A DNA stretch of 64,000 nt from a virus (taxonomy: Duplodnaviria > Heunggongvirae > Uroviricota > Caudoviricetes). Both the position numbers and the translations under genes were made by a program. The notes under the pieces are model-generated. The model did not search any database. It saw only the letters and a program-made list of their open reading frames with translations, and was not told the origin of the DNA. Location of the stretch: IMG/VR virus record IMGVR_UViG_3300007735_000926, positions 133,683 to 197,682 of that record, one strand, 5' to 3'. This document shows, one piece after another, positions 1 to 64,000 of this stretch. Every line of letters begins with the position of its first letter. The first letter of the stretch is position 1.

Positions 1-101
1 ATCATCGCAGGACCATCTTCACGATGCATGATCTTTTTCTTTTGATCAGAATAATAGATCGTGACATTTTTGCTGGCGTAGATGTATTGCTCTTGTGGCA
101 T
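1..101 (-). CDS. hypothetical protein, N-terminal fragment (gene runs off window start)
   Basis: Open minus-strand frame with ATG at 99-101; conserved upstream motif copy at 112-125. Confidence 0.4.
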   Translation of the reverse strand, partial: MPQEQYIYASKNVTIYYSDQKKKIMHREDGPAM

Positions 102-111
102 GCCAGTATTT

Positions 112-125
112 TGCTGTAGTTTTTA
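112..125 (-). promoter_or_regulatory. copy of conserved gene-upstream motif (plus-strand form TGYTGTAGTTTTTA)
   Basis: One of ~50 near-identical copies placed 8-12 nt upstream of minus-strand ATG codons. Confidence 0.6.
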
Positions 126-127
126 TT

Positions 128-430
128 TCAAATATCGAGGATTTTGCGTGTCTCGAAATCCCAAGGATCGATGCCAAATTTTTCAAGCACTTCATCATGG
201 TAATCCATCAGCGCATCGATTGGATCATTTGCACCAATTACAATGTCAACATATTCATCTATTTGCTCTTCGATGTTTGCTTTGTCTTTCGCACGTTTTG
301 TTTGAATTGTGCGATTGGAAAGACAGTAGGAACACGAACCATGATTTCTACATGTGCAATCCCAGCGAGCAGAACCACGATATTCTTTGCGCTTTTCCTT
401 TCCGTATTTGATTGCTTTATCAAGTGCCAT
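128..430 (-). CDS. hypothetical protein
   Basis: 100 aa ORF, ATG at 428-430, motif at 436-455. Confidence 0.5.
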   Translation of the reverse strand: MALDKAIKYGKEKRKEYRGSARWDCTCRNHGSCSYCLSNRTIQTKRAKDKANIEEQIDEYVDIVIGANDPIDALMDYHDEVLEKFGIDPWDFETRKILDI

Positions 431-512
431 GCGATGATTTTGCTGTAGTTTTTAAAGCAGTAACGGTATCACTGCCATATTCCGGTAGGGCATCTACTTA
501 GTGCGAAGATCT

Positions 513-683
513 TTACTTTTCTTTGGCTTTTTCGCGAGCTTCTTCAATGATCTTGTTTACAATCTCATCGATTTTTGGCGCGTTCTCGTAGCTGATCAAA
601 CCTTGGCGAACCAATTCGTGGGAGATGAATCGGAAAGCACCAGCAAGATGACCAGCTTCACGAGCGTAATTGATTGTTTCCAT
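513..683 (-). CDS. small hypothetical protein (56 aa)
   Basis: Hand-translated ORF METINYAREAGHLAG..., ATG at 681-683 preceded by motif at 690-710; below ORF-track size cutoff. Confidence 0.4.
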   Translation of the reverse strand: METINYAREAGHLAGAFRFISHELVRQGLISYENAPKIDEIVNKIIEEAREKAKEK

Positions 684-740
684 GTCGAAATTCTACTGTA
701 GTTTTTATTTTCAAAAATGTTCCATGTGGAACAAAAGCCA

Positions 741-875
741 TCAATTTTCTTCTTCTAATTTTTCAACAATTCGTTGTGCCAGCTTTTCAATCGTATCAGC
801 ACCATATCTTCCCCATACGATATCTGATTGTTCAAGAATCTTTGAAATTTTCTCGATTTTTTCGTTCTTTTCCAT
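741..875 (-). CDS. small hypothetical protein (44 aa)
   Basis: Hand-translated ORF MEKNEKIEKISKILEQ..., ATG 873-875, motif at 885-900. Confidence 0.35.
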   Translation of the reverse strand: MEKNEKIEKISKILEQSDIVWGRYGADTIEKLAQRIVEKLEEEN

Positions 876-1167
876 GGCATTATTTTATTTTAGTTTTTAC
901 CAATATCCGTCTATCCCTGTGACATTTTGACTCTATTCCTGTGTCATTTTGTCGCACCATTTTTCCTTGATTTATCAAGGTTTTAATCATTCAACCGCTG
1001 ATGATTTCCCATGATGTGGGATGATAGATATTTTTTATGTATTCGATCGTTTCTTGCCAGTTATTTTTGATCGTTTGCGATCCTTTGAACTTGCTGCTCA
1101 CAAATTCAATTCGCTTGTCATGTCGAATGAAAACCATGTGCATACAGTATTTTATTTGGATTTATTT

Positions 1168-1503
1168 TTAATATCCAGACACGGGGCGCATTTGATTCTG
1201 TTCATAAGTTGCGCTTTCCCATTCATCATCTTCATGATTTGTCTGGTCATGAAAATACCTTTTGAGAATATCGGACAGCTTATTGATTTTGTTTTGTTGT
1301 GTCTTAGTGAATGTCTGATCAAACATATTGTGATTGCTTTGGATTGCTCCGAGCAAACCACCTCCCAGATAGTTCTGGTAAGCAGACATTCTTGATCCGC
1401 TTTTGAAGCCGAATTGGCTCAGGTCAATTTCCACTCCACCTCCACGATAACTGATTTGTTCCCGAGTGATTGCGGCGATGACGTTTTCTTTGGTGACTCT
1501 CAT
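1168..1503 (-). CDS. hypothetical protein
   Basis: 111 aa ORF; motif at 1513-1530 directly upstream. Confidence 0.5.
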   Translation of the reverse strand: MRVTKENVIAAITREQISYRGGGVEIDLSQFGFKSGSRMSAYQNYLGGGLLGAIQSNHNMFDQTFTKTQQNKINKLSDILKRYFHDQTNHEDDEWESATYEQNQMRPVSGY

Positions 1504-1740
1504 GATGCCTTGATTGTATCGTAGTTTTTACTCCTCTGCGCTATTGGGATTGGCCCAAGATGTTTTCAGGTTGCCCATTTCATAGACCATGACATGTTCA
1601 ACATCTCCGACATTGTTGACCCAAGATTTAATCCATTTTTGAGGATCACCCTTTGGACAGTATTCAATGAAGAAATTTTTCTTTGGATCAACCATGTAAA
1701 CCAGTGCTATTGTTCGCATACCCTGATTCTACCCTATTTT

Positions 1741-2508
1741 TTATTCTTCGGTAATGTTGGCATACTCATATGTATACACTCTACCACTTGAGACCGTCAG
1801 TTTGATTTGACGATTCAATTCATCGTATTCATACGTATACTTGTAACCATGATTATTAATAGTGCTAATTAGATTACCTCGTTCGTCATATGCATATTCA
1901 TGCCATTCATTGGCACCAAACGTTTGTTTGGTCATACGATTAAATTCATCGTATTCAAAGGTAGCACGATATCCCCCACGTTCTTCACTAGTAATCTTGT
2001 TGCCTCTTTCATCATACGTGAAAGTGTTAAAGTTTCCAGATGGAAATGTTTTACGAACAAGACGATTGTTATCATCATAGTCCATTTTGGTATCATTTTC
2101 GAAAATCATATTGCCTCGATCATCGTATTGATATACCGTTTTATATCCGAACATATCAACTCTGCTTACAATACGATTATTTTGATCGCGTTCAACAACG
2201 TCAAAACGTTTACGCATATCTTTGGGATATTCCTCTGGAGGAACAACACGAAGCACCCTGAGTTTATCGGTGACGCTTTTATCTTCGCTGTCAATCACCT
2301 TGCCAAGAATTTCAATTTCCAGAAGAACAAAGTCATCTTCGGGAAAATAATACTTGATGGTGTCTGCCATGTTTCGACAAAAGTGAAATCCATATTTACA
2401 CAGTTGCAGCTTATCAGAGGTGTAAGTTTTGCCAACACGGTAAGTTTGATTACGACACTTGAAATTATAAGTGGCTTTGTAAGCAATGAATGGCATAGAA
2501 TTTTCCAT
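1741..2508 (-). CDS. YD-repeat (RHS-repeat) protein with conserved Cys/His N-terminal domain; paralog of 32986-33498 and 34284-34859
   Basis: C-terminal tandem YDxRGN / YEYDExNR repeats; N-terminal AYKATYNFKCRNQTYRVGKTYTSDKL..C.YGFHFC shared with two paralogs; track ORF begins at a GTG (2556), ATG candidates at 2508 and 2496. Confidence 0.6.
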   Translation of the reverse strand: MENSMPFIAYKATYNFKCRNQTYRVGKTYTSDKLQLCKYGFHFCRNMADTIKYYFPEDDFVLLEIEILGKVIDSEDKSVTDKLRVLRVVPPEEYPKDMRKRFDVVERDQNNRIVSRVDMFGYKTVYQYDDRGNMIFENDTKMDYDDNNRLVRKTFPSGNFNTFTYDERGNKITSEERGGYRATFEYDEFNRMTKQTFGANEWHEYAYDERGNLISTINNHGYKYTYEYDELNRQIKLTVSSGRVYTYEYANITEE

Positions 2509-2594
2509 AAGTTTTTCAGTTGAAGATTGTATTGATAAAGGTGCCGTTGCTGTCACGAACGAAAGTTACAATGGTGTCGTCCTGAATAGTTAAA

Positions 2595-2996
2595 TTATTC
2601 GATGGAGTCGAGAGCAGCAGCGATGTTTTTGATAACGTTGACAGGGTAAGCGATGTTATTGATAACAACACGATCTTTTGTGACAATTGCAATGATATTG
2701 CTATCGCATTCAACAATCACAGGTTCTTTGTGTCGTTCAACAGGTTCTTCATGTCGTTCAATAAGTTCAAAGCAATTAGGATCAAAAGTGTAAACACCAT
2801 CTTGATCATCATAATCCCAGTCTCCAATCAATTTGCCTTGTGCATCATTGAAACCAATGCCACCTGTTGAATTAACATAAGCGACAGTATGAATACCATG
2901 GATATTTATATCGTGTTTTGCACATTTTTCACTCCAAAAACCATCGATACAGCTGAAACGCCTAACTTTATCGCCAACCTTGAATTTATTAAACAT
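2595..2996 (-). CDS. hypothetical protein (FKxGDKVRR N-terminal family)
   Basis: 133 aa; N-terminus MFNKFKVGDKVRR resembles 5300-5878 product. Confidence 0.45.
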   Translation of the reverse strand: MFNKFKVGDKVRRFSCIDGFWSEKCAKHDINIHGIHTVAYVNSTGGIGFNDAQGKLIGDWDYDDQDGVYTFDPNCFELIERHEEPVERHKEPVIVECDSNIIAIVTKDRVVINNIAYPVNVIKNIAAALDSIE

Positions 2997-3016
2997 ATTT
3001 TTGGACGTTGTTACAA

Positions 3017-3295
3017 TTAACCAACCACTCCGTCATTCCAATGCCCGAGATACAAAGCAGGGCTGTTGCTGCTATCATTGTCCCATGCTGCAATAACATC
3101 AAATTCATTGGCATTGCCTTTAATCACAAGGCGAAGATGATCCCAATCAGTAGCATCGCACCTTGGTGAAATGGCAACTTCTTTAAGCAGCGTGTTGTTA
3201 GAAGTATCAATGAATCGGACAAGCTCGATACACTTCTTAGGCTCAGGCTTAACGGCAGTTTCGATATTGACTGGAGTTGAATAGGTAGTGGTCAT
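3017..3295 (-). CDS. hypothetical protein
   Basis: 92 aa ORF; motif at 3305-3322. Confidence 0.5.
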   Translation of the reverse strand: MTTTYSTPVNIETAVKPEPKKCIELVRFIDTSNNTLLKEVAISPRCDATDWDHLRLVIKGNANEFDVIAAWDNDSSNSPALYLGHWNDGVVG

Positions 3296-3304
3296 GATGC
3301 TTTG

Positions 3305-3322
3305 ATTGTATTGTAGTTTTTA
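3305..3322 (-). promoter_or_regulatory. conserved gene-upstream motif copy (ATTGTATTGTAGTTTTTA)
   Basis: Canonical copy; minus sense TAAAAACTACAATACAAT, ATG 10 nt downstream. Confidence 0.6.
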
Positions 3323-3327
3323 CAGAA

Positions 3328-3744
3328 TCAGATGGACTTGAGTTCGTCTGCAATGTCCTTGTCGGTAAACCCAGCATCGCGAAGATTTTTAACAGCGTCC
3401 GCAAATTCTTCACGCATTTCATCAAAATGCTTTCGAATAAGATAAGAACTGCGAATTTCGATCATTTCAAGGAAATGCTTGGCTTCGGCAACATTTTTGT
3501 CTTTAATAGCACCGTAAAAACCATTATCACCTCCAAGAGTGACGAGAAGTTCATCATCTGGCTTACCCTTCTCATCACGAGGAATAACAGCGCATTGATT
3601 GCCACAAGCACACGTTGTCCAGCTATGAGCTTTTGTGAAGGCATCATCCCATTCCTTTTCAGTAATACGGGCCTTATTGAGGAACTTGTTCCAATCGAAA
3701 GGCTTTTCTCCGACAGTTTCGCTGTAAGTAGTGGTTGGTTTCAT
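3328..3744 (-). CDS. hypothetical protein
   Basis: 138 aa ORF; motif at 3752-3770. Confidence 0.5.
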   Translation of the reverse strand: MKPTTTYSETVGEKPFDWNKFLNKARITEKEWDDAFTKAHSWTTCACGNQCAVIPRDEKGKPDDELLVTLGGDNGFYGAIKDKNVAEAKHFLEMIEIRSSYLIRKHFDEMREEFADAVKNLRDAGFTDKDIADELKSI

Positions 3745-3776
3745 GTCGTTATTGTATCGTAGTTTTTACCGCTCGA

Positions 3777-4283
3777 TCAGTTGGTGGACAACTTGAACGG
3801 AGAAACAATGCAACGTGGTTCAACAAGCACAGGAACAACCTTGGTGCCATTGGGGTCTTTCATCATAACCCAAGTGCCATCAGCACTGGCAGGGCTGAAA
3901 AGACCATTAGGATCAGCTTGTGGAAGAGTCACATAACCGCCACCGCTAGAATAACGCTCAATCTTTTCAGGATTGGTAAATTGGGTGCTGTATGGCAAAC
4001 CATATCCAATACTTTCGCCAAGAAACACCAGCTTGCCAGTAGCTTCGGCAACAATATAGGTGTAAGTGGTAAGACCTTCTTGGTCCCTCAGTTCAAGAAT
4101 ATCCTTGGCAAGCTTACGCTCACGGAAGTTCTTGATAGCGGGCATGCCAACAGAAGAAGTGGCTTCTTGAAGAATAGATTCTTGTTGTTTTTGCTGCTTA
4201 CTATCAGATGATTGTTCAATATCACAGGATGAGAGAGAAAAGGCGGAAAGAATAACGGCGAGACGAATGATGTTCATTTTCAT
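3777..4283 (-). CDS. putative lipoprotein
   Basis: N-terminal signal peptide MKMNIIRLAVILSAFSLSSC with lipobox-like LSSC. Confidence 0.5.
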   Translation of the reverse strand: MKMNIIRLAVILSAFSLSSCDIEQSSDSKQQKQQESILQEATSSVGMPAIKNFRERKLAKDILELRDQEGLTTYTYIVAEATGKLVFLGESIGYGLPYSTQFTNPEKIERYSSGGGYVTLPQADPNGLFSPASADGTWVMMKDPNGTKVVPVLVEPRCIVSPFKLSTN

Positions 4284-4295
4284 ATTATTTTATTA

Positions 4296-4619
4296 TTAGT
4301 AGGAGTTACGAAGTTCACGGATAAAGTTACGAAGATCAACGGGAGCATCATCCATAGGATAATCAGCAGCACGATGAAGAATGATACTCTTGAGAGCAGT
4401 CTTGTGTTCAGGAGATGCCTTGATATATTCAAACTGCATATTCTGAAGTTCTTGAATCATTCCCTGATTGTAAGCCTTGGATTGTTCAAAGGTTTCCCGA
4501 CGAACAGCTTCATACTTGGGATCGAAAAACTTTTTCATGGCAAGGTCGGTGCCTTGAGAAAAGAATCCAGTTGCGACAATGGCGAAAATTCCGCCAATGA
4601 TAATTATTGTTGTTTTCAT
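4296..4619 (-). CDS. small membrane protein
   Basis: N-terminal hydrophobic helix TTIIIIGGIFAIVATGFF. Confidence 0.45.
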   Translation of the reverse strand: MKTTIIIIGGIFAIVATGFFSQGTDLAMKKFFDPKYEAVRRETFEQSKAYNQGMIQELQNMQFEYIKASPEHKTALKSIILHRAADYPMDDAPVDLRNFIRELRNSY

Positions 4620-4667
4620 GAGATGTCAGTATTGTATTATATTTTTAATCGGTTTATTTTTGGAATC

Positions 4668-4979
4668 TTATTGATAAAGTTCAACAATCTTCTTGGCAGA
4701 AGCAAGACTCAAGAGCATATTATCAGAAGTTCCATAATCCCCATACTCAGCAGGATAACAACTTTTGATTGCATCCAGACGATCTTTGTTTCCGAAGGAA
4801 TATTCACGGAGAGCTTTGATGGCAGCAATCTTTTGATTGCTACGAATCAAATGAACAAAGACGCTTTCAATTTGCTGCTTGTTGTCTTGATAACACACAA
4901 GACTGGTAACATACCTGCGAAACTTTTCAGAGTTCTGCATGCAGTCCATAATAACTTCAGATGGGAGATTGATTTTCAT
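4668..4979 (-). CDS. hypothetical protein
   Basis: 103 aa ORF; motif at 4990-5005. Confidence 0.45.
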   Translation of the reverse strand: MKINLPSEVIMDCMQNSEKFRRYVTSLVCYQDNKQQIESVFVHLIRSNQKIAAIKALREYSFGNKDRLDAIKSCYPAEYGDYGTSDNMLLSLASAKKIVELYQ

Positions 4980-5011
4980 TTTGATGGGGTGATTCTACTC
5001 TAGTTTTTATC

Positions 5012-5263
5012 TCACCAATACTTGCCAACGAAGTGAAAGATGACGTAGATAAGCCAAGCTGAAAAACTCAGCGAAAGAATGACGCCAATAAGCCAAACAG
5101 AGAGTAAGATTTTATCAAAACGACGTTTCATATTATTATTTTGAATTGGAAAGTTAGACGGGCGGGTTCTCCGAAGAGAATGACCACTAACGCTACCGTC
5201 ATTGCGAGGATTACCTACAGTGTGTTTGCAACTGTCACCGTTGCTTATCATAGCTTTCGCCAC
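5012..5263 (-). CDS. small membrane protein
   Basis: C-terminal TM helix ILLSVWLIGVILSLSFSAWLIYVIF. Confidence 0.4.
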   Translation of the reverse strand: MAKAMISNGDSCKHTVGNPRNDGSVSGHSLRRTRPSNFPIQNNNMKRRFDKILLSVWLIGVILSLSFSAWLIYVIFHFVGKYW

Positions 5264-5299
5264 CTGCTACTAGCCAGTGACTAACTGGCGAGGATGTTA

Positions 5300-5878
5300 T
5301 TAGAGCTTATTGTGAGCTTCGATGATTTCCTGAATCTTTTCAATTGGGAATGTCTGACATCCAACCTTAACGCTGCCTTTGGAAACAACAGCGGTGTAGC
5401 TGCCGTTAATAAGTTCAACGCTAATATTGGATGGCACTTCGTTCACAAGTTGAACAGGATAGTTCATATTATTGAACCTAACACCAACAACCCAACCATT
5501 GTCTCTGAGAAACTTTTCACAAGTGTGACCAAGCCCAACATTGTCTGTCTTGTCCTGACGAAAGATCACACCTGATACGGTATACTTAGAGGGACCGTCA
5601 TCACATACGATCTTCTTGCCAATCAGACTCTTAGCATGAGTGTATGCCTTTTCGATTTCAGACTCTTTGGCGTCTTTGACGAGTTCGAAAAAATTTTCTG
5701 CATATTTGCTACCTCTCCCAAGTTCTTTCAGAATAACACCGCCATCGTTAAGATGCTCATACACTTCAAAAATAGCATCCGGCTCGACCTTATGAGCATG
5801 GCAAATGTCTGTCCACCAGCCATCTATGTTGCCAGCTTTACGACGAACTTTATCTCCTGTTTTAAATTGAATTTCCAT
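5300..5878 (-). CDS. hypothetical protein (FKxGDKVRR family; shares C-terminal VKVGCQ motif with next gene)
   Basis: N-terminal MEIQFKTGDKVRR; C-terminal SVKVGCQTFPIEKIQEI similar to 5900-6310 product IKVGCQEISYDLLKKI. Confidence 0.5.
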   Translation of the reverse strand: MEIQFKTGDKVRRKAGNIDGWWTDICHAHKVEPDAIFEVYEHLNDGGVILKELGRGSKYAENFFELVKDAKESEIEKAYTHAKSLIGKKIVCDDGPSKYTVSGVIFRQDKTDNVGLGHTCEKFLRDNGWVVGVRFNNMNYPVQLVNEVPSNISVELINGSYTAVVSKGSVKVGCQTFPIEKIQEIIEAHNKL

Positions 5879-5884
5879 GTTGTT

Positions 5885-5902
5885 ATTGTATTGTAGTTTT
5901 TA
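5885..5902 (-). promoter_or_regulatory. conserved gene-upstream motif copy
   Basis: ATTGTATTGTAGTTTTTA; TAA stop of upstream gene (5900-5902) is the first three bases of the motif on the minus strand. Confidence 0.6.
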
Positions 5903-6310
5903 CTTGTTTTTGACCTTGGTAGCAGTTTCGTAGATTTTCTTCAGAAGATCGTAAGAGATTTCCTGACAACCAACCTTGATATCTCCACCCTTCTTGAACT
6001 CTGCTTTGTAGCTGTCAGAAATCTTGATAGGTTCGGGCATTTGAACCTCAACCTTTTGAAGCACATAGAATGGATATGATAGACCAATATATCCATTGGA
6101 ATCTTTAAGAGTAATACCGCTTCCTTCGTTGTCACGATAAACAGTAAGCGTCTTGCCTACTTGACAATTCATTTCAGGAGTCCAACTATTGTGCCAACCA
6201 TGTTCGTGTCTTTTAGCAGTAGAAAGAACCTTAACAGAATCGCCCTCTTTGAGGTCAACCATTTTGATCCATGCTTTTTGAGCTTCGACGTATTGTTCGT
6301 ATTGGTTCAT
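5900..6310 (-). CDS. hypothetical protein
   Basis: 136 aa ORF; motif at 6318-6336. Confidence 0.5.
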   Translation of the reverse strand: MNQYEQYVEAQKAWIKMVDLKEGDSVKVLSTAKRHEHGWHNSWTPEMNCQVGKTLTVYRDNEGSGITLKDSNGYIGLSYPFYVLQKVEVQMPEPIKISDSYKAEFKKGGDIKVGCQEISYDLLKKIYETATKVKNK

Positions 6311-6337
6311 GTCGTAATTGTATTGTAGTTTTTTAAT

Positions 6338-6829
6338 TCAGGCGAAAACGGATGCGTAAATCTCAGTTCCGAAAGTGGTGAGAATATAATTCTTGCCTTC
6401 TTGCGTCAAACCATTTTCATCCCAATGTTCATCAGTGTCATGCAAGTCTTGCATTGCAGACCACACCTTGATGTGAACACCATGATACTTTTCTTGGAAC
6501 ATGCTGTCAAAACATGGATATTCATTTTTAATCTGCGTTGGAATACACTCAATACCAAACGATTGATCTTGTTCCACAGCGTGAAAAACTTTGAGAGCAT
6601 CCTCAGTAAGACAACGACCAACGGCACACATGTTACCGATATCGCTTTTATAGACACAAGCAGTTCCATAACTTGCTCGATTGCCAGAATTGTAGTGAGC
6701 AACGGTTTCTTTAACCAAAGAAACAACGGTATCGTAATTATCTTTGATTGACTGGCGCACTTCAACAAGAGTATCGGGTGTCCAGTAGCCGATAATATTC
6801 TTGGATTGGAAAGGGAGGATAGTTGCCAT
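6338..6829 (-). CDS. hypothetical protein
   Basis: 163 aa ORF; motif at 6838-6856. Confidence 0.5.
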   Translation of the reverse strand: MATILPFQSKNIIGYWTPDTLVEVRQSIKDNYDTVVSLVKETVAHYNSGNRASYGTACVYKSDIGNMCAVGRCLTEDALKVFHAVEQDQSFGIECIPTQIKNEYPCFDSMFQEKYHGVHIKVWSAMQDLHDTDEHWDENGLTQEGKNYILTTFGTEIYASVFA

Positions 6830-6860
6830 GTCGTAATTGTATTGTAGTTTTTAAATTATT

Positions 6861-7199
6861 TTAGAAATCCTGAACAATGATACCACCTTGAAATTCAATT
6901 AGTTGTGTGTGATCATTAAGATAATCTTTGATGCGCTCATCAATTTCATCATCCTCTTCATCTTCATCAACATTGATTTCATCTTTCCACGAATCACCAA
7001 AGTAATCTTGCGCCCAATCTTGAAAAGAATCGAATTCAGAATATTCAGAGCGAATTGCGACAGCATCCAATTCGATCTCCTCACCCAAATCTTCTTCCAA
7101 TTGTTCCAGATATTCAGCCAATTCTTCGGCTCCGCGATAGGAAAATCCAGCGGTGTAGAGTGCCATTTGAATTTCATGGGTGGTGAGCGTCTTTTTCAT
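6861..7199 (-). CDS. acidic hypothetical protein
   Basis: 112 aa, Asp/Glu-rich; motif at 7203-7222. Confidence 0.45.
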   Translation of the reverse strand: MKKTLTTHEIQMALYTAGFSYRGAEELAEYLEQLEEDLGEEIELDAVAIRSEYSEFDSFQDWAQDYFGDSWKDEINVDEDEEDDEIDERIKDYLNDHTQLIEFQGGIIVQDF

Positions 7200-7223
7200 G
7201 TGTTAATTGTATTGTAGTTTTTA

Positions 7224-7598
7224 TCAATCGAAATCGAATCCAAGAATCAGATACCAATCTCCAATCTTGGCTTCTTCGAAATTGCCTGTTCTTGAAAAAT
7301 TGTAACGATCCTTCGAATCATAAAGATGATCCCATTCTGAAGGACGGAAACCCTTGTTGGCACAATAGACAGGATGGGATTCGTAATTATCTAAAAAAGT
7401 GGCACCCATCTTGATATCAATCTCAGCTTGGTCGTAAGGCATCTCCTTTACACCAACACCGCGCCATTTGTTTGAAATTTCTTCTGCCTTGGCCAATAGA
7501 TGATTGGCGTTTTCCTGCCAACCTTCAGGATAACATCCGAATGTTTCATGATAGGTTCTCACCCAAGATGGAAATTCAAAAGTATTGTTGAATTGCAT
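7224..7598 (-). CDS. hypothetical protein
   Basis: 124 aa ORF. Confidence 0.45.
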   Translation of the reverse strand: MQFNNTFEFPSWVRTYHETFGCYPEGWQENANHLLAKAEEISNKWRGVGVKEMPYDQAEIDIKMGATFLDNYESHPVYCANKGFRPSEWDHLYDSKDRYNFSRTGNFEEAKIGDWYLILGFDFD

Positions 7599-7623
7599 TT
7601 TTTATTTTTATTCGATTTGAAGA

Positions 7624-7705
7624 TAGCGTTGACAGGACTCGAACCTGCATGCTGTTAAGCGACTGATTTTGAGTCAGTTGTGAATACCAATTCCACCACA
7701 ACGCC
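7624..7705 (-). tRNA. tRNA-Leu (anticodon CAA), type II with long variable arm
   Basis: Hand fold: acceptor GGCGTTG/CAACGCT, D stem GTGG/TCAC, anticodon loop CTCAAAA, variable arm, T arm GCAGG-TTCGAGT-CCTGT. Confidence 0.7.
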
Positions 7706-7715
7706 GTTTTGAGAG

Positions 7716-7789
7716 TTGTCCAGAGGGGACTCGAACCCCTGACCCGACCCTTATAAAGAATCCGCTCTAACCAACTGAGCTACTGGACG
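7716..7789 (-). tRNA. tRNA, anticodon loop TTTATAA (apparent UAU, Ile reading AUA); C1-A72 mismatch
   Basis: Cloverleaf: D arm GCTC-AGTTGGTTA-GAGC, anticodon stem GATTC/GGGTC, T arm AGGGG-TTCGAGT-CCCCT. Confidence 0.6.
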
Positions 7790-7856
7790 TTTGAATTTTA
7801 CTGTAGTTTTTATCCGATCTTTTCTTCCACCAGAGATTTACAATTAGGGGTAAGGG

Positions 7857-7945
7857 TAAGAGCGGTGGGATTCGAACCCACAACCGTTCTGGACGGATTT
7901 GACCGATTATGAGTCGGCTGGTTTAACCATTCACCTCACACTCTT
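7857..7945 (-). tRNA. type II (long variable arm) tRNA with CAU anticodon loop CTCATAA; unusual combination
   Basis: 89 nt; 3-bp D stem with long D loop, anticodon stem GCCGA/TCGGT, variable arm hairpin CCGT-CCAGAA-ACGG, T arm GTGGG-TTCGAAT-CCCAC. Confidence 0.5.
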
Positions 7946-7960
7946 ATGAAAATTAAAGTG

Positions 7961-8045
7961 TGGCCACATCGGGACTCGAACCCGAACGCCCGAAGGGGCA
8001 GCAGATTTTAAATCTGCGGTGTCTACCAAGTTCCACCACATGGCC
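7961..8045 (-). tRNA. tRNA-Leu (anticodon UAA), type II
   Basis: Anticodon stem GCAGA/TCTGC with loop TTTAAAA, variable arm GCCC-CTTC-GGGC, T arm TCGGG-TTCGAGT-CCCGA. Confidence 0.65.
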
Positions 8046-8074
8046 ATATGAAAATTGTAATCTAGTTTTTTAAA

Positions 8075-8153
8075 TGGAGGGACAGACTGGATTCGAACCA
8101 GCATTGAATCCATTACGGTGCTACTCCTTAGAAGGGAGTTCCGATACAGTCCC
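8075..8153 (-). tRNA. tRNA-like gene with encoded CCA; irregular fold (anticodon-like hairpin loop CTTCTAA, UCU/Arg?)
   Basis: T arm GCTGG-TTCGAAT-CCAGT followed by acceptor CTGTCCC-T-CCA; 5' GGGACTG pairs with one mismatch; standard D arm not resolvable by eye. Confidence 0.4.
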
Positions 8154-8189
8154 ATTTGAAAGCATTGAACAAGACGCTTTTAACGACAT

Positions 8190-8335
8190 TTAAGCTATCA
8201 GCCCTGTTGGATAGGCGGGCCTTCCACGACCAACCCTGCGGGGACTGGATCTCCTTGTCCGAAATGGTCGCTCCCCATGACAGGTCATGATCCCATCGCG
8301 CTTGCAAGCAGGGAGCTATTGAGTATTTACAACAA
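8190..8335 (-). ncRNA. GC-rich noncoding island adjacent to tRNA cluster; candidate structured RNA
   Basis: ~145 bp with GC content well above the AT-rich surroundings, no ORF, lies between tRNA cluster and next gene. Confidence 0.25.
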
Positions 8336-8358
8336 ATTCCTGAAAAGTCAATAGTCTA

Positions 8359-8670
8359 TCACAGACCCATGATTTTCTTGATTTCCCCGTAGGTTATTTT
8401 TCGACTGGAATACCAAATCTCATCGCCCACAGTGGTATCAATACTCTCTTCCAGAGTTGCAACAACTTCCACATCCTTGGAAGGTTCAATTGATATGAAA
8501 TCATAAAAGCCACAACTAACATTTTTAACATTCAAAACATCCTGTGCATAATGAACCATCACGCATCCGCATTCATAGTCGGAATTGGAACCTCGCATAT
8601 AAACTTCGCGAGCATCGTCCTGAGATTTGATGAAATCGACCAACTCCTGTTTACTTACCTTCTTCTCCAT
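8359..8670 (-). CDS. hypothetical protein
   Basis: 103 aa; motif at 8680-8698. Confidence 0.45.
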   Translation of the reverse strand: MEKKVSKQELVDFIKSQDDAREVYMRGSNSDYECGCVMVHYAQDVLNVKNVSCGFYDFISIEPSKDVEVVATLEESIDTTVGDEIWYSSRKITYGEIKKIMGL

Positions 8671-8871
8671 GTGTGTATTGTATTGTAGTTTTTATACCGG
8701 AGAATTTCAATTGCTCATCAATGTTGGAACCTTCGCAGATGATACTGCGCAATACTTCTTCCAGCCATCCAACAACATAACCATATTCAATTTTGTTTTC
8801 CGGTGAATACTTACGAGAGCGTTCTTCAACGTTTGAGACCAGTTTATTTATTTTTTCCTTATCGGTCATTT
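8651..8871 (-). CDS. hypothetical protein (start likely ATG 8869-8871 overlapping upstream stop as ATGA)
   Basis: Track ORF 8651-8908; internal Met MTDKEKINKL coincides with stop of small upstream gene. Confidence 0.35.
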
Positions 8872-9011
8872 CAATAATCCCGTTCGCGGCGTTTGATAAG
8901 TTCTTCATTCACCTGCTTTTCCAGCCAAGATTTTTGGCGGAAGATTTGCCAGCCATAAGTAGGAGCAGGAGGAGGGGAAACGAAGTTCCAGATTTTAAGA
9001 ATGTATTTCAT
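8871..9011 (-). CDS. small hypothetical protein (46 aa, proline-rich)
   Basis: Hand-translated MKYILKIWNFVSPPPAPTYGW...; motif at 9015-9035. Confidence 0.3.
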   Translation of the reverse strand: MKYILKIWNFVSPPPAPTYGWQIFRQKSWLEKQVNEELIKRRERDY

Positions 9012-9025
9012 GTCAGTATTGTATT

Positions 9026-9196
9026 CTAGTTTTTTAGATATTCCTTGTAGCTCTCAATTAATTCAGGAAAGGCATTCACAATTCGCCCAAGATTTTCATT
9101 GTCGGCATAGCACATGGTGTCTGCCAGCGATTTCACAAAGCTTCCACCGTATTGTTTCATCAACACAATGATTGGCAGTAATTCGTCTCTCGTCAT
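9026..9196 (-). CDS. small hypothetical protein (56 aa)
   Basis: Hand-translated MTRDELLPIIVLMKQYGGSF...; motif at 9205-9222; its TAG stop sits inside the downstream motif CTAGTTTTT. Confidence 0.35.
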   Translation of the reverse strand: MTRDELLPIIVLMKQYGGSFVKSLADTMCYADNENLGRIVNAFPELIESYKEYLKN

Positions 9197-9210
9197 GTCC
9201 TGATTGTATT

Positions 9211-9420
9211 TTAGTTTTTATTTGCGAGCTTCAATCCTTGATAGATTGCCGATACCGTCTGAAGATCCCAACCATACATGGCAGCATCATCGAATAGATT
9301 GGCAAGAGCGTTCAGATAGTCACCGCAGTGGTGGGCAGTGCCAAGGAAATTCCACACAGCTTCTTCGTTTGTGGAGTCTTTGGCGAACCCTGCGATCTCT
9401 TCCTTAGTGAGTCGTTGCAT
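9211..9420 (-). CDS. hypothetical protein
   Basis: 69 aa; motif at 9427-9444. Confidence 0.4.
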   Translation of the reverse strand: MQRLTKEEIAGFAKDSTNEEAVWNFLGTAHHCGDYLNALANLFDDAAMYGWDLQTVSAIYQGLKLANKN

Positions 9421-9445
9421 GCCCTGATTGTATCGTAGTTTTTAT

Positions 9446-10207
9446 TTAGTAAACCCTCGCACCTGCTGCGATCTTGACGATCTCGCCACTCTTCAATTTG
9501 ACCACAACAGTGTCCACCGTTTTCGTGAATCCAAAGATGCGCTCAATGTCCTTGGACATGTGATAGGATGGATTGGACGAATAACCACATTGCCATTCCT
9601 CATCCAATTGCTGGCATTCTTCACGATCAAGTTCCTCACCATCACGACGACCCTCGACAATGCCGAATTCAGCCACCAGATCAACAGGAATCGAATAATC
9701 ACCTTGGTGACGAAGGAACAATGGATAAGCATAACCACCTCGCACATCGCAACCAGTGTGGGCATAGACGACCATCAGAGCATCGTCATTGTAAATCCAA
9801 TCACCACTATCCTCTTCAGCATACACTTCCCAGACATACGTTTGCGATAGATCATTCTCCCCATTGTATGTATTGTCTCTTGCAAGTTGCTGCAATCCAA
9901 GGACTTCTGTAGCGAATTTTTCTCCTGCTTCAAACCAACTCAGATCAGAATTCTCTTCTTGTGCCGCCCATGAATCAAAATTGGATTGAATTTCCGAATC
10001 GACCACACATGTTTCATCGAGGAAACGAGCAGTTTCAATCGTCGCATTGATTTCACTATTACCCCAAGTTTCAATTGAAACCATGGGAGTCTGTTCTGTG
10101 ATGGCTGGCTTGTCGTAATGACGACCGTAGTAGTCTCCACTATCAAGAAAATGTCGGCCCGTGTTGTGACGAAATGCTTTGGCGATTGTAGCGAGGTTGT
10201 CTGTCAT
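9446..10207 (-). CDS. hypothetical protein
   Basis: 253 aa acidic protein; motif at 10215-10232. Confidence 0.5.
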   Translation of the reverse strand: MTDNLATIAKAFRHNTGRHFLDSGDYYGRHYDKPAITEQTPMVSIETWGNSEINATIETARFLDETCVVDSEIQSNFDSWAAQEENSDLSWFEAGEKFATEVLGLQQLARDNTYNGENDLSQTYVWEVYAEEDSGDWIYNDDALMVVYAHTGCDVRGGYAYPLFLRHQGDYSIPVDLVAEFGIVEGRRDGEELDREECQQLDEEWQCGYSSNPSYHMSKDIERIFGFTKTVDTVVVKLKSGEIVKIAAGARVY

Positions 10208-10228
10208 GGTATTATTGTGTTCTAGTTT

Positions 10229-10471
10229 TTAATCCCGGTGGGTATACATGGATGCAAAATACACTTCAAATTTATTACCTTTTTTTCCACGAATGGATGA
10301 CCACTTGGAAACAGAGATACATTCTTTTTCATGAGTGGAAACAAAATGGTCCCTTGCTGCTTTTTTAGAGAATTCAAAAGTTTGACCATATGCTGCAACC
10401 AATTCATTATCAATTCGAACATAAGTTCGACACTTAAATGGTTGTGGTTGAATATCGGCCAAAGTTTTCAT
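10229..10471 (-). CDS. hypothetical protein
   Basis: 80 aa; TAA stop is first triplet of downstream motif. Confidence 0.4.
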   Translation of the reverse strand: MKTLADIQPQPFKCRTYVRIDNELVAAYGQTFEFSKKAARDHFVSTHEKECISVSKWSSIRGKKGNKFEVYFASMYTHRD

Positions 10472-10498
10472 GTCCGTATTGTGTTCTAGTTTTTTAAA

Positions 10499-10738
10499 TC
10501 AGTAACCATTGGCAAGTGCCCATTTTTCGATTTGAGAGACGATTTTCTCGGAGATCATTTCCTCATTACCATGAGATGTTTCGATGAAGCCCATGTCTTG
10601 AGCGATAGCTAGAGACCCTGATGCTGACGTGGCAGTGTTTTCAATGTCGCAGTATGCTCGTTGTTCACCATCTTCCTCGAAAAATTCAAGAGTCACGATG
10701 TATTTTCCGAATTGTTTTGTCAGCGTATCGTTTCGCAT
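10499..10738 (-). CDS. hypothetical protein
   Basis: 79 aa; motif at 10745-10762. Confidence 0.4.
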   Translation of the reverse strand: MRNDTLTKQFGKYIVTLEFFEEDGEQRAYCDIENTATSASGSLAIAQDMGFIETSHGNEEMISEKIVSQIEKWALANGY

Positions 10739-10767
10739 GGCATTATTTTGTTCTAGTTTTTATTCGA

Positions 10768-11103
10768 TCAATACAGTTCAAGATTTTCAACAGCATACAT
10801 CAGTTCAGAGCGCATTTCCCTGATGATTTCAGAGCGCATCTTAGCTCGGTCACCCTTGGCAAGAAGCTGTCCAGCGAGAAATGCGTCGTGTAATGCCAAT
10901 TCAGAGAAATATGCACGATCCACATGGTCACCCTTGATGCTCTTCGGAGAGATCCACTTGTGGCCCAATTCTTCCATCAGGCGACCAACATAGTGAGTCA
11001 TGTGAATGTCATCCTGAGTCTTCTTGTAATTGGCAAGAGGATTACCAAATTGCTTCCAAAGACGGTCAGTGAGATTGTTGAGGATAGTGAGAATGTCATT
11101 CAT
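10768..11103 (-). CDS. hypothetical protein (weak MazG/NTP-pyrophosphohydrolase-like features)
   Basis: 111 aa helical protein with EELGH and D/E-rich segments; assignment tentative. Confidence 0.25.
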   Translation of the reverse strand: MNDILTILNNLTDRLWKQFGNPLANYKKTQDDIHMTHYVGRLMEELGHKWISPKSIKGDHVDRAYFSELALHDAFLAGQLLAKGDRAKMRSEIIREMRSELMYAVENLELY

Positions 11104-11256
11104 GGTGGTGTTATAGTGAAAGTGTAAATCCCAAGTTTCTCAATTCCTTACAAACGATTCGAAATCTTTTTCGCTCGGAAAAGTTAAGCCCATTCTTAGA
11201 TTTCAGAATGAGAACACGAAGCTCATCGAGTAAATCATTTATCTTTGATTCATCAT

Positions 11257-11535
11257 TCATATGTTAGCTTGAATTAGAATTTGAGCCTCGGAGTTTGAGA
11301 GTCCGACAATTCGCGACCATTGATCCACTTCGCCAGCCGGACAGTCTGGATTCTGGCACCAGTGGCCATCATACAGCGCCCAATAGCATTTTCCGCAGCG
11401 TGATCCAGAGCGTCTAATGCGTGGACCGCCATCGGCTAACAAGTCAGCGCACGCAACGCCGTTGGCGTTACTGTTTGGATTTGTGCTTTGATCGTCGGCG
11501 TGCATGACTTCAATCGATATCAGTCCCAGTTCCAA
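11257..11535 (-). CDS. Cys-rich hypothetical protein (possible zinc-binding)
   Basis: CxxC-like spacing RCGKCYW...CQNPDCPAGE. Confidence 0.35.
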   Translation of the reverse strand: MELGLISIEVMHADDQSTNPNSNANGVACADLLADGGPRIRRSGSRCGKCYWALYDGHWCQNPDCPAGEVDQWSRIVGLSNSEAQILIQANI

Positions 11536-11843
11536 GGATTTTCTTCAGCGACTTTACCCTGTTGAGGGATTTTTTCAAAGTCATGTGAATTGATAGCATC
11601 CCTTGTGGCAGAGCGATTCTTCTTATGGTCGAAATGTTTGATGTTCTTTTTAATTGCGGTATTCTGCTTACTATCAGAAGTATGCACCTTGGCCCATTTG
11701 ATTAATTGTCGGGCAGTATATTCATCTTCATCGATGATCCATGCAGCATACTTGACCTTGTAAAGATTCTTGCCAATAAGTTCAATCGAATGGATGTAAT
11801 CCAATCTTTTCTTCAGAGTCTGAATAGCTTCAGCAACGTGCAT
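11520..11843 (-). CDS. hypothetical protein
   Basis: 107 aa basic protein; preceded by terminator hairpin plus motif. Confidence 0.4.
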   Translation of the reverse strand: MHVAEAIQTLKKRLDYIHSIELIGKNLYKVKYAAWIIDEDEYTARQLIKWAKVHTSDSKQNTAIKKNIKHFDHKKNRSATRDAINSHDFEKIPQQGKVAEENPWNWD

Positions 11844-11865
11844 GAGAAGATCTTACGCTAGTTTT

Positions 11866-11904
11866 TACCAACAAAATCCCCTCCCCGATTAAAGGGAGGG
11901 GATC
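11866..11904 (-). terminator. rho-independent terminator (GGGGAGGGGAT stem, 7-nt loop, U-tract on minus strand)
   Basis: ATCCCCTCCCC-GATTAAA-GGGGAGGGGAT followed on minus strand by TTTTGTT; immediately followed by gene-upstream motif. Confidence 0.55.
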
Positions 11905-11921
11905 ATATCAAAGGAATCAAA

Positions 11922-12149
11922 TCAACGCTTACCCAATCGGCTCAATTGCCACTGATACAGGTTGTTGTAATTGACAGATACACCCATCCGTTCAAGAACC
12001 TGATGCACTTGTGTCCAAGTAAATCCGCGTTCGCGAAGCTTGACAATGCCATTGAGATTGGCATCCAGAATCTGAGTGGTTCCCCTGTTCACCCATCCAC
12101 GACTAGCAGGACGAGCGATGTTGTAGGCGCAGCAATTCAGTTTATTCAT
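11922..12149 (-). CDS. small DNA-binding (HTH) protein candidate
   Basis: 75 aa, C-terminal WTQVHQVLERMGVSVNYNNLYQW helix-turn-helix-like; upstream leader is a CA-rich tract instead of the usual motif. Confidence 0.3.
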   Translation of the reverse strand: MNKLNCCAYNIARPASRGWVNRGTTQILDANLNGIVKLRERGFTWTQVHQVLERMGVSVNYNNLYQWQLSRLGKR

Positions 12150-12188
12150 GTGTTATGTGTTGTGTGTTGTGTGTGTTTATTGAGATGA

Positions 12189-12680
12189 TCAGCCACCGAA
12201 ATCTTCAGTGGCGAGGATGTTTTCACGCTTGATGGTGAAGCACTCAGGCTTCTCACCAGAGGAAAGCTTGGCTGCTTCCGAGGGAGTGAGATAGCTTGTG
12301 AAGGTGTTCTTGTCAACCTTCTCACCATTCACGAAGTAGATAGTCTCGCAGCGTGAATCTGTTGGATACAAGCGGACATATTCAGTGTCCTTGTGGGTGA
12401 TGATGTATGGAAAGCTCTTCCACTCACCCCAAGGAAGCTCTTGGACTTCACCACGAGTTCCTTCTTCAATGCCCTGCTGGACAGAAGAGAGATTGGCGAA
12501 ATTGATTCCGGCGCGGCACACTGCACTGGTGTGCTTTTCGAGCAGCACTCCTGCCTTCTTGTGGGCAGCAGCAGGGGATGGATTGGACTTCCAGACCGCT
12601 TTAACAAACTGACCCTTGCTATTGAGGATGCGATTCAGGATTTCTTCAGCGGTGAGAGACTGTGTAGTAGTGTTGGGCAC
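12189..12680 (-). CDS. hypothetical protein
   Basis: 163 aa; region noticeably GC-richer than neighbours. Confidence 0.45.
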   Translation of the reverse strand: MPNTTTQSLTAEEILNRILNSKGQFVKAVWKSNPSPAAAHKKAGVLLEKHTSAVCRAGINFANLSSVQQGIEEGTRGEVQELPWGEWKSFPYIITHKDTEYVRLYPTDSRCETIYFVNGEKVDKNTFTSYLTPSEAAKLSSGEKPECFTIKRENILATEDFGG

Positions 12681-12720
12681 GCGTTTATTTTGGTGTAGTT
12701 TTTAAAATATGATTGGATTT

Positions 12721-13116
12721 TCAGTTGCTGGCCAATTTGAAAGATTTGAGATACCGAGCGAATTCGACATTGTTCGTGTGAACATCATCTTCTACTTCCA
12801 ATCCTTTGATATCAAGACCATAGATACTCTCAGGAACAATGAAAGCAATCGCGCTTAGAGAATTATTCAGATCAGGTTCATGGAAACAAGCATAATCGAC
12901 TTCGAAAGATTCCAGTTCCGCCATGCGCTGTTTCATGTCTTCCGAGCCACCACCATCCAACAGGATGAATGTCTTGTGGTGCTGTGCGAAGTTCTTATAT
13001 ACCTTTCTGCCGCCGTATTTCAAGCCATACTCAATAGCGGCATGACCTGCTTGGATTCCCTTTTGAATTCCTGAAAGGTTATACATTACAAAGAAATACA
13101 TTCGTGATTGTCGCAT
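12721..13116 (-). CDS. possible PTH2-like peptidyl-tRNA hydrolase paralog (divergent)
   Basis: MYFFVMYNLSGIQKGIQAGHAAIEY resembles PTH2 core VVRxDLxMGKGKxAAQxSHAA; weaker than 56919-57341. Confidence 0.3.
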   Translation of the reverse strand: MRQSRMYFFVMYNLSGIQKGIQAGHAAIEYGLKYGGRKVYKNFAQHHKTFILLDGGGSEDMKQRMAELESFEVDYACFHEPDLNNSLSAIAFIVPESIYGLDIKGLEVEDDVHTNNVEFARYLKSFKLASN

Positions 13117-13135
13117 GCCGTGATTTTGTCGTAGT

Positions 13136-13171
13136 TTTTAAAAGGGGAGGGAGGTTAGATCCTCCCTCCCC
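13136..13171 (-). terminator. rho-independent terminator (11-bp GGGGAGGGAGG stem)
   Basis: GGGGAGGGAGG-TTAGAT-CCTCCCTCCCC followed on minus strand by TTTTAAAAA which merges into next gene's motif. Confidence 0.55.
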
Positions 13172-13182
13172 AAATTTATTTC

Positions 13183-14217
13183 TTAGTTGCCGCTAAGAAC
13201 CAGATCACCCCGCTTGATGAATTTCTCACGCTGCGATGGATTGCTAAGAGCAGCGAGGAAATTGCACTTGTTGTCCATTCCAAGACCAAACTCAGAGGAG
13301 AACGCTTTGCGTCCAAGATCCTTGTTTGCGCCTCCAGTGCCGTTTCCACGAGTCCAATAGTCAGTGGCACCTTGGGCGAGGTAGAACATGTTGCCACCAC
13401 GATTGCCAGCACCATTCCAAGCGAGTGCCACAATCTCAGTCATCTGATTGAATGAGCGAGTGGAAAGCTTTTCTTCAGCCTTCGTCTTGTCTGCCAAGAA
13501 CCCAGCAACGAACCTTTCAGCCTTCGACAGATCACATTCAATCGAGAACAATTCTGCCATGTTTTCTTCGAAGACACGACGATTATGCAGAGTGCTGTTC
13601 ACAATCTGTGCCATGTTCATGATGCGAACACTGGCGTTCTTGGTATGGGCGATATTGAATCCCTGATTGCCCCTTGAAGCATACGACGAACGAACAGTGT
13701 TCATACAGACAGTGCGATGAGTCGTATCATAATACGATGCATTCTTAGTGCCATCGTGGGAAGTGAACAGAGAGAAGAATGCCTTGCACTCACTTCCATC
13801 AGGAAGCTTGATATTGGATTCGTTGTCGAATTCCACAGAGACAAAGAAGTTCTTCAGTCCCGAGAGAGTTCCAGCGGAAACAATCTTGTAATTGATACCA
13901 TCCAGAGATTCCTGAAGAGCATCAAAAAGCACTTCATTCTGAAGGATTTCATACTTGTCAGATGCCACATGCACAGGGCGGAAATCGCCATTGATATCTT
14001 CGATGTTGCGAAGATCTGCCACAATAGTCTTCCAGCCTTCCAGTGGAACTTCCACTCCTTCGATGTTGACGTTGGCTTGTCCTTCCAGATAGGGAATGAA
14101 CAGAGGCTTGATGATTTCCTTGGTCAATGGAACCTGATGGTTCTCATCGAGCTTGTGCCATGCACGGTCTCCAAAGGTGATGACGCGATCAGTTCCGACT
14201 TCAATTTCGTGTGCCAT
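13183..14217 (-). CDS. DUF932-family (phage/plasmid-related TIGR03299-like) protein
   Basis: 344 aa with conserved SLFTSHDGTKNASY and ALAWNGAGNRGGN segments typical of DUF932. Confidence 0.45.
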   Translation of the reverse strand: MAHEIEVGTDRVITFGDRAWHKLDENHQVPLTKEIIKPLFIPYLEGQANVNIEGVEVPLEGWKTIVADLRNIEDINGDFRPVHVASDKYEILQNEVLFDALQESLDGINYKIVSAGTLSGLKNFFVSVEFDNESNIKLPDGSECKAFFSLFTSHDGTKNASYYDTTHRTVCMNTVRSSYASRGNQGFNIAHTKNASVRIMNMAQIVNSTLHNRRVFEENMAELFSIECDLSKAERFVAGFLADKTKAEEKLSTRSFNQMTEIVALAWNGAGNRGGNMFYLAQGATDYWTRGNGTGGANKDLGRKAFSSEFGLGMDNKCNFLAALSNPSQREKFIKRGDLVLSGN

Positions 14218-14294
14218 ATATTTGTTGGTTTAGTTGGTTTGTTGGGTGTGCCCCGATTATATCCTAGTTTTTAAACGAATTTTTTCCGTGTCGA

Positions 14295-14573
14295 TCAGTA
14301 GACGATGAGACTTTTTCCCAAATTGTCCATGCGGATTCTGCCGACACTTTCCAATAGAATTTTGGCATTTTCCGTATCATAGTCCTCGCCCAGATCCTTG
14401 GCATCAAGAATCATTTCAAAGAATGTTTCTGACACTGCTGCCGAAAACTCTCGAAAGCTATCGCATATGATACCAGTTGTGGTATCACCAAACATTCCAC
14501 GACCACTATAATCTTCATAGATTTCCATGTCGTAACCATGATCAACGATCAATTCTGCGATTTCTCTTTTCAT
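14295..14573 (-). CDS. hypothetical protein
   Basis: 92 aa acidic. Confidence 0.4.
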   Translation of the reverse strand: MKREIAELIVDHGYDMEIYEDYSGRGMFGDTTTGIICDSFREFSAAVSETFFEMILDAKDLGEDYDTENAKILLESVGRIRMDNLGKSLIVY

Positions 14574-14584
14574 GTTTTTTTAAA

Positions 14585-14854
14585 TTAATCGAGATGAAAT
14601 TCTTCAAACTTTTTCTCCACTTCATCCTTATTGATTGGAATGAAAGATGGTTTATGTCCATTCTTCAAATCCGCGATAGGATTACACCAAGTGGAGGATT
14701 CGTGACCAATGTAGTAATAAGCCTTGCGATTTCTCGCCACAACCTTGGCGAAGAAGAGATCCCGTTCAGGAATGCCATCAGTCTCAACAACAAAACGTGA
14801 AGACTTGTCTTTGTCAATATCCAACGGGATGAACATGTAGTAGCGTTTCTGCAT
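14585..14854 (-). CDS. hypothetical protein
   Basis: 89 aa; motif at 14862-14880. Confidence 0.4.
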   Translation of the reverse strand: MQKRYYMFIPLDIDKDKSSRFVVETDGIPERDLFFAKVVARNRKAYYYIGHESSTWCNPIADLKNGHKPSFIPINKDEVEKKFEEFHLD

Positions 14855-14868
14855 GGCACGATTATTCT

Positions 14869-15219
14869 CTAGTTTTTACGAAAGTGAAATGCTGATGAAC
14901 TCAAATCGTCAAAACCATTCATTTCACCAAAAAATTTCCCAGCAATTTTTTTATTGGAAAGAAGATAACGAGTGGCTTGGCGAATGCGATTCTTCTTTCT
15001 TTTGGAAAGAGATTTGTATTTTGAAACTTCGAAGTGGATAGGTGATTGTGAAGTTTTATTGAATACTTCTCCCAAATCTACTGAGACATGATAAGATCCA
15101 TTATCACCATCCACATGAATTACGAATTTGTCATCTCTATAGTGAGCATAGCCACATTCATCCAATTCATGAATCGTCTCAAGTTCACCGAAAAGTTCGA
15201 ATAAAGTTTCTTTGAGCAT
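14869..15219 (-). CDS. hypothetical protein
   Basis: 116 aa; motif at 15225-15243. Confidence 0.4.
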   Translation of the reverse strand: MLKETLFELFGELETIHELDECGYAHYRDDKFVIHVDGDNGSYHVSVDLGEVFNKTSQSPIHFEVSKYKSLSKRKKNRIRQATRYLLSNKKIAGKFFGEMNGFDDLSSSAFHFRKN

Positions 15220-15334
15220 GGCACGATTATTCTCTAGTTTTTAAAATGGCAGCCCGTTGACTTTTAGAGGGTTGGAACCTCATGGATGGTTTTACCGTGT
15301 AAGACGGGCCAAGCTTACACACCAACCACAATTC

Positions 15335-15823
15335 TTACAGAATACCTTCGGCAATCTGATAGATGTTGGATGGCTTTCCTCGACTACCAGCGGGCCTTTC
15401 AGTCTTACCGATCACTTCAGCCTTACCAATCTTGATAAGAGTCTGGATGAATCCGTTGACATAGACAACATCAACACCCAGCTTTTCGCTCAATTCCTTA
15501 ACAGTTGTTTTCATATCGTTTGTTTCGTTTGTTACTTCTTCAGTGTATTCTAGTTTTTTACATTGCAAGTAGATTCTTCGCATATGACCAATATCCGAAA
15601 ACGCCGCTTTGTCACCAATGATTTCATAAGGTTCTTGGGTAGTCCAGATAAATCTTTCATCATCTTCAGTTTCTGGATAATTCTCAAATACGATTTCGAA
15701 AGCCCGCTCGTTATTTATGGATTCAATTTCAATCACCTTAGCAACTTCCCCGAAATCTTCAGGGTGATAGGAGATACGAACTTCTTGGTTTAGTAAATTA
15801 AGAGGGTTGAATGTTTTGTGCAT
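15335..15823 (-). CDS. hypothetical protein
   Basis: 162 aa. Confidence 0.45.
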   Translation of the reverse strand: MHKTFNPLNLLNQEVRISYHPEDFGEVAKVIEIESINNERAFEIVFENYPETEDDERFIWTTQEPYEIIGDKAAFSDIGHMRRIYLQCKKLEYTEEVTNETNDMKTTVKELSEKLGVDVVYVNGFIQTLIKIGKAEVIGKTERPAGSRGKPSNIYQIAEGIL

Positions 15824-15832
15824 ATTTATATT

Positions 15833-16135
15833 TTATTTTGAGACTGATAACCATGTCAAGACACCGGACGCCAGAGTGGTTATCAATCTTGCGATGTTGG
15901 AAGTTCCTCTATCCAAACCAATTTGCTGCATTAATGGTGCTACCATGAAAAAACAAAATCCAAAAATAACAATACCAATGATGAAGAAAGCCGGGACACC
16001 ATAATCCAATGCCATGATTCTCGAAAGAATGAAGCAACCAATGAGAACCAATCCTAAAGAAATGAATCCTGATGGAATTGCCATTCCAATTAAAAACAGA
16101 AAAAGTCCCAAGAAAATGTAAGGTAATTTAAACAT
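15833..16135 (-). CDS. integral membrane protein (3 predicted TM helices)
   Basis: Hydrophobic throughout: IFLGLFLFLIGMAI..LVLIGCFIL..FFIIGIVIFGFCFFMV. Confidence 0.45.
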   Translation of the reverse strand: MFKLPYIFLGLFLFLIGMAIPSGFISLGLVLIGCFILSRIMALDYGVPAFFIIGIVIFGFCFFMVAPLMQQIGLDRGTSNIARLITTLASGVLTWLSVSK

Positions 16136-16346
16136 CTTCGCACAATTCTAAAATGGCTTTTGCAATTGCAACAGCAGTTTGTTTATCAGTGGAAATTCCT
16201 TGGATATTTTGTTTATGTCCTTTGACGAAATCGAAAGACTCAATCGTAATACCTTCTCCTCCTACATCTCTACGGAAATCCTCAACTGAAAACCCGTAAT
16301 GAATATTTGGGAAAATTTTAATTTCTCTATAAATTTCGAGATCCAT
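16128..16346 (-). CDS. hypothetical protein
   Basis: 72 aa. Confidence 0.35.
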   Translation of the reverse strand: MDLEIYREIKIFPNIHYGFSVEDFRRDVGGEGITIESFDFVKGHKQNIQGISTDKQTAVAIAKAILELCEDV

Positions 16347-16348
16347 GA

Positions 16349-16555
16349 TTATTCGATTATCAAATCAATTTCTTCTGGTCGCAATTCTTCACCAATTGAC
16401 AACTGATGCCCCTCAAAAATAAACCTAGCATAGTCACCATATTTTTTCATAACAGAATGAATATCAGGTGCTTCGACCCATGACCGTTTAACCAGACAAT
16501 GATGATGAGAACCCGATTGCCAACGATCTTCCCAAATTACAGTGTATTTTTGCAT
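16349..16555 (-). CDS. hypothetical protein
   Basis: 68 aa; motif at 16563-16580. Confidence 0.4.
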   Translation of the reverse strand: MQKYTVIWEDRWQSGSHHHCLVKRSWVEAPDIHSVMKKYGDYARFIFEGHQLSIGEELRPEEIDLIIE

Positions 16556-16579
16556 GAGACGATTATGTTTTAGTTTTTA

Positions 16580-16793
16580 TAAAACACAAACTGAAAAATA
16601 ATTTCGCTTCGGAACGATTTGCGCATTACCTTTTCAATATCCGAGTTTCAGGATGATGGAATCTATGCCTGTCATTACTGACTTTTTCCGCGCACCCGAA
16701 GGCTCCATGTCTCGATCCCACCAGTCTCCATTCTAAGTTAATAGTAGAGGGAGTTTCTGGTAATAATTTTGATACTGCCGAAGCGAAAAATAT
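16580..16793 (-). ncRNA. ORF-free ~215 bp region closed by 11-12 bp long-range inverted repeat; candidate structured RNA or 3' UTR element
   Basis: ATTTCGCTTCGG (16601-16612) pairs with CCGAAGCGAAA (16778-16788); internal GC-rich segments; no ORF on either strand. Confidence 0.3.
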
Positions 16794-16964
16794 TTATTCA
16801 GGCTTGATGCGCTGATAAACCTTGCGCTTCTTGTGCTTGCTCTCAGGAGCATCCCAATCAGTGTCACAAGTCTTTCCCTTGAAAATACGAGTGCCATTGT
16901 TGTTCTGATCATCCTTGCTTGCGAATCCCGCTTTTCGGGCCTGTCGAGTGTTTTTGTTGGCCAT
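16794..16964 (-). CDS. small basic protein (56 aa)
   Basis: Hand-translated MANKNTRQARKAGFASKDDQNNNGTRIFKGKTCDTDWDAPESKHKKRKVYQRIKPE; lacks the conserved motif and sits 20 nt downstream of a 33-aa TM peptide gene. Confidence 0.35.
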   Translation of the reverse strand: MANKNTRQARKAGFASKDDQNNNGTRIFKGKTCDTDWDAPESKHKKRKVYQRIKPE

Positions 16965-16984
16965 ATGTTTTATTTTGTGTTTGT

Positions 16985-17086
16985 TTTAACCTCTAAAGAG
17001 AATCCAAAGAACTCCGAGCGTCACTGCTCCTCCCACTACATGTTGGAGAACATCCCATCCGTTTGTTGTCACTTCTGCTAATGTCA
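16985..17086 (-). CDS. 33-aa hydrophobic peptide
   Basis: MTLAEVTTNGWDVLQHVVGGAVTLGVLWILFRG; motif at 17095-17112. Confidence 0.3.
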
Positions 17087-17120
17087 TGCTTTGATTATAT
17101 TTTAGTTTTTATGAGGTTGA

Positions 17121-17318
17121 TTACTCCATGTTATCGCGAATGCTCATCAATTTGAATCTTTGATCGAGGCTTTCATCGATCAACTTCATCCATTTGCCTT
17201 TCTTGTCTTCAGCAGCATCCATCCAAGATTCTCGTAGAAGAGAAAGCTTATCATCAATTTTCTGGATTTCTACTACAATGTATTCAGAAGCAGAATCGTC
17301 TTTAATTTGTTTAGCCAT
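17121..17318 (-). CDS. hypothetical protein
   Basis: 65 aa; motif at 17328-17346. Confidence 0.4.
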   Translation of the reverse strand: MAKQIKDDSASEYIVVEIQKIDDKLSLLRESWMDAAEDKKGKWMKLIDESLDQRFKLMSIRDNME

Positions 17319-17346
17319 ATTGATTGCGCTTATTGTATTCTAGTTT

Positions 17347-17934
17347 TTAAAAGTCTCGAATGATCAATTCACAATTTTTAACTTTCTGAATCGTTTCAAA
17401 ATCTTCGACTTCAATATTGTCAATGATCATGAGCATCATTTTAATAAATTCGCCATGCGATACAATGATAACCAGTTGATTGTCTTGTGTCTTCAACCAA
17501 TTCAAAAAGTTCCATGCCCGCTGATAACAATCAGCAAATGATTCGCCGTTTTCAGGACGACGATAGAAATCAAACAAATGATTTCGTTCTTCTCTAGTCT
17601 TGAAAGATTCATATTCTTCCCGAAGTTTACCCCATTCGCGTTCACGAATAAGAGGTGTTTCAATTTTTTTATATTTTTGTTTCGAGAATGTCAAATGCTT
17701 TTCAATCACATTTGAAGTTTCTTTCGTTCTCACATACGGACTATTGACAAATAATACATCATCATGACGATTGAAGTTAGTCAGGTAAAGATGATCAATT
17801 ATGCCACCTGCGACTTTGGCTGCTTGAACTACACCTGTATTGGTCAGAGGAACAGCCCAATCAGGCATTTTAAAATACACTGACTTGTCTATGTTTCCCT
17901 TGGATTGTCCATGTCGAACGATCAATAATTTCAT
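17347..17934 (-). CDS. histidine phosphatase superfamily (phosphoglycerate-mutase-like) protein
   Basis: N-terminal LLIVRHGQSKGN catalytic RHG motif; ends 1 nt before RNA ligase gene. Confidence 0.6.
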   Translation of the reverse strand: MKLLIVRHGQSKGNIDKSVYFKMPDWAVPLTNTGVVQAAKVAGGIIDHLYLTNFNRHDDVLFVNSPYVRTKETSNVIEKHLTFSKQKYKKIETPLIREREWGKLREEYESFKTREERNHLFDFYRRPENGESFADCYQRAWNFLNWLKTQDNQLVIIVSHGEFIKMMLMIIDNIEVEDFETIQKVKNCELIIRDF

Positions 17935-17935
17935 A

Positions 17936-19327
17936 TCAATTCTCCTCCTCCATGTTGGTTTCTCCTTTATCTCTATCGGCAGATTCCCCGATGAGAAACT
18001 TTGGGGATTTATATTTCAATGCAATTTTATTAATATCTGTCTCGTTACGAAGAACGACACCTTCATTGACAACACCAGTGGTGCAGAATTCACATGTCTT
18101 ATCCAGATACTTCGCCTTCAAAGATGTTAGGAATTCTTCTCTCCATACTGTTGGTTCAAGATCTGAAGTGTATGGAATATCAAACATATCTTTCGCCAGT
18201 CCCTTGTAATAGACTGGAACATGCTTCAGTCCTTTATCAAGACAGAATGTTTCAATTTCACTCCAAGAGCATTCACGAACACCATTGGGAGTGTTCTCAG
18301 TCATACGATAGACAAAGAAATCACATTCGCCTTGTTTGACACCATAATCGTAATTCTTTTGAACCATCTTGTTGGCAGAAGAATAACCGACAATCTCACC
18401 ATAAATAGTAAAATTCTTAGGGATCTTACCATCCAAACGAGATGCGACCACGCCCCAAACATCATCAGTGAATTTACCATCACGACGGTTCTTTAAGACC
18501 GACCGTGAAGAATACACCAACTTGTGTTCTGTTTCAACAATATTGAATCCAATTTTCTGTCCGATATATCGAAAGATATTGAATGGCTTTCTGCAAAGAA
18601 TATTGCCATACACAGCAGATGTTCCGTGCCACTTTGAAGATACCACGATAGAGTCATCAGGATTAATTTTAAAAATGTTTCTACCCAATTGCTCAGTAGA
18701 TCCGTGGAAATGCCAATGACCGTCTACGATCAAGCTACCAATACCCTTCTTGTTCTTATCGTAGAAATAATTGATGCCATTGTATAGAGGCTTGCGAATA
18801 GGAAGAGGGAACAGGCGAATAGTCTTTTCAACCCATTTAGGAATGCGCTTCTTGGATTCATTTTGAACACCAACCTTACCCGCTGTTGCCACATATTTCT
18901 TCACCAATAGATCATCCTTGACAGTATCAAAAGATTCTCCTGATTTGAAAAAGGATTCAGAAATATTATAATATTCAGAGAGCTTGGATACCTTGAATAG
19001 AAATCCTTGGCTCGGAATCTCACGTAGCTTCACAGCCTTAACTCTCCCATTTTTCGATGAGAAGAAACCCTTAGTCTTACCATCAGCATTCAATTCTGCT
19101 TTATCCAACAGATTTGCCCATGACAAGAACTTCTCCGAGATACAAGATTCCACTGGAAAGTATACCAATTTTTCACCTTTTTGATAACTGCCTTTGGCGA
19201 CGATTACATCACCACCAAAAACAGTAGCCAATTCAAGGCGATCAGCATTTGGATGTGGTTTCAATTCAGGACATTCGATTACCGTAGCTAGGTAATTCGG
19301 ATCACAATTTTTAGAAATACTAATCAT
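17936..19327 (-). CDS. RNA ligase, Rnl2 type, fused to N-terminal tRNA-binding OB-fold (Myf/Trbp111/CsaA-like) domain
   Basis: N-terminal KPHPNADRLELATVFGGDVIVAKG... (tRNA_bind-like); nucleotidyltransferase motif I SKWHGTS (T4 Rnl2 has KIHGTN), motif IV IYGEIVG, motif V EGVVLR, C-terminal KYKSPKF. Confidence 0.55.
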   Translation of the reverse strand: MISISKNCDPNYLATVIECPELKPHPNADRLELATVFGGDVIVAKGSYQKGEKLVYFPVESCISEKFLSWANLLDKAELNADGKTKGFFSSKNGRVKAVKLREIPSQGFLFKVSKLSEYYNISESFFKSGESFDTVKDDLLVKKYVATAGKVGVQNESKKRIPKWVEKTIRLFPLPIRKPLYNGINYFYDKNKKGIGSLIVDGHWHFHGSTEQLGRNIFKINPDDSIVVSSKWHGTSAVYGNILCRKPFNIFRYIGQKIGFNIVETEHKLVYSSRSVLKNRRDGKFTDDVWGVVASRLDGKIPKNFTIYGEIVGYSSANKMVQKNYDYGVKQGECDFFVYRMTENTPNGVRECSWSEIETFCLDKGLKHVPVYYKGLAKDMFDIPYTSDLEPTVWREEFLTSLKAKYLDKTCEFCTTGVVNEGVVLRNETDINKIALKYKSPKFLIGESADRDKGETNMEEEN

Positions 19328-19496
19328 AATTTAAATATCTTTCCAGATGGTTCCCTTTCGGTATTTTGTTAAAAGTTCTTTAGCTTTTGGATCAAGTTGT
19401 CTCTTCTTGCTTTTGAATGTAGTTATTCTTGTCGGCCTTCTCAAGTCTCTTGAACTTCTGAAAAGACTTGCAGTCATTAGATATCCATGTTGCATT

Positions 19497-20462
19497 TTAT
19501 TGTGCAGTTGTAGTTACTTCTTGATTGATTTTTTCACACTCTTGAACGATCTTCCAAACAGCATTCGCACCACGACCGAATTTCTGGAGCTTACCTTCTC
19601 CGACCATTTCACGGAGGATAATGCCAGCAATCTGTCCCGATACGCCCAACCTATCACAGATGCGATCCAATGTCAAATGAGGAGGTTCATCCATTGCAAG
19701 GATCTCTTCCTTGCGCTTTTCATTGGCAGGAACCTTGCCAGACTTCGACTTGGCATCTTCCGCAGGTGGGACATAAAGACCCTTGAAATCAAATCCATGA
19801 GAAGACATGAGCGCAATATGAGTCTTAGTATCACCAAAACGATTCTTATAAACATCAATCAAGCGCATGGAATTGTCTTCCTTATCGACAGTGATACGCA
19901 TGTTCACATCGACAGCATGGATAACATCAGTTCCACCCTTGGGAAGACCAGTGACAGTGATATGAAGAACGAACACCAAGACACAGCCAGTCTCCTTGGC
20001 AGTGGAAAGAAGTAGATCCTGCGCATACTGATAGAATTCCTTCTTCTTCATGTCCTTGTTGGAACGAAGAGCTTGGAAGCTATCAACAACCATGAAATCG
20101 TAATGATGCATGGCAGCAGCGATTTCCTCCACATCCTTGATATGAGCAACATCAACATCGGTCACACCCAAACGCTTACAAGTGTAAGCAATCTGAATAT
20201 GGGATTCTTCTCCCGAAGCGATTGCGGTGCGCTTGCCTTGAGTAGTGAGCATCTGCGAGACCTGACACAGGAGAGATGACTTGCCAGCACCCGGAGTGCC
20301 AGTAATTGTGATGGCACTACCGGGCATCAGCCCCTTGTAGAATTCGTTACCAAACATCAGGTCAATCTCATCGCAACCAGTTGACATTCGATTGTAGAAT
20401 GCATCTGGAATTTCAATGGATGAGCACTTGGCAAATTTGGTTTCTAGCGTGTTGAGTTGCAT
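19497..20462 (-). CDS. RecA-superfamily ATPase (KaiC/RadA/DnaB-C-terminal-like) with C-terminal winged-helix
   Basis: Walker A GTPGAGKSSLLCQ, Walker B FMVVDSFQ, C-terminal LTLDRICDRLGVSGQIAGIILREMV. Confidence 0.5.
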   Translation of the reverse strand: MQLNTLETKFAKCSSIEIPDAFYNRMSTGCDEIDLMFGNEFYKGLMPGSAITITGTPGAGKSSLLCQVSQMLTTQGKRTAIASGEESHIQIAYTCKRLGVTDVDVAHIKDVEEIAAAMHHYDFMVVDSFQALRSNKDMKKKEFYQYAQDLLLSTAKETGCVLVFVLHITVTGLPKGGTDVIHAVDVNMRITVDKEDNSMRLIDVYKNRFGDTKTHIALMSSHGFDFKGLYVPPAEDAKSKSGKVPANEKRKEEILAMDEPPHLTLDRICDRLGVSGQIAGIILREMVGEGKLQKFGRGANAVWKIVQECEKINQEVTTTAQ

Positions 20463-20476
20463 GAGACGAGTGTATT

Positions 20477-20722
20477 CTAGTTTTTACTGGGTGAATCGAC
20501 AATCGATTTGAGCAATTTCTCGTAGGGTTTCCATTCTTCAAAAGATAAATCGTTTTCAATTGATTCAATCAAACGAACGATCAGCTTTTCAGTGAATGAA
20601 ACTTCAGCAATTTCCATGTCGATTTCACAAATGAAATCTTGGATTTCCTGCCTAGTCATTTCACGAATGACTAGGCGGGGATTAACGTCAATTGTAATTG
20701 GTAGTCTCATCGAGCTTATCAT
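20477..20722 (-). CDS. hypothetical protein
   Basis: 81 aa. Confidence 0.35.
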   Translation of the reverse strand: MISSMRLPITIDVNPRLVIREMTRQEIQDFICEIDMEIAEVSFTEKLIVRLIESIENDLSFEEWKPYEKLLKSIVDSPSKN

Positions 20723-20879
20723 TTTTCAATTGAATTTCCATACCGGAAATAATTGAATCTGCCAAATCGACTGCCCACTTCTTGGTGAGGCACAATTTTC
20801 GATGCGTCATTCGTGACTTGTCATTGAAAATGATGACAGGATAAAAACCATTCTTCACTTTTCGGTAGCTTGCTTTCAT
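20688..20879 (-). CDS. hypothetical protein
   Basis: 63 aa basic; motif at 20885-20905. Confidence 0.35.
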   Translation of the reverse strand: MKASYRKVKNGFYPVIIFNDKSRMTHRKLCLTKKWAVDLADSIISGMEIQLKNDKLDETTNYN

Positions 20880-20893
20880 GGCTGGATTGTATC

Positions 20894-22687
20894 TTAGTTT
20901 TTAAAAAGGTTGAGGATGGTGTCCTTTTGGAGATTGGAAGGTGTCAGATCAACATCACAATCCTCTGGAGAATCGACAATGATGGCACCGCAAAATTCCA
21001 GAAGATCATCCACTCGGAAACAATTCTTCCAGCGTTGAATCAATGCTTTGCGCATGATATCGTTGTTGCCACCAGATTTCGACACCTGAGAAGAACCAGA
21101 CGAAAAGTTAAGAACAATCGCTGCGTTATCTTTTCCGTGTTTGGTAATCATACCAACAACTGTTTGCTTTTGAATAGTCTCAGTTTGAGTTGTGAACCAG
21201 ACTTTATTCGGGTTCATCATGTATGATTTATCAATATTTGATCCCTTTCCAATGATGATATTGAAAACAGATCCTTTGGAATTACCATTGAAAACGTTAT
21301 TCAAAATCAAATAGTCATCGTCGGCTTTCGCCACTCTGATATACTCAGTGGCACCATTTCGAGCATCGGTCATATCACCAGAAAACATGACATTTCCCTC
21401 GTAGGCTGAATATCTTGAATTCCATCCAACCTTACTATCGGCAATAGAGGACAAATCCAAGTCACGCGCACCACCAGAATTTTCCCAATAGACTCCCATA
21501 GCAATAGGATCGGAAGTGAGGAACATACTACCCATTGGAATGTTACCAACAAACATCTTTTCAGATGTTGGGAGAGCGTAATGAACACCCTCGGGAATAT
21601 AAATTTTCTTACCTTTCAGATTTGCTCCGAATTTTTGAGAAATGATATCTTGGAGAATTACGATTTTCCGATGGAACCATTTAGTGTTCAGTTCCTTCTT
21701 CTTGACCCAAGACTTACCATTTCGAATGTTATAAACCTTGCAATCAGAATTGATCGATTGTGTCAAAAATTGAAGACACTTCGCCAATTGGAAGAAGTTC
21801 GCATTTTTAACCAGATTGTCCTTTTGATCGAGCAATTCAGTCACCTCACAATAACCAATGTTATTGAGGATATTGCGTTCCATAGGAACATGGAGTTTCT
21901 TACTGAGACGGGAAATCTTATTGATAGTCTTGGAACAATCACGACCAACAGATTTCTTGAAAGCTAGGAAAATTGGTTTGAAACGATTGAACACTTCTGC
22001 CAAACATTCGACACTGCAATTTGTCAATGCCTTTTCGACATATTTCCGCTGCTGTGAAGTCATCGCTTTAATTTTCTTATAAGTATCAGCATTCTTGATG
22101 ATAAGAGTCTCACCAGTTGCGAGATAAATAAGATATCTGACAAACTCAGATGGATCAGACGGAACGATTCCCATCCGATTACAGATGATCATCAATGCTT
22201 CTTTGTTCTTGATGTTCTCCTTACCAGTGAATTCATAATCCAAATCTGAAAGAACTTCGATGATATCATCGAGGGTATCCTTCTTCAAGGCTACACCAGA
22301 CTTAAGCAGATCAAGTGCCTTTTCGATAATCTCTTCCTTTTTCAGACCACGAATAACCAAAAATCTAGTTTCCACCTGTGGGATATCCAAATCTTCATTC
22401 GGTGTATACACAAAAGAGGATTGGAAATTCGTGCCATAAGTGGTGAGATAATGCAAAATCTGATGCATCCACAGTTCCTCTCTGGAGGAATTCTTGATCA
22501 CACTCCAAGATTTATGAAAAGTCTCGTTCAATTGCTTGCTGTCGAGCCTCTTGGATTTGAGAAACTTTTTGATATCATTCAAAGCATAAGAAGCTGATGG
22601 TTCAATGACAGTGCCATATTCTGGCAGAATCTTATATTCACCTTTTGATTCAGCGACAACGCAGTTAAACAGTTCAAGTGTTTTCAT
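20894..22687 (-). CDS. large hypothetical protein (~598 aa)
   Basis: Track ORF 20894-22786; likely ATG at 22685-22687 (MKTLELFNCVV); no recognisable domain; upstream is a repeat array rather than the standard motif. Confidence 0.45.
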   Translation of the reverse strand: MKTLELFNCVVAESKGEYKILPEYGTVIEPSASYALNDIKKFLKSKRLDSKQLNETFHKSWSVIKNSSREELWMHQILHYLTTYGTNFQSSFVYTPNEDLDIPQVETRFLVIRGLKKEEIIEKALDLLKSGVALKKDTLDDIIEVLSDLDYEFTGKENIKNKEALMIICNRMGIVPSDPSEFVRYLIYLATGETLIIKNADTYKKIKAMTSQQRKYVEKALTNCSVECLAEVFNRFKPIFLAFKKSVGRDCSKTINKISRLSKKLHVPMERNILNNIGYCEVTELLDQKDNLVKNANFFQLAKCLQFLTQSINSDCKVYNIRNGKSWVKKKELNTKWFHRKIVILQDIISQKFGANLKGKKIYIPEGVHYALPTSEKMFVGNIPMGSMFLTSDPIAMGVYWENSGGARDLDLSSIADSKVGWNSRYSAYEGNVMFSGDMTDARNGATEYIRVAKADDDYLILNNVFNGNSKGSVFNIIIGKGSNIDKSYMMNPNKVWFTTQTETIQKQTVVGMITKHGKDNAAIVLNFSSGSSQVSKSGGNNDIMRKALIQRWKNCFRVDDLLEFCGAIIVDSPEDCDVDLTPSNLQKDTILNLFKN

Positions 22688-22742
22688 AATGGGTAATGTG
22701 TATTTTTTAAAAAGTGATGGACGGGAAGTAAAATTTCCAATA

Positions 22743-22902
22743 ATAATTAGGAACTTCCTTTGTCCAAAAGTTGGAAAGTTGTTCAAACGGAAAGTATTTT
22801 CTTAGTATATTAAAACTTGTTAGGAACTTTCTTTGTTTGAGATTTATCTAGCGGAGAGTATTTTCTTATCATATAAAATATTAGGAACTCTCTTTGCTTG
22901 GA
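22743..22902. repeat. three imperfect direct repeats (~65-73 bp period), core TTAGGAACTYYCTTTG plus GAGTATTTTCTTAKYATAT; iteron-like regulatory array
   Basis: TTAGGAACTTCCTTTG (22746), TTAGGAACTTTCTTTG (22818), TTAGGAACTCTCTTTG (22881); GTATTTTCTTAGTATATTAAAA and GTATTTTCTTATCATATAAAAT. Confidence 0.5.
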
Positions 22903-23324
22903 ATCAATTTAACACTGTTTTTGTGTTTGTCAATAGTCTTCTTTTTTCCGTATGGTTCAATCTTGAACTCTTCGGGATTCTGAGAAACTTGTGAAATCAA
23001 TTCGACCAGATTCAGAACCTGATCAATAGTATCTCGATTGAGATTGGAATTGATTAAGATGTTTTCGATTTCATCGATTTTATTCATCGGTGCTTTTTGT
23101 TGTATGTCTATTTCAATTTTATCCTCGTGAAATTGAATGATTCCTTCTTCTATCAATTGTTCAGTCACTCGGTTGCAGGTTTCATCTTCGCTCCAGTATT
23201 CTCTAGTTTTTTCTGAGAAGTGGGGGGAAGCGAAGAGAATTGTCATCGTAGCGATCTCCGATAGAGAATATCTACCGTCGAGAAGTTCCAAAGGAATTGT
23301 GATATTATTTTGCATATTTTTCAC
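22881..23324 (-). CDS. hypothetical protein
   Basis: 147 aa; no standard motif. Confidence 0.4.
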   Translation of the reverse strand: MKNMQNNITIPLELLDGRYSLSEIATMTILFASPHFSEKTREYWSEDETCNRVTEQLIEEGIIQFHEDKIEIDIQQKAPMNKIDEIENILINSNLNRDTIDQVLNLVELISQVSQNPEEFKIEPYGKKKTIDKHKNSVKLIPSKESS

Positions 23325-23547
23325 TGATTATTTTAACACTGTCCCACCAATCTGTCAAGTCTTGATTATCGCTAATCAAATGCATAGAGTATTGACCTAT
23401 ATCCAATGTAGCCACAGAGCATAATACCAAATCTTCTCTACCACAATGCATAATGGCTTCTTCCATCAGTTCATGGAAAGCTGGATCATAATCGAGAACA
23501 CTTGTTCCACCTTCTTCCAATGGAAGCATTTTTAATTTATAGTCCAT
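23305..23547 (-). CDS. hypothetical protein
   Basis: 80 aa. Confidence 0.35.
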   Translation of the reverse strand: MDYKLKMLPLEEGGTSVLDYDPAFHELMEEAIMHCGREDLVLCSVATLDIGQYSMHLISDNQDLTDWWDSVKIISEKYAK

Positions 23548-23848
23548 TTAGAAAAATATTAAGCGTTTCAATTTGAAACAAGTTATTGAAAATGCTAAAT
23601 CTATTACAAGCTTGATAAAATGGTCCGCTTTGAAAGCCTGAATTACCATCATATACAAATGCTACAGCATTTCCAATACGCTGATAGAACTCGGGTAATT
23701 TTTCAGATACTCCAATATTCAATAAAACATTACTCAATCTTTGGATCTCGTCGTCTGAAGAAGGTGTCTGCCCAATAAACACAAAACCAAGATTATCACT
23801 ATGGTAATATTTCAGTTCATGGATTGGCAGTGTTTTTTCGGGGACCAT
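23537..23848 (-). CDS. hypothetical protein (start probably internal Met MVPEKTL at 23846-23848)
   Basis: Track start at 23911 falls inside a perfect palindrome and mirrors a plus-strand shadow ORF. Confidence 0.35.
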   Translation of the reverse strand: MVPEKTLPIHELKYYHSDNLGFVFIGQTPSSDDEIQRLSNVLLNIGVSEKLPEFYQRIGNAVAFVYDGNSGFQSGPFYQACNRFSIFNNLFQIETLNIFLNGL

Positions 23849-23869
23849 TTTATTATTTATTGAAATTTT

Positions 23870-23916
23870 GAGAATTGACGCTGGATAAAATGACAACGTT
23901 TCCAGCGTCAATTCTC
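23870..23916. promoter_or_regulatory. perfect 16-bp inverted repeat with 15-nt spacer (operator or terminator-like hairpin)
   Basis: GAGAATTGACGCTGGA ... TCCAGCGTCAATTCTC; no U-tract on either strand. Confidence 0.45.
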
Positions 23917-23925
23917 CCTATGAAA

Positions 23926-24186
23926 TTACTGCTTGAAGTATTTCGAAGCACGAATCTTCATATGTTCAAGTGCTTCCGATACCGCCTTATTTCGGTCGTC
24001 AACATCGGGAAGCTGAAATTCCTTCGCATTTGCTCTCGCCACTGCGATCTTGATTCCAAGATCACGATCCCACTTGTCCACTGGGTTGTGGAGAGAGAAT
24101 CCGAATTTGATTTGGTTGTCTTCCTTGAAGGAAACAACAATTCCACGCGGCCTACGATCTTCGTTTCTGATATAATTGATTAACAT
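23926..24186 (-). CDS. hypothetical protein; paralog of 42825-43172 (PRGIVV...LGIKIAVARA family)
   Basis: RRPRGIVVSFKEDNQIKFGFSLHNPVDKWDRDLGIKIAVARANAKEF vs NNPRGIVVAVREENGVYYGYSLCNPIDRFDKKLGIKIAVARALSKDY. Confidence 0.45.
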   Translation of the reverse strand: MLINYIRNEDRRPRGIVVSFKEDNQIKFGFSLHNPVDKWDRDLGIKIAVARANAKEFQLPDVDDRNKAVSEALEHMKIRASKYFKQ

Positions 24187-24203
24187 GATGTTTGTATTGT
24201 ATT

Positions 24204-24533
24204 CTAGTTTTTAAAATTCAGGGTCAATTGGTCTGGATGCACGATCTCCATTCGTTTCGGAAAGTAATCGGTCGCATCATAAACTGCATAACCAATAGCT
24301 TCCTTCTCTGACACTTTTGAGAAATTATCAATATCGCAATCGTGCTTATAATCGATATCATCCCAATCGTAATCTTCGATTGTTTCTTCGATTGTTTCAG
24401 GAAGAAAACGATTACAATCACGAATTGTCAATCGCTCTCCCTTGGGAACTTTGATGTAAGCATCGGTGTATGATCTTTTGATCAATTCCAATTTGTAATA
24501 GTCGTATTCTTCTTCCATATTTTTTATTACCAA
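24204..24533 (-). CDS. hypothetical protein
   Basis: 109 aa acidic. Confidence 0.4.
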   Translation of the reverse strand: MVIKNMEEEYDYYKLELIKRSYTDAYIKVPKGERLTIRDCNRFLPETIEETIEDYDWDDIDYKHDCDIDNFSKVSEKEAIGYAVYDATDYFPKRMEIVHPDQLTLNFKN

Positions 24534-24892
24534 GATGATTGATAAATCAATTGATTATTTTCAAAATCAAATGTTTGCAGAACGCCTTCCAAAACAGTGA
24601 TACTATCTGAGACATCAGACCAGTAGTATTCATCATATTCAGTAGATCCAAAGAAAAATCCGCTCTTTGTCGGTAGCAAAGTATGATCTTTCTCATTCTG
24701 AACATTCTTCAGTAGATCAACCAAAACAACAAGCTGATTACGCGATACTGGATATTTCTCACAATCGTCCACACCATGCTGCACATTCTCGACAAGCCAA
24801 GAATGCAAGGCATTGAATTTACGCCAATAGGCAATTTCATTTTCAGTTCCACTCTCTTTATTTCGAGATTCAAGATACATGTCTAGTCCCAT
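24527..24892 (-). CDS. hypothetical protein
   Basis: 121 aa. Confidence 0.4.
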   Translation of the reverse strand: MGLDMYLESRNKESGTENEIAYWRKFNALHSWLVENVQHGVDDCEKYPVSRNQLVVLVDLLKNVQNEKDHTLLPTKSGFFFGSTEYDEYYWSDVSDSITVLEGVLQTFDFENNQLIYQSSW

Positions 24893-24919
24893 ATTTTTAT
24901 TTTTGTTGGTTTATTTTTG

Positions 24920-25360
24920 TTATCGAATTTCAATCATTTTAGGCCAATACAACATATGCGATGAATTAGATTTGCCAGACTGCCCTAAAGTTATGTGAAG
25001 TCCTTTGTATCCATCATTATCAATGATATTAAGATCTTTTTTCATATTGTCAAGTTCTTCTGAATAGACTCTCAGATAAAACATTATGAATCCTTTGGTG
25101 TGACCACCACGAATCAAATGATGATCATATTGAAATTCAACTTTCTTACCATCGTATTGATTCGCCTTTTCCCAATTGATTTTTTTATGAATTTTTTCGT
25201 TACCTATCGTAATGTGCGCCCTGTATTTGGGACTCTGCAAATTGATCCAGTATTCCTTTGAAACGAACCACGAATAATACCTAATGATGTCATCAGACAA
25301 TTCAACGACAATGCGCGATTGCTTCTGATCAACTTTGATTTGTCCGATAGATCCTAGCAC
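24920..25360 (-). CDS. hypothetical protein
   Basis: 146 aa; motif at 25365-25385. Confidence 0.4.
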   Translation of the reverse strand: MLGSIGQIKVDQKQSRIVVELSDDIIRYYSWFVSKEYWINLQSPKYRAHITIGNEKIHKKINWEKANQYDGKKVEFQYDHHLIRGGHTKGFIMFYLRVYSEELDNMKKDLNIIDNDGYKGLHITLGQSGKSNSSHMLYWPKMIEIR

Positions 25361-25384
25361 ACATGAATTGTAACGTAGTTTTTA

Positions 25385-25654
25385 TCACCAAACACAACAC
25401 ACTTCAAAATCGTGGTTGCATTCAGGACAATTGACTTCCAAATTATTACTGTATTCAGTATCATGCTCTGGGATATCCAATTTTCTACCATCCCAAAAGT
25501 CTGCTGCTTCCAAAAGGTTGACGAACTGATTACATTCGGGACAATAACAATTAAGCTCCACTTCCCATTGTGCTTGTATAGATGATTTCTGCATAATTAT
25601 TATTTTAAGGCGAAAAATACCCCGTATTTCAGAGGTATTTTTCGGTATTTTCAA
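25385..25654 (-). CDS. zinc-ribbon protein candidate
   Basis: Two CxxC pairs: CYCPECNQ ... NCPECNHDFEVCC. Confidence 0.4.
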   Translation of the reverse strand: MKIPKNTSEIRGIFRLKIIIMQKSSIQAQWEVELNCYCPECNQFVNLLEAADFWDGRKLDIPEHDTEYSNNLEVNCPECNHDFEVCCVW

Positions 25655-25942
25655 TCAGAATGAACGAATACCATTCATTCTGATTTCTGTCGCAAGATCA
25701 CGAACATCGACATTCTTCCATTGGGCCACATGCTGATTGACATTGACTGCAACTCTCGCACCACCACCCAGCATATGGAACGAACCATCCCGCAATTGCA
25801 CCATCTGAACATTAAAAATCTTCGGATGCTTGCGTTGATCTCGACTTCTGAGCCACTGCTTATTCTTCCTGTTTGTGTTGTTTTTTGTGTTTTCCATAAT
25901 CATTTTTATGTTACTATTGTTTTTTAAAATGTCAATACTCAA
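25655..25942 (-). CDS. hypothetical protein
   Basis: 95 aa basic. Confidence 0.35.
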   Translation of the reverse strand: MSIDILKNNSNIKMIMENTKNNTNRKNKQWLRSRDQRKHPKIFNVQMVQLRDGSFHMLGGGARVAVNVNQHVAQWKNVDVRDLATEIRMNGIRSF

Positions 25943-26589
25943 TGATGATCGTTGATTTCGATTTCTTTGGTTGACATGACTTCTTCAATTTCTGAAAAGG
26001 ACCAAATATCCTTTTTATATTCCCATGAGCAATCCAGACATTTACCCATATGGTATTCAGGATTTCTCGTGTGATCTGTATTGTGGGAATGACCATGTAA
26101 GTGCCAAGAACCTTTGGAATTCCAATTCCAAGTTCTTAGTGGAAAATGCTGTAACACAATTCCTTTCTTACCGATTTGTATTTCCTGATAATTTCCAAGA
26201 AACATCAAATTATCTGTCTGGAGAGGATACACTTCGACATTCTCCAATCCATATTTTTGATATACTTGGTTCTTATAAATTCGATAAACTTGACTTTCGT
26301 GATTCCCAAAGAGAAGACGAATGTTTTGACATTTGATTCTTTTGAACCATTCCAATACCTGTTCATCGGTAGTGTTCAGGAATCCATCTCCAAGATAATA
26401 TAAAATACCATCACGACCCACTCTTGCATTGATCTTGGAGACAACATCATCCAAAGACTCTTGAGGCGAATTATAGCCTCTCATCTTCCAAATAGGAATT
26501 GGCCATTTCGGATCATGGTAATTATGCCAATCACTCGAAACAAAGATGTTGTCGCGTTCTTCCCATTTATGTTTGATGATCTTATTCAT
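25939..26589 (-). CDS. calcineurin-like metallophosphoesterase
   Basis: Motifs ...SDWH, LGDGF, GNHE, HGHSH. Confidence 0.55.
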   Translation of the reverse strand: MNKIIKHKWEERDNIFVSSDWHNYHDPKWPIPIWKMRGYNSPQESLDDVVSKINARVGRDGILYYLGDGFLNTTDEQVLEWFKRIKCQNIRLLFGNHESQVYRIYKNQVYQKYGLENVEVYPLQTDNLMFLGNYQEIQIGKKGIVLQHFPLRTWNWNSKGSWHLHGHSHNTDHTRNPEYHMGKCLDCSWEYKKDIWSFSEIEEVMSTKEIEINDHH

Positions 26590-26852
26590 GTAGCTTTTTT
26601 AATTCTCGCAATGATATCGTCCATTCCTTCAATAATTTCAACCGTGTCACCATCTTCCACTACCAAACGTGGAACATTTCGGATACCATGCTTTTTGAAC
26701 CATTCGATATTCTGGATATCGTCGTAACTTTTATTTTCAACGGTCAATCCCATTTTATCCAATCTTGATTTCAGCATACTACATGGGCCACAACTGTTAC
26801 TTGTAGCCAATGTAATGCTCACAGCCTTATTTTGAGTATTTTCTTCTGACAT
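26586..26852 (-). CDS. thioredoxin/glutaredoxin-like protein
   Basis: Active-site CGPC motif in 88 aa protein. Confidence 0.6.
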   Translation of the reverse strand: MSEENTQNKAVSITLATSNSCGPCSMLKSRLDKMGLTVENKSYDDIQNIEWFKKHGIRNVPRLVVEDGDTVEIIEGMDDIIARIKKAT

Positions 26853-26853
26853 A

Positions 26854-27291
26854 TTAATTTAATTTTTTAGCCACGATTTGTGAAATTCTCTTATTATCAC
26901 ATTGACCATTTGCAGATTCGGAAACTGCTTTAATCACACGACCCATATCCTTTTTACCAGATGCTCCGAGATTGTCAATAGCTGCTTGGACGTTATTTTC
27001 CAATTCTTCATCAGACCATTCCACTGGAAGATATCCTTGAAGGACTGAAATTTCAGCCAATTCTTTATTTGCCAATTCTTCTCGACCACCATTTCGGAAT
27101 TGATCGGCAGAATCCTGTCGCTGTGTGATTTGCTTTCGAATCAATCCAACAATTTCAGCAGGAGAGAGTTCACCTTTCTTGGCAATCTGTGCATTTTCAA
27201 TGGCACTCTTCAACATTCGCAATACACCCAAACTTAATTGAGATTTTTCACGCATTGCCTTGACAGTATCTTCTTTAATTTTGTTCAACAT
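26854..27291 (-). CDS. GatB/YqeY domain protein
   Basis: KEDTVKAMREKSQLSLGVLRMLKSAIENAQIAKKGELS... matches YqeY family pattern. Confidence 0.6.
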   Translation of the reverse strand: MLNKIKEDTVKAMREKSQLSLGVLRMLKSAIENAQIAKKGELSPAEIVGLIRKQITQRQDSADQFRNGGREELANKELAEISVLQGYLPVEWSDEELENNVQAAIDNLGASGKKDMGRVIKAVSESANGQCDNKRISQIVAKKLN

Positions 27292-27392
27292 ATAGTGAAT
27301 TGTTTTTATTTTTTATATTTCAAGGATTTTTTCCATCGCTTTACGAATGACTTTATCATCGATTTGTCGATTATCAAGCAGAATAAATGCAA

Positions 27393-28280
27393 TTAATGTT
27401 TTTTCGGTCTTTTTGAAAACTTAACATATACTCCAGCATCTTTCAAGGTTCTTCTTATCAAATAATGGGATACGTCATATCCATCTTCTAATAAAGCTTC
27501 TCGAACTCTATTTGTGCCGAAATTGTCATAATGTTTTATTATCAACTCTATTACATTCTGATCCAGATTTTTAAATTTTTTATTTTTATTAGCTTTTGAT
27601 ATTTTTTCTCTAGCTTCTTCAGAAAGTGTATATCCTTCCTGTTTTCTCCTCAACCAATCTCTTTTATTACCTTCCGAAATTTTATCTTTCCATGTTATAT
27701 CCCTACCAGTCATTTTTTCCCGCATTTTATTTCTTGTCTCTAATGAGATTTCTCTTTCGGAATTTATTTTTTTAAGCAACTCTTTGTGGTCTTCTGTCAT
27801 TTTTTTACCAAAATTAGGGTGGTTCTCGCCTCGCTGTTTCAGACCCTGCTGTTTTCTTATATCATTCATTTTTGTTTTGAATTCATTATCGGCCCATCGA
27901 TTTTTGGAAATTCTGCTCATATTTTCAATGTAATTATTATATGTATCAGTTCCTTTTGGCGGGGTATTCACTGAACCAAATGGTGAAATATTACAAAGAT
28001 TATCTATGCCTATTTCTTTAATTTTTATCGCTTCTAATTCCAGAGCTTCTTCCTCTAATAAATTTTCTTCTATTTTCTCACCAAAAATTTCACCACCTTC
28101 TCTTATAGTTTTTTGGCATTTATTCAATAAATATGTGTTGACTTTATTAGGATGACTACCTCTTATCAAATAACTTAAATGAGCTTGTAATCTTTTTTTC
28201 TTGCCTTTGCCAACATAAATAATTTCTTTCGGTTCATTTTCAAATTGTTGATATATAAAATATACATAATAATCGTTCAT
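27393..28280 (-). CDS. GIY-YIG homing endonuclease
   Basis: N-terminal YVYFIYQQFENEPKEIIYVGKGKKKR (GIY...YIG-like spacing); very AT-rich codon usage; lacks standard motif; track start at 28295 is a TTG. Confidence 0.5.
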   Translation of the reverse strand: MNDYYVYFIYQQFENEPKEIIYVGKGKKKRLQAHLSYLIRGSHPNKVNTYLLNKCQKTIREGGEIFGEKIEENLLEEEALELEAIKIKEIGIDNLCNISPFGSVNTPPKGTDTYNNYIENMSRISKNRWADNEFKTKMNDIRKQQGLKQRGENHPNFGKKMTEDHKELLKKINSEREISLETRNKMREKMTGRDITWKDKISEGNKRDWLRRKQEGYTLSEEAREKISKANKNKKFKNLDQNVIELIIKHYDNFGTNRVREALLEDGYDVSHYLIRRTLKDAGVYVKFSKRPKKH

Positions 28281-28310
28281 GTATATATTTAACAAATACT
28301 ATACCAAAAT

Positions 28311-29330
28311 CTATTTACTTTTCATTATTTTTTTAATGTTTTCGACTTCAGCCATTTCATTTTTAGCAAAAAGAAAAGCCGAATAATTTTTATAATTGTC
28401 TATAACATGAATTGCGTAATCTTTTCGAGTTGTAAAAATACTCGAAAGATTATTTTTTATTTTATACAATTTTTCTCTAAGAACTTTGTATTCAGAATCT
28501 ATTATCATCATATCTTTCGAAATAATCGATAAAATTTCAAAATCAATATTTTCCAAATTACATTTATTATCGAAATAGAAATCAATTTTTTTATTATATG
28601 TTGATATCTGAGTCAGAAAATAATGAGCGGAACAATACCAACTGCCCTTGATTTTACGCATTTTGTTGGTTTCTGAATAAAGGACAACGCCTTCTTTTCC
28701 AACCCACATTTCAACATCATCGATACATTCCTGAATGGAATTATAATGATATTTTTGTGGGCGAGAAATATCCAGATCCTGCGCCAAATCATCCAAATGA
28801 TATTGAGAGAACATTTCTCCTGTAATCTTATGGATACCACCGATCAACGATAGCTTTGGTTCAGGGAAACCACCAATAACAATAACATTGTTGTTGGTCT
28901 GCCACTCGCAAAGATACGTGATCTCGGGGTCTGCTATCACATAATCAAAGAATTTTTTATATTTCTCCAACAAGAAATCCAATTCGTAACCATTTTGAAG
29001 CTGGCGTAGATCTGTGGTTCCACGAGTTCTAGCTACAAGCTGCCCTTTATACGAATCAAAAATACCCAGAGAACCATCAAGCTTTTCATAAGCATAGAAA
29101 GACTCCTGCATGGGAAATTTATCCAAATCTGGTTGTTCCGACCAATTAAAGAATTTAGGAAATGAACGTGAAACAATGAAATGATCCGACTTGCGGATTA
29201 CCATTGAACGAAACTTCAGAGTTTCTTCCGTCCACTTGACGCCAATTTCTTTGGGAGTGATCAGCCAACAATCGTCGCCAAACACCACACAATCTTTGAA
29301 ATTAAATTCTTCTGAATTTGGAAGTCTCAT
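28311..29330 (-). CDS. rnlA: RNA ligase, T4 RnlA (Rnl1)-like
   Basis: Motif I YEKLDGSLG (T4 Rnl1 KEDGSL), motif IV TYLCEW; size 339 aa. Confidence 0.55.
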   Translation of the reverse strand: MRLPNSEEFNFKDCVVFGDDCWLITPKEIGVKWTEETLKFRSMVIRKSDHFIVSRSFPKFFNWSEQPDLDKFPMQESFYAYEKLDGSLGIFDSYKGQLVARTRGTTDLRQLQNGYELDFLLEKYKKFFDYVIADPEITYLCEWQTNNNVIVIGGFPEPKLSLIGGIHKITGEMFSQYHLDDLAQDLDISRPQKYHYNSIQECIDDVEMWVGKEGVVLYSETNKMRKIKGSWYCSAHYFLTQISTYNKKIDFYFDNKCNLENIDFEILSIISKDMMIIDSEYKVLREKLYKIKNNLSSIFTTRKDYAIHVIDNYKNYSAFLFAKNEMAEVENIKKIMKSK

Positions 29331-29371
29331 GCAATGATGATACTCTAGTTTTTAACCATTTTAGTTAATTT

Positions 29372-29806
29372 TCATTTGATTATTTCCCCTTTTACAATTC
29401 GTCCATCTTCAACTGTGAAGGAATATACTGGAAAACCTTCATATCGAACTTCACCATTTATGATAATTCCGATATTATATTTGTAACGAAGAATTCCTAG
29501 ATCACTTTCGTAGAAACCAATCAATTCTTCAGGTTGAATTTCTGGAGCTTCCCAATCAAAGCTATGCATATTGAAGAATACATCGCCATTTTGTTCTTCA
29601 GGAAATTCCTCCAGCCAAACGTAAGTTGTAGATGAATTAAGTTCAACATCACGAACTGTATAAGTTTTACCCACCTCAAGCAGGTTATTTTCAGCATTTA
29701 CAGTGGATGATAGAAAGGCGAATTTTGCTGGTTGCCTGAATACGATCTTTTGACCAACTTTAGGGAGACCATGTAGAATTTTTCGATTGTCAAATAATGT
29801 GCTCAT
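29372..29806 (-). CDS. hypothetical protein
   Basis: 144 aa. Confidence 0.4.
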   Translation of the reverse strand: MSTLFDNRKILHGLPKVGQKIVFRQPAKFAFLSSTVNAENNLLEVGKTYTVRDVELNSSTTYVWLEEFPEEQNGDVFFNMHSFDWEAPEIQPEELIGFYESDLGILRYKYNIGIIINGEVRYEGFPVYSFTVEDGRIVKGEIIK

Positions 29807-29820
29807 TTATATTTTATATT

Positions 29821-30039
29821 TTATTTTTCTTCGATCAGACGATATTCAAAATACCATTCGTATTCAAATACGACACTTCGATGACCTTTTCGTTCAACAT
29901 ATTCAAGCCACACCCAAACATTTTTACCTTCGTGATTGTCCAAGATTTTACGAGGAATCAGACAGAAGAACTTGTGCCATTCTCTCAGGGCGCGATGTTT
30001 TGCTTCAATGTTTGTTGTTGTCCATTTCATCGTTTTGAA
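29821..30039 (-). CDS. hypothetical protein (start likely internal Met MKWTTTNIEAKH)
   Basis: Track ORF 29821-30087 would overlap next gene by 60 nt. Confidence 0.3.
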   Translation of the reverse strand, partial: FKTMKWTTTNIEAKHRALREWHKFFCLIPRKILDNHEGKNVWVWLEYVERKGHRSVVFEYEWYFEYRLIEEK

Positions 30040-30209
30040 AGTTTGAAAACGGTAGCAATAATGGCAGCAATACAAAGCAGCATACACATTCCGCTAAAGG
30101 TTGCATGCATGCCCCAGCGAGCAGTTCTAACTGCAACGTGTGCAAGTTCAAGAAAGCCATAGATGCCAAGGTATCCAAGACCGAGGATAAGAATTAAATT
30201 GGTTCTCAT
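30027..30209 (-). CDS. small membrane protein
   Basis: 60 aa with two hydrophobic segments. Confidence 0.35.
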   Translation of the reverse strand: MRTNLILILGLGYLGIYGFLELAHVAVRTARWGMHATFSGMCMLLCIAAIIATVFKLSKR

Positions 30210-30377
30210 TGAGAAATGATTTTGAGTAGAAAATAAATGATGCTGGCGGTGACTACTAGAAAGCTGAACACCAACGCAAGCAAAAATGCTTGACAGTTAC
30301 GGACAAATCGTTGTTCTTGAGGAGAGAGATTTTCAAAAGGAATCTCTACATCATCTTTAAGAATTTTTAGTTTCATT
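30206..30377 (-). CDS. small membrane protein (56 aa)
   Basis: Hand-translated MKLKILKDDVEIPFENLSPQEQRFVRNCQAFLLALVFSFLVVTASIIYFLL...; ATGA overlap with downstream gene. Confidence 0.3.
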
Positions 30378-30395
30378 GTGGTTTATTTGTAAAGA

Positions 30396-30881
30396 TCAAT
30401 CTTCCCATTCGATCATCGGGCAATGCTTGTTCTTTTTGGCCTTGACAAATTCAACAAGAACGTTTGGCTGCTTTACTTTAGGAGCTTTGACTTTGGCCAT
30501 ACGGCGGTCATGATATTCCGCAACTTTGCACCAAGTAAACATAATGAGTGCAATACCAGCAACGCCGACAATGCCCATACCATTAGCGATAAGAAAATCT
30601 TGGAAAGTAAGCGGTCCTTTACTTGGAACCAATCCAAACATGAGCGACAAGATCATACCAATGGCAAAAACAACAGTTTCGATGAAAATGGTAATAAAAA
30701 ACCAACTGAACCGATCAGAAAATCTGTAACATTTACCAAAGAAAGAAACGCTAGTGATAGGCAGAGTAATCACAGCCAATACCAGTTTCCAGAAGTAAGG
30801 ACAAAGATTGGTTGGCAAAGTATCTGTAACATAGATAGCTTTGTAAAACTTAGCGTGCCAAGAAGTGCGTTTGATTTTCAT
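30396..30881 (-). CDS. integral membrane protein (4 TM)
   Basis: 161 aa, multiple hydrophobic helices; motif at 30893-30912. Confidence 0.45.
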   Translation of the reverse strand: MKIKRTSWHAKFYKAIYVTDTLPTNLCPYFWKLVLAVITLPITSVSFFGKCYRFSDRFSWFFITIFIETVVFAIGMILSLMFGLVPSKGPLTFQDFLIANGMGIVGVAGIALIMFTWCKVAEYHDRRMAKVKAPKVKQPNVLVEFVKAKKNKHCPMIEWED

Positions 30882-30910
30882 ATTGTTGTGCAGCGATTGT
30901 ATCGTAGTTT

Positions 30911-31369
30911 TTAAAAGTATCGGTTGACAGTGTTCTTAAAGATGCTTGTCAGTTGAGGCGACATATTGAATCGTCCTTGATTGTGCTCAATGGATTTGTG
31001 AACATTACCGTTTTTGTTTCGTTTGGTAGCCGCAATCCAATCAACTAACATTTCAACAAGATCAAGAAGATCCATATCATCAATGCCGTTTGGCCAATGT
31101 TCAGGATGATGAGTGTTCTTGCTGTAATGATGGTCAATAGCAGGTTTCACCTCTTCGAGAAGCTTTGTATATTCTTCCGAACCATATTCAGTATTGGCCA
31201 ACTTGGGAGTGTTTGTTGCAAACACACTACGTTCAGGTTCTTCGAATTTAGAAGCATCGTGAACTTGCGCTCGACGGTCAAGTTCTTTGATCATTGTCCA
31301 AATATTAGCTCTGACTTCATTGACATGCTTCAACGTTTCAGAATCATGTGTAAGTAGTTCTTGATTCAT
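30911..31369 (-). CDS. hypothetical protein
   Basis: 152 aa His-rich segment HHYSKNTHHPEHW. Confidence 0.4.
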   Translation of the reverse strand: MNQELLTHDSETLKHVNEVRANIWTMIKELDRRAQVHDASKFEEPERSVFATNTPKLANTEYGSEEYTKLLEEVKPAIDHHYSKNTHHPEHWPNGIDDMDLLDLVEMLVDWIAATKRNKNGNVHKSIEHNQGRFNMSPQLTSIFKNTVNRYF

Positions 31370-31659
31370 TCCATTATTTTTTCTAGGAAGTTTTCTGTTT
31401 TCTTACGAAGTTTGTTTATCACTTGGTTTTGTCCATTGTCTATTCCAGCAACATAACCAGCGTAATAAATAGCTCCATAAAATTCCTTGTCATTTCGGAT
31501 AATCTTGGTGAACGGAAGTTTCAATGTGATGATAGGAAATCCCGATGATCGCCATGTGCTATCATAGCAATTGTCTTCGCCTTGAATATTCTCGAAACCT
31601 TTCTTCTTCATGAATTCATGAGAAGCATCATCACGCAGCGGTATTTTTTCCATGTGCAT
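31366..31659 (-). CDS. hypothetical protein
   Basis: Track ORF to 31722 overlaps upstream gene; ATG at MHMEKIPL abuts upstream stop. Confidence 0.35.
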   Translation of the reverse strand: MHMEKIPLRDDASHEFMKKKGFENIQGEDNCYDSTWRSSGFPIITLKLPFTKIIRNDKEFYGAIYYAGYVAGIDNGQNQVINKLRKKTENFLEKIME

Positions 31660-31660
31660 C

Positions 31661-32206
31661 TTAGAAAACAACCTCCTCGTTTTTGATTTGACGACCTTGA
31701 TAAAATTCAACCCATCCGCCATATTGATTGGTTGATCCTGTCTCGATTACAAGTAGTTGATAGTCAACAATCTTTGAGGGAGTTTCCCATTCAACGATGC
31801 AGGTATCAGCAAACATTTCATTTTGAAACTTCTTGGTATAAACAATATCCTCATTGTAGATTTCTTGAGGATAACTATCAAAGTCAAACAGCCAGCCTGT
31901 ATCACTTTCCATCAAAACGTTACGACGATCAGGAACAAAGAAGTCAGGACGATTGTAGAGCTTAACATCACAAGCATCCATGTAAACGCTACAAACAAGC
32001 AGACGTTCAATATCGCTTCCAACATGATCAAGTGTGATGATGATGTATTCTGATAGATTCGCTTTGAAAGATCGCTTTTCTTTGACGGTAAAATCAGGCA
32101 GTTTACTCTTGGCAACATCGTCAAGTTCAATCAGAAGATCAACATCGTTGACACGAATTAGATCACCTTGCTTTGCATTACGAAATGAATTGATAAGTTG
32201 GATCAT
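31661..32206 (-). CDS. hypothetical protein
   Basis: ~180 aa. Confidence 0.4.
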   Translation of the reverse strand: MIQLINSFRNAKQGDLIRVNDVDLLIELDDVAKSKLPDFTVKEKRSFKANLSEYIIITLDHVGSDIERLLVCSVYMDACDVKLYNRPDFFVPDRRNVLMESDTGWLFDFDSYPQEIYNEDIVYTKKFQNEMFADTCIVEWETPSKIVDYQLLVIETGSTNQYGGWVEFYQGRQIKNEEVVF

Positions 32207-32210
32207 ATTT

Positions 32211-32960
32211 TTATCGGTTGACGAAATAAACAATCACACCACCAATAATGATGACGATGACAGGAAATGCAATACACCAAAAAAGAATATCACCATCGTC
32301 CCATTCATCATCGTAGTCATTATCAACGCTAGGAGCATTGCCAACATAGTAATTGTCACGATCCATAAGCGTATTCAGCATGACTGCATCGGAAAGTGCA
32401 TCATAAAGTAAAAAGGTGCCAATTCCCGGCCCGCCACCGCTCCAATAACCATAACCACCCACACTTTGATTGTAGGTAATGTTATAGCTGGTGCCATTGC
32501 TCTTGTAAGTTTGAGGAATATACGACGGGCGAGTGGTTGGTTCAGAAGCGAACTTGCTTGTGTAAGTATCGGCCTTCTTGGTCTTGAAATCAGCAATAGC
32601 GGATTCACGGGTCTTGAACACAGTGCCGCTCTTGGACGCTGCCTCATACTTGGAACGCTCAACATTGGATTGAACTCGGGTAGAAGTTTGAGGCTTAGAG
32701 AACCAACTGCTTCCAGAACTCTTACTGGTCGAACTTCCCGAATACTTGGCGCTGTTATTGCTACTAGACCCAAGACTATTGTAGCTTTTTGAACTGCTAC
32801 CAAAACCACTTCCAGAACTCTTAAAGCTGCTTCCAGAACTCTTAAAGCTGCTACTGGAACTCTTGAAGCCACTAGAACTACTTGGTTTGGCATCAATAAC
32901 TCCGATGCCCATGATTAGTGCTACAACAGCAACTCCGATTTGTTTAATGAGTGTTTTCAT
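32211..32960 (-). CDS. secreted/membrane-anchored Ser-rich low-complexity protein
   Basis: Signal peptide, long SSGFKSSSSSFKSSGSSFKSSGSGFGSSS tract, Gly/Tyr-rich segment, C-terminal TM helix. Confidence 0.5.
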   Translation of the reverse strand: MKTLIKQIGVAVVALIMGIGVIDAKPSSSSGFKSSSSSFKSSGSSFKSSGSGFGSSSKSYNSLGSSSNNSAKYSGSSTSKSSGSSWFSKPQTSTRVQSNVERSKYEAASKSGTVFKTRESAIADFKTKKADTYTSKFASEPTTRPSYIPQTYKSNGTSYNITYNQSVGGYGYWSGGGPGIGTFLLYDALSDAVMLNTLMDRDNYYVGNAPSVDNDYDDEWDDGDILFWCIAFPVIVIIIGGVIVYFVNR

Positions 32961-32985
32961 TTCGATATTAGATTATGTCAGTGTT

Positions 32986-33498
32986 TTATTCTTCGGTTAC
33001 GTTGGTGATTTCAAAAGTATGCTTGTAACCACTTGGATATGTAATGGAAATCAGATTGTTTCGTTCATCATATTCATAGGTAAACTTGTCACCATCTGGA
33101 TATGTCTCAGAAATACGATTGTTCCGTTCATCGTATTCAAAAGTATACTTTTCACCACTTGGAAATGTCTTGGAAATAAGATTGTTCCGTTCATCATATT
33201 CCAACTTGGGAAATTGTGATTTCATTTCATCAGTATATTCCTCAAAGGGAACAACACGGAGAACCTTGATCTTGTCGGTGACACTCTTATCATTTTCATC
33301 AATAACAGTTCCGAGAATCTCAATTTCAAGAAGAATGAAATTTTCAGTTGCATCGTAGTAATTCAGAGTGTTTTCCATCTTCTTACAAAAATGGAATCCG
33401 TGTTGACACATTTTTAGCTTATCAGAAGTATATGTCTTACCGACACGGTAAACTTGATCCCGGCACTTGAAATTGTGAGTTGCTTTGTAAGCGATCAT
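32986..33498 (-). CDS. YD-repeat protein paralog (Cys/His N-domain + 4 YD repeats)
   Basis: MIAYKATHNFKCRDQVYRVGKTYTSDKLKMCQHGFHFC... then YDERNNLIS repeats. Confidence 0.6.
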   Translation of the reverse strand: MIAYKATHNFKCRDQVYRVGKTYTSDKLKMCQHGFHFCKKMENTLNYYDATENFILLEIEILGTVIDENDKSVTDKIKVLRVVPFEEYTDEMKSQFPKLEYDERNNLISKTFPSGEKYTFEYDERNNRISETYPDGDKFTYEYDERNNLISITYPSGYKHTFEITNVTEE

Positions 33499-33519
33499 GT
33501 TTGTAGTTTAGATCAGTGT

Positions 33520-34260
33520 TTAACGAACGACGGTGACGGTAGTATCAATCACAGAACCGACAGCATTGATCGGATTGAATGGAAGATTACCACCATTGCT
33601 CTTGCTTTCAAATTGAGCAAGAGCAAGTTCAGCCATGCTCTGATTGACAGCATCCAGTTCATCAATCTCTGACAAAGACACGCTATCTTTTGCCACACGA
33701 AGACGACCAGCAGCCTTGTTACGTTCATCCTCAACAAGAGTGGTGATTCGATCAAGACTATCACCGCTGGAACCAAGAGAGGTAATCATACCATTGGCCA
33801 TTTCAGTAAGTTCAGCGGTAGCTTTACGAACCTTCAAATCATTGATACCACGTCCAAGAGCTTCCATCTTATCTTTAGCTGCCTTGACAGAAACATCACG
33901 GGCACGGGTCAAATCTTTGTAAGACTTTTCTGCTTCTTCCAATTGAGCAACAACATCATCATGTTCCTTGTCAACAGTTTGAAGACGAAGAGCAAGTTGT
34001 GCAGCAAGATCACGCTTGCCAGCTTGGAGCAGCACAGGAATCTTGGCATTCAGATCATTTTCATCGACGCTGAGTTTCTTGGCTTGAGCAGCGAGCTTTT
34101 CAACAAGGGCAGCTTGAATAGCAAGACCAGCATTGAAGTTGGCGATTTGCTTACGAAGGTTTTCCTTCTCGTTTTCAAGAAGAGCTTCAGGGTTGTTCTT
34201 TTCAATGCCTCCGATAAAGAGAGCGAAAAATCCACGAATAAGGTTGAGTAGGCGTTTCAT
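33520..34260 (-). CDS. pspA: PspA/IM30/Vipp1-family protein (phage shock protein A-like)
   Basis: N-terminal MKRLLNLIRGFFALFIGGIEKNNPEALLENEKENLRKQI and extended coiled-coil pattern matching PspA family. Confidence 0.6.
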   Translation of the reverse strand: MKRLLNLIRGFFALFIGGIEKNNPEALLENEKENLRKQIANFNAGLAIQAALVEKLAAQAKKLSVDENDLNAKIPVLLQAGKRDLAAQLALRLQTVDKEHDDVVAQLEEAEKSYKDLTRARDVSVKAAKDKMEALGRGINDLKVRKATAELTEMANGMITSLGSSGDSLDRITTLVEDERNKAAGRLRVAKDSVSLSEIDELDAVNQSMAELALAQFESKSNGGNLPFNPINAVGSVIDTTVTVVR

Positions 34261-34283
34261 ATGTCAGTATTGTATGTTAGTTT

Positions 34284-34859
34284 TTATTCTTCGGTTACGA
34301 TGGTGCGTTCAAAACTGGTCACAGCGCCAGTTGAATTAGTTTCCGAAATACGATTGTTATTTGAATCGTATTGATAGGTATACTTGCTACCATCTGGATA
34401 TGTCGCAGAAATCAGATTATTCCTTTCATCGTATTCATAGATAATCTTGTAACCACTTGAATCTCTCTTGGAAATAAGATTGTTACGTTCATCGTATTCA
34501 TAAGTATACTTGTTATCATCTGGAAATGTCTTGGAAATCAGATTATTCCTTTCATCATATTCCAACTTAGGAAATTGTGATTTCATTTCATCAGTATATT
34601 CCTCAAAGGGAACAACACGAAGCACCTTGATCTTGTCGGTAACACTTTTATTATCTTTATCAATAACAGTTCCGAGAATCTCAATTTCCAGAAGAATGAA
34701 ATTTTCAGTTGCACCGTAGTAATTCAGAGTGTCTTCCATCTTTTTACAGAAGTGGAATCCGTGGTTACACATTTCCAATTTGTTAGAGGTATAAGTTTTA
34801 CCAACACGATAAATTTGATTCCGACACTTGAAATTGTAGGTGGCTTTGTAAGCGATCAT
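34284..34859 (-). CDS. YD-repeat protein paralog
   Basis: MIAYKATYNFKCRNQIYRVGKTYTSNKLEMCNHGFHFC... then 5 YD repeats. Confidence 0.6.
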   Translation of the reverse strand: MIAYKATYNFKCRNQIYRVGKTYTSNKLEMCNHGFHFCKKMEDTLNYYGATENFILLEIEILGTVIDKDNKSVTDKIKVLRVVPFEEYTDEMKSQFPKLEYDERNNLISKTFPDDNKYTYEYDERNNLISKRDSSGYKIIYEYDERNNLISATYPDGSKYTYQYDSNNNRISETNSTGAVTSFERTIVTEE

Positions 34860-34868
34860 GTTTGTAGT

Positions 34869-35069
34869 TTAGAGCAGTGTTTTATTCTTCAAAAATTCCA
34901 TGCGTTCAATGTATGATTCAATACCATCGTTATGATCCTCAAGGCACACCAACGCATTGTTGAGCATAGCTTTGATTTCATTTATTGTCAAATTGGTGGT
35001 ATCAGTAGATGATGAAAGCCATCCTTCTACATAATCTCTAACTTGAGTAATGTTGAATCGAGTTTCCAT
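34869..35069 (-). CDS. hypothetical protein
   Basis: Track ORF 34869-35102 trimmed to internal Met to avoid overlap. Confidence 0.3.
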   Translation of the reverse strand: METRFNITQVRDYVEGWLSSSTDTTNLTINEIKAMLNNALVCLEDHNDGIESYIERMEFLKNKTLL

Positions 35070-35070
35070 A

Positions 35071-35550
35071 TTAGTGTATAAATGAGCGTAGTCGAAAATC
35101 AATATCTTTCAACCATTCTTCTTTGGTATAAAAGAGAGGGATATTATAACGCTCACACACAATACGAACATTACCCTGTCGCCAAAATCCATCAGGACAG
35201 CAAACAATTAACCTACCCGAATTAGCATACAATCCAAGTTCAAGAAGGCTAATAGGACTCTTTGTATTAGGGTCGAAATACATAACAATGTAGTCCGACT
35301 GATCCAACATATCAAGCTCCCAATTGACCTGTTCATCAAACTGCGGGCTATTATGGTCCCATGAACTATCCCAATCATATCGACGAGGATTGAAAAACAT
35401 CATATTGTTAGGATACCTTGCCATGAATTCATCTTGCCAATTTTCAGCCGCACCCATCTCAATACTTCCAGCAAGGAAAATAGAGGCATCTGGAAGTCGT
35501 TCATCATCAATTGTAAGCCTAATGGGAGGTTGAATTTGGAATGATTTCAT
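35071..35550 (-). CDS. nucleoside 2-deoxyribosyltransferase-like fold protein (tentative)
   Basis: SIFLAGSIEMG... flavodoxin-like start similar to NDT/Rcl family. Confidence 0.3.
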   Translation of the reverse strand: MKSFQIQPPIRLTIDDERLPDASIFLAGSIEMGAAENWQDEFMARYPNNMMFFNPRRYDWDSSWDHNSPQFDEQVNWELDMLDQSDYIVMYFDPNTKSPISLLELGLYANSGRLIVCCPDGFWRQGNVRIVCERYNIPLFYTKEEWLKDIDFRLRSFIH

Positions 35551-35562
35551 ACAATTATCAAT

Positions 35563-35916
35563 TTAGATTGGGAAATGTCCAAATCCAGAGCAAGACGTTT
35601 CAGGGAAAAGTGAATCAATCACGTTTGCTTGTTCCTTTGAAAGTTCAATCACTTCAAACAAGCTAAGAAACTCAGACATGGATCGATATTCATTTTGCTC
35701 GTTTGAGCCAAAGTAAACAGAAAAACAACAATCTTCATCATCTTCGATTTCTCTTTCTTCTTTGAATTCTTTGATAGCATTTTCCCACTCTTCAATATCT
35801 TCGAAAATCTTAAACCCGCTGACATCCATTTCATCAGCCCAATTTTCGTCAAATTTTACCAGTAGCATATTTTTTATTTTATTTTTTGTTGTAAAGGGAA
35901 AAGACCCGGATTTCAC
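35563..35916 (-). CDS. acidic hypothetical protein
   Basis: 117 aa. Confidence 0.4.
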   Translation of the reverse strand: MKSGSFPFTTKNKIKNMLLVKFDENWADEMDVSGFKIFEDIEEWENAIKEFKEEREIEDDEDCCFSVYFGSNEQNEYRSMSEFLSLFEVIELSKEQANVIDSLFPETSCSGFGHFPI

Positions 35917-36042
35917 GTTCGTTCGTTAAACATACAACCGTCCACGGTTTCAGGAATCGAACCTGTATGTTTAGTCTCTATCGGATCGTTAGACACCTAC
36001 GTATGTGTCCCTATTCTGCAATGTTATATACCATTCAGAAAA

Positions 36043-36903
36043 TTAGAAGTTCTGAGCGACCTTAGCACGAATGCCAGCGAGCGTCTGTTCCTTGGTAATC
36101 ACACCATCCTTGAACACCTGCTCAAAGGCACAATTCTTAACGTCGTCCCAAGTGGCTTGATCCTTCATAACAAAGTTACCATCCTTTTCATAGACAGCAA
36201 TCAGTCCCTTGGCACTCTTCTTGAGTCCGTCATCAGTCTTCGGGTCTTTGAAGATTTCAACACCCTGAGTCTTACCATCAACCGTCACTTCGCCATAAGT
36301 GGACTTGACAGCGAATCCGTGAGTGTCACGGGTAACGATGGCGTCCATCGTGATAGCACCCTGATAAGTGAAGCTTCCGATACCATACACAAGGTTGGTC
36401 GAAGCAAACCCCTTGGCAGCGAGACGTTCACAGATAGCGGTAGCACGATCAATGGTGATACTGTCTCCATAGATGGCTCCAATATGACTATCAAGCTGAT
36501 GGTAGCCTGTGCTAGTAGCGGTGCCGCCAAAGATTTCCCAGAGACACTGAATCATGCCCTTAACTTCAAGCTCGGTAAGTTCTTTGCCCTTCAGTTCGCC
36601 AGTTTTTTCATTGGGATCAAGTTCGTAAATTTTACCTTGATGGACGATAATTTCATCATTGGTATAACCAGTCACAATCTTAACTGGATCACCCGAGTCA
36701 GGACGAATGACAACCTTACCATCACGGGCCATGATCTTGTCCTTGAGAATAGCAGCGATACCACCATCAGGATTCACAACGTTCCAGAAGTCCCACGTAT
36801 CCGAAACGATACTCGCGATACCATCAGGGTAGGTTTCAGTAATGAGGCGTTCGAAAAGAAGGAGTTCGCCAAGGCTTTGCTTTTGAGTTGCGTTTAGTTT
36901 CAT
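36043..36903 (-). CDS. nadV: nicotinamide phosphoribosyltransferase NadV/NAMPT, C-terminal half of split gene
   Basis: VSDTWDFW, VIRPDSGDP, IYGDSI, YGIGSF, IFKDPKTDDGLKKSAKG align with NAMPT residues ~300-490; has own ATG and motif copy at 36940-36960. Confidence 0.65.
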   Translation of the reverse strand: MKLNATQKQSLGELLLFERLITETYPDGIASIVSDTWDFWNVVNPDGGIAAILKDKIMARDGKVVIRPDSGDPVKIVTGYTNDEIIVHQGKIYELDPNEKTGELKGKELTELEVKGMIQCLWEIFGGTATSTGYHQLDSHIGAIYGDSITIDRATAICERLAAKGFASTNLVYGIGSFTYQGAITMDAIVTRDTHGFAVKSTYGEVTVDGKTQGVEIFKDPKTDDGLKKSAKGLIAVYEKDGNFVMKDQATWDDVKNCAFEQVFKDGVITKEQTLAGIRAKVAQNF

Positions 36904-36989
36904 AGTGTTTGTAGTATGGGGCAGTGTTTTATATTTGAATTTATTATAACGTAGTTTTTATTGATTAAATTACAGCTTTAAGTGTAAAT

Positions 36990-37700
36990 ATGTATATGAC
37001 TGAATGTTCAGAACGACCACAAGATACCAAATCATGCACCAAATGTCAAGAAGAAAAACCATTGAACGAGTTTCCTAAGAGTTCTCGATTTAAATCTGGT
37101 TTTAATTCCCAATGCAAATATTGTTTAAATACCGCATCTAAAAAATGGAGGGATGAGAATTCCGAAGACTTCAAAAACCGACGCAAGGAGCATTATTGGA
37201 AAAATGTTGATAAAATGCGAGAAGAAAAACGTCAATATGTTGAAAGATCAAAGCCTCAAAAAATTGCTTATGATGCTGAGTATCGAAAGGCCAACAAAGA
37301 TAAGATAGCAGCTTACAAAAAGAATTGGGAATCTAAAAAGAAAGACGATCCAATTTTTAAAATCAAAAGAAATTTAAGAAGACGAGTTCACCATGCTTTG
37401 ATGGGAAGAACCAAATCGGATAATACGTTTAATCTTATTGGCTGTTCAGCAGAAGAATTTAAAGCTCACATTGAAAGTCTTTGGTTGGAAGGTATGTCTT
37501 GGGATAACTATGGACCCTCTGGATGGCACGTTGACCATATCAAAGAATGCCATACGTTTGATTTATCTGATCCAAAACAACAGAAAGAATGTTTCCATTA
37601 TTCCAACCAAAGACCTCTGTGGGCTAAAGATAATCTTAGCCGTTCACGGCCATCACATAATCGTAATATTCGTAAGACTCATCAATCTCGTCAGGGATAG
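36990..37700 (+). CDS. HNH homing endonuclease inserted between the two nadV halves
   Basis: Plus-strand ORF with N-terminal zinc-finger Cys cluster and GWHVDHIKECH HNH motif; Lys-rich. Confidence 0.6.
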   Translation: MYMTECSERPQDTKSCTKCQEEKPLNEFPKSSRFKSGFNSQCKYCLNTASKKWRDENSEDFKNRRKEHYWKNVDKMREEKRQYVERSKPQKIAYDAEYRKANKDKIAAYKKNWESKKKDDPIFKIKRNLRRRVHHALMGRTKSDNTFNLIGCSAEEFKAHIESLWLEGMSWDNYGPSGWHVDHIKECHTFDLSDPKQQKECFHYSNQRPLWAKDNLSRSRPSHNRNIRKTHQSRQG

Positions 37701-38466
37701 ATTCAATCATAACGGCAGTTCCAAGGCACATGCAACTGTGTTCGGACGCTGCAACAGACACACCAACCATTTCCTTGTCACTATCAGCATTGTAATACTC
37801 CTCAAGGAAGTCGATGGCAGGAAGCGTATCAGTTCCGACAAAGCTAAGAAGGTGAGCAGCACCACTCATGGTAGCAGCTTCAAGACCCATCATACCACGG
37901 AAAGAGAAATCGTGTCCTTGGAATTGGACGAAATCAATCATTTCAGGATTGGTCTTCTTAGCCCACTCATTAAGAATCCTACGATAAATAAGAGCGGTCG
38001 TTGCACTGGTGCTACAAGCCCAAGTCGAGCAAGACAGAATGGTTTCAATGGCATTGGTAAGCCAGAAGAAACGAGCATCAGTGTTGAACACGACGAACAT
38101 TGGGACACGAAGATCAACGTTAGAACCTTCAGGCAGCGCCCAAATTTCAAGCGGAAGATAACCAAGAGCGTGAAGATCACGAATATGCTGGTCGCCAATG
38201 TTGTTGACGCCAAGGTAATTCAGAAGACGACGACCATACTTCTTGGTAACTTCATCCAAAGGACGAGAGAAGAAAGTGCGTTCCCATTCATCAAGCAGAT
38301 ACTTCTTCATGAAGTATTGCAGACCAAAACTGATCACCTTATTGATTCCCTTGACGCGAGTGCCGCGTGCAGTGAGATTCGAAAAGACCAGTTCGCTATT
38401 GCTAGGATACTGGCGGCGATGGTCAACTTTGTAACCGTCTACTAAGAGTGGAGCGAGTGTATTCAT
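37636..38466 (-). CDS. nadV: nicotinamide phosphoribosyltransferase NadV/NAMPT, N-terminal half of split gene
   Basis: VDGYKVDHRRQY, FQGHDFSFRGMMGLEAA, SFVGTDT, AASEHS align with NAMPT residues ~1-285. Confidence 0.65.
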   Translation of the reverse strand: MNTLAPLLVDGYKVDHRRQYPSNSELVFSNLTARGTRVKGINKVISFGLQYFMKKYLLDEWERTFFSRPLDEVTKKYGRRLLNYLGVNNIGDQHIRDLHALGYLPLEIWALPEGSNVDLRVPMFVVFNTDARFFWLTNAIETILSCSTWACSTSATTALIYRRILNEWAKKTNPEMIDFVQFQGHDFSFRGMMGLEAATMSGAAHLLSFVGTDTLPAIDFLEEYYNADSDKEMVGVSVAASEHSCMCLGTAVMIESIPDEIDESYEYYDYVMAVNG

Positions 38467-38496
38467 AATGTTTGTTGTATTTATTGAGGTTGTTGA

Positions 38497-38531
38497 GATT
38501 ATATTGTAGTTTTTATTGAAAAAATATCAGT
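38497..38531. repeat. 35-bp direct repeat copy A (includes gene-upstream motif) flanking LAGLIDADG gene
   Basis: GATTATATTGTAGTTTTTATTGAAAAAATATCAGT, repeated at 39531-39565 with one mismatch. Confidence 0.6.
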
Positions 38532-38549
38532 CTGATACTAAATAAGATC

Positions 38550-39458
38550 ATGACCAAGCATATCAAAAAAGAGTATTCCGATGTATTGAATGAGCTTTAT
38601 CCAACTTCAATCTCAATCGATGAGATAGCCGAGAGAATGAAACTGAGTAAACATACGGTTGAAGTATATGCTAGGAAGTTGGGTTTGTCAAGACCAAAAC
38701 CTGAGCCATGGAATTCATTATCAGAAAAAGATGAGAGATTGATATTGGATATGTATGAGTATGGTGATTTTGATGAATTGTCTCAGTTGGTTGGAAGAAG
38801 TAAACACGCTATTTCAGAATGGGCTAGGAAGAGAGGTATTAAACGTCAAATCAATATCAATCGAAATGGTGATATATCTATACTTCTTAATGGTTCTTTG
38901 CAATCGTTCTATTGGTTAGGTTTATTGGCATCTGATGGATATGTCAGCAAAGATGGGCATCTCATGTTCTCACAAGGGGAAAAAGATAAAGATATCGTAG
39001 AATCATTTGCATTGTATGTCAATTCTGCTGTTTATCAATTTGAAGTTGAATCTGGTTACAATACTCAACCTAGAACACTTTATAGAGTCAATGTAAAAGA
39101 TATTAACGCTGGAAAGGAAATTAGGAATTTATGGGGGTTGGATGATGAAGATCAAAAAACATACTCAAGTATATCGTCGGAATTTTTAAAAACAAAAGAA
39201 CAAGCAATGGCATTCTTGATTGGATTCTTTGATGGGGATGGATATCTCAGACCAAATTTTGCTGGTAAAATTGAAGTTCATTCTAATTGGTTGCAATTCC
39301 TAAATGAAATCTGTAAATTAGTCGGATTGGATTACGAAGGTAAAATCAATAATCGTGGATATGCCCGAATCACAATCAAAAAATCATTTATGCTTCAATT
39401 GAAAGCTTTTATCGAATCTAACAATTTGGTCCACAATCAAAGAAAATGGAACTTATGA
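38550..39458 (+). CDS. LAGLIDADG homing endonuclease with N-terminal HTH
   Basis: Two LAGLIDADG motifs: LLASDGYV and FFDGDGYL. Confidence 0.6.
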   Translation: MTKHIKKEYSDVLNELYPTSISIDEIAERMKLSKHTVEVYARKLGLSRPKPEPWNSLSEKDERLILDMYEYGDFDELSQLVGRSKHAISEWARKRGIKRQININRNGDISILLNGSLQSFYWLGLLASDGYVSKDGHLMFSQGEKDKDIVESFALYVNSAVYQFEVESGYNTQPRTLYRVNVKDINAGKEIRNLWGLDDEDQKTYSSISSEFLKTKEQAMAFLIGFFDGDGYLRPNFAGKIEVHSNWLQFLNEICKLVGLDYEGKINNRGYARITIKKSFMLQLKAFIESNNLVHNQRKWNL

Positions 39459-39530
39459 ACGTCCACGAGTAGAGGAGCTAATGTATTCATATTTTTATTG
39501 TATTTTTGTTGTATTTACAGGAGTTGCAGT

Positions 39531-39565
39531 GATTATATCGTAGTTTTTATTGAAAAAATATCAGT
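39531..39565. repeat. 35-bp direct repeat copy B (orphan motif copy)
   Basis: GATTATATCGTAGTTTTTATTGAAAAAATATCAGT. Confidence 0.6.
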
Positions 39566-39567
39566 GT

Positions 39568-40485
39568 TTAATTGGTTGCGTAGTCGTTGTTAAGAACTTT
39601 GACGATAGCTTTGTCTTTACCTTTGAGTTCGAATTCCCACACACAATCACTATTCAGTTTAACAACGTCGGGCATGTGAGTGGCGTATTCAGCATGACTG
39701 CGGGGACTTGCTACAACGCCTTCACTCCAATGCATAACAGGTGTATAAGAACGCCATGTGCTTTTGAAAAGATCAAAGTGACAAACTGGAGAAGGATTAA
39801 CAGCATCGTGTAGATTGTCAAACACCAAAGGAAGATAACTACCAAAGTTGTTGTAAAGATTTTCAGCATTCCAAAAACCTTTGTCTTCGTTCTCAAGAAC
39901 CAAACGATTGCGAACACCAATATCGCAACGATTGAAAGCATTTCGGAAACGAATCAAATAATCCATCATGCTATCTTTAGCGGGATCAATCGAAAGATTA
40001 AGATGCAAACACATTGGTGATGAATAATTTCGAGCGCAGCCAAACATATCAAGAACATACGATTGATGATTCAGTTCTTTGATAGTCTTGGTGACAGTAT
40101 CAGGATTGAGTGATGGAAGAACATTGAATTGATCAGGATGTGACGAAATACTAACACCCAGCTTAACAGCAAGATCACCTGCATATTGCAAACGTGATTT
40201 GATTTCCTCAAAATCTGGCAGATCAAAATAAGAAAGATTGAGAGTGCTGTCAGTAATAAGGGGAAACAGATTGCTACTGATGCGATAATGCTTGATACCC
40301 ACAACAGCACAATGATGAATGATCACACCACACAAACGACTGTTGTGTAGAATCTTCTTAGAAAGATCAGCGATGGCAATATCGCGCTTCAACGAATTGA
40401 AACGAGAACGAGTCATCGTTTGAAACGCATTTGTTTTATTTTTTTCCTTGAGGATTTCGCTGATACAGACTAGGCCGATATTCAT
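39568..40485 (-). CDS. uvdE: UV DNA damage endonuclease UvdE
   Basis: RISSNLFPL, SSHPDQFNVL, RLVLENEDK, FDNLHD, HWSEGVVASPRSHAEYA align with Bacillus UvdE. Confidence 0.6.
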   Translation of the reverse strand: MNIGLVCISEILKEKNKTNAFQTMTRSRFNSLKRDIAIADLSKKILHNSRLCGVIIHHCAVVGIKHYRISSNLFPLITDSTLNLSYFDLPDFEEIKSRLQYAGDLAVKLGVSISSHPDQFNVLPSLNPDTVTKTIKELNHQSYVLDMFGCARNYSSPMCLHLNLSIDPAKDSMMDYLIRFRNAFNRCDIGVRNRLVLENEDKGFWNAENLYNNFGSYLPLVFDNLHDAVNPSPVCHFDLFKSTWRSYTPVMHWSEGVVASPRSHAEYATHMPDVVKLNSDCVWEFELKGKDKAIVKVLNNDYATN

Positions 40486-40545
40486 ATTGATTTGTTTTGG
40501 GATCGAGGATATTATAGCGTAGTTTTTATTAGTTTTCCTTTGTGC

Positions 40546-40776
40546 TCAAGCATCTTCCCAAATGATTTCCTGCAAATAACCTGTTTTGCGGAAACCGTAA
40601 CCATGCTCTTTAAGCATTTTTTCGACTGAATATGGAATAGCTGTATCAATATACGCGTAGGTTTTCCCTGCTAAAATCGCATTGTCAATTTTCCGCTCAA
40701 TGTCTTCAATTAGAATCTTATGCTTATTAAGCTGATTCTCGATTGTTTGAGCACGAGCCATAGATGCGCGTTTCAT
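40546..40776 (-). CDS. hypothetical protein
   Basis: 76 aa. Confidence 0.35.
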   Translation of the reverse strand: MKRASMARAQTIENQLNKHKILIEDIERKIDNAILAGKTYAYIDTAIPYSVEKMLKEHGYGFRKTGYLQEIIWEDA

Positions 40777-40788
40777 ATTAGTTATTTG

Positions 40789-41043
40789 TTAATACCATGA
40801 AATAATCCAAACATTAAATATATTATGCTTTAAGCAGAAGCCATTTTGTTTCAGTTTATCGATAACAAAAGTGGTGAAAACTGTGTCACATTCAACAGAA
40901 TACCGTCCACTCATTGCAGCATTCTTGATAGCAACCTCAAGAGCTAAAAGCATATTTTCATCAGCTTGTCCTTTTAGTTGTTGTGCAACTGGATTGGTTA
41001 TCTCATTAGCTTCTTTTGCAGAAATCATATTAGTTTGTTCCAT
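40789..41043 (-). CDS. hypothetical protein
   Basis: 84 aa. Confidence 0.35.
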   Translation of the reverse strand: MEQTNMISAKEANEITNPVAQQLKGQADENMLLALEVAIKNAAMSGRYSVECDTVFTTFVIDKLKQNGFCLKHNIFNVWIISWY

Positions 41044-41825
41044 TTTCTTTCCATTACTGGAATATTCATATCTAGTGTTAGATTTTTAAACTTTCGAAAA
41101 TTTTCATTTTTGTAAATCATAAGCTTAGAATACCCTCTTGATGTCATTGAAATTATCGATTCTATCTTGAAGTGTTTCTCTAAAGCTATTTTTATAGATT
41201 CTAACACTTCCATCCAAGATGAATGTAATTCAAATTTCATGGCCACTACTTTAGATTTTTGCATACAAAAACAACCATCACCATCAAACAGTCCAAAGAA
41301 AAATGATACAAACTTATCCGAATCATTTAATATTTTTAATAGGTTTGGAGGATTTATGGTTTTTGTATGACCGACTTTATACAAATTTCTCAACTGTTCA
41401 CATGTATTAACATCTGATATGGAAATCGTGACCGATTCAGTATTGTTTGCGTAAGTGGTATTCTGAATGTTGTGTTTTATTGGCTGCTCGACTTCTAAAA
41501 AGTTTCTAAATTTTATTAAGTGTCCTTCGTCTTTGGGAGAAACTGTAATTTTTATGTTATTGCGTTTCCCTATATGACCATCGGCTATTATGAAACCATG
41601 CCAATAATAGGATTCAAGACTGTCATTTAATAATTTAGATGCTTTATATTTTCGTTTGTCTATCAAACTTTTGATTTTGAATCGTCTAGCAGCCTCTTTT
41701 AGTGTAGATCGTTTAATTCCTAGTTTTTTCGCTAATTGATTTTTATCACCTAACGGATATTCATCTTTTAAAAGTTGGATTTTTTCTGGTGTCCATTGGA
41801 TTTGAGGTTTTATAAGTTGGCTCAT
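41025..41825 (-). CDS. LAGLIDADG homing endonuclease with N-terminal HTH
   Basis: FIIADGHIG and LFDGDGCF motifs; similar architecture to 38550-39458 product; AT-rich, no standard motif. Confidence 0.55.
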   Translation of the reverse strand: MSQLIKPQIQWTPEKIQLLKDEYPLGDKNQLAKKLGIKRSTLKEAARRFKIKSLIDKRKYKASKLLNDSLESYYWHGFIIADGHIGKRNNIKITVSPKDEGHLIKFRNFLEVEQPIKHNIQNTTYANNTESVTISISDVNTCEQLRNLYKVGHTKTINPPNLLKILNDSDKFVSFFFGLFDGDGCFCMQKSKVVAMKFELHSSWMEVLESIKIALEKHFKIESIISMTSRGYSKLMIYKNENFRKFKNLTLDMNIPVMERKWNKLI

Positions 41826-41855
41826 ACGTATATATTTAACGTATGAGTGGAACTT

Positions 41856-42797
41856 TTACACCGAAAACTTAAAACATGTGAAATTTCCACAATCTACCGA
41901 TTCGTCCCAATTATGTTTTGTGTTGACAGTATAAACATGGTCAAAATGCTGACACACATTCTGAACACCTTCAACCGTATCTGAATGCGCTGTAAACAGA
42001 TAAATTGGTCCCGGATTTTTTTCTTTCAATTTTTTAGCCAAACCTATAAAAGTCCCCCCTTTACAATTTACGTCATCAAAGATGATCGAAGGATTACCGC
42101 CAAGATCGTCAGCTTGAACAAAGAATCCCTTGAGCGACCCATCCTTAACGTCACGAATCTTCTCACAACGAATCATTTCAAATTCGATGAGGGGGAATTC
42201 ATTGGCCAAGTAAGTAGCGATCTTACCAACACGCTTGCCAGCGCCAGCGTCAGGACACACGATGTTGATCTTCTTGATAGAAGAATCAGATTTAATCAAA
42301 TCTGCAACGATCAGCTTTGCATAATCATGATCGTCAACGACAACAACATTGTTGAGAAGAGCAGGAGTCACTTCACTATGAGGAGTAAAGATGAACACCT
42401 TGGAGAAGTTGCAGTCATTGATAAGCTTGGCAAAGACAGCGACCGTAAGCGGTTCACCAGCATTGCAAACACGGTCTTGACGAGCAGCGGGGAAGTATGG
42501 AAGCACAAGCTGGATATTGGTAAAACCAGCCCGACGAGCAGCATCAACAGCAAGGATGATATCCATGAAATCTCCTGCACTGTTCACACGATGCGTAATG
42601 ATCAAATCACCGGGATTATCCAGTGCGATGGTGCTGGTAATTTGGAAGTGAGATTCACCACCCGGAAAAGTCAGCTTTTTGAAAGTGAGAAAGAACAAAT
42701 TGGTTTTATCAACAAAAGGACTGAACGCTTCATCAAGGTTGAGGACGAACGTTTCGTCATTTTTCTGAATCCAGTGAGTGTGTAAGTGCTGTTTCAT
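41856..42797 (-). CDS. prs: ribose-phosphate pyrophosphokinase (PRPP synthetase)
   Basis: GESHFQITSTI...DLIITHRV...ILAVDAARRAGFTNIQLVLPYFPAARQDR pattern of Prs. Confidence 0.55.
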   Translation of the reverse strand: MKQHLHTHWIQKNDETFVLNLDEAFSPFVDKTNLFFLTFKKLTFPGGESHFQITSTIALDNPGDLIITHRVNSAGDFMDIILAVDAARRAGFTNIQLVLPYFPAARQDRVCNAGEPLTVAVFAKLINDCNFSKVFIFTPHSEVTPALLNNVVVVDDHDYAKLIVADLIKSDSSIKKINIVCPDAGAGKRVGKIATYLANEFPLIEFEMIRCEKIRDVKDGSLKGFFVQADDLGGNPSIIFDDVNCKGGTFIGLAKKLKEKNPGPIYLFTAHSDTVEGVQNVCQHFDHVYTVNTKHNWDESVDCGNFTCFKFSV

Positions 42798-42824
42798 AAT
42801 GTTGCGTCATTTGTATCGTAGTTT

Positions 42825-43172
42825 TTATTCGCTAACTTGAAGCTCAAGAAAACGAACATTTTCTTCAGGCAAATCTTTAAAATATTTCAATGCTCTCTTT
42901 TCGAGATTTTTGAAAAGATTTTCAATTTCATTTTGAGTATTGGGGCAGATCGGTAAAAAATAATCTTTGCTCAAAGCTCTGGCAACTGCAATCTTGATGC
43001 CTAATTTTTTATCGAAACGATCAATCGGATTACAGAGTGAATACCCGTAGTAAACCCCATTTTCTTCTCTAACAGCAACTACAATTCCTCGTGGATTATT
43101 CTTTCGATCTCTGATGAATTGCTTAATTATATTTTTATTATCAGTGTTCATATTTTTAAAAATTACTTTCAA
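42825..43172 (-). CDS. hypothetical protein; paralog of 23926-24186
   Basis: Shared PRGIVV...LGIKIAVARA core. Confidence 0.45.
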   Translation of the reverse strand: MKVIFKNMNTDNKNIIKQFIRDRKNNPRGIVVAVREENGVYYGYSLCNPIDRFDKKLGIKIAVARALSKDYFLPICPNTQNEIENLFKNLEKRALKYFKDLPEENVRFLELQVSE

Positions 43173-43863
43173 TTAGTCTATGCTCTTTGACCTGCTCAAT
43201 GGCAAGAATCGTGGAATAACATCCGTTCATTTCAACCCAATGATAGGAATGGAAGTGACCACAGTAATGCATTTTAGCTTTTGAAAGCTTGATCAATTCA
43301 TCGTGATCAATGCGCTCTTTGTAGCAATCATTCCATAGCTCAGGATCTTTTCCACACCATCCAGCTAGTCCTTCTTTATCAAAAGGACCATTCCAAGTTG
43401 GGGCGCTATGGGTTACGAGAACATCACATTCTGTAATCAATTCAGGTTTGAGAACAAATGTCTCATCGTGCCAATAACTCTTACCGGGAACACGATACAA
43501 ACGATCAATGCTGATGGCACCACCAACAAAAAGGAATTTCTCTCCATTGAGTTCTTTGGTGGTATAATCTGGAAGCAATTCAAAATTACTCATTTTGATA
43601 CGAGAGTCGCCATTGAAATACGCGGGATCATCGTGGTTCCCCCGGATCGACATGAAGTGAATATTCTTTTTGGTAAAGTAATCATTCAAATCACCACAAG
43701 CAATCATTTCTCCATTCTGAGTATTTTTAAAACCGATACCGAGATCACCAACGCAAATCAGGTAGCAATTCTCAATACCCTGATGATGGATGAGATTCTT
43801 CAACCGACCAAATGCGCCGTGTATGTCTCCTATCAAAAGGACTGGTTTAATATAGTTGCTCAT
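43156..43863 (-). CDS. calcineurin-like metallophosphoesterase
   Basis: GDIHG, GDLGIG, RGNHD, THSAP, GHFH motifs. Confidence 0.55.
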   Translation of the reverse strand: MSNYIKPVLLIGDIHGAFGRLKNLIHHQGIENCYLICVGDLGIGFKNTQNGEMIACGDLNDYFTKKNIHFMSIRGNHDDPAYFNGDSRIKMSNFELLPDYTTKELNGEKFLFVGGAISIDRLYRVPGKSYWHDETFVLKPELITECDVLVTHSAPTWNGPFDKEGLAGWCGKDPELWNDCYKERIDHDELIKLSKAKMHYCGHFHSYHWVEMNGCYSTILAIEQVKEHRLIESNF

Positions 43864-43878
43864 TGTGTTATTTCAAAT

Positions 43879-44376
43879 TTATAGATCAATCTCGAATGGT
43901 GTTTCGAATATGTTACCAACGACTTCTGCTTTTGTCAAGTCGAAATGATCATTGTCTTCCATTTTCGCTCTGCCGACAGGGTTGAGCTTGGTTTCTCCAA
44001 TTTTAACAAATTTGCTGCCGTTGATAGAATGGTAAATATACGGTCTTAAGAAAGAACCATTGTAGAAGTCAAAGACATAAAGGGTTGACATGTAGCAATC
44101 TTCTGCCAATTTGATTGGTTCAGAAAAACGAACAATGTCACCTTCATAAATCTCTACACCATCCTTGCCTTTTAGACCTGTGTATTGCTGAAGAATGAAT
44201 CTATTGCCCAAGTCTTCTAATATAATATCCCCACCATAACTACCATCGTCGTTTCGAGTTCTCTCCCAAAAGAAAAGCTGTTTATGGGAGGTAGAAAAGA
44301 ATGGATCTCTATTTGTCCATTCAGAAAATTCTTCGTATTCAGTATCCCAAGTTCTAAATTTAATTTCTCTACTCAT
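43879..44376 (-). CDS. YopX-family protein (1 of 4 tandem paralogs)
   Basis: MSREIKFRTWD ... QQYTGLKGKDGVEIYEGDIV. Confidence 0.55.
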   Translation of the reverse strand: MSREIKFRTWDTEYEEFSEWTNRDPFFSTSHKQLFFWERTRNDDGSYGGDIILEDLGNRFILQQYTGLKGKDGVEIYEGDIVRFSEPIKLAEDCYMSTLYVFDFYNGSFLRPYIYHSINGSKFVKIGETKLNPVGRAKMEDNDHFDLTKAEVVGNIFETPFEIDL

Positions 44377-44381
44377 GATTC

Positions 44382-44585
44382 TTAAATTTCTTTAAATCCT
44401 AGCTCTTTAGCGATCCACGAAAGCTCTTCATCTTCTTCTAATGAAGAAATTAGAGCATTTATCAGTTTGATCGAAAAATCAGCATCTTGAACCTTTTTGT
44501 CTATATCGACAATGAATTCGATCAATTCTTGCTTTGAATTGCCTCTCACTAAATTATCTGTATTTAAATCAATAGTTATGTTCAT
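44382..44585 (-). CDS. hypothetical protein
   Basis: 67 aa. Confidence 0.35.
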   Translation of the reverse strand: MNITIDLNTDNLVRGNSKQELIEFIVDIDKKVQDADFSIKLINALISSLEEDEELSWIAKELGFKEI

Positions 44586-45019
44586 GTTAATTTACTTTGA
44601 TTGTTTGTTTCCCATTTCAACTCTAATAGTTCTGGATTTTCAAAGATATTACCAATTACTTTATAACCACTTGAGTCTGTATAATCGCCCAATGTTTCAA
44701 AAGAACCATCAGTTCGTTCGATCGAATCATGTTTAAAGAATCCAAATGCTGTGCTGCCATCTGCCACATAGGAAACTTCTTCAGGCTGGTTATGTTGATA
44801 AATCTCCAAAATATCTCCTTCGTAAATCTCTTTACCATTCTTGTCTTTTAGACCAGTGTATTGTTGATAAGTCAATCCATGTGGATGTTGCTTCCAGTAG
44901 AATGTATGTGGATGAATTTCACCAATACCATTTACATCGGTTTTCATTCTCCAGATGTATTTGTTAGTCACCCATTCTTTCTTTAGATTGTCCCAAATTC
45001 TAAATTTTATCTCTCTCAT
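44582..45019 (-). CDS. YopX-family protein
   Basis: MREIKFRIWD ... QQYTGLKDKNGKEIYEGDIL. Confidence 0.55.
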   Translation of the reverse strand: MREIKFRIWDNLKKEWVTNKYIWRMKTDVNGIGEIHPHTFYWKQHPHGLTYQQYTGLKDKNGKEIYEGDILEIYQHNQPEEVSYVADGSTAFGFFKHDSIERTDGSFETLGDYTDSSGYKVIGNIFENPELLELKWETNNQSKLT

Positions 45020-45037
45020 TAGTTTAATTTTTCTGGA

Positions 45038-45262
45038 TTAAGGTGTGCCCGCTCTTAGCCTTTTTGAACGTTTATTGTGGAAAGAATTACTCACAGCAAT
45101 AAACGTCTCATCGTCTTTATAAATTGGAATCTTACCAAAGCTAAACATCCACCATAAAAAGTGAATATCGATTCTTTTATCCATACAAATATGAATACCA
45201 AAAGAAATATCAGGTAATCCAAAATTAGTTACCCAAATATTTTTAATAGAATCGAATTTCAT
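45038..45262 (-). CDS. hypothetical protein
   Basis: 74 aa. Confidence 0.3.
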   Translation of the reverse strand: MKFDSIKNIWVTNFGLPDISFGIHICMDKRIDIHFLWWMFSFGKIPIYKDDETFIAVSNSFHNKRSKRLRAGTP

Positions 45263-45477
45263 CAGTTTACTTTAATTGTTTGTTTGCCCATTTCAGCAAT
45301 CACTTGGCCATCACACAATAATCGGTGTTCACATCTATGGTTATAGTGAGCTTTTAACATGGACCATGCTCCTTCAGCAAAAGACTTTCTCATATAAGAG
45401 AATCCTACCATTTTACTCCATTTGTCAATAGGAGGTGCCATGTAAAATTCAATATCGTAATACTTTTGAGCTTTCAT
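45262..45477 (-). CDS. hypothetical protein
   Basis: 71 aa. Confidence 0.3.
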   Translation of the reverse strand: MKAQKYYDIEFYMAPPIDKWSKMVGFSYMRKSFAEGAWSMLKAHYNHRCEHRLLCDGQVIAEMGKQTIKVN

Positions 45478-45860
45478 TGATTTAGCAGTTCAGGATTTTC
45501 GAAGATGTTACCGTATACTATAGTCCGTGTTTTTACGATTCCCGAGGGGATCATATACATGCCCTCTTGGTTAGTAATTGTTTTAAAGATGAATGTGGCA
45601 TGCGGATCAGACCACTCAACTACATACATGATACCCATATCCATATGCAAGATATCACCTTCATATACGTCATTGCCTTCTTTATCTTTAAGCCCGGTGT
45701 ATTGTTGGATCACGAATCTACCATCTCCACAAATCTTTTGAGTGTCTAAATTCAAAACAATAGACAAAACATCATCATTTTTTTCTAAATGATGCACATT
45801 AGGGCTGTTGTATTGATACAGTTCTTTATCCCACACTCTGAATTTTATTTCTCTACCCAT
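45474..45860 (-). CDS. YopX-family protein
   Basis: MGREIKFRVWD ... QQYTGLKDKEGNDVYEGDIL. Confidence 0.55.
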   Translation of the reverse strand: MGREIKFRVWDKELYQYNSPNVHHLEKNDDVLSIVLNLDTQKICGDGRFVIQQYTGLKDKEGNDVYEGDILHMDMGIMYVVEWSDPHATFIFKTITNQEGMYMIPSGIVKTRTIVYGNIFENPELLNQ

Positions 45861-46207
45861 GATTCCATCAGTTCTGGATTTTCAAAGATGTTGCCGATTA
45901 CCTCTCCGTATAAACATGATCTATAAGTATCCATGAAATTTCCACCATATTTGCTGGTTAACATAAAAGAGCCGTATTGAAAATTAGCCTTTCCTAATGC
46001 CCCTTCATGTTCACCGTAGCCAACTTTCACAATATCTCCTTCGTAAATCTCCACACCGTTCTTGTCTTTTAGACCTGTGTATTGTAGCACCGTAAAATTT
46101 TCAGGAAATAGAAACTGTGGTAATTTATTCCAATTAAAAGGTCCAATGATACAATTAGTATCATTTTTATCATAAATTTTGAATTTAATTTCTCTCATAA
46201 TCGTCAC
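45845..46207 (-). CDS. YopX-family protein
   Basis: MREIKFKIYD ... LQYTGLKDKNGVEIYEGDIV. Confidence 0.55.
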   Translation of the reverse strand: MTIMREIKFKIYDKNDTNCIIGPFNWNKLPQFLFPENFTVLQYTGLKDKNGVEIYEGDIVKVGYGEHEGALGKANFQYGSFMLTSKYGGNFMDTYRSCLYGEVIGNIFENPELMESWVEK

Positions 46208-46550
46208 GGTATTCTTTCACGCCACATTCTTTACACTGATCCCAAAGAAGACCGATTCCTTTGTCTTGCCAGTCACCTTTCTTCATGAAATGACAATAGC
46301 CGTTGTCCTGCTTTGGGAACTGTTTGAACCTATCCCAAAAAGGACAAAGTTTAAACTTACCATCAACTCTCGTGTAGCAATAGTTTCCTTCAGGAATCAG
46401 ACGTTTACATTGATCATCAGTGAGATATGCAAGTGTCAATTCACAACCTTCATCCTTCAGATCAAGAATGTCTTGTGAGGTTACACCGATGTCCGACAAC
46501 ACTTGCGGATCAGCATGAGTGAAGTATCTTGATGTGTTGGGCGTGTGCAT
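46185..46550 (-). CDS. Cys-rich hypothetical protein
   Basis: 121 aa with 8 Cys. Confidence 0.4.
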   Translation of the reverse strand: MHTPNTSRYFTHADPQVLSDIGVTSQDILDLKDEGCELTLAYLTDDQCKRLIPEGNYCYTRVDGKFKLCPFWDRFKQFPKQDNGYCHFMKKGDWQDKGIGLLWDQCKECGVKEYRDDYERN

Positions 46551-46551
46551 T

Positions 46552-46752
46552 TTAACAAGTAACCTTTCGATTCAGATTTAAAGTAAATGGACTACAGCTT
46601 GGACACGGACAACTCAATGCATGAATACAATAGCTGCCGTCTGCTTTACGTCCAGTTCCATGACAGGCTGAACATGTTTTATGCAAGCATATCGGTCCTT
46701 GCTCATCAATTTTGCTTAGATCTATTGTGATTGTGTATGTCATGATTATCAA
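46552..46752 (-). CDS. Cys-rich small protein (zinc-ribbon-like)
   Basis: CLHKTCSACHGTGRKADGSYCIHALSCPCPSC. Confidence 0.35.
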   Translation of the reverse strand: MIIMTYTITIDLSKIDEQGPICLHKTCSACHGTGRKADGSYCIHALSCPCPSCSPFTLNLNRKVTC

Positions 46753-46955
46753 AATTCTGGATTTTCAAATGTAATTGAATGTGGACCGTCGATACACTTC
46801 AACCAATCAGGGTAACTCCCATACATGGGATCATCATAATCGTCTCCGTATTGAATGTCAATCCATTTCTGGAACTCGTCTCTCATTTCAAGAGGGAAAT
46901 AATACCAGTGAGCATCATCGTCACAATCAATGATATATTTTTGTCTGTTGGTCAT
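46749..46955 (-). CDS. hypothetical protein
   Basis: 68 aa. Confidence 0.35.
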   Translation of the reverse strand: MTNRQKYIIDCDDDAHWYYFPLEMRDEFQKWIDIQYGDDYDDPMYGSYPDWLKCIDGPHSITFENPEF

Positions 46956-47200
46956 TTAATCAATCCAATTACGGTGCATTGCACCAATCGTTTTTGAAAT
47001 TCTTTGTAAGAAATTGGCGTATCCATAGTCACGCCATCATCGTAACGCCATCCATCAGGATCAAGAATGGTAACATTTTCATCTTTTAGCCATTCATGCG
47101 CCGACTTTTTAGCAAAAATCCGATCATAATTTTCACGACCAGCAGCAGTTAGGGCTTTTGATTTGATTTCATCTCCTGTGATATTGTTTGTAGTTGCCAT
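46952..47200 (-). CDS. hypothetical protein
   Basis: 82 aa. Confidence 0.35.
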   Translation of the reverse strand: MATTNNITGDEIKSKALTAAGRENYDRIFAKKSAHEWLKDENVTILDPDGWRYDDGVTMDTPISYKEFQKRLVQCTVIGLIK

Positions 47201-47212
47201 GGAAATGATGGA

Positions 47213-47731
47213 TCAGATTCTCCTGAAATCGGTGATAGTTCTCTCGTAAGGCTCGACCTGATGAATATCGTCCAACTCCAATTCTCTACCATTGTAGGAC
47301 TCGTAATAACCCGGAATCAACCAAAAAGTTTCATTGATATCATTCTGAGTAACAGACAATACCACGTAATGATCTGATCCATCTCCTTCACCTCCACCAT
47401 GTTTATAAAAACATTTAATAACCCAACCATCACCGAATTCAAGAGGAGTGTAATCAATTCCATACACACCCACTGTATATTTCAAATTCTTAAAATAATG
47501 CAAATTAGCAGAATTATCAGACATTTTAATGACTTCGATCAGGTTATAAGCAGAAGGATGCCAATCTTTGAACTTATCTTTTGCTTCAAGTTCAGCTTTG
47601 ATTTTTTTCTGCCTTTCGATTTCATCATTGATAGCCTTTTGTTGCTTCTTTTTAGCAATTTCAAGTTCTTTCAGTTGATTCTGAAGTGTTTCGATGGCAT
47701 CATCGATATTGATAGTAGCTTTAAGTTTCAT
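47213..47731 (-). CDS. coiled-coil + globular domain protein; paralog of 49202-49723
   Basis: Shared C-terminal YFKNL.Y...Y.ID....LEFGD.WVIKC.Y.HGGGEG.GS..YVVLSV.QN...ETFW..PG.YESYNG.E.ELD...QVEPY. Confidence 0.5.
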   Translation of the reverse strand: MKLKATINIDDAIETLQNQLKELEIAKKKQQKAINDEIERQKKIKAELEAKDKFKDWHPSAYNLIEVIKMSDNSANLHYFKNLKYTVGVYGIDYTPLEFGDGWVIKCFYKHGGGEGDGSDHYVVLSVTQNDINETFWLIPGYYESYNGRELELDDIHQVEPYERTITDFRRI

Positions 47732-47756
47732 ATTTTTAATTTATTTATTGGATTGA

Positions 47757-48512
47757 TTACGCGAAATACTTGCGACCATCAAGAATGATTTGTGCCGCCA
47801 GTTCTTCATCAAATTTATACTCTACTTCCGTATTGTCAATAGTCTTTTCTAGTTTTTGGAACTCTTCGTTCACAAAAGCTTCAAGCTGCTCTCTTGTATA
47901 TTTCTCAGGAACAGTTTTGATATCCATTAGAAAATTGTGATACTCTGGATCAAATTCTTTGACATTGACCATGTATCGACCATCTGTGAAAAATTCGATA
48001 CCCACTTTGCAAAGACGCAAAATTTGAACGAAATTCTTAGGGCTGAATCCATATTCAGTAACTGCCTTTTTACGCTTACCGCCAAGCTGTCCACTTCGTT
48101 CTCCAGTAGCCAGTTTAAGTTCGCTAAACACATAACCTTTGAGACTTTGCTTGAGAACAGAAGTTTCAATCAAATTGTATTTGTTATCACGAATAACATC
48201 AAAGTGTGGATGTTTGAAAACAAATGAACTTTCAGGAGCGAACAAAATTTCAAGAACTTGGGTATTGCTCTTTCGAAGCAGCTTGAGATACCTAGTCAAT
48301 TCGTAATAGGTAGCGTCAACATCTCCCGTTTGAACAATACTGTCAATCGTGTTTAGATTGGCAAGATACTTTGGATCGGTGGCCACGAAAAGTCCACGAT
48401 AATCAATATCGCTTGTAGGTGTATTAAGACCGTAGAGATTTGATCCGCCGACGATCTGAACGATAAGTTCACCCCCGCATTTTTTAAAAGTTTCGTGTTC
48501 AGTGATGTTCAT
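47757..48512 (-). CDS. predicted nucleotidyltransferase (pol-beta superfamily GS...DxD)
   Basis: IVGGSNLYGLNTPTSDIDYRGLFV. Confidence 0.5.
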   Translation of the reverse strand: MNITEHETFKKCGGELIVQIVGGSNLYGLNTPTSDIDYRGLFVATDPKYLANLNTIDSIVQTGDVDATYYELTRYLKLLRKSNTQVLEILFAPESSFVFKHPHFDVIRDNKYNLIETSVLKQSLKGYVFSELKLATGERSGQLGGKRKKAVTEYGFSPKNFVQILRLCKVGIEFFTDGRYMVNVKEFDPEYHNFLMDIKTVPEKYTREQLEAFVNEEFQKLEKTIDNTEVEYKFDEELAAQIILDGRKYFA

Positions 48513-48532
48513 TGTGGTGCTTGTATTGTATG

Positions 48533-49198
48533 CTAGTTTTTATAAATGACACTGGTGAATCCATTTTTTGCAGCTTCTTCTGGACTGAGAGTGGCATACC
48601 ACGATCTTTTTTTACAAAGAGTTGCTCGGGTTCCCGTATTTTGACAAATGGTTGATGATAAATATTCAGCAAAGCTGACCATTCCAGCAACTTTAGCATC
48701 ACCACCTTCGTAGTAAAAGCGAAGTTGTCCAAACTTTTCTTTGATTTGATGAATGGTTACAGGAGCGACAGGTACAGTATCCCATTTGTAGTATGGATAA
48801 AATATTTTTTGAATCTTTCGTAATTTTTCAACGATTGCAAATTCCCGTTTGTATTTTTCGTTCAGAGCAGCACGAGCAGACACAGAGAGTAGGAGTGTCT
48901 TATATTCAGGCTTGTTGTAGGGATTGTATTTCCTATACAAAGGGTCGTATATTTTACTAAAAATATTTTTGTAAAACCATTGTTTTACAAGACGCAATGG
49001 TTTACGCTTTTCAATATAGACCAATTGCAAGCAACAATATGTGCTTATTGCTTTGCAAAGGTCTTTTACCAAATTCTCCCAACCAACAGGACACCAAATA
49101 CCACAAGACGGTGCAGTTGGGTTACCATCGCTATCTTTTGGGAACAGCGTTGGATACGTTTTGATCAGATATTGATCAAATGGAATTTGTGAGTTCAT
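48533..49198 (-). CDS. hypothetical protein
   Basis: 221 aa; motif-variant upstream. Confidence 0.4.
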   Translation of the reverse strand: MNSQIPFDQYLIKTYPTLFPKDSDGNPTAPSCGIWCPVGWENLVKDLCKAISTYCCLQLVYIEKRKPLRLVKQWFYKNIFSKIYDPLYRKYNPYNKPEYKTLLLSVSARAALNEKYKREFAIVEKLRKIQKIFYPYYKWDTVPVAPVTIHQIKEKFGQLRFYYEGGDAKVAGMVSFAEYLSSTICQNTGTRATLCKKRSWYATLSPEEAAKNGFTSVIYKN

Positions 49199-49201
49199 TG
49201 C

Positions 49202-49723
49202 TTAAATCTTGCGGTAAGCAGTCACCATCTTCTGGTAAGGTTCAACCTGATACAGCGAATCCAATTCAAACTCTGAGCCATTGTAGGATTCATACCAACC
49301 CGGCACCATCCAAAATGTTTCGTTGGCTCCGTTTTGAGAAACAGACAACACAACATAACGTTCTGATCCAGAACCTTCGCCTCCACCATGAGAATAATGG
49401 CATTTAATGACCCAATTATCTCCGAATTCAAGAGAAGTGCCATCATCAATATCATAAATACTTGTTTCATATGGCAAATTCTTGAAATACTTCAAGTTTT
49501 CAGTTTCGTTAGCCATTTGAATAACATCGATGATGTTTGACTTGGTAGGAATCCATCCGTTAAACTTGGTCTGTAATTCTAGTTCTGCCTTGAGCTTTTC
49601 CTGACGAGCAATTTCATCATTAATAGTGTCTACTAATTCCTTCTTAGCAACCTCAATTTCAGCAAGTTGCTTCTTGAGATTTGTGATGTTGTTGTCGATG
49701 ATTTGTGGAGTATCAATTTTCAT
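49202..49723 (-). CDS. paralog of 47213-47731
   Basis: See 47213-47731. Confidence 0.5.
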   Translation of the reverse strand: MKIDTPQIIDNNITNLKKQLAEIEVAKKELVDTINDEIARQEKLKAELELQTKFNGWIPTKSNIIDVIQMANETENLKYFKNLPYETSIYDIDDGTSLEFGDNWVIKCHYSHGGGEGSGSERYVVLSVSQNGANETFWMVPGWYESYNGSEFELDSLYQVEPYQKMVTAYRKI

Positions 49724-50495
49724 ATTTTCTTAGTTTGTTTTGAGATTCAGCTTGTTTGAATTTTTGGATATATTCTTTATCTTTGCAACCTGTCAGATGT
49801 TGGAAATTATCCAAAATGAAGAATTTAAACCATCCAGATGACATCGTAGTTGCAAGCTTTTTTAGACTCTGACCATAAGCGGCAGCGTGTCCACATGTAA
49901 AGTCCGATGGAATATGATAACGCTCAAGAGCAGTTACCCACACTTCTTCTTTTACTAAGAGTATTTTATCATCGAATCGCAATTTGTCAAATCCTGATTG
50001 AGAGCAATTGACACCTTCAACGATCAGCTTTTCATAAAGCGGTTTGTCGTAAACTGCAACAGCTTCGTGAATGTCATCGTGAACATATTTGCGAGTTACT
50101 GCATCTTCAAAGAATGTAGTGCTGGTTTTGTTCTTGAGACTTGCCCACTTTTTACCATGCACGCCAATCCAGTCTTTGACAAGACTGTAATACAATGGCT
50201 TGTCAACTACACAACCTTTATTTTTAAGGAACAAAATATCAGACATTGTTTTCTGCCAATGAATGTCCCAGCCTGCATGACTCATTTTGAGCGTCAACAG
50301 AAAGTTAGGATCAATGTAGATGTTGCTCTTGTTGTTATCAAGAATGTATTGAAAGCTATCAACCCAATAATGCTGAACTTCCTTTGTCATATGAGAAGTT
50401 TTTGAAATAACATCAAGGTCTTTCGGCGTTCTCTTGAAATCCGGGAACCATGCTGACATTGCATGCGATCCGATGATTAGTGTTTCTCTAGGCAT
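49713..50495 (-). CDS. predicted minimal nucleotidyltransferase (GS...DLD motif)
   Basis: IIGSHAMSAWFPDFKRTPKDLDVISK. Confidence 0.4.
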   Translation of the reverse strand: MPRETLIIGSHAMSAWFPDFKRTPKDLDVISKTSHMTKEVQHYWVDSFQYILDNNKSNIYIDPNFLLTLKMSHAGWDIHWQKTMSDILFLKNKGCVVDKPLYYSLVKDWIGVHGKKWASLKNKTSTTFFEDAVTRKYVHDDIHEAVAVYDKPLYEKLIVEGVNCSQSGFDKLRFDDKILLVKEEVWVTALERYHIPSDFTCGHAAAYGQSLKKLATTMSSGWFKFFILDNFQHLTGCKDKEYIQKFKQAESQNKLRKYEN

Positions 50496-50521
50496 GTTGG
50501 TATTCTAGTGCAGTGTTTAAT

Positions 50522-50908
50522 TCATGTCCAGAGATAACCGGAATACTTAACGATTGTAGCCATGGCATCCATATCTTTTTTATCCATATCTTCATACACT
50601 TTCCAATTGTAGTTTTCTTCAAGAGCTTTACGTTCGTTTTTGATATAGTTGTAAACCCTACGAAGCTCTCCGTCAACAGCTTTGACATTATCGATGTATT
50701 GTTGATCAATATGCCCTGCTGCGAGTTCAGCAGAAAAATCAATCTGGTCCTGTAGACCCTCTTCATTCTCAACGTAGTCGATGAGAATTTCAAATAGAAC
50801 AAGCTGAATCAGTTCAGGTTTGTCCATCCAATGATTGGGAATCTTGTTGGTCAACCAGCGTTGCTTAGGAAAGAAAAAATCTTTAATTGATGACCAAATG
50901 CTTTTCAT
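50522..50908 (-). CDS. hypothetical protein
   Basis: 128 aa. Confidence 0.4.
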   Translation of the reverse strand: MKSIWSSIKDFFFPKQRWLTNKIPNHWMDKPELIQLVLFEILIDYVENEEGLQDQIDFSAELAAGHIDQQYIDNVKAVDGELRRVYNYIKNERKALEENYNWKVYEDMDKKDMDAMATIVKYSGYLWT

Positions 50909-51086
50909 TTTTGTATTTGAATGATATTTCGATATTGTTGTTGCTCATTTCTTTGATCCATTCAATGTGTGGTTCAAGCACACTAAATGGTTCACCACCT
51001 GCTTCAAGTATGGCAACTGCCATATTTTTGAAGTTTTCAAAAAACAATTGATCTGATGCAGTGTCTAGTAAATTATTGTCGCACAT
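50883..51086 (-). CDS. hypothetical protein
   Basis: 67 aa. Confidence 0.3.
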   Translation of the reverse strand: MCDNNLLDTASDQLFFENFKNMAVAILEAGGEPFSVLEPHIEWIKEMSNNNIEISFKYKNEKHLVIN

Positions 51087-51143
51087 AAAAAAGGGGTTGC
51101 GAATATAATACTCACAACCCCTTAATTTGTCAAGCTTTATTGT

Positions 51144-52433
51144 TTACTTGGTCTGCACAGTCGGAACCTTCATTGCATCAAGGTATCCGTTCTGCTTGAG
51201 AAGCAGAAGATTGATAAGCTCGCTCTGAGTAGCGGAACCACCCTTACCATCAGCACCGTTAGAACCGCTGATGACGATCTGTGGAACATTCACCTTAGCA
51301 AGAGCAGAGGCAACACCAATGGCGGTTTCACGTTGGGTTTCAAGAGTTACCTTGTCCTTTTCGGTGATGGCACCAGCCTGTGCAATACGATCCTTTTCAG
51401 CTTCTGCCAGAATTCGAATCTTTTCAGCGTTTTCAGTCGCAGCTTCCTTGTCAAGCTTTGCAACAGACAGCTTCATCGCAGCTTCAGTTTCAGCAGTTTC
51501 CTTTTGCTTCAATGCAACCGCAAGAATCTTGGCAGCTTCAGTTTCAGCAACTTCCTTTTCCTTCATCGCAGTGATGACAGCCTGTGCCTTTTCAAGGTTA
51601 GACTTGGCTTCGGTTTCAGCCTTCTCACGAAGACCCTTCTCGATAACCATCAGCTTTTGCTGAACTTCGCCTTCACGTTGCGCCTTTGCACTTTCAGCCT
51701 GAAGGAATGCATCCTTCTTGGTATTGAACTGCTTGCGAGTCTGTTCATCATACTCAGTTTCAGTAATCGAGAACTGAGTAACAGTTACACCATATTGAGC
51801 AAGTGGACTCTTCTGTGAAATGACAGGTTTGCCAGTCTTAGCGTCTCGAACAATTTCAGTTGCAGTTACACGAACCTTATTGCCCTTTTCGTCAAGCTGA
51901 TCCAACTCTCGTTCAACACGACGCATTTCATACAGACCATCGTTAAGCTGATCAAGAACAACAGTATTGAACTCACTCTTACGAGACGATTGGTTTTCTG
52001 ATGCACTCATAAGAGGTCCAGAAGCCTTGATCACGTTTGAAAGGTGTGCCCAAACAGCAGTCTTGATGTTGGCGATGTTGCCACTAAACTGACGATGGAA
52101 TTCACGCTTCTGATCAACAGTGGTTGGAAGAGCAATACGAAGCGTAGCATCGATATCAGCGGTTCCACCATCATTGAACGTCACACGGGTAGACTCATCA
52201 GTTGGCGATTCCTTAGTGGCCTTCTTGTAAAAGCCGAGAGGAAGATTTCGTGGATATTCAGTCACCTTGGGGAAGAATGCGAAATAGACACCAGCGGAAT
52301 CTTTAATTTCAACTTCACCGTTGATGTATTGAACAGCTTGCCATTCAGTATCATCAACCTTGTGAATAAGGTTGGAAGATAGGGTGGCGAGGATAGCAAC
52401 GCCAATTACAGTTAGAATTAGTTTCAGTTTCAT
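51144..52433 (-). CDS. SPFH/band-7 (stomatin/prohibitin/flotillin-like) membrane protein with long C-terminal coiled coil
   Basis: N-terminal TM helix, SPFH-like core, then EA-rich heptad segment KEKEVAETEAAKILAVALKQKETAETEAAMKL. Confidence 0.5.
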   Translation of the reverse strand: MKLKLILTVIGVAILATLSSNLIHKVDDTEWQAVQYINGEVEIKDSAGVYFAFFPKVTEYPRNLPLGFYKKATKESPTDESTRVTFNDGGTADIDATLRIALPTTVDQKREFHRQFSGNIANIKTAVWAHLSNVIKASGPLMSASENQSSRKSEFNTVVLDQLNDGLYEMRRVERELDQLDEKGNKVRVTATEIVRDAKTGKPVISQKSPLAQYGVTVTQFSITETEYDEQTRKQFNTKKDAFLQAESAKAQREGEVQQKLMVIEKGLREKAETEAKSNLEKAQAVITAMKEKEVAETEAAKILAVALKQKETAETEAAMKLSVAKLDKEAATENAEKIRILAEAEKDRIAQAGAITEKDKVTLETQRETAIGVASALAKVNVPQIVISGSNGADGKGGSATQSELINLLLLKQNGYLDAMKVPTVQTK

Positions 52434-52717
52434 TCGTTTGTTTTATTTTGTTTTGGTTTTTTTGAGTTGGACTTTGCAATCCGTTCCTTGATTTTGGTAA
52501 CGGTTACAATGTTTTCCTCAAGAAATTGTTTCTCTTTGGCTAGATGTTGAATTCGTTCAGATGCAATCTGCTCGATATGATCGACATTCTTCTCGATAAT
52601 CTTGTCTTGCTTTTTTCGAAAAGCGGCAACAATCATATCAAGAAAATTGGTAAACCAAATGACGTAAATCAACCCAGCGGTCAATCCAATTGAGAATAGG
52701 AAGCGTATAATGTTCAT
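52430..52717 (-). CDS. small membrane protein translationally coupled to SPFH gene (ATGA overlap)
   Basis: N-terminal TM LFSIGLTAGLIYVIWFTNF, charged C-terminus. Confidence 0.4.
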   Translation of the reverse strand: MNIIRFLFSIGLTAGLIYVIWFTNFLDMIVAAFRKKQDKIIEKNVDHIEQIASERIQHLAKEKQFLEENIVTVTKIKERIAKSNSKKPKQNKTNE

Positions 52718-52750
52718 AGTGTTTGAGATGTTTGCAGTTTAGGTCAGTGT

Positions 52751-53290
52751 TTAATTAGCGGTTCTTTCAATGAGAAACTCTTTAACATCTTCCTCAAAAG
52801 GATCTTCGGGAAAATTAACACCGTAATAATCATCAATTTTCAGATAATTTGTGTCCTGAGTTTTTTGAATTCCGATGAATTGAATCTTACCTTCATTTTG
52901 GCGTCGTGGCAGATTGTCGATCAGCACATTGTTTGGATTGGCATATTCATGGGGAATAATGGAACCATATCTACCACCATACGCTGTTGAAACCCAAACC
53001 ATACTAGCTTCTTGATCTTCTCTAGCGAAGATGTCATTAGGATCAAATCCCCAGCCAGCAAGCTCATTAACCTTTTCAGCATAATCTCTTGTTGCTGTGG
53101 TCAGAATATGGACATTTTCCTCTCCAACCAGTTCACGGCTGAATCTGATCAGTTCATGACTGCATGGACGAATGATGGTGTAGTATGTATAACTATCACC
53201 AAGAGAAAATGCTACATGATCTTGCTTTGGATCATCTAAAAGCGTGTGGATAAGAGTTTCGTCAATATCCCAAAAAATTTTATTTATCAT
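52751..53290 (-). CDS. HAD-superfamily phosphatase, FCP1/NIF-like
   Basis: IFWDIDETLIHT (DxDxT) motif; start taken at internal ATG (MINKIFWD). Confidence 0.5.
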   Translation of the reverse strand: MINKIFWDIDETLIHTLLDDPKQDHVAFSLGDSYTYYTIIRPCSHELIRFSRELVGEENVHILTTATRDYAEKVNELAGWGFDPNDIFAREDQEASMVWVSTAYGGRYGSIIPHEYANPNNVLIDNLPRRQNEGKIQFIGIQKTQDTNYLKIDDYYGVNFPEDPFEEDVKEFLIERTAN

Positions 53291-53300
53291 GTTTTTATTT

Positions 53301-53741
53301 TTACGATTTTGTGTGCCAGAGTTGCTCAAGAACTTCTTTGATGTTCTTTGCTCCCCATTGGTTTGCGCTATGGACGTAGCAGATTGGAGTCTTGATCCTA
53401 CCACCCTCGTTCCATTTGTCAATCAAATATTCAGCACAGTGTTTACCAGTTGGAATTTTTAAATTACCATATTCAACCACACCAGTCAAACTTGTAACTG
53501 AAAAATAATGATCCATATGTTCCGTATGTAAATCATGATCAAAGCTGATCACATCAGGAATTCCATTCTTTTCAATATACGCTACAAACTCTGCATAAGA
53601 GCGAACAATATCCCAATTGCCATTTGGAATGCCTGAAATATTCTCAAGTGATTTACCAGAAATAATTTGCTTCTTATCGTCTCGTCTTGGGTAAATCCAA
53701 GCGTCTTTCGGTTTTCTTATATCATCGAGGAATACGTTCAT
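53301..53741 (-). CDS. hypothetical protein
   Basis: 146 aa. Confidence 0.4.
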   Translation of the reverse strand: MNVFLDDIRKPKDAWIYPRRDDKKQIISGKSLENISGIPNGNWDIVRSYAEFVAYIEKNGIPDVISFDHDLHTEHMDHYFSVTSLTGVVEYGNLKIPTGKHCAEYLIDKWNEGGRIKTPICYVHSANQWGAKNIKEVLEQLWHTKS

Positions 53742-54214
53742 AGTAATAAATGGTTGAATGATTTTTTAACAATGTGTGGAGCTAATATATTTGCCTGTTG
53801 CTCCCATGGCTGTGTTCTGTATCTTTTATAAACAGTATGTGAACTTCCGTAGTATTTTTTACCTTTCCACAATTTTTCTTCTGTAAATGGGATGAGTTGT
53901 AATTGTTTTGTATGCAGCTGTTGAATATGAATAATTTCATGGGCTAACGTTTTAAACATTTTATTAACATCTTCATTAGATCTTAATAAATTCATATGAT
54001 ACGCATTAATACAAATTAGTTCTTTTTTAGCATATGCGATCACATTAAATGGATTGAATCGGAATATTTGAACCTCTACCTCATTTGGCAACTTTAATTT
54101 TATATCAATTGGGCAATTTAATGAATTTATAAAATATTCGATATAAGGAATTGCTGTGCAATATCCTGTGATATTATCTTTTCTAGTTACATTAAAATTT
54201 ACTAACATTACCAA
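53738..54214 (-). CDS. putative zinc metallopeptidase (HExxH)
   Basis: LAHEIIHIQQ motif. Confidence 0.35.
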   Translation of the reverse strand: MVMLVNFNVTRKDNITGYCTAIPYIEYFINSLNCPIDIKLKLPNEVEVQIFRFNPFNVIAYAKKELICINAYHMNLLRSNEDVNKMFKTLAHEIIHIQQLHTKQLQLIPFTEEKLWKGKKYYGSSHTVYKRYRTQPWEQQANILAPHIVKKSFNHLLL

Positions 54215-54530
54215 AATTTATTAAAAAATTCTAAGTGTTTTAATTATCAGGATGTAAATTGCTACGTAAGTGAGTGCCGCTAATAGTATCGAAGTTCCAA
54301 TGATGGTCAGCACCCAACCCCACAACGGAAGTGATAGTGTAAATGTTTGTGTTAAAAAGTCAATCATACATCATTCAAAGGGTTGAATCCTTTAATTTCT
54401 CCACAAGTTACACATTGGCATTCATAAATGAAAAAACGTCCCTCTTCATCGGTATTAACTGTTCTTTCTTTTATAATTACCCATTTATGTTCATGCCAAG
54501 AACCAGTAAATAAAAATTTTAGCAATCTGA

Positions 54531-54797
54531 TCATAATCCATCCCGTCCTTCGAACTGTTCACAATCCTTTTTATTTTGTGCTAGAATTTCAGCAGCCTTT
54601 TTGAATTTAGCATGCTGTTCTTCGTTCATAGCATTCATAAAGTTTTTCAGGTCTTGAGAAAATTCTTCTACCGTAACATGAGGAGATACAGACGAAGGAA
54701 TTTCGCCTTTGAGTTTTACGATTGGTGAGTGTTTTGCATTCATATTATTCTTCAAATTTAATAACGTCCAACTTAAGCTCTTCTTTAAGCTGTTCAA
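54531..54797 (-). CDS. hypothetical protein
   Basis: 88 aa. Confidence 0.35.
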   Translation of the reverse strand: MNSLKKSLSWTLLNLKNNMNAKHSPIVKLKGEIPSSVSPHVTVEEFSQDLKNFMNAMNEEQHAKFKKAAEILAQNKKDCEQFEGRDGL

Positions 54798-55185
54798 ACA
54801 ACTTAAGCTTTTGCTCTTTGGTCTTAGCCAGCCGCTTAAGCTTGGCTTCTGCCTTTTTCTTTTCTTCCAACTCTTTACGCTTACGTTCTGCTTCCTTTGC
54901 CTTTTTTAAGGCAGCTTCGCGTTTTTCAACGATTTGTTTGATCGCACTTTGAGCGGAAATCTGCTTTTCCTTTTCAATCAAAAAAGCAAATCCGTTGTTA
55001 GCTTTAAGATTTCTATTGAAATCGCGAACAAATTCTTCCAAATCGCCAAATTGAGTTTCATCTACTTCTTCCCATGGAGAGTGATCTTCAACCATGATTC
55101 GGGTAATGTCTAAGTAATCATCACCGTAATTGAACCATATAGTGTCTGCAAATGCTGTCGCAATTATAAGTTTAACTTGTTTCAT
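54745..55185 (-). CDS. coiled-coil Lys/Glu-rich protein
   Basis: C-terminal KEAERKRKELEEKKKAEAKLKRLAK. Confidence 0.4.
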   Translation of the reverse strand: MKQVKLIIATAFADTIWFNYGDDYLDITRIMVEDHSPWEEVDETQFGDLEEFVRDFNRNLKANNGFAFLIEKEKQISAQSAIKQIVEKREAALKKAKEAERKRKELEEKKKAEAKLKRLAKTKEQKLKLFEQLKEELKLDVIKFEE

Positions 55186-55186
55186 A

Positions 55187-55609
55187 TTATTCTTTCCACA
55201 TGTTTAAAGTTTTTAGGAATGCTTCTGCTCTTTGCGATGCAGTTGCTCTAAGCAATACAGCCGAAGTCTCGACATAATCGAGAACCTCAAGACCGACGAT
55301 TTTATACAGAGCTAATGCATAGTCGGTCATCCGCCCAGCGCGTTCTGGAGTCCATTCTAAAATTTTTTCCGCTTCGTGCATCGCGTTCAAATCGTTTAGA
55401 TAGTTGGGAGGCTGCGGGTTCCATGATTCACGGTCGCGTGTAAATGCAAGTCCTTCTTTACTTTGATACCATATTGCAGGAGGTATCCATACTTCCCAAC
55501 TATGTCCTTTTGGTTTGGAATCGAAAAGGTCGCCGCCTCCAACGTTTTGCCATTTAAGTTTCCATCCGCAAACTTTTGCTATGGCTATGTTTTGGTCTTC
55601 GGGTTTCAT
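55187..55609 (-). CDS. hypothetical protein
   Basis: 140 aa. Confidence 0.4.
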   Translation of the reverse strand: MKPEDQNIAIAKVCGWKLKWQNVGGGDLFDSKPKGHSWEVWIPPAIWYQSKEGLAFTRDRESWNPQPPNYLNDLNAMHEAEKILEWTPERAGRMTDYALALYKIVGLEVLDYVETSAVLLRATASQRAEAFLKTLNMWKE

Positions 55610-55610
55610 A

Positions 55611-56087
55611 TTATCCTAACACTTTGAAAAATTCAATGTTCACCGATTGGACTCGTTCAAAGTATCCGTCCCAAGGTGCATATCCGCAACTGTTAGGATG
55701 ATCTCTCCACTCATCGGTCCAACCTTTATCAATCGCCTCTTTAGCATCAACAGCATCATCAGGATTTTCGGTGACAAAAGCAACTGTTACATTTCCATAT
55801 GAACGACCAAAGGTATTCCCGCTTTCATACGTTACCACTACAACATACACGTATTCTGCATCATATGTTGATTGAGGAACGCTAAAAGATTCAAAGTTCC
55901 ACTTATTCAGCAGATCCTTGTTTCGTGAAACTTTTGTTACGCTGGAATCATAGTGGGTTTCCCAACTGCCCCATTCCACATCTTCACGTTCATCACGGGT
56001 GCAGGTTTGATCAATTTCAATGTATAGAGACAATCGCTCATCCACCTTTGGCGGCTCGATCTTCTTTGGCGTTTTAATCTTTTTCAT
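55611..56087 (-). CDS. hypothetical protein
   Basis: 158 aa. Confidence 0.4.
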   Translation of the reverse strand: MKKIKTPKKIEPPKVDERLSLYIEIDQTCTRDEREDVEWGSWETHYDSSVTKVSRNKDLLNKWNFESFSVPQSTYDAEYVYVVVVTYESGNTFGRSYGNVTVAFVTENPDDAVDAKEAIDKGWTDEWRDHPNSCGYAPWDGYFERVQSVNIEFFKVLG

Positions 56088-56584
56088 AGTTCTACAAATT
56101 CTTCTCTGTTTTCATTACAATATTTTGCTTCGTTTTGCTTTTTCTCTAACTCATTAATTTTTGCTTTAACCGCGTCTCCAATCGAATAGTAATGTTTGGT
56201 TTGATCATTGATGAATTTGTCATTTTCATCATAGCATTCTTCATACTTTTCGATTAGGCTCAAAACCTCAAGCATTTCAGACTCTTTGATTCCAATGTAA
56301 TCATCACTTCCATAAACAAAACGTGTGACTTTGCCATAATTGCTTTTTGAAGTTTTAATGATCATTGTGGCATCATCAAGAAAACAATTCGTGAACAATC
56401 TGAAAAGATATTCAACGTTGTCAAGCGTGGTGTTTGTTACACCGAAAAGTTCATAGCAACTCTGAGCGCGTAGGTTCAAAGTGCGATGTAGAACTTCCCA
56501 ATCTTTATGTCTTTCAAGACCGTGTTGCAAAAGCTCAATACGCTCTTGGAAATTTTCAGTAATTCGATCAAGGATGTTTTTCAT
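56084..56584 (-). CDS. hypothetical protein
   Basis: 166 aa. Confidence 0.4.
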   Translation of the reverse strand: MKNILDRITENFQERIELLQHGLERHKDWEVLHRTLNLRAQSCYELFGVTNTTLDNVEYLFRLFTNCFLDDATMIIKTSKSNYGKVTRFVYGSDDYIGIKESEMLEVLSLIEKYEECYDENDKFINDQTKHYYSIGDAVKAKINELEKKQNEAKYCNENREEFVEL

Positions 56585-56601
56585 AGTAGTGGCAAGTAAT
56601 T

Positions 56602-56922
56602 TTATCGTTCAATCAATCCTTCTTCAGTTACTTCTAAAATTGTATATGCTTTTGACCAATCATCAGACATCGTTTTGTGGCGATTTTGAGCTTCCTCTAA
56701 TGTGTCGTAATATTGTATTTTATCTGCTGTCCTGATTTTCTCTACGCCATTTCGAACCACCTTTGACTCTAGCATAGGGAAGCCAGATGTTAAATATCCT
56801 TCGCCATGCTTCTTTTCAAGAAGATATTCATGTGGATTTAAAAATGTCAAACAAAACTTGCCAACTGGATGTTCAATAGTTGGTCGATATTTTCGGTTGG
56901 TATGTTCAATATAGATTTTCAT
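56602..56922 (-). CDS. hypothetical protein
   Basis: 106 aa. Confidence 0.4.
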   Translation of the reverse strand: MKIYIEHTNRKYRPTIEHPVGKFCLTFLNPHEYLLEKKHGEGYLTSGFPMLESKVVRNGVEKIRTADKIQYYDTLEEAQNRHKTMSDDWSKAYTILEVTEEGLIER

Positions 56923-57341
56923 AGTAATGGCAAGTGATCAGTAAGTCCGATAAACTTTTCGTCCCAATTTGGGCCGATTGATAGCGCAGTGAATGTTTTC
57001 ACTCCATTGAATTCGGTCGCTCCATTGTCCTCAACAATATACGAGATCAATCCATTGTCAAGAGCTTTTTGATGAAGTTCATGAAGTTCTTCTTCGCTGT
57101 TGACATAGACACAAATCTTACGAAATGAGTTTTCGAGCCAATGAGTAATTTCCTCAGCTTGTTCGGTGTTGTAGTGTCGAGTCTCAAAAACACCCAATGT
57201 GGTTGAATAGTCATGCGTGTAGCTGGCCCGCATACCTTTGGTAAGAAACGCCATACTTGCATGGGCAACTTGACTACAATATTTTCCAGTTCTAAGATTT
57301 GGAAATTTTCTGACTACAATAACTTGTTTAGTGTTTTTCAT
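56919..57341 (-). CDS. peptidyl-tRNA hydrolase, PTH2 family
   Basis: QVIVVRKFPNLRTGKYCSQVAHASMAF and TFTALSIGP align with PTH2 VVRxDLxMGKGKxAAQCSHAA / TVLGIGP. Confidence 0.6.
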   Translation of the reverse strand: MKNTKQVIVVRKFPNLRTGKYCSQVAHASMAFLTKGMRASYTHDYSTTLGVFETRHYNTEQAEEITHWLENSFRKICVYVNSEEELHELHQKALDNGLISYIVEDNGATEFNGVKTFTALSIGPNWDEKFIGLTDHLPLL

Positions 57342-57559
57342 AACAAAAATTTACCAGTGATGAATTGTATTTGCAATAATAAAGAAGCAGGTTATTACAT
57401 TGATCACCCAAAACACTGTTCGAATAATCGCTGCAAAATCTGCTTCTTTATCGTTTAGGGTCGCCTTTGGACCCATTGCATTAGCCCAAATCCTCCACCA
57501 CCTTCTTACAGAATTTATTACCATTGGTATTCATATTTCGTGCGTTCGTGGTTTAATTA

Positions 57560-57967
57560 TTAACGCAATTTCAAAGTATTTTTGATATTTTGTTCCTGTC
57601 TTGAAAGAACTTCCTCTGGGACATTATGCACATTTTGCCCGCCATGACGATTTTCAAGCACCAGTGAAAAAATCATCATATTCCGTTTTTCACCTTCTCT
57701 GAGATAAAAATTGAAATCAGATTCTTTTGTATTGGTGTTTGCGACCACAATGGTATGAGTCGAAGGATCATCACACAATTTCAAAAATTTTTCTTGACAA
57801 GATTTATGTGCGGCACCCAATTTCGAAGGATCAAAATTATAATTACCATTTTCATCGGTAAAAAAATCATCTGCGCAACAAATTGCTGAACCGGGAGCGA
57901 TAATGTTTGCGAAGGTTGACTTTCCAGCCCCGCTGACTGCTCTCAAAAGGATTAATCGTGTTTGCAT
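57560..57967 (-). CDS. P-loop kinase (AAA_33-like; possible polynucleotide 5'-kinase)
   Basis: Walker A AVSGAGKST; small 135 aa kinase fold similar to Pnk kinase domains. Confidence 0.35.
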   Translation of the reverse strand: MQTRLILLRAVSGAGKSTFANIIAPGSAICCADDFFTDENGNYNFDPSKLGAAHKSCQEKFLKLCDDPSTHTIVVANTNTKESDFNFYLREGEKRNMMIFSLVLENRHGGQNVHNVPEEVLSRQEQNIKNTLKLR

Positions 57968-57981
57968 GGGTGCATTGTATT

Positions 57982-58185
57982 CTAGTTTTTAAAACCATCT
58001 GACAACACTTTGCTGTAGTAATCGGCAATTTCAAAATGGAAATCTTTTTCATTTCTAATCTCACCTTCTTTAAGATGGATGTAAGCATCTGGAAAATCTT
58101 CACCCATGTCTGACCACACTTCGATCACGTTTTCACCTTCCTTCATAATAAAGGAGTAACTACTAATATTACCTGTATATTTCAT
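57982..58185 (-). CDS. hypothetical protein
   Basis: 67 aa. Confidence 0.3.
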   Translation of the reverse strand: MKYTGNISSYSFIMKEGENVIEVWSDMGEDFPDAYIHLKEGEIRNEKDFHFEIADYYSKVLSDGFKN

Positions 58186-58351
58186 TATTTAAATTTTTTG
58201 ATTAAAACATCGTGATAGCCCAAATCTTGCAATTTTCTATGTTCTTCTAAAGCACTATCTAACGTATCAATTTTTTTCTTCAAGAAATGCAGTAATCCAT
58301 CTCTTTCTTTTCGGAACGAAACAATATATTCCCCATAATCGAATTTGTCAT

Positions 58352-59218
58352 TCATAATCTTGTAATCACTTTTTTTAATATTTGTTTGAATCTATAAGAT
58401 ATTCTATCTTTGGGTAGATTTTTCCAATGAGCGATCAGTTCTGCAAACCACTCATCAAAATTAGTAGCAGCATAATCCGATGGTAGACCCATTTTTTCGG
58501 CTAATTGTGAACGCAATTTTTTATTTCTTTTACCTTCTAAATTTTTACGCCTCGTTCTTCTTTCGAAGAATTCGTCTAACATTTTTTTATACTCATTTCT
58601 TAAAAATGGCTCCACTTGCTTCGACATTCTATCGGAAAGAAAGTGTGCATATTCATGAACGAGTATTTCAAGGTTGTCAACATAAAATTGGTCCAGATAA
58701 ATAATCCGGTCTTTGTAAGCTCCCGCTGGCGAATTATTACTCCCAATAATATCGATATTTTTCAACGATGGATTCGTTTTTGTATTGGTCACCACTATTT
58801 TAGGCTTTCTATTAGGAATAAAATCTCGATAGCTGTTAACCAACATTCCAATTATTCTCTTCAATGTTCTACGATTTAATGATTTTTCACTAAAATCTTG
58901 ATCCACGTATTGATCGACAAAGACTTTGATACCGTTTAAATTAAATAAGAAATCACCTTCAGCTTTACTTCTAAAATAATCAGATTTGAGACTCTTTTCA
59001 TATTCTTCTTTTTTCGCATTTCGGAATTTATTGATCAATTCTGAAGGAACTTTTAATTCCTCCATTTTTTTGATTTTATCCGCTTCTTCAGGAGGTAAGT
59101 TTTCCTTTTCCTGCTCGACCCAATCTTTATAATTAGGCACACCAGAATCTTTCAACTCCTGTTTACGAAGTCGATTTCTTTCGCGTCTCTCGAAGAATAT
59201 TTTAAAAGAATCCATCAT
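58352..59218 (-). CDS. HExxH-motif protein (possible metallopeptidase)
   Basis: ILVHEYAHFL. Confidence 0.3.
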   Translation of the reverse strand: MMDSFKIFFERRERNRLRKQELKDSGVPNYKDWVEQEKENLPPEEADKIKKMEELKVPSELINKFRNAKKEEYEKSLKSDYFRSKAEGDFLFNLNGIKVFVDQYVDQDFSEKSLNRRTLKRIIGMLVNSYRDFIPNRKPKIVVTNTKTNPSLKNIDIIGSNNSPAGAYKDRIIYLDQFYVDNLEILVHEYAHFLSDRMSKQVEPFLRNEYKKMLDEFFERRTRRKNLEGKRNKKLRSQLAEKMGLPSDYAATNFDEWFAELIAHWKNLPKDRISYRFKQILKKVITRL

Positions 59219-60303
59219 CCTTGTATGCTTTGTCCCAATGTTGAGACGTTAGCTACTCCATTATTTATCATAACTTGCTCAACGCCAAAAGTCTCTTGGC
59301 CAAGAGCAACAATATTGAAACCTTGCTGCCAGTTAAAAGTTGAACCATATGCAGAATTCAAAGAGCAGAGACAACCACCTTCAAATCCATAGATTTGTTT
59401 CTCTGGTCTGCTACCAACAGCGGGAATGCGTTGGCAAGTGCTACCGATGCGATGAGTGTGGCCATGTAAAATAGAAGCACCCCATTTATCGATTTCACCA
59501 CGAGCAGAATATCCACCATGCTTACGAACAGTAGTTCCGTGTGTTACGATCAATCCATTCAAATCAACATAATCAACATGTTCGACTTGATGTTGATAAT
59601 CACCCATGAATACATTTTGATAGCTCAATTTGTCAGTTATCTCTGGAAGACAACCAAGTTCACCTAAACGATCAGACAAGTAACGTCTCCATCTACCACC
59701 AATCGATTGACCACTATGATTGGAAACGGTTTCGTAAATTTTTGCACCATTGGAAACAGAAATCAGATCATCTAAAAATTGATGATATGCCTTTCTCTCA
59801 TCAAGAAGACTCCAATGCTTTTTAATATCCTTTGGATACTTTGAAATGGCAAGCATGTCCATCGTGTCACCATTTAAAACAATCGTTTTTGGTTGAAGTT
59901 CAACAATCGTTTGAAGAAAAATATTAATCGAAGCTTCATCATGACAACCAAAATGGAAATCCGATCCGACCACTGCATAATCAGTCAACCCATAAGAAAC
60001 GGAATTATTATTCAAACCATTGACATTGATTGGTGCCAATTGTTCCAAAAATGCAAAGACTTCATCTTCCGTCTTCTTGAATTTTTGCGGCTTCTGCCTC
60101 TGCATTGTTTCGATTACGTAGCCTTCCTTATACTCATCGTAAGGTGTGAGGGGACTCTGTGTTTCTTCTTCTACATTTTCATCGAAATGCTTTTTCAACC
60201 ATCCTTGAGCGGTCGATTTAGGAACACCGTATGTATCGTAAATTGCTGAAAATGTCCAACCTTTATTGATACGCGCATCAATCACTTCTTGTTTGATATC
60301 CAT
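59215..60303 (-). CDS. calcineurin-like metallophosphoesterase with N-terminal HTH
   Basis: GSDFHFG, NGDTMD, THGT, GHTHR motifs. Confidence 0.5.
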   Translation of the reverse strand: MDIKQEVIDARINKGWTFSAIYDTYGVPKSTAQGWLKKHFDENVEEETQSPLTPYDEYKEGYVIETMQRQKPQKFKKTEDEVFAFLEQLAPINVNGLNNNSVSYGLTDYAVVGSDFHFGCHDEASINIFLQTIVELQPKTIVLNGDTMDMLAISKYPKDIKKHWSLLDERKAYHQFLDDLISVSNGAKIYETVSNHSGQSIGGRWRRYLSDRLGELGCLPEITDKLSYQNVFMGDYQHQVEHVDYVDLNGLIVTHGTTVRKHGGYSARGEIDKWGASILHGHTHRIGSTCQRIPAVGSRPEKQIYGFEGGCLCSLNSAYGSTFNWQQGFNIVALGQETFGVEQVMINNGVANVSTLGQSIQG

Positions 60304-60331
60304 TTTTTTATTTGTTGTTTTCTTATTTTAT

Positions 60332-61306
60332 TTAAGCCTTCGTGTATTTATTTCTATAGAATTCTACAGTCTCTTCCAAAGCTTCATTGTGATCCCTCAA
60401 TTCAAATGGTATAAAAGATTCTATGGCATAACGGAAATCATGTCCCTTCCTATCTTCAACAAATTTAATTTCAGGTTCGACTCCCAATATATTACCAATA
60501 TCTTTGATCATGTCAAGGTTCGTCTTTTCAATTCCTGTTCCAATATTTTCAGATTTACCAAAAAGCGAGAAACCGGAATCTGCGATATCTAAAATCCATC
60601 TATTATGGTCATTCACATGAATCCATTCTCGAATGTTCAGCCCTGTGCCATACACTGGAATTGGTTCATTCCTGACGATGGATCGAATCACAGTAGGGAT
60701 GAATTTTTCATCTGCTTGATGCTTTCCAAAATTATTACAACAATGAGTAGTGATGATATCCAACCCATACGTTGATACATAAGAATTGGCAATCAGGTCA
60801 GCAGATGCCTTGGAGGCTGAATACGGACTTCTGGGATTGAATGGTGAAGAAGCATCAAATGCTGGTTCATCTTTATTCAAGAGATGTCCAAACACTTCGT
60901 CTGTTGAAATGTTGATAACTTTTGCCTGTGGTTGATAATTTCTAACCCATTCCAATAATGAGACCATACCCATCACATTATTCTCAATAAATTGAGATGG
61001 ACCCGAAATACTACGATCAACGTGTGATTCAGCGGCGAAATGAAAGATGTAATCGAAATATATATGTCCATGTGTATTGACCAAATAATTCATATTCCTA
61101 ATATCACATTTCAGATGTGTATATTTATTTTTATCACTATTGGGAATTTCTGAAATAAATCTACTTCCGATACCCATTTTATCCATATTGATTATCGTGA
61201 CATTTTCATATTCCTTTGAAATCAATTCAATAAAATTACTACCAATGAATCCACATCCACCAGTAACTAATACATTGCAGTTTGTTAAATCAACCATAAT
61301 TTCCAT
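60332..61306 (-). CDS. rfbB: dTDP-glucose 4,6-dehydratase / NAD-dependent sugar epimerase-dehydratase (SDR family)
   Basis: VLVTGGCGFIGSNF Rossmann motif, catalytic YSASKASAD (YxxxK), overall RmlB-like. Confidence 0.55.
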   Translation of the reverse strand: MEIMVDLTNCNVLVTGGCGFIGSNFIELISKEYENVTIINMDKMGIGSRFISEIPNSDKNKYTHLKCDIRNMNYLVNTHGHIYFDYIFHFAAESHVDRSISGPSQFIENNVMGMVSLLEWVRNYQPQAKVINISTDEVFGHLLNKDEPAFDASSPFNPRSPYSASKASADLIANSYVSTYGLDIITTHCCNNFGKHQADEKFIPTVIRSIVRNEPIPVYGTGLNIREWIHVNDHNRWILDIADSGFSLFGKSENIGTGIEKTNLDMIKDIGNILGVEPEIKFVEDRKGHDFRYAIESFIPFELRDHNEALEETVEFYRNKYTKA

Positions 61307-61349
61307 TATTTTAACGTTGAATTGCAGAATGTCAATATTAAATATCAAT

Positions 61350-61811
61350 ATGGATTACGACGAAGATGACGATTTTTTAGATGCTGAAGTGGATGATATT
61401 ATTTCGCAAATAAAAAATCAATCAAAAATCACTAGACAAAATACAAACGAACAGCCAAATCTTAAAAAAGAAGATCTGGAAGAATTCGTTATTACTAATG
61501 CTGGCAAAGTCGTGAATCATTCTTTGGAAATGGTCGAGAATATTAAAACGGAAGTTCTAGCAGGTGCAGATTCCAAATTGATTGAATCAGTTTCCGAATT
61601 GGTGAAAGCTACAACAGCAGCGATTGATGCTCTATCCAAATTAAAAATATCTGAAGATAAAATCAAAGCTCAGAAAGAAATTGCTCAGATGAATATTCAA
61701 GCTAAGATAATCAAAAATGAAGAGGATGATAAACCAAAGTTGACATTCACTCGTAACGATATTATTAAATTATTGTCACAGAAAGACGAACAACCAGTGG
61801 TGGATGTTTAA
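61350..61811 (+). CDS. acidic hypothetical protein (plus strand)
   Basis: MDYDEDDDFLDAEVDD...; divergent from rfbB across ~45 bp. Confidence 0.4.
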   Translation: MDYDEDDDFLDAEVDDIISQIKNQSKITRQNTNEQPNLKKEDLEEFVITNAGKVVNHSLEMVENIKTEVLAGADSKLIESVSELVKATTAAIDALSKLKISEDKIKAQKEIAQMNIQAKIIKNEEDDKPKLTFTRNDIIKLLSQKDEQPVVDV

Positions 61812-62719
61812 TTGCCCAATTGACCATCTACAGTGTGTAATTGATATTCCTCGTTCTTATCGGGTTTTTGAATTTTAAGAACACTTTCTCTGTTATCAAA
61901 TATATCTCCGAAAATATCCTCTTCAAAGATTTCTGATTTGTCACCTTCTATCAATTCCTTTTTAAAGATATAATTTGACGACGTTGCATTGTTCTTTTCC
62001 GAATCAAATGGAGAGAAATCTTTTTTATCTCGGAAAATTCGGAAATGCTCATCACCAATCAATTCTTTAACTTTATCAAAAATCTGTGATCTGATATCGC
62101 TCATTTTTACACGATAATAAGAATCCTTCACGTTAATCGTTCCGTGGGATTTTTGTTGCCATTCTCCTGTTTTTTCCAATGAATATCTTTTCTGTGGTGC
62201 TTTATCAATAATCGGTAAAGTGTTATCATTGGAAATACTAGCATTCAATGATGAACGGAACATTTTCTCCACTTCTTTGTTGGATGATACTATCATATTT
62301 TGTATGAACAATGGAGATTTATTGTATATGTCTACTGGTATATCCAAAGGATATGTATCATCTTGATAAAATGTCGTATTGTGTCTCGTTACTTCATTAT
62401 TTCCGTTATTTCCAAAAATATCAGGAATAGCAGTAAAATATTTTTTATTTTCTGCTAATTTTTTGGCATACGTTGCCAATGGCCCATTTGATAGCTGTTT
62501 GACATAATAGGTGATATCCCAAGGTTCCAAATCCTTGCCATCCACATCCAACTTATTGATAAATTTTTCTAATTGATTGAGTCCCAATTCATAGATTTTT
62601 TTAAATTCTATCATGAACTCAATTTCCGCTTTGGAAAATTGGTCATCAATATTTTTATAATTTACCAAATCTTCTTTGGTAAAACATATGGATCGGAGGA
62701 TTTCGATTTTATTTCTCAT
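61808..62719 (-). CDS. hypothetical protein
   Basis: 303 aa. Confidence 0.45.
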   Translation of the reverse strand: MRNKIEILRSICFTKEDLVNYKNIDDQFSKAEIEFMIEFKKIYELGLNQLEKFINKLDVDGKDLEPWDITYYVKQLSNGPLATYAKKLAENKKYFTAIPDIFGNNGNNEVTRHNTTFYQDDTYPLDIPVDIYNKSPLFIQNMIVSSNKEVEKMFRSSLNASISNDNTLPIIDKAPQKRYSLEKTGEWQQKSHGTINVKDSYYRVKMSDIRSQIFDKVKELIGDEHFRIFRDKKDFSPFDSEKNNATSSNYIFKKELIEGDKSEIFEEDIFGDIFDNRESVLKIQKPDKNEEYQLHTVDGQLGN

Positions 62720-63915
62720 TCTACGTCATTTTTTATCTTGCTACTGTTGCCAACATAAGTTTTACAGCATTTGAATTCGTTGGTGTAAGTGTCTCGGGAG
62801 AAGATGTGTCGCACTTCTGTTATGAACCATCTACCATACATTTTTGTATCACCTTTTTGCTTCACTTCACCAATTTTAACAATATCTAAAAATTTACCAG
62901 ATTCTCTTCCTGTGAAACCTAAATTACTGAAAACGCAATTTAAATTATAAAATGTCAATAAATTACACATTTCCGCTTCCACTATTTTCACAGTATCTTC
63001 AATATTATATGGACTTTTATAATGTCTAAATTTTTGTTTTGTGTTTATATTTTTCACGACAAATGATTTTGGATTCCCGGCTAGAGTAGTAAAAACATCG
63101 ACAAATTTTGTTTTCCATTTTTTCTCTATATCATCTAATTTTAGAACTTTCATTTTATGAACTCCTAAAAATTTATCATATCCATGAACAATCGAATTAA
63201 CAAAGAAATCATTATTCCATTCATACAATGGAGTGCTATAAGCGAAATTTTTCAGGCTGCTCGAAAATCTACTGACTTTCGCATCAGGTGGTGGGTTATT
63301 TTCATTTTCTGCTACACTTTTATCTGATAAATCAGCGGTTGTGAAAGCATCTATAACGTTTTTCTTATTTTCAGAGAAAATTTTAGATATATAGGTCATT
63401 TGATATTTTCCTATTTTTTTATCTTTCATTATAAGTGCTTTCACGTATAATTCCCCATCTTTACCATAGAAAAATTTCAATAAATGATACAATAAATCAA
63501 TATACCTATATGAAATCGGTGGATTGTATGTGAAATCGAAATCGCCGCTTTCCCAATTTTTAGTATCGACTTTTTCTTCCCCTAATAATTCAATAAATAT
63601 ATCTTTCAAGATATCTCCTATTTTACCACTAAATGTTTTGTTGTATGGAATGGTGTCCATAAATGGCAACATATCTTTATGAACTATCTTGAATTTTTTA
63701 ATATTTTCAGAACGGACTTCAGCATCACCTGTATTATTTTCCTGAATAAGAATAAATTCTTCTTCTATTTTTTCATCCAAGTCTTTTGGTTTGAGAAATA
63801 TTTTAACTTCATCTCTACCATCGCCCCTTAATAAGTATTTTTCCTCAAACAGATCATATGGGTTTGCAATCGCAATAGTTCCGCTTAAAAAAGGATTATA
63901 AATACTGTCAACCAA
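62716..63915 (-). CDS. hypothetical protein (TTG start per track)
   Basis: 399 aa. Confidence 0.4.
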   Translation of the reverse strand: MVDSIYNPFLSGTIAIANPYDLFEEKYLLRGDGRDEVKIFLKPKDLDEKIEEEFILIQENNTGDAEVRSENIKKFKIVHKDMLPFMDTIPYNKTFSGKIGDILKDIFIELLGEEKVDTKNWESGDFDFTYNPPISYRYIDLLYHLLKFFYGKDGELYVKALIMKDKKIGKYQMTYISKIFSENKKNVIDAFTTADLSDKSVAENENNPPPDAKVSRFSSSLKNFAYSTPLYEWNNDFFVNSIVHGYDKFLGVHKMKVLKLDDIEKKWKTKFVDVFTTLAGNPKSFVVKNINTKQKFRHYKSPYNIEDTVKIVEAEMCNLLTFYNLNCVFSNLGFTGRESGKFLDIVKIGEVKQKGDTKMYGRWFITEVRHIFSRDTYTNEFKCCKTYVGNSSKIKNDVE

Positions 63916-63927
63916 AGTGAAACCTCT

Positions 63928-64000
63928 TACGGCTGAACTAGCATATTTTTGTTCATCGCCATCAGAATTTTTGAATATGTAATCATATTCAAATTCAACA
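63928..64000 (-). CDS. C-terminal end of a gene continuing beyond window
   Basis: Open minus-strand frame ending TAA at 63928-63930. Confidence 0.25.

Follow-up and report, generated by a model that had tools for sequence, protein, structure and literature searches.

Damage to, or blocking of, tRNA 3' ends and anticodon loops by the host is a major anti-phage strategy, used by MenT/AbiEii, toxSAS, HEPN nucleases, PrrC/RloC, PARIS, and retrons. Phages are known to respond with tRNA genes, RNA ligases, PNK and phosphatases, RlaP, and CCA enzymes. In MNT-HEPN pairs, a minimal nucleotidyltransferase (NTase) is found with a small cognate protein partner. RlaP enzymes require an hG[GS] motif and three strictly conserved catalytic aspartates, and PfRlaP and PaRlaP add 1-2 NMP to damaged RNA 3'-OH ends before ligation (PMC12776372). 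The PTH2, cREC, HAD phosphatase, and Metallophos classes have been listed as phage RNA-repair components, with the cRec domain being linked to RNA ligases (PMC7824862).

Here, a five-gene region at positions 47213-50495 of a 64,000-nucleotide stretch of viral DNA (the window) is compared with these systems. Taken as a whole, the explanation we favour, at somewhat less than an even chance, is that the region belongs to a block of RNA/tRNA-maintenance genes in a large uncultured phage and holds two unrelated pol-beta-type NTases. The five open reading frames were found exactly where a preliminary description had placed them. All lie on the minus strand and are therefore expressed in the reverse of their positional order: NTase2 comes first, followed by A', a gene here called unk, NTase1, and lastly A. 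A strong minus-strand hairpin of the intrinsic-terminator type (51091-51133; 15-bp stem, then TTTTAT) overlaps with a promoter-like sequence (TTGACA-17-TATTAT, 11/12 positions) and is probably the upstream boundary of this transcription unit, and no terminator as strong was found between there and 47.2 kb.

Further upstream, and on the same strand, lie genes for an NIF/HAD-type phosphatase (52751-53422; PF03031, E 2.2e-07; its start is probably over-called), a cREC_REC (cyclic-phosphate processing receiver) domain protein (53301-53741; PF20274, E 7e-19), and the peptidyl-tRNA hydrolase PTH2 (56919-57341; PF01981, E 1.9e-24). A Metallophos protein is a further neighbour within the window. Searches of 50,697 phage records with the DNA of 47213-50495, and by tblastn with A', both returned no match, so the phage has no close cultured relative among them.

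NTase2 (49713-50495, minus strand; 260 aa) is a basic protein (pI 8.65) and the first gene of a module that is conserved across phages. It combines a minimal NTase core, DUF7277 (28.8 bits, E 2e-06), with a helical domain, DUF7275 (162.9 bits, E 1e-47), the cut-offs for both being 27. The two domains are matched by 41/41 NTase2 homologues, and NTase2 also matches PHROG 6944 and 2141. No paper naming DUF7275 or DUF7277 was found in the literature searched. At least 733 deposited phage genomes encode DUF7275 proteins, annotated there as hypothetical.

The MenT catalytic set used for comparison consists of T/S-x-D-x-D with a downstream Lys (motif III) and Asp (motif IV). NTase2 has T23-x-x-D26-x-D28, and G9, S10, D26, and D28 are invariant in 41 homologues. 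From the sequence alignment, K70 (98%), K82 (100%), and D86 (98%) are candidates for the further residues, with a MenT-like K-to-D spacing. The structures nearest to the NTase2 model are of MenT/AbiEii type (MenT1/4/3) and of aminoglycoside NTases. AbiEii HMMs from PADLOC are the only recurrent weak match in the family, covering motif I only (best E 2.8e-4). PF08843 (DUF1814) was unmatched by NTase2 at E up to 1 and by its 41 homologues at E up to 0.05. Likewise, NTase2 has no PF01909 (NTP_transf_2) match, no sequence match to PolyA_pol/CCA families, and no CD-NTase/CBASS match in PADLOC or among its nearest structures.

NTase1 (47757-48512, minus strand; 251 aa) is, judged by its sequence, an RlaP-family enzyme, predicted to act on RNA 3' ends and belonging to a different family from NTase2. 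It scores 61.6 bits against Pfam RlaP PF10127 (cut-off 23; E 1.2e-16) over residues 15-96 only, the N-terminal NTase core, and matches phrog_388 'nucleotidyltransferase' at E 4e-32. Most of its sequence can be aligned with RlaP homologues annotated as phage 'nucleotidyltransferase', and its homologues are found in 746 phage records. Both enzymes belong to the pol-beta superfamily, as the preliminary description had proposed from motifs that are indeed present and conserved. In NTase1, alignment with RlaP homologues of Cronobacter, Mycobacterium, and Bacillus phages shows no variation at G23, S24, D35, D37, and D66. In NTase2, the strand-3 position for the third catalytic carboxylate is Q or E. 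The two NTases have no detectable sequence similarity to each other (best E 26), and sequence searches of the PDB with NTase1, NTase2, and the A family gave nothing significant.

In a related phage locus (L005; L numbers denote the loci collected), an RNA_ligase gene runs 4 nt past the start of RlaP. No relative of this ligase was found among the window's open reading frames in a search that covered the L005 ligase type only. A strict coupling of RlaP to a following A gene was considered and rejected: A is missing after RlaP in L005 and L011 and distant in L001/L120, with a 4.6 kb gap in L001. Between A' and NTase1 lies unk (48533-49198, minus strand; 221 aa), a basic protein (pI 9.5) with a Cys-rich N-terminus. 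It has 23 homologues, conserved alignment columns, and an invariant QIKEKFGxLRFY motif. It is syntenic in L003, L005, L011, and L120, and its placement between A copies is confined to this phage lineage. It has no match in Pfam, PHROG, NCBIfam, PADLOC, or PDB.

The two partner copies are A' (49202-49723, minus strand; 173 aa, pI 4.65) and A (47213-47731, minus strand; 172 aa), whose C-terminal domain is acidic. Aligned from end to end they share 57% identity (BLASTP E 3e-67), far beyond what composition would give, and are paralogues, as had been suggested. The N-terminal coiled coil and C-terminal globular domain previously attributed to both agree with an AF2 model of A' (pLDDT 88), in which a long helix (residues 6-52) precedes a beta domain bearing the GGGEGxGS loop. 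The acidic beta domain can be described by the pattern GGxEG...PGxYxSYxG. In a 150-sequence profile its most conserved position is Ser146 (probability 0.92), with Tyr144 next (0.83).

At the DNA level, nothing but the A genes is duplicated. Across 46.5-51.5 kb there is a single long direct repeat, also the only DNA-level repeat above 34 nt: a 215-nt stretch at 75% identity with a spacing of 1989 nt. One copy (47242-47456; no strand assigned) lies in the C-terminal half of gene A, and the other (49231-49445) in A'. A duplication extending over the whole region, as proposed earlier, was not found, and unk is a single-copy, unduplicated gene. A is orthologous to the second copies of L003 and L001/L120, being 72-73% identical to the L003 second copy and to the L001 copy, in a clade separate from that of A'. 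Since A and A' fall into separate orthologous clades that are common to other phages, the duplication is old. A would then be an old, separately retained second copy of the partner, parted from the first in this lineage by unk and RlaP. In the L001/L120 phage, the A ortholog lies ~8 kb away from the DUF7275-A pair.

The A domain is nearly phage-restricted. It has no Pfam model and no match in Pfam, PADLOC, or PDB; its only matches are PHROG 8206 and 18295, both without assigned function. Matches of A to GapS6a, LmuB, and LiaH (NCBIfam/PADLOC) were far under the cut-offs and were dismissed as coiled-coil noise. A scan of bacterial genomes found five loci only, on actinobacterial prophage-like or MAG contigs, with no evident cellular version of the module among them.

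The organising principle of the region is a conserved gene pair, DUF7275 followed by A in 1-4 copies, rather than a duplicated cassette. Among 59 distinct viral loci collected through DUF7275 alone, without use of A, 55-56 carry 1-4 tandem, same-strand A-domain genes downstream of DUF7275. In these loci, 111-116 A-domain copies lie downstream, one upstream, and none on the opposite strand. Supporting this, a reverse search from A patterns found DUF7275 directly upstream in 19/19 viral loci. Overlapping stop and start codons are frequent in the module, with the same 11-nt overlap of the NTase2 stop and A' start in the window, L003, L005, and L120. NTase2 and A' can be described as a conserved two-gene module with a predicted translational coupling. 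In five loci (L010, L066, L090, L102, and L116), the NTase and A are fused.

The two partners also differ in charge: the A domain is uniformly acidic, and the median pI is 4.6 for A-domain proteins (99% below 5.5) against 8.3 for DUF7275 proteins. Large lytic-type phages commonly carry the module, which is also found in Mycobacterium, Nocardia, and Mycolicibacterium prophage-like loci. Cultured phages with the NTase-then-A order include OneUp (Gordonia; gp10-12) and Blueeyedbeauty (Streptomyces; gp205-207). T4-like DUF7275-domain homologues have no A partner, and the carriers with A are a distinct subgroup.

RNA-related genes recur around the module. As a raw count without a background rate, from non-independent lineages, tRNA genes lie within 4 kb of it in 21/57 loci. 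An Rnl1-type ligase directly follows the A array in several lineages, again a raw observation from non-independent lineages, and in L005 an RNA ligase and RlaP lie downstream of the module. No tRNA gene was found within 4 kb of the module in the window or its closest relatives; the tRNAs of this phage are ~40 kb away.

The best reading of these observations, put forward tentatively and with slightly under half of our confidence, is a regulated tRNA/RNA 3'-end NTase in phage RNA repair. NTase2 would act on RNA 3' ends, most likely those of tRNA, and the acidic A proteins would bind it directly as subunits that regulate it or set its specificity, for instance by filling its RNA-binding cleft. 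Control by A could let a toxin-like enzyme be used safely to repair or mature phage tRNA in the face of host defences that target tRNA. In the same block, RlaP (NTase1) may add 1-2 nt onto damaged RNA 3'-OH ends prior to ligation, as characterised family members do. This reading draws on the paralogy, the family assignments, the NTase fold, near-universal synteny, the fusions, charge complementarity, and the tRNA/Rnl1/RlaP neighbourhood. The acidity of the partner is equally compatible with an inhibitor, a protein substrate, or a specificity subunit. Observations against the reading include the T4-like homologues without A, the window module without a nearby tRNA gene, the search of the window's open reading frames that found no relative of the L005 ligase, and the Q or E at the strand-3 position of NTase2. 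With respect to the signalling or anti-defence role suggested by the preliminary description, anti-defence in the form of RNA repair is plausible. CD-NTase-type signalling is unsupported, given the PADLOC result and nearest structures of MenT/AbiEii type and aminoglycoside NTases.

The MenT toxins being nearest in structure, together with the weak AbiEii HMM matches, also raises the prospect of a toxin-antitoxin-like or host-takeover module, which we consider unlikely. NTase2 would here be a toxin of the MenT/AbiEii type that extends the 3' ends of host tRNAs and so prevents their aminoacylation, whether for host shut-off, for superinfection exclusion, or as a defence encoded by prophages, with A proteins as antitoxins or inhibitors. 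Nearby phage tRNAs would escape the modification or replace the modified host tRNAs. The tight coupling of a small acidic partner to a basic enzyme, and the fusions, resemble TA and fused-TA architectures; prophage-like loci carry the module, and phage tRNA arrays often adjoin it. However, the gene order is opposite to that of AbiE and MenAT, in which the antitoxin gene leads, A has no relationship to either AbiEi or MenA, and 1-4 antitoxin copies per toxin would be unusual. The Rnl1/RlaP adjacency and the PTH2/cREC/HAD block suggest repair, not damage, and the frequency of the module in large lytic-type phages also speaks against a toxin.

The near-invariant Ser146 and Tyr144 of the A domain could instead be modification sites. 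By analogy with type VII HEPN-MNT systems, NTase2 might place NMP on the Ser/Tyr of PGxYxSYxG, with A proteins being effectors or decoys switched thereby; a minimal NTase with small cognate partners, sometimes fused, would recall MNT-HEPN pairs. This seems distinctly improbable, as the A beta domain is dissimilar to HEPN, searches of Pfam, PADLOC, and PDB found no effector-like feature in A, and the RNA-ligase and tRNA context is left unexplained; conservation of the Ser and Tyr could have a purely structural reason. The original proposal of a duplicated NTase-plus-A cassette in cyclic-nucleotide signalling or anti-CBASS defence can be set aside as highly improbable: although both enzymes carry GS/DxD pol-beta signatures and an A copy lies downstream of each NTase in the window, the NTases are non-homologous at the sequence level, only A is duplicated in the DNA, the RlaP-A adjacency is unconserved, and CD-NTase matches and effector or receptor genes are absent.

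A more far-reaching and rather doubtful idea is that the acidic GGxEG/PGxYxSYxG domain is a new partner family, possibly of tRNA-acceptor mimics, that gates or retargets a MenT-like NTase. Such a 'domesticated toxin' with 1-4 diversified regulators could repair or mature phage tRNA 3' ends, or disable host tRNAs while sparing those of the phage. If true, this would be a previously undescribed two-component arm of phage-host tRNA conflict. More immediately, a protein domain absent from Pfam has been defined. The subgroup with an obligate acidic partner in variable copy number, occasional fusion, and an Rnl1/RlaP/tRNA neighbourhood provides a concrete, testable hypothesis for DUF7275, hypothetical in deposited genomes. 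Cultured carriers exist in Gordonia phage OneUp, Streptomyces phage Blueeyedbeauty, and M. abscessus prophages.

CD-NTases (CBASS cyclases) are recognised by cGAS/DncV-like similarity and an adjacent effector, a combination not found here. In MNT-HEPN (type VII TA), the NTase is of the PF01909 type that NTase2 lacks, and HEPN is helical, whereas A is a beta domain. The Pfam entries DUF7275/DUF7277, of which NTase2 is a clear member, and the PHROG entries state neither a function nor a linkage. NTase1 resembles RlaP (T4 NrdC.11, Pseudomonas PfRlaP/PaRlaP) in scoring above the gathering threshold and in its GS and three catalytic Asp, but in the window it is followed by an A-domain paralogue, with no L005-type ligase relative found. 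Class II CCA-adding enzymes and phage RNA 3'-end repair NTases are likewise template-independent pol-beta NTases near tRNA genes, RNA ligases, phosphoesterases, and PTH2 in large phages (PMC7824862). NTase2 differs from CCA-adding enzymes in being much smaller, in lacking a PolyA_pol/CCA match, and in having a separate acidic partner. Among MenT/AbiEii (DUF1814) toxins, the MenT structures are superposable with the modelled NTase2 fold. NTase2 lacks a PF08843 match and has a partner that is unrelated to AbiEi/MenA and lies downstream in 1-4 copies or is fused to it, and its family is essentially restricted to phages and prophages, where its neighbours are RNA-repair genes and not those of host TA loci.

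All five ORFs listed in the preliminary description have exact coordinates and lie on the minus strand, so that the order of expression is NTase2 (49713-50495), a DUF7277 and DUF7275 gene, its partner A' (49202-49723), the middle gene unk (48533-49198), the RlaP-family gene NTase1 (47757-48512) and A (47213-47731), the second partner copy. The start codon of A' sits 11 nt within the NTase2 reading frame (AAATATGAAAATTGA), and packing is tight, with remaining gaps of 3-25 nt. The transcription unit probably begins at 51091-51133, where a near-consensus promoter overlaps a strong terminator hairpin.

The unk product (221 aa) is basic (pI 9.5); its N-terminus is rich in Cys (CGIWCPVGW...LC), and it carries an invariant motif (QIKEKFGxLRFY...GGD...FAE...C). 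It has 23 homologues, some of 127-160 aa that carry the motif region only, and no match in Pfam, PHROG, NCBIfam, PADLOC or PDB. Also on the minus strand, four tandem YopX-domain paralogues (43879-44376, 44582-45019, 45474-45860 and 45845-46207; Pfam E 5e-15 to 3.5e-22) occupy 43879-46207; YopX arrays also flank the NTase-partner module in the metagenomic relatives L001, L003 and L005. A 429-aa SPFH/Band_7 protein (51144-52433, minus strand), whose C-terminal half is long, repetitive and rich in Ala, Glu and Lys, is encoded upstream of the module, at the same place as in L003 and L005. With several CxxC-type pairs (CLHKTCSACHGTG...CPCPSC), a 66-aa protein (46552-46752, minus strand) is probably a small zinc-ribbon protein; its sole match, to Anti-TRAP, is sub-threshold. 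At only 35% identity, S-CRM01, a freshwater cyanomyovirus, is the top cultured-phage match of a 630-aa ORF (20894-22786, minus strand), indicating that the phage is uncultured and large, without a close cultured relative.

NTase1 scores 61.6 bits with PF10127 (RlaP; cut-off 23) and also matches phrog_388, 'nucleotidyltransferase', which identifies it by sequence as an RlaP-family enzyme. In alignment with divergent phage homologues, G23 and S24 are invariant, as are D35, D37 and D66, which make the carboxylate triad complete. Homologues occur in 746 deposited phage genomes. RlaP stands for 'RNA ligase-associating Pol-beta'; the family, which includes T4 NrdC.11, was reportedly defined by Burroughs and Aravind in 2016. 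RlaP is frequent in large phages, together with RNA ligases (PMC7824862). Two Pseudomonas RlaP enzymes extend damaged RNA 3'-OH ends by one or two NMPs, and over-trimmed tRNA needs them to regain its function (PMC12776372).

The preliminary description had also proposed that an A-plus-NTase cassette was duplicated. A and A' are indeed paralogues (57% identity over the full length, E 3e-67), but the duplication does not extend to the nucleotidyltransferases: NTase1 and NTase2 have no similarity when compared (best E 26) and are unrelated in sequence, and the sole long DNA repeat in 46.5-51.5 kb (215 nt, 75% identity) is confined to the C-terminal halves of the A genes. The post-DUF7275 and post-RlaP copies form separate clades, each common to other phages, so the A duplication is old and both copies have been retained. 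Window A shares 72-73% identity with the second copy of L003 and the copy of L001, and 57-58% with A'. Relatives differ in where the second copy lies: it adjoins RlaP in L003/L004, as in the window, is missing in L005 and L011, and in the L001/L120 phage lies ~8 kb from the DUF7275-A pair, 4.6 kb past RlaP. Given the separate clades and this varying position, the locus is best understood as a partner array of two copies between which unk and RlaP have come to lie, rather than as a repeated NTase+A unit.

Neither A nor A' has a Pfam, NCBIfam or PADLOC assignment apart from coiled-coil noise, and the last 70 residues of each match PHROG 8206 and 18295, both function-unassigned. The AF2 model of A' (pLDDT 88) bears out the suggested N-terminal coiled coil and C-terminal domain with a GGGEG motif, combining one long helix (residues 6-52) and two short ones with a beta domain of six strands, with the GGGEGSGSE stretch modelled at lower confidence as a hairpin loop. 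A search of 5.8 billion clustered proteins gave only 16 close homologues, all metagenomic; in BFVD, the structure that best matches the A' model is gp11 of Gordonia phage OneUp.

The Pfam matches of NTase2 are DUF7275 (E 1e-47) and DUF7277 (E 2e-06); its PHROG matches, 6944 and 2141, are both function-unassigned. Homologues occur in 733 phage records, nearly all annotated 'hypothetical protein', and no paper naming either DUF was found in the searchable literature. The AF2 model is confident (pLDDT 92). Across 41 homologues, G9, S10, D26 and D28 are invariant, and the helical domain has a cluster of equally invariant polar residues (K82, D131, R135, H139, D140, H143, E183, E184, E191 and R192). 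As to a third carboxylate, the strand-3 position is Q or E, D62 is 88% conserved and D86 98%. AbiEii HMMs are the family's sole recurrent PADLOC match, weak and limited to motif I (15 of 41 members), and PF08843 matches neither NTase2 nor any of the 41 homologues. NTase2 is therefore a pol-beta-fold nucleotidyltransferase distantly related to MenT/AbiEii, outside that family by sequence.

This NTase and its partner form a conserved, coupled and sometimes fused pair with complementary charges. In all 19 IMG/VR loci recovered with A-family peptide patterns, the gene just upstream, in the same orientation, is a DUF7275 gene. In the reverse test, which took 59 distinct IMG/VR loci with at least 1 kb on either side from DUF7275 patterns alone, A-domain genes lie downstream in 56 (55 if the match must span the core motif region); 111-116 copies are downstream, one is upstream and none is on the opposite strand. 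Copy number varies (one in ~21 loci, two in 12-14, three in 17, four in 3-5), and stop and start codons often overlap, by 4 or 11 nt. P0126, a 395-aa protein recovered by both the NTase2 and A-profile searches, is a fusion of the two. Single ORFs of 360-424 aa join a DUF7275 NTase to a C-terminal A domain at L010 1396-2583 and, as further cases, at L066 898-2049, L090 273-1355, L116 669-1838 and L102 3698-4972, the last followed by an extra free-standing A-domain gene. Module order is kept in cultured phages that could be used for testing it, namely OneUp (gp10 followed by gp11 and gp12) and Streptomyces phage Blueeyedbeauty (gp205 followed by gp206 and gp207). Across 185,579 species-representative bacterial genomes only five module loci were found, either on MAG contigs or in prophage-like regions of actinobacteria. 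The A-domain proteins are acidic throughout (median pI 4.6, 99% below 5.5) and DUF7275 proteins mostly basic (median pI 8.3).

The module lies in an RNA-repair neighbourhood. In the window it sits among minus-strand RNA-maintenance genes, comprising RlaP, PTH2 (56919-57341), a cREC_REC cyclic-phosphate-processing domain protein (53301-53741), a NIF/HAD phosphatase (52751-53422) and a calcineurin-like phosphoesterase (43156-43863); such neighbour classes have been listed under phage RNA repair and ribosome rescue (PMC7824862). The NIF ORF, listed with a TTG start, overlaps cREC by 120 nt, and this start is probably over-called. An RNA ligase overlaps the RlaP start in L005, 2 kb downstream of the module, and no relative of it was found within the 64-kb window. 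Rnl1-type (RNA_lig_T4_1) ligases directly follow the A array in several unrelated viral contigs, namely L046 (3959-6517), L065 (7057-8598), L118 (2229-4728), L070, L079 and L080, and Blueeyedbeauty has an RNA ligase 1.3 kb upstream of the module. tRNA genes, often entire arrays, lie within 4 kb of the module in 21 of 57 loci; the OneUp array begins 52 nt past gp12, and the window cluster is ~40 kb away. As raw counts, these associations are suggestive. The window cluster (7624-8045, minus strand) holds four tRNA genes (Leu-CAA, Ile-TAT, Met-CAT and Leu-TAA), which by eye apparently have no encoded 3' CCA and would thus require post-transcriptional CCA addition.

Our leading, still tentative model is that NTase2, like its nearest structural relatives, has RNA as its substrate, most likely the 3' ends of tRNA. 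The acidic A proteins would bind it as subunits that regulate it or set its specificity, and both would work with RlaP, ligases and phosphoesterases to maintain tRNA in the infected cell against the host's tRNA-targeting defences. The acidity of A speaks against a direct RNA-binding adaptor and for an inhibitor, nucleic-acid mimic or protein substrate, and a gating role is therefore tentatively favoured within the model. A rival reading, unlikely when set beside the RNA-repair neighbourhood, is a TA-like or host-shut-off toxin that A would inhibit. Less probable again is that NTase2 nucleotidylylates the conserved Ser/Tyr of A, by analogy with MNT-HEPN. The duplicated signalling cassette, at odds with the dissimilar NTases, deserves hardly any credence. 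The module joins a minimal NTase to a small cognate partner and belongs to the realm of RNA conflict and repair.

RlaP was already known, and DUF7275 and DUF7277 had been catalogued as uncharacterised families. No Pfam model was found for the A domain, and the searchable literature gave no account of its near-obligate linkage, variable copy number or fusions. T4-like phages, such as VR7 (ORF136c, L008 4650-5615) and Acinetobacter phage AM101 (orf062, L009 4653-5606), encode a DUF7275-domain protein, in one of these two annotated 'putative nucleotidyltransferase'. In contrast to NTase2, this longer homologue (~320 aa) has no A gene nearby and shares only the helical domain (NTase2 residues 63-259), behind a different and longer N-terminus.
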